A stretch of 11,055 bases of DNA from the NCBI GenBank assembly GCA_054661495.1, contig BAAFSQ010000313.1, positions 1-11,055 on the forward strand, in the 5' to 3' direction. Source of the DNA: Zygophlyctis sp. KS116 (Eukaryota; Fungi; Chytridiomycota). Below, in pieces: positions 1 through 11,055 of this stretch. Both the position numbers and the translations under genes were made by a program. Positions within the stretch are counted from its first letter, which is position 1. Every line of letters starts with the position of its first letter. Below the pieces are notes generated by a model that had not been told where the DNA came from, searched no databases, and was given only the letters and a program-made list of their open reading frames with translations.

Positions 1-550
1 ATCAACATAAAACAACAATGCCTCTGGATTTTTTCATGTGATGATTTGAATAGATTACATATCATGGGCGTAAACTCCACCAAGATCAATTCTGACTTAT
101 CTTGTAGCAGCTCTAAAATACTTTAAGCGATATACTCTTACCATTAAAAAATGTAATAATTTGATCAACATTACTCTGAAAGCTATCTTGAAGCGAGTGA
201 TCATACAAACATAATTCAATAATATCAATAATAGCATCATTATGCCCTGATTTCCTTTCTAAAGCCAAACATTGCTTGATCAGAAATTCTGTAAAATCCT
301 TTTGTAAAAGACTGGGAATCTGCAGTAACGAACATAAAATTAAACGAAGGGATGTTGAGACCTCTGAAGGATTGCAAATCTCCAATAAACTAGACAAAAG
401 TAATTTAAGTTTATCCGCTAGTACATTCTCATCTATATTTTTTCCCTGTACTAGATCAACAACCTAAAGATTAGAATTCGGGCATGGATCATCGAGTGTG
501 CTGATAAGAAAGAATGACCTCACCTGCTTTTGTAATTCTTTAAAAGTCAT
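1..550 (-). CDS. Hypothetical Leu-rich alpha-helical (possibly HEAT/ARM-like) protein, 5' part only; runs off the window start. Exons 550-524, 463-142, 112-<1
   Basis: Spliced translation: MTFKELQKQ|VVDLVQGKNIDENVLADKLKLLLSSLLEICNPSEV...QIITFFN|ELLQDKSELILVEFTPMICNLFKSSHEKIQRHCCFML. Intron 141-113 (29 nt, GTAAGA...TTTTAG) restores an open frame to the window edge. Intron 523-464 (60 nt, GTGAGG...CTAATCTTTAG) and the first exon are less certain. No family recognised. Confidence 0.6.
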
Positions 551-1594
551 GAGCAAATATCTCCTTGTTATAATACAAATCGGTCTGCAGCTTGGGCTAT
601 TATTAAAACTTGCAGTTCCTTTCTACCAGAAATTTGCAGATTCTGCGCTTGCATTATCGGACATGTCCGAATTTACTTTTCCAACTCTTCTGATCTATTC
701 CCCAGTTTATTCTTTTCTATTAATATGCATTGGTCTTCTATTGCTTGATGCAGTACTTCATACCAGTCCAATATTACTTACAATGTTTATAGTACTTAAT
801 GGGATCTTATCGGCAATATCTGTAATTATGACTACAGAATTATATTCTGCCAATGTCTCAGATATCATGGATAATGAAGTGTTTCATAATATTTTAATAG
901 CTATTCCTATTACTCAAGTAAGTTAGTCTCTAGATCTAATCATAGTTTTTATTTTTTACGTTTTATCTCGCCTACAGTTATTTTGTATTATATAATGAAT
1001 TCGGATGGAAGGAATATAAAACAATGGGAGCTGATAGAGAATCATTGATATTAGCGAAAAAATATGAATTATTCAAAGCATTGGTGAAATTAGGGCTCAT
1101 TATGTACATTTCATATACTATGGTGTACATTCTTTCAATTATATCATATAATTCTCAAGATTGGTATTCTACTTTGATATTGTTAGGAGTGCTATTAATA
1201 TTTAGTGTGATTGTAATTTGGGGGGTAATATTACTTACAAATTGAAAAATTAGGTCAAAAATGAAAGTAAATTGATAACTATAAATTATTGTTTACTGAT
1301 GGTGATTCTGATAATATATGTATTATTAGGCCTTAAACAATATCTATCTCTAAGCCAAGAACAATTAATTTCTTCTAAAGAAAACAGCCAAGATTTGAAA
1401 TTTCATCATGATCTATTTAATTTCTTTTGTAATTTAAGCATTTTTGATCATTATAGCCGCATGTACAATAATAATTGCATTCTCAACTACAACATCTGCA
1501 CTGCTTTGCCTTTTTTGTTATGGAAAAGGCTTGCATGAAACTTGTATTATTTATTAGATCTAATCATTTAGTGCACAAAAGAGGATCAATCTAA
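549..1594 (+). CDS. UPF0658-like (fungal Golgi-type) multi-pass membrane protein, ~310 aa. Exons 549-917, 946-1224, 1254-1428, 1457-1543, 1572-1594
   Basis: Four introns (28, 29, 28, 28 nt; GTA...TAG) join the ORF fragments into 933 nt in frame, ending in TAA. Several hydrophobic helices are present. Motifs LYNEFGWKEYKTMGAD...YELFKALVK and C-terminal CLFCYGKGL match what I recall of the UPF0658 family (EFGWxxYKxxGAD; FGKGL). The start may be ATG 549 or ATG 663. Confidence 0.75.
657..670. repeat. Perfect 14-bp palindrome TCGGACATGTCCGA
   Basis: Read directly from the sequence. It consists of two inverted copies of the TCGGACA word that recurs elsewhere in the window. Confidence 0.85.
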
Positions 1595-1694
1595 TTTAAC
1601 ATGATCTAGTAATTATATTTTATTATCAATTATCTAATATAAATTCAACAAGAATAATGTCCGAATTACTGGATATGAGACACCCAAATTCCAA

Positions 1695-1731
1695 ACGCGA
1701 CACGAAAATCACGAAAACACGAAAACACGAA
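1695..1731 (+). promoter_or_regulatory. Tandem CACGAAA(A) array (SCB-like boxes) preceded by ACGCGA (MCB-like)
   Basis: ACGCGA at 1695-1700; CACGAAAA at 1701-1708, 1710-1717 and 1718-1725; CACGAA at 1726-1731, ending 6 nt before ATG 1738. CRCGAAA is the established fungal SBF-binding consensus. A regulatory function here is inferred. Confidence 0.5.
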
Positions 1732-1737
1732 TTTGAA

Positions 1738-4459
1738 ATGTCTTGTAAGTAATCAATACATTCTAATCAATAGCTCAACTTGCAAATTATACCCTTCCTT
1801 CAAATGCATTAAGTACATGGATCGGCTGGGCTAAATCTGCACGATCAACTTTTTATGTTGGAAATCTAACAAGTTTTGATAATGCGGCCATAATGTCTTA
1901 CTTTCAGGTAACAATTGCAAAGAATAATCGTCAAGCCTCTCACTATTTATTTGGGAGTGATTTTATTTTTGTTGATCCTCACGATATTCGGGGTAAGTTG
2001 GTTTCGGACTAATCAAAGGGAATTATGGAGTGCGCTTGTCATTGCTGTTGTAAAAAGTTCTTAAACAGAAAGCAATCATCAAGAAAACCTCCAACTTCTA
2101 TGAAAAAGATTGTGATCGCAGTCATTTTTGGAGTTATCTATTTGCTATGGCTGTAATATTCGTTTATTAATATTCTAGAACTGGTTCTTCCCTTCTATTT
2201 TCATCAAGCCCAATGGTTTCTAGATCATTTTCATTGATAAATTCTAGTACGATTAATACTATCAATAGTGGACAAGCGTACATTTAGTGTAATTCTAATG
2301 TTAAAGTGTCTTTAATGCGCTCATTCCCACAATCAATCATACTATTGTAACTATGCAAGGATATTTATCAGATGATATACTTGCTTTTGTAGGAGTTATA
2401 AATATTACACTGGTTGATGTTACAATCGTTAACAATTTAATTCCAATCGCCAATCAATTGAATACGACTCAGGATAACATTACTTCTATCTTGGCCCAAT
2501 CTAAGATTATTTCGGACAATCAAGTGATTTTTAATGATTTATTAGGTTCTGTGAACTCTGGTATTTCTTTTCAATTTATATACTTATAGGTTACAATAAT
2601 ATCACAGACTCAATTACTGATCTATCTACTACCAACCATAAAATCGGTGAAACTGTTTATTATTGGAACAAAGCCACTGCGATACCTCTTCCCGCTACAT
2701 TAGGAGCCAGCTTGAATAGTGTTCTTGGAACTACTTCCCCTAACTCGACTGATATTTTAACTTCACTGAATGGTATGGATCTAAGACCATTCTCAAATGA
2801 AATCAAAAATATTGCGTATAATGTGTCAACGAGAATTGCGGATACTATAACTAGCTCTGCCATCACAATTACAAGCGATATAACTTTACAGTTAAGCAGT
2901 GTGAATACTTCTATTGCAAATTCCACTAGCGAGTATATTGATATTGTCAATGTCGAAGCTAATAGTGCTAAGAGCAGCATTAATTCCTACTTAGGAATGG
3001 TTATAATGTATGATAATTATCGGTAATATACAATTTCAATTAAAAGAGAAGAAACATCGGGTTTATGCTGATTGCTGCAATTTATTTAATAATCATAATT
3101 GTGGAAATCATTGGGTTATCATTAAAAAAACCAAGACTAACTAAAGGCTGCAATCTTACATCCACATTATTCTATGTGATTCTATATCTCTTTGGTATTA
3201 TAGTTCTCATCGTTACAGTTCTGATTTCAAGGGGTAAACAGAGTTCAATTCAAATCATAGGGTGTAGCTGGGTATTTACTGATGTAGCATCAGGTCCTCT
3301 TGGAGCTGTGGGTCTTTCGTCAACAGTAAATACAGTGTGGGATTTCAGAGATAAATGCTTCCAAAATCAATCTGTAATCAGAGCAGCCTCGGATATGGGT
3401 GTATTTAATTCAAGTCAAGTTAATCTAACATCTCTTACAAACGAAAAACTGGATGTTGTTGATTTCTCAAGTATTAGTAATTGGAATTCATCGTAAGTAT
3501 ACAATATTTCTCAAAATTATAGTGATTCAATTACTCTTTCAGATAGTCCATCAAATAAGGTTAGTGGATTAACCAATGTGAATACAGCGAGATTCGATAC
3601 AGCTTCATTAGATGCTGCTATTAATACGAATATTCCAAATTTAGTTGCAGATTTGACTACGCTGAAAACAACTATTGATACAGCTTATAGTACCGCAAGC
3701 ATCTCGGATTTGAATTTTACTGGAGGCCCAGCAGCTTCTGAACAAAATATTGGACTACAAAGCTACAAAAGCCAATTGACTAGTATAAGCACTAATATGG
3801 CCGCCCTTATCAGTCTCCTCAATACTCAAATTGCAGGAAATGCAACTCTTCTTAAAACCCAGACTATCGCAGTGAAAGATGCCTCTATAGCTTCAATTGT
3901 ATATATATTCAATTTTAAATCATAGAATGGTGCAGGAACTTTTCAGGCCCTGTACGACAATGTTTCAAACTCTTATAACTCTATGCAAACTACAATACAA
4001 ACAGATGTATGATTAATCACGTAATAATTTTTAGATGGCAAACTATGTGCCAAATTTTAAATCTTTATTGATTTCGCAGGTCAGTAACTTACAAAATGAT
4101 GTTGATGTTGCTTTATCATGCTATAATCTTGCAAATGATTTGTATTCAGTTCAAGATGCATTTTGCGGATCAGGACTGTAACTTATAAATACGCCTGATT
4201 ATAGATCAACTCTTGACGCTGTATGGTTATCATGTATTTTCTTGGCGGTAGTTTCAACACTATCTATGCCGTTAATTGTGTGGGGATCAAATGTTCTTTA
4301 CCCACTGGGTTACAACCAAATTCATTCATCAGAGGTAAATTTTGGTAAATTGTTTAAATCAAGGATGACGAAGCCCCGACACCACGTAAGAAAGTATTCC
4401 AAAGAGGAGATCGCAGCCGTATCCAGAAATCTGGCGCAGTTGATGATGATGAGTTTTAA
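1738..4459 (+). CDS. Pentaspan (5-TM) membrane glycoprotein, Prominin/Tweety-superfamily-like, copy A, ~785 aa. Exons 1738-1744, 1774-1907, 1936-1992, 2019-2152, 2179-2277, 2307-2560, 2590-3022, 3052-3233, 3261-3492, 3523-3898, 3926-4006, 4035-4177, 4205-4334, 4364-4459
   Basis: 13 introns of 26-30 nt give 2358 nt in frame. Architecture in order: short N-terminus; TM1 (PLTIYLGVILFLLILTIFGG); Cys cluster (CACHCCCKK); TM2; ~250-aa loop rich in N-x-S/T; TM3-KKPRLTKGC-TM4; Cys; ~280-aa loop ending SCYNLANDLYSVQDAFCGSGLSTLDAVW; TM5; short charged tail. The last intron (4335-4363) is the least certain; without it the frame stops at 4475. Confidence 0.8.
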
Positions 4460-4587
4460 TTATTTGTCCGAATAAAATGTATGGTGTTGATTGTGAATAA
4501 AATTTATGGTTCTTATTTTAGTTTCACTTAATAAGTGAAACTAAAATTTCCGGACATCCGATTAGAAATAGCGTTCGGACATACAAA

Positions 4588-7500
4588 ATGTTATATTTAA
4601 ACTATACAAAAATCAATAATGGATTAGAAATATGGATAGATTTTGCAGCAAATGCTAGATCCTATCTTGTTACGGGAGCAATTCCAACCAACTTGACAAA
4701 TATATCGCAGATTTTGGATTACTGCAAGGTACCACCAGTATATAAAATAATAATTAAGCCTTTACTAATATATATTGGATTTATGCTCATTTTAATGATC
4801 GTTACTATATTTGGAGGGCTATTTCAATGTTTCGGACAATGCTGCTGCAAGGGGAAAATACTTAAAAAGCAAGTTGAAATGAATCGTCATAGTAAAAGAA
4901 CTAAATTGGTGGTTGGATTGATCTTTGGAATAATATTTTTGCTATGGCTGTAAATAAGAAATCATTAATCACATAGTGTCGCATCTGCAATCTTATTTAA
5001 AGTAAGTCCGATGATGACTAGTACATTTCAAAATATGAATTCAAGTATAAGCTCAACATTAAATCATGGAAGGCTGTAAGTTTTATTGATTTCTAAATTC
5101 CATAAGATTAATTAATAACTTCCTTCCCACTGTTAATGATACCATTACAGATTTAGAAAACGACTTTGAAACAGATATCAAAGATTTTATCAGCATCATC
5201 AATGTTACAATGATCAATATCACCATCGTTAATAACTTGCTACCGCTTGCTTTCCTATTAAATCAGACACAGGATAATATCACAAGTCTCTTATCTAAAT
5301 CTTCAAACGCCATGTCAATTAAAAATACTCTAAGTTCTAGCTTTGATAATTTAAATATTAGTATCTCCAGCTCATATTAAATAATAGGCTACAACAATAT
5401 CAACAATTCAATTGCTGATCTGTATAGCGGTTATCATGAAATCGGCAACAGCGGTGTGTCTTGGAACAGCAAAATACCTATAGATCTTCCTTTGAATTTA
5501 GCTAGTAATTTGGAGTCTGTAATTTTAACAACACAACCCGATTCTGAAAATATTTTGGATTCAATCAAATCATTGGACTTGTCGTCATTCTCGTACGAAG
5601 TATTGAAAACTGCTAAGAATGTTCCAATGAATATATCAGCAACCGTTTCGAAATCTACTGATTCAATTATTGGGGATATTAGAATCAAGCTTGAAAATGT
5701 CAAAGAATCCATAAATAATTCCAGCAGTGTATCAATCCATGCTGCAGATAAATTACTTGATGATGCTCTTCTTAAATCAACAATTATATTTAAAGATGTG
5801 CTTTATTATGATGGTTTTAGGTATTTTTAATATTTTTAAATGATAGAAATATCTGTATTATGACTATAAGTGGAATAATTCTACTGATTATTTTCATTGA
5901 AACTACTGGATTGACGCTTAAGAATCCAAGACTTATAAAAGGCTGTAATCTAACTTCAGTGCTATTTTTCGTTTTAATTTATATTTTTGGTATTGTGGTA
6001 CTTTTGTCATCGATAGTATTATCTGCCGGTAAGCAAATTCTAAATTAATCCAAGGATGCAATAATATATTTGTTGACAGGAGTTCAGGACCAGTTTTTTC
6101 TCTTGGCTTGAAACCACAATTGGATACTGCTTTTAATTTAAGAGACCAGTGTCTTCTGAACAATTCTGTTATTTCCGCTGTATCAAACATTGGCCTATTG
6201 GAAGCTAATAATACAAATATAACTATTCAAACTCAGCAGAAATTAGATCTAGTGGATTTCAGTGTAGTTAGTAACTGGAACTCAACGTAAGAAGCGATTA
6301 AAAAATTAAATGTAGTGATTCAATTAGTCTATCAGATAGTCCAACAAACAAAGTAAATGGCTTGGTCAACGTAAACACATCAAAGCTTGACACTACATCA
6401 TTGAATGATGCTTTAAAAACGCATATTCCAAATTTGATAACAGATTTGATCACTTTAAAAACAACTATTGATCAAGATTATACTAGTGCAAATGTTTTGA
6501 ATTTGTCATTCACAGGAAATGCTACAGATTTTGATAAAAATATTGGATTACAAAACTACAAAACACAATTGATAAATATAAGTAATACGATAGCGGCACT
6601 GATAAGTCTACTTAATACCGATATTAAAGGAAATACGGCTATTCTTATAAATCGGATTGAAATTATGAAGAATAACTCTATTGAATCTATAGTAAATATT
6701 CGTTTGAACTAAATCATAGAATATGGCAGGGAATTTTCAAGGAATGTACGATAATATATCATCTTCTTTTAATGCATTACAAGTAAAACTACAAAATGAT
6801 GTAAGTTGATCTAAAATTAATGTAAAGATGAAAAATTATGTACCTAAATTTAAAAAGCAAGTTATCGATCATGCTTCTCTACTTCAAAAAAATATGGAAA
6901 GTGATTTGTCCTGCTATAGCCTAGCTTATAATATTTTCAATATTGAAGATTCGGTATGTGGAGCCGGGCTGTAAGTATTTTAAGCCTGATAAAATAGATC
7001 ATCTTTAGATGGTGTTTGGTTCACTTCTTTGTTTGTTGCAGTATTGTTTACAATAACAATGCCATTTATTATTTGGGGAGCAAACATTCTATTTTATTCC
7101 TACTACACCGAAATTTGGGAAAGGAAATATGATTCCAAGGATCAATTATCAGATGAAATCAAAATAATTAAGCAAGGTGAAGATAGAGAAAGAAAAACAA
7201 ATGTCTTAAAATCCGAGCTTTACACAGAAGAAGATGTATACTCTGAAACAAAACGGCGAACTATATTCGCTGATAAGATTAATGAATTTTCTGTCAATCA
7301 AATCGCAACTCCAAAAAGGAGCAGCTACAGTTTCTTAGCGAATGCAGGATATACGTCTGCTAGATCATCATCATCAAGTGAAAGTCGTCATATCAACAAC
7401 ATTTCGCCCACGAATCAACCGTTCACAAATGAAGATCTCTTTCAGATTCTCGAAGGTGGCTCAATTGAACAAGTGCAAGACAATATTTTTCAAGATCAAA

Positions 7501-7943
7501 ATCAATTTTCAGTAGGATCAATGTCACAAAAAAACAATCAAACTCTTCAATTCGATGCATCATATAAGAATAATATGTATGAATACTTGGATAATAGTCA
7601 TATGCTATCTGGAATGGAAAATCAAAAAGTTGGATTTGAACATTCATTGGATTCAGCAGCAGACGTATTTTTATCATTGGATCATGCTCGGACGAATCAA
7701 GAAAATTTTGAATCGAGTCATTCTAATGAAATCGCATTTATCCAAACAAAAAAGAAAAACAGTCTTGAAGAATTTGGCGAGACTGCCCCCATGCTAGCAG
7801 ATCTTCATGAACAAGAGGCGAAAACTCGAGAAAATACCATTCAAAACTTGGATCTAGATTACTTGGATCGGACAGTATCTCAGATTCCAAATATTCTTCC
7901 ATCAATTTCAAATTTGGATGCAACTCATAACAGCAAGGAATAA
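4588..7943 (+). CDS. Pentaspan (5-TM) membrane glycoprotein, Prominin/Tweety-superfamily-like, copy B, ~1025 aa with a long low-complexity cytoplasmic tail. Exons 4588-4728, 4759-4949, 4977-5075, 5107-5360, 5388-5820, 5847-6028, 6055-6286, 6316-6691, 6720-6800, 6828-6970, 6998-7943
   Basis: 10 introns of 26-31 nt, all at the same positions as in copy A, give 3078 nt in frame. Clear paralogy: CFGQCCCKGK, KNPRLIKGCNLTS, KLDLVDFSVVSNWNSTDSISLSDSP, SCYSLAYNIFNIEDSVCGAGLSSLDGVW. Confidence 0.82.
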
Positions 7944-7994
7944 AATATCAATCTGAAAAAGGAAATACCTACTAAAATTAGGATCTTGGTACAA

Positions 7995-8929
7995 TTAGAC
8001 ATCATTACTATAAAACTCCAAGTTACATAAAGGACATTTAGCATTTCCTTTTGTAAGCCATAAATCTAAAAATTCAGTAATTAAACCATACCTATACATT
8101 CTTTATGAAACAAATGATCGCAAAACAATTTCCTGAGTAGATTCCCATCACTAAAATCATCTAAACAAATTGAACAAGACACCGGTCCTTGAATAGAGTC
8201 GTCTGATTTAAGAGAATATAGAGATAAAATTGAATGTTTTTCAGCCAAAGATCTAGTTTCTACCATATTTTCTATTTTGGATTTCTTTGAGTCTGATTTA
8301 GAATCAAAAACTGCAATAGGAAACATTAGATCAATTTCCGACATTTGCATTGTATGATTTTGTACTACATTAACAACTTGTGAATTGATTTCAAATTCAT
8401 CATCAAAATCGTCTCCAAATGGGTAATCACTACTTAGCCTTTGATGATATTCAAAAGTGTAATAATTGATCAAAATACAAATAATGAAGATGGCAATTAT
8501 AGTCAAAGTTACGACTGTATATGCCAAATTCCACCAATTCACAGGAGAATAATCGTCATCTAAACCAGTCAAGTCTCTATAATCTATAACCATTGCACTG
8601 GTAGAATTTAACCCTAAACACGTTCTAGCGATGAACCGAGAGTAATTGCCATCAATCTGGAATATTGCTTGATCGGTCAGACCTAGATCAGTTTGAGTTG
8701 ATAAAAGATATTTTGATGGGATCGATGCTAGTTTTGTTGCATTTCTGCATGAATCGGGAACAAGCACCAAAAGCTCCAATGATGCAAGTCTGTTTAGATA
8801 AGTTTCAAATGTATTCAGCTTGAGTAAGCATTTTTGCAAAACTGTGAGGATCAGTCCATTTTTATCAAATGGAGAGGTAAAAAGCGATTCTTCTGATATG
8901 ATCTCATAGTTGAATCTGATTCCAGGCAT
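7995..8929 (-). CDS. Transmembrane RING-H2 E3 ubiquitin ligase (TM + C-terminal C3H2C3 RING), ~302 aa. Exons 8929-8092, 8065-7995
   Basis: A 26-nt intron (8091-8066, GTATGG...TTTTAG) completes the RING: CSICLDDFSDGNLLRKLFCDHLFHKECI|DLWLTKGNAKCPLC. One TM helix (LAYTVVTLTIIAIFIICILI) lies upstream. The N-terminus may be incomplete, as there is no obvious signal peptide. Confidence 0.85.
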
Positions 8930-9146
8930 TGATTATTCTAAAATTTGAAGGCCGCCGGACAAAATTTGTCATGTCACTCATGGAAAAACGAATGTTTCTC
9001 TTGGAAAATACATGTTAAGCATCTACATTTATTGGCAAAGAATGTGCTGACTGTTTTTTATTAATCATGCCTTAATCTTAATTGTCCTTAGCAAACAAAT
9101 TCATACTTTCTCGAGAGTGGGTAGTTTAGGTCCGCAGTTAAGTATC

Positions 9147-10681
9147 TTAATCACTCTCTTCAGAGATCTCCTGGGCATCTTGAGAACTATCTTGACCATT
9201 CTGCTGACCAATCTCTTGGCTAATGTCGTGGGGTATATCCCCATTAGTTTGATTAAAAGAATTAATGCCAGAATTAACACTAGAATTGCTTTCAACTCTT
9301 TCAGATACTGTATTTCCTTCATCTGTTGAAAATATTGATTCATCATATAATCCAGTGGATTTCAATTCTCTTTCTAAAGCACGTCTAGATCGTGATTCTC
9401 GTTGTTTCTTCATTTGTAATTCTTTCTTTTCCTCTATTGTAAGAACAGGGGATTTAATTCGTCTTCTTTGACTACGTCTTCCTTGGGAAAAATCTTGTAA
9501 AAAGTCTAGAGACTGAATTTCAAGTTTTTCTAATTCTCTGGATTTTATCCGAAATGATTTTTTAGCATTTGCTACTCTTTCTTCATAATCCCGCCTTTTA
9601 TCACATTCTTTTTCGTATTCCTATTTATTAAACTAGAGAAAATGAACAAAAATTATAATTATGGAATAAAGAAAATAATACCTCTAAATATGGAATAACA
9701 TCTTCTAAAACACCCGATAAGTATGAGTGTAATTTCTTGTCATTTCTATTTCTACTCCCACTTAAAGATTCTTTAAATTCAGTCCATTCTGTACTTTTAT
9801 CAGCCACTAAAATCCATTTTTCAGCATCGTTTTTAAAAGTTTCTGATTTTTCTGGTAATGACTGTTTATAAAGACGATGATCTATCCAATTTTCATAATT
9901 TTTTAATTACCGTGAAAATGCCAGTAAGCAAAAGACTCTGTTGAATCATAACCTATTGGCCCCATTCTCTAATATAAGTAAAAAACCAATTACCCAAATC
10001 CAAGCCGCATCACTTTCATTAGTATAAATAAGTTGATTAAATGTATCCGGATTGTCAAATTGCCATTCACATAGACAATAAATTATAAGAATCTTTGATA
10101 AGTTTTTCAATCAATTACCTTGTGTCTTAAGGAAATATCTTTATAATTCAATTCTGGAGACCAGTCCATATTCGACCCAATTTCATCCAGGCTTGAAACA
10201 TAAGGCTCCATTCCAATATAAGAACGATACTCAATCCACTCTTGTTCTATTTTTTTCCTTTTTTCAAACTGTCCGGGCAAGACTTCTAACCAATTTTTCA
10301 AGTTTACTGTTTTTGATTTATATAGTGTCTTTAATAGTTTTACATGAATCATCATCAATTCTTGGTCGTCTGTCATGATTGTCCGATCACAACTTTTTAT
10401 CAGTTGCTCTTCAAAATCCTAAAATAAATCGTTTCAGAGACTACCCGTGTATTAAAAGATTCTAGACTAAAACCATCTTGAAATAGCACAAGAAACTGGC
10501 AGGCCGCTATAAACTCCCAACAGCCTCGAATCTCTTTCCTCTGCTCCGAAACAATTGCTTCTTTATCAGACTCTAAATTTGACCGGACATCATTTCCATT
10601 CAGAATACTTGTTGGCAATGATTCTGCAGAAGAATTGAGAGCTGCATCATCCTCATTTCCGTCCAGAGCAGTTGATTCCAT
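9147..10681 (-). CDS. DDT/WHIM-motif chromatin protein (ISWI-remodeller accessory subunit type, RSF1/CECR2-like N-terminal architecture), ~455 aa. Exons 10681-10445, 10418-10119, 10092-9994, 9968-9911, 9881-9682, 9620-9147
   Basis: Five introns (26, 26, 25, 29, 61 nt) give 1368 nt in frame. Motifs: WEFIAACQFLVLF (DDT-like), HKILIIYCLCEWQFD (WHIM1-like), RMGPIGYDS...YWHFHDHRLYKQ and WILVADKSTEWTEFKESL (WHIM2/3-like). These are followed by an Arg/Lys/Glu-rich coiled-coil and an acidic Ser/Gln tail. The family assignment is from motif recall. Confidence 0.72.
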
Positions 10682-10876
10682 TTAAACAGATGCAAGACTC
10701 TCCTAAACCTCAATTGGAGTTTTAAGTTTCTTATAATGCTTCAGACAATCATTAAACATCCATCAAACAGACCCATATCTTTGGCACTGGATTTACTTTT
10801 GATGTATTTTTAGATCTTGAACAGTAAAGATCGATTTCGGACCAATGTCTTGAAGCGCGTCAGGTTCGTGTCAAAA

Positions 10877-11055
10877 ATGTTGAAATCAATCTTTTTATTG
10901 GCATTTACTGCCGTCTGCTATGGATCAGTAATTAAGAGACAAGTAGTTGTTGAGAGTGCTGTTAAAACGGAAGCTGTTATTTTACCAACACCAATTGGCA
11001 ATGTTTCGGACACGGCTTCTGGACAAAATATTACCATCGACGCTCTACTCCCACC
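10877..11055 (+). CDS. Secreted protein, N-terminal fragment (runs off window end)
   Basis: AAAAATG context; the frame is open to the window edge: MLKSIFLLAFTAVCYGSVIKRQVVVESAVKTEAVILPTPIGNVSDTASGQNITIDALLP. It shows a signal-peptide-like N-terminus, a dibasic KR site and two N-glycosylation sequons. Absent from the ORF track. Confidence 0.7.
   Translation, partial: MLKSIFLLAFTAVCYGSVIKRQVVVESAVKTEAVILPTPIGNVSDTASGQNITIDALLP

Follow-up and report, generated by a model that had tools for sequence, protein, structure and literature searches.

Animal Prominin-1 (CD133) and Prominin-2 (PF05478) are pentaspan membrane proteins, in which the transmembrane segments (TM) are arranged as 2+2+1, with two glycosylatable extracellular loops of about 250-280 aa, a cysteine cluster after TM1 and a tryptophan in TM5. 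The loops are about 250 residues outside and about 30 residues inside the cell according to one report (PMC3108902), and the outer ones about 280 according to the results section of another (PMC11405016). The Tweety homologues TTYH1-3 (PF04906) carry a CCC cluster and four loop cysteines. TTYH proteins expose the N-terminus outside, have no signal peptide and form a short helix before TM1 (PMC8361169), and their loops are only about 120 aa (PMC11405016). According to the same paper, extracellular vesicles are induced by both PROM1 and TTYH1, and putative prominins of fungi, excavates, SAR and plants have already been published (Bell 2024, PMC11405016). The protein BASA50_007223 of Batrachochytrium salamandrivorans is named 'Prominin' in UniRef.

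In the window, the whole stretch of 11,055 nucleotides analysed here (contig BAAFSQ010000313.1 of the freshwater chytrid Zygophlyctis sp. KS116), two genes of this kind, A and B, are aligned in tandem (Table 1). Removal of 13 introns from gene A and 10 from gene B yields open frames of 785 and 1025 aa, respectively, and the two products are 44% identical across about 780 residues. All 23 introns are 26-31 nt long, with GTA at the 5' end and TAG or AAG at the 3' end. Codon and phase are identical for all 10 introns of gene B and 10 of the 13 introns of gene A. On a diverged orthologue contig (L004; 68% amino acid identity in the TM3-TM4 exon region), four of these positions are occupied by introns, whose sequences differ and whose lengths are 26/28/27/31 nt versus 29/29/27/30 nt in the window. 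Nine intron positions are common to the NCBI-annotated chytrid homologues (47/0, 110/2, 228/1, 372/2, 433/1, 510/2, 636/0, 663/0 and 710/2). The splice models are thus supported by three independent lines: the A/B coincidence, the introns of L004 and those of annotated homologues. The spliced models were used for translation, hydropathy, comparison with fetched sequences and trees; single exons, natural ORFs or fetched proteins served as queries for database searches and folds. A metagenome contig (L005), 99.3% identical to the window, has T in place of G in the donor site of gene A intron 9 (position 3493) near the contig end, possibly an assembly error or a splice-breaking allele.

Table 1. 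Predicted genes, exons and conserved elements of the tandem pair (window positions)
Feature	Positions	Strand	Description
Gene A	1738..4459	+	predicted prominin-family pentaspan protein, 785 aa; short cytosolic tail, ~45 aa
Gene A, exons 1-7 of 14	1738-1744, 1774-1907, 1936-1992, 2019-2152, 2179-2277, 2307-2560, 2590-3022	+	
Gene A, exons 8-14 of 14	3052-3233, 3261-3492, 3523-3898, 3926-4006, 4035-4177, 4205-4334, 4364-4459	+	
Gene A, CCC	2043..2051	+	C75-C77, TM1/IC1 border
Gene A, TM3-IC2-TM4 block	3052..3492	+	TM3-IC2 (KP..TKGCN)-TM4-C435...C466; most conserved block, search seed
Gene A, C692-x14-C707 and W718	4119..4226	+	W718 at 4224-4226, TM5 start; interrupted by intron 4178-4204
A-B spacer	4460..4587	.	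128 nt; AATAAA motifs; too small and without a frame for a gene B signal-peptide exon
Gene B	4588..7943	+	predicted prominin-family paralogue, 1025 aa; acidic long cytosolic tail, ~285 aa
Gene B, exons 1-6 of 11	4588-4728, 4759-4949, 4977-5075, 5107-5360, 5388-5820, 5847-6028	+	
Gene B, exons 7-11 of 11	6055-6286, 6316-6691, 6720-6800, 6828-6970, 6998-7943	+	
Gene B, CCC	4840..4848	+	C75-C77
Gene B, C692-x14-C707 and W718	6912..7019	+	W718 at 7017-7019; interrupted by intron 6971-6997

Hydropathy gives five strong hydrophobic segments (residues ~49-71, 97-119, 375-396, 411-433 and 717-740), and hydropathy, positive-inside charges and the homologue model described below agree on a 2+2+1 five-TM pattern with the N-terminus outside and the C-terminus inside. 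A possible sixth TM at ~166-192 was rejected: this weaker stretch contains an Asp and a sequon, gives no peak in the homologues and falls, in the model, within an extended helix of the ectodomain. The extracellular loops are 255 and 283 aa long, and the intracellular loops IC1 (25 aa) and IC2 (14 aa) are basic, containing 8 and 3-4 K/R, respectively. The '>300 aa' loop size in the methods of PMC11405016 exceeds these lengths, but it conflicts with the value of about 280 in the results of the same paper. CCC at 75-77, C435, C466, C692-x14-C707 and W718 exist in both A and B. The cysteine cluster at the TM1/IC1 border includes C71 together with C75-77 in both proteins, and additionally C73 in A. 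W718, at the start of TM5, is conserved in 94% of the homologues; judging from its position, it may correspond to PROM1 W795. Each large loop contains 7-11 sequons. The loops are rich in Asn, Ser and Thr, and this number does not significantly exceed that in shuffled versions of them (p 0.06-0.5).

These data agree with most of what the first-pass annotation had proposed for protein architecture. Two five-TM genes would indeed emerge after removal of the tiny introns, judging from the open frames and intron positions; the CCC after TM1, the Cys after TM4 and the C-x14-C...W before TM5 are found in both products; the two loops of about 250-280 aa are prominin-sized; and an N-terminus of about 48 aa is devoid of a signal peptide in both. 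As to heavy N-glycosylatability, the sequons are there, but in the number that composition gives, and the N-terminal motif YFQPL is present in A but reads YCKPL in B.

The 48-aa N-termini of A and B contain sequons but no hydrophobic signal peptide, and no clear one was detected in 10 homologue records. A hidden signal-peptide exon was ruled out for A, B and the inspected homologues. An in-frame ATG upstream of gene A (window 1657-1737) could add 27 hydrophilic residues, which include no signal peptide. Among chytrids the N-terminus is conserved, and its residues Y, W, R and Y hardly vary. This region matches Prominin (8e-6) better than Tweety (E 0.3), and the N-terminal piece alone gave no match to TTYH by profile or by fold. 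A helix before TM1 is predicted at residues 13-29 of B and 19-32 of a Gorgonomyces homologue (P0027), and the whole-model alignment of the latter begins at model residue 9 and TTYH1 residue 6. The chytrid N-terminus resembles that of TTYH at most in design, being short, without signal peptide and with a predicted helix before TM1. The missing signal peptide was not taken to disqualify these proteins as prominins, since Xenopus prominin-3 is likewise without a predicted one (PMC3108902) and since PMC11405016 does not include it in its prominin criteria.

The exon-by-exon Pfam scan gave a sole match, to Prominin, with E=3 in one exon at the expected TM1-TM2 profile position. A profile search with the TM3-TM4 block yielded 47 proteins; animal prominins were not reached, and the lack of non-flagellated fungi among the matches is hence uninformative on distribution. 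The named matches are all of chytrids, namely Gorgonomyces, Entophlyctis helioformis, Polyrhizophydium, Boothiomyces, Kappamyces, Terramyces, Quaeritorhiza and Borealophlyctis, and both Batrachochytrium species also carry homologues. Full-length homologues align with A from end to end (~750 aa, 23-28% identity). Five of them score well above the 34.3 bits that Pfam requires for Prominin: P0027 (74.9), P0045 (71.9), P0010 (59.2), P0019 (55.7) and P0018 (54). Prominin is matched at E<=0.1 by 21 of 28 homologues (best 5e-21), and Tweety by 1 of 28 (E 0.02). In the reverse direction, the homologue profile recovered both window genes from the genome in separate exon matches, the best with E 5e-61, and gave no third prominin copy in the assembly. 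No Tweety gene above the Pfam cut-off was detected in the genome, and the weak Prominin or Tweety matches elsewhere were rejected as coiled-coil proteins. By word search, one exon led to two close fragments and the 28-row alignment only to its seed; sequence searches of the PDB returned coiled-coil and viral TM-Cys noise but no TTYH; and the language-model search ranked Prominin-1-A first (0.95).

For structural comparison, P0027, which has 26% identity to A, stands in for A and B through its AF2 model (pLDDT 80, pTM 0.49). The best Atlas match of this model is prominin-2 (TM 0.52 over 531 residues). In the PDB, TTYH1-3 occupy the top eight Foldseek matches (E 1e-4 to 5e-3), and in VIA the top two are TTYH (Z 18.4 and 16.5, next 11.1), with a very high rmsd of ~46, as the elongated bundle of helices was aligned flexibly.

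Taken together, A and B very probably belong to the prominin family, with a probability of roughly 0.93; this assignment from sequence comparison is transitive, through the homologues of 23-28% identity. Membership in the Prominin/Tweety superfamily, as claimed at first, is supported by the homologue profiles and by the structure matches of the homologue, prominin-2 being best in the Atlas and TTYH1-3 best among solved structures. Two other claims found no support. A Tweety/Prominin hybrid does not agree with the homologue scores and the Prominin-favouring N-terminus, so that A and B are best called signal-peptide-less prominins; and a newly found non-animal branch is at variance with the earlier report of fungal prominins and the UniRef name.

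The nearest relatives are chytrid PF05478 proteins of Gorgonomyces (KAI8906310.1/KAI8906311.1), Polyrhizophydium (KAL2915489.1), Entophlyctis helioformis (KAI8929059.1/KAI8929060.1), Boothiomyces (KAJ3319633.1) and B. salamandrivorans (BASA50_007223). A and B are like them in full-length homology, topology, cysteines, the TM5 Trp, absence of a signal peptide and the nine intron positions, and also in the frequent occurrence of a tandem short-tail/long-tail pair. Unlike these relatives, A and B group in a clade of their own, have other neighbours and do not carry the Asp that is otherwise conserved in the G-D-x-C motif behind TM4. The likeness to animal prominins covers the 2+2+1 topology, the two large loops, the Cys cluster after TM1, a Trp at a probably equivalent place in TM5 and the fold of the homologue model; in contrast to them, the chytrid proteins have a shorter N-terminus and no cleavable signal peptide, the Pfam matches starting at profile position 83-93, and B has its long tail. 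With TTYH1-3 they share the fold family, the N-out orientation without signal peptide, the CCC cluster and the four loop cysteines, but the loops of the window proteins are more than twice as long, the TM5 Trp is absent in TTYH, and the Tweety cut-off of Pfam is not reached even by the best homologue.

By analogy with the animal proteins, we can also predict the mode of action. TM1 would act as a reverse signal-anchor, placing the 48-aa N-terminus outside without a cleaved signal peptide, and the high positive charge of IC1 agrees with the positive-inside rule for such insertion. The two large loops would wind around each other to form an elongated ectodomain of helices, in which disulfides C435-C707 and C466-C692 are likely on the model of the TTYH flap. 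Palmitoylation of the CCC cluster is likewise probable, as judged from PROM1 (PMC10967083). If they behave like PROM1 and TTYH1, the proteins would most likely oligomerise where the plasma membrane is curved and rich in sterol, and may there help thin protrusions to form or persist and vesicles to bud, at the flagellum, at rhizoid tips or in zoospore cleavage or encystment vesicles. The genome encodes IFT57 and many chitin synthases, and the host is thus a flagellated fungus. By this analogy, a membrane-shaping role of the pair is somewhat favoured, and the same or slightly better odds may be given to the whole scheme from insertion through ectodomain, palmitoylation and curved-membrane oligomers to protrusions or vesicles. 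In Quaeritorhiza, the last exon of the homologue P0031 (KAJ3091106.1; L037 8747-12386) encodes polyproline and a WH2 actin-binding motif (Pfam E 2e-9), which hints at a link to actin if the gene model is right. This tail is either real or a gene-model fusion, and the annotated start omits N-terminal TM1 exons that were found upstream.

The same architecture is open to a different reading, lipid or sterol transfer of the TTYH2 type, in which the ectodomain cavity would move lipids, for instance host- or substrate-derived ones, between an extracellular or endosomal carrier and the membrane. TTYH2 speeds lipid transfer from APOE particles (PMC12328215), and TTYH has a hydrophobic cavity below a disulfide-held flap (PMC8361169); in A and B and their homologues four loop cysteines are conserved, and TTYH proteins are also the top solved-structure matches of the homologue model. 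The sequence, the size and the TM5 Trp are nevertheless all prominin-like. In addition, no lipoprotein carrier is known in chytrids, which counts against such a function. Lipid transfer is the main rival to membrane shaping, with a chance of about one in five by our estimate.

Tandem prominin pairs exist in Gorgonomyces (823+951 aa), E. helioformis (773+752), Polyrhizophydium (831+967), B. dendrobatidis (813+952) and Kappamyces (725+1113), and the pairs of these five genera mostly adjoin ATR and/or ACC. In the cultured chytrids, the short-tail gene (up) usually comes first and the long-tail gene (down) second; in E. helioformis the downstream model is also short. The up and down members of a pair are 24-29% identical. 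Single genes are found at the Boothiomyces locus (down class) and at the Quaeritorhiza locus. Directly upstream of the E. helioformis pair lies a third, very divergent prominin of 979 aa (L016 6429-9919), which carries no Pfam annotation. The N-termini of the downstream class (L015, L016, L017, L018 and L021) contain a short hydrophobic-(K/R)R motif (FKRD, FRRA, AKRA, IRRS and TKRD), which resembles a Kex2 site, yet no signal peptide precedes it.

The recurrence of such pairs raises the question of whether A with B, and up with down, form obligate heterodimers of short-tail and long-tail subunits, selection then explaining the tandem order. The short-then-long pairs of five genera and the window, the retention of up and down at such low identity, the dimeric nature of TTYHs (PMC8361169) and the environmental orthologues for A and for B all point in this direction. 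Against it, Boothiomyces has no more than a down-class gene at its locus, Quaeritorhiza likewise has one gene there, and the tails are not detectably homologous (B versus Gorgonomyces, E 0.06-0.09). A 3'-truncated tandem duplication would be the simplest cause of tail loss in the upstream copy; the short-first recurrence is weak evidence for heterodimers because a duplication ending inside the tail gives the same order without selection. Obligate heterodimers are regarded as improbable.

In the tree, the up class (99/99), the down class (97/96) and A+B with their environmental orthologues (100/99) are separated, with A and B each having its own environmental orthologue. The A+B clade is placed outside up+down with moderate support (91/87), its position having been unresolved in a smaller earlier tree. 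B as a down-class orthologue was rejected by the AU test (p-AU 9e-145). Based on these sequence data, A/B probably arose by a tandem duplication within its own lineage, whereas Batrachochytrium, Polyrhizophydium, E. helioformis, Gorgonomyces and Kappamyces retain an older up/down pair, which makes two independent duplications the most likely course. Alternatively, gene conversion may have homogenised an original up/down pair into A/B, with no second duplication, as the common order and tail pattern and the weak match of the B tail to the Gorgonomyces down tail might indicate. This alternative is improbable, given the tree position of A+B with environmental relatives and the different neighbours, a RING gene in the window but ATR and/or ACC at the cultured-chytrid pairs. 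A search for ACC as a synteny test gave no match and was uninformative.

The RING gene encodes a membrane-anchored RING-H2 E3 ligase (window 8081-8929, minus strand) tail-to-tail with B, and a RING gene comes after the B-type orthologue on ENA contig ERZ27248021 as well. Upstream of A lies an intron-broken membrane-protein-like gene (window ~500-1540, plus), and beyond the RING gene one or more genes (window ~9100-10750, minus), both regions giving no exon-wise Pfam match. Just upstream of gene A, window 1694-1724 contains three copies of CACGAAA (SCB-like cell-cycle boxes), the only CRCGAAA matches of the window, together with ACGCGA; this cluster is possibly involved in G1/S regulation or is a core promoter element. 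The motif YCGGACA, a possible promoter element, occurs at window 657, 4550, 4575, 8955, 10583 and 11006, several of these in short intergenic stretches and two just before gene B.

A calcium- or swelling-activated chloride channel, as formerly proposed for TTYH and Prom1, is very improbable, because the TTYH structures are poreless and conduction was not found (PMC8361169), notwithstanding a report of Prom1-dependent chloride efflux (PMC6828804). A much bolder proposal is that a two-subunit prominin system, a tandem co-regulated short-plus-long heterodimer shaping flagellar or rhizoid membranes, evolved twice independently in chytrids, and that the signal-peptide-less form retains the architecture ancestral to both animal prominins, by gain of a signal peptide, and Tweety, by shortening of the loops; we regard this combination as speculative and unlikely.

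The accessible literature, most subscription journals being outside the search, gave no paper on chytrid prominins, the missing signal peptide or tandem pairs. The signal-peptide-less chytrid prominins and the probably repeated short-tail/long-tail tandem duplication thus seem to be new. The molecular function of prominins is still debated, and unicellular flagellated fungi may provide a simple system for asking whether the ancestral activity was to bend membranes, to shed vesicles or to transfer lipids.
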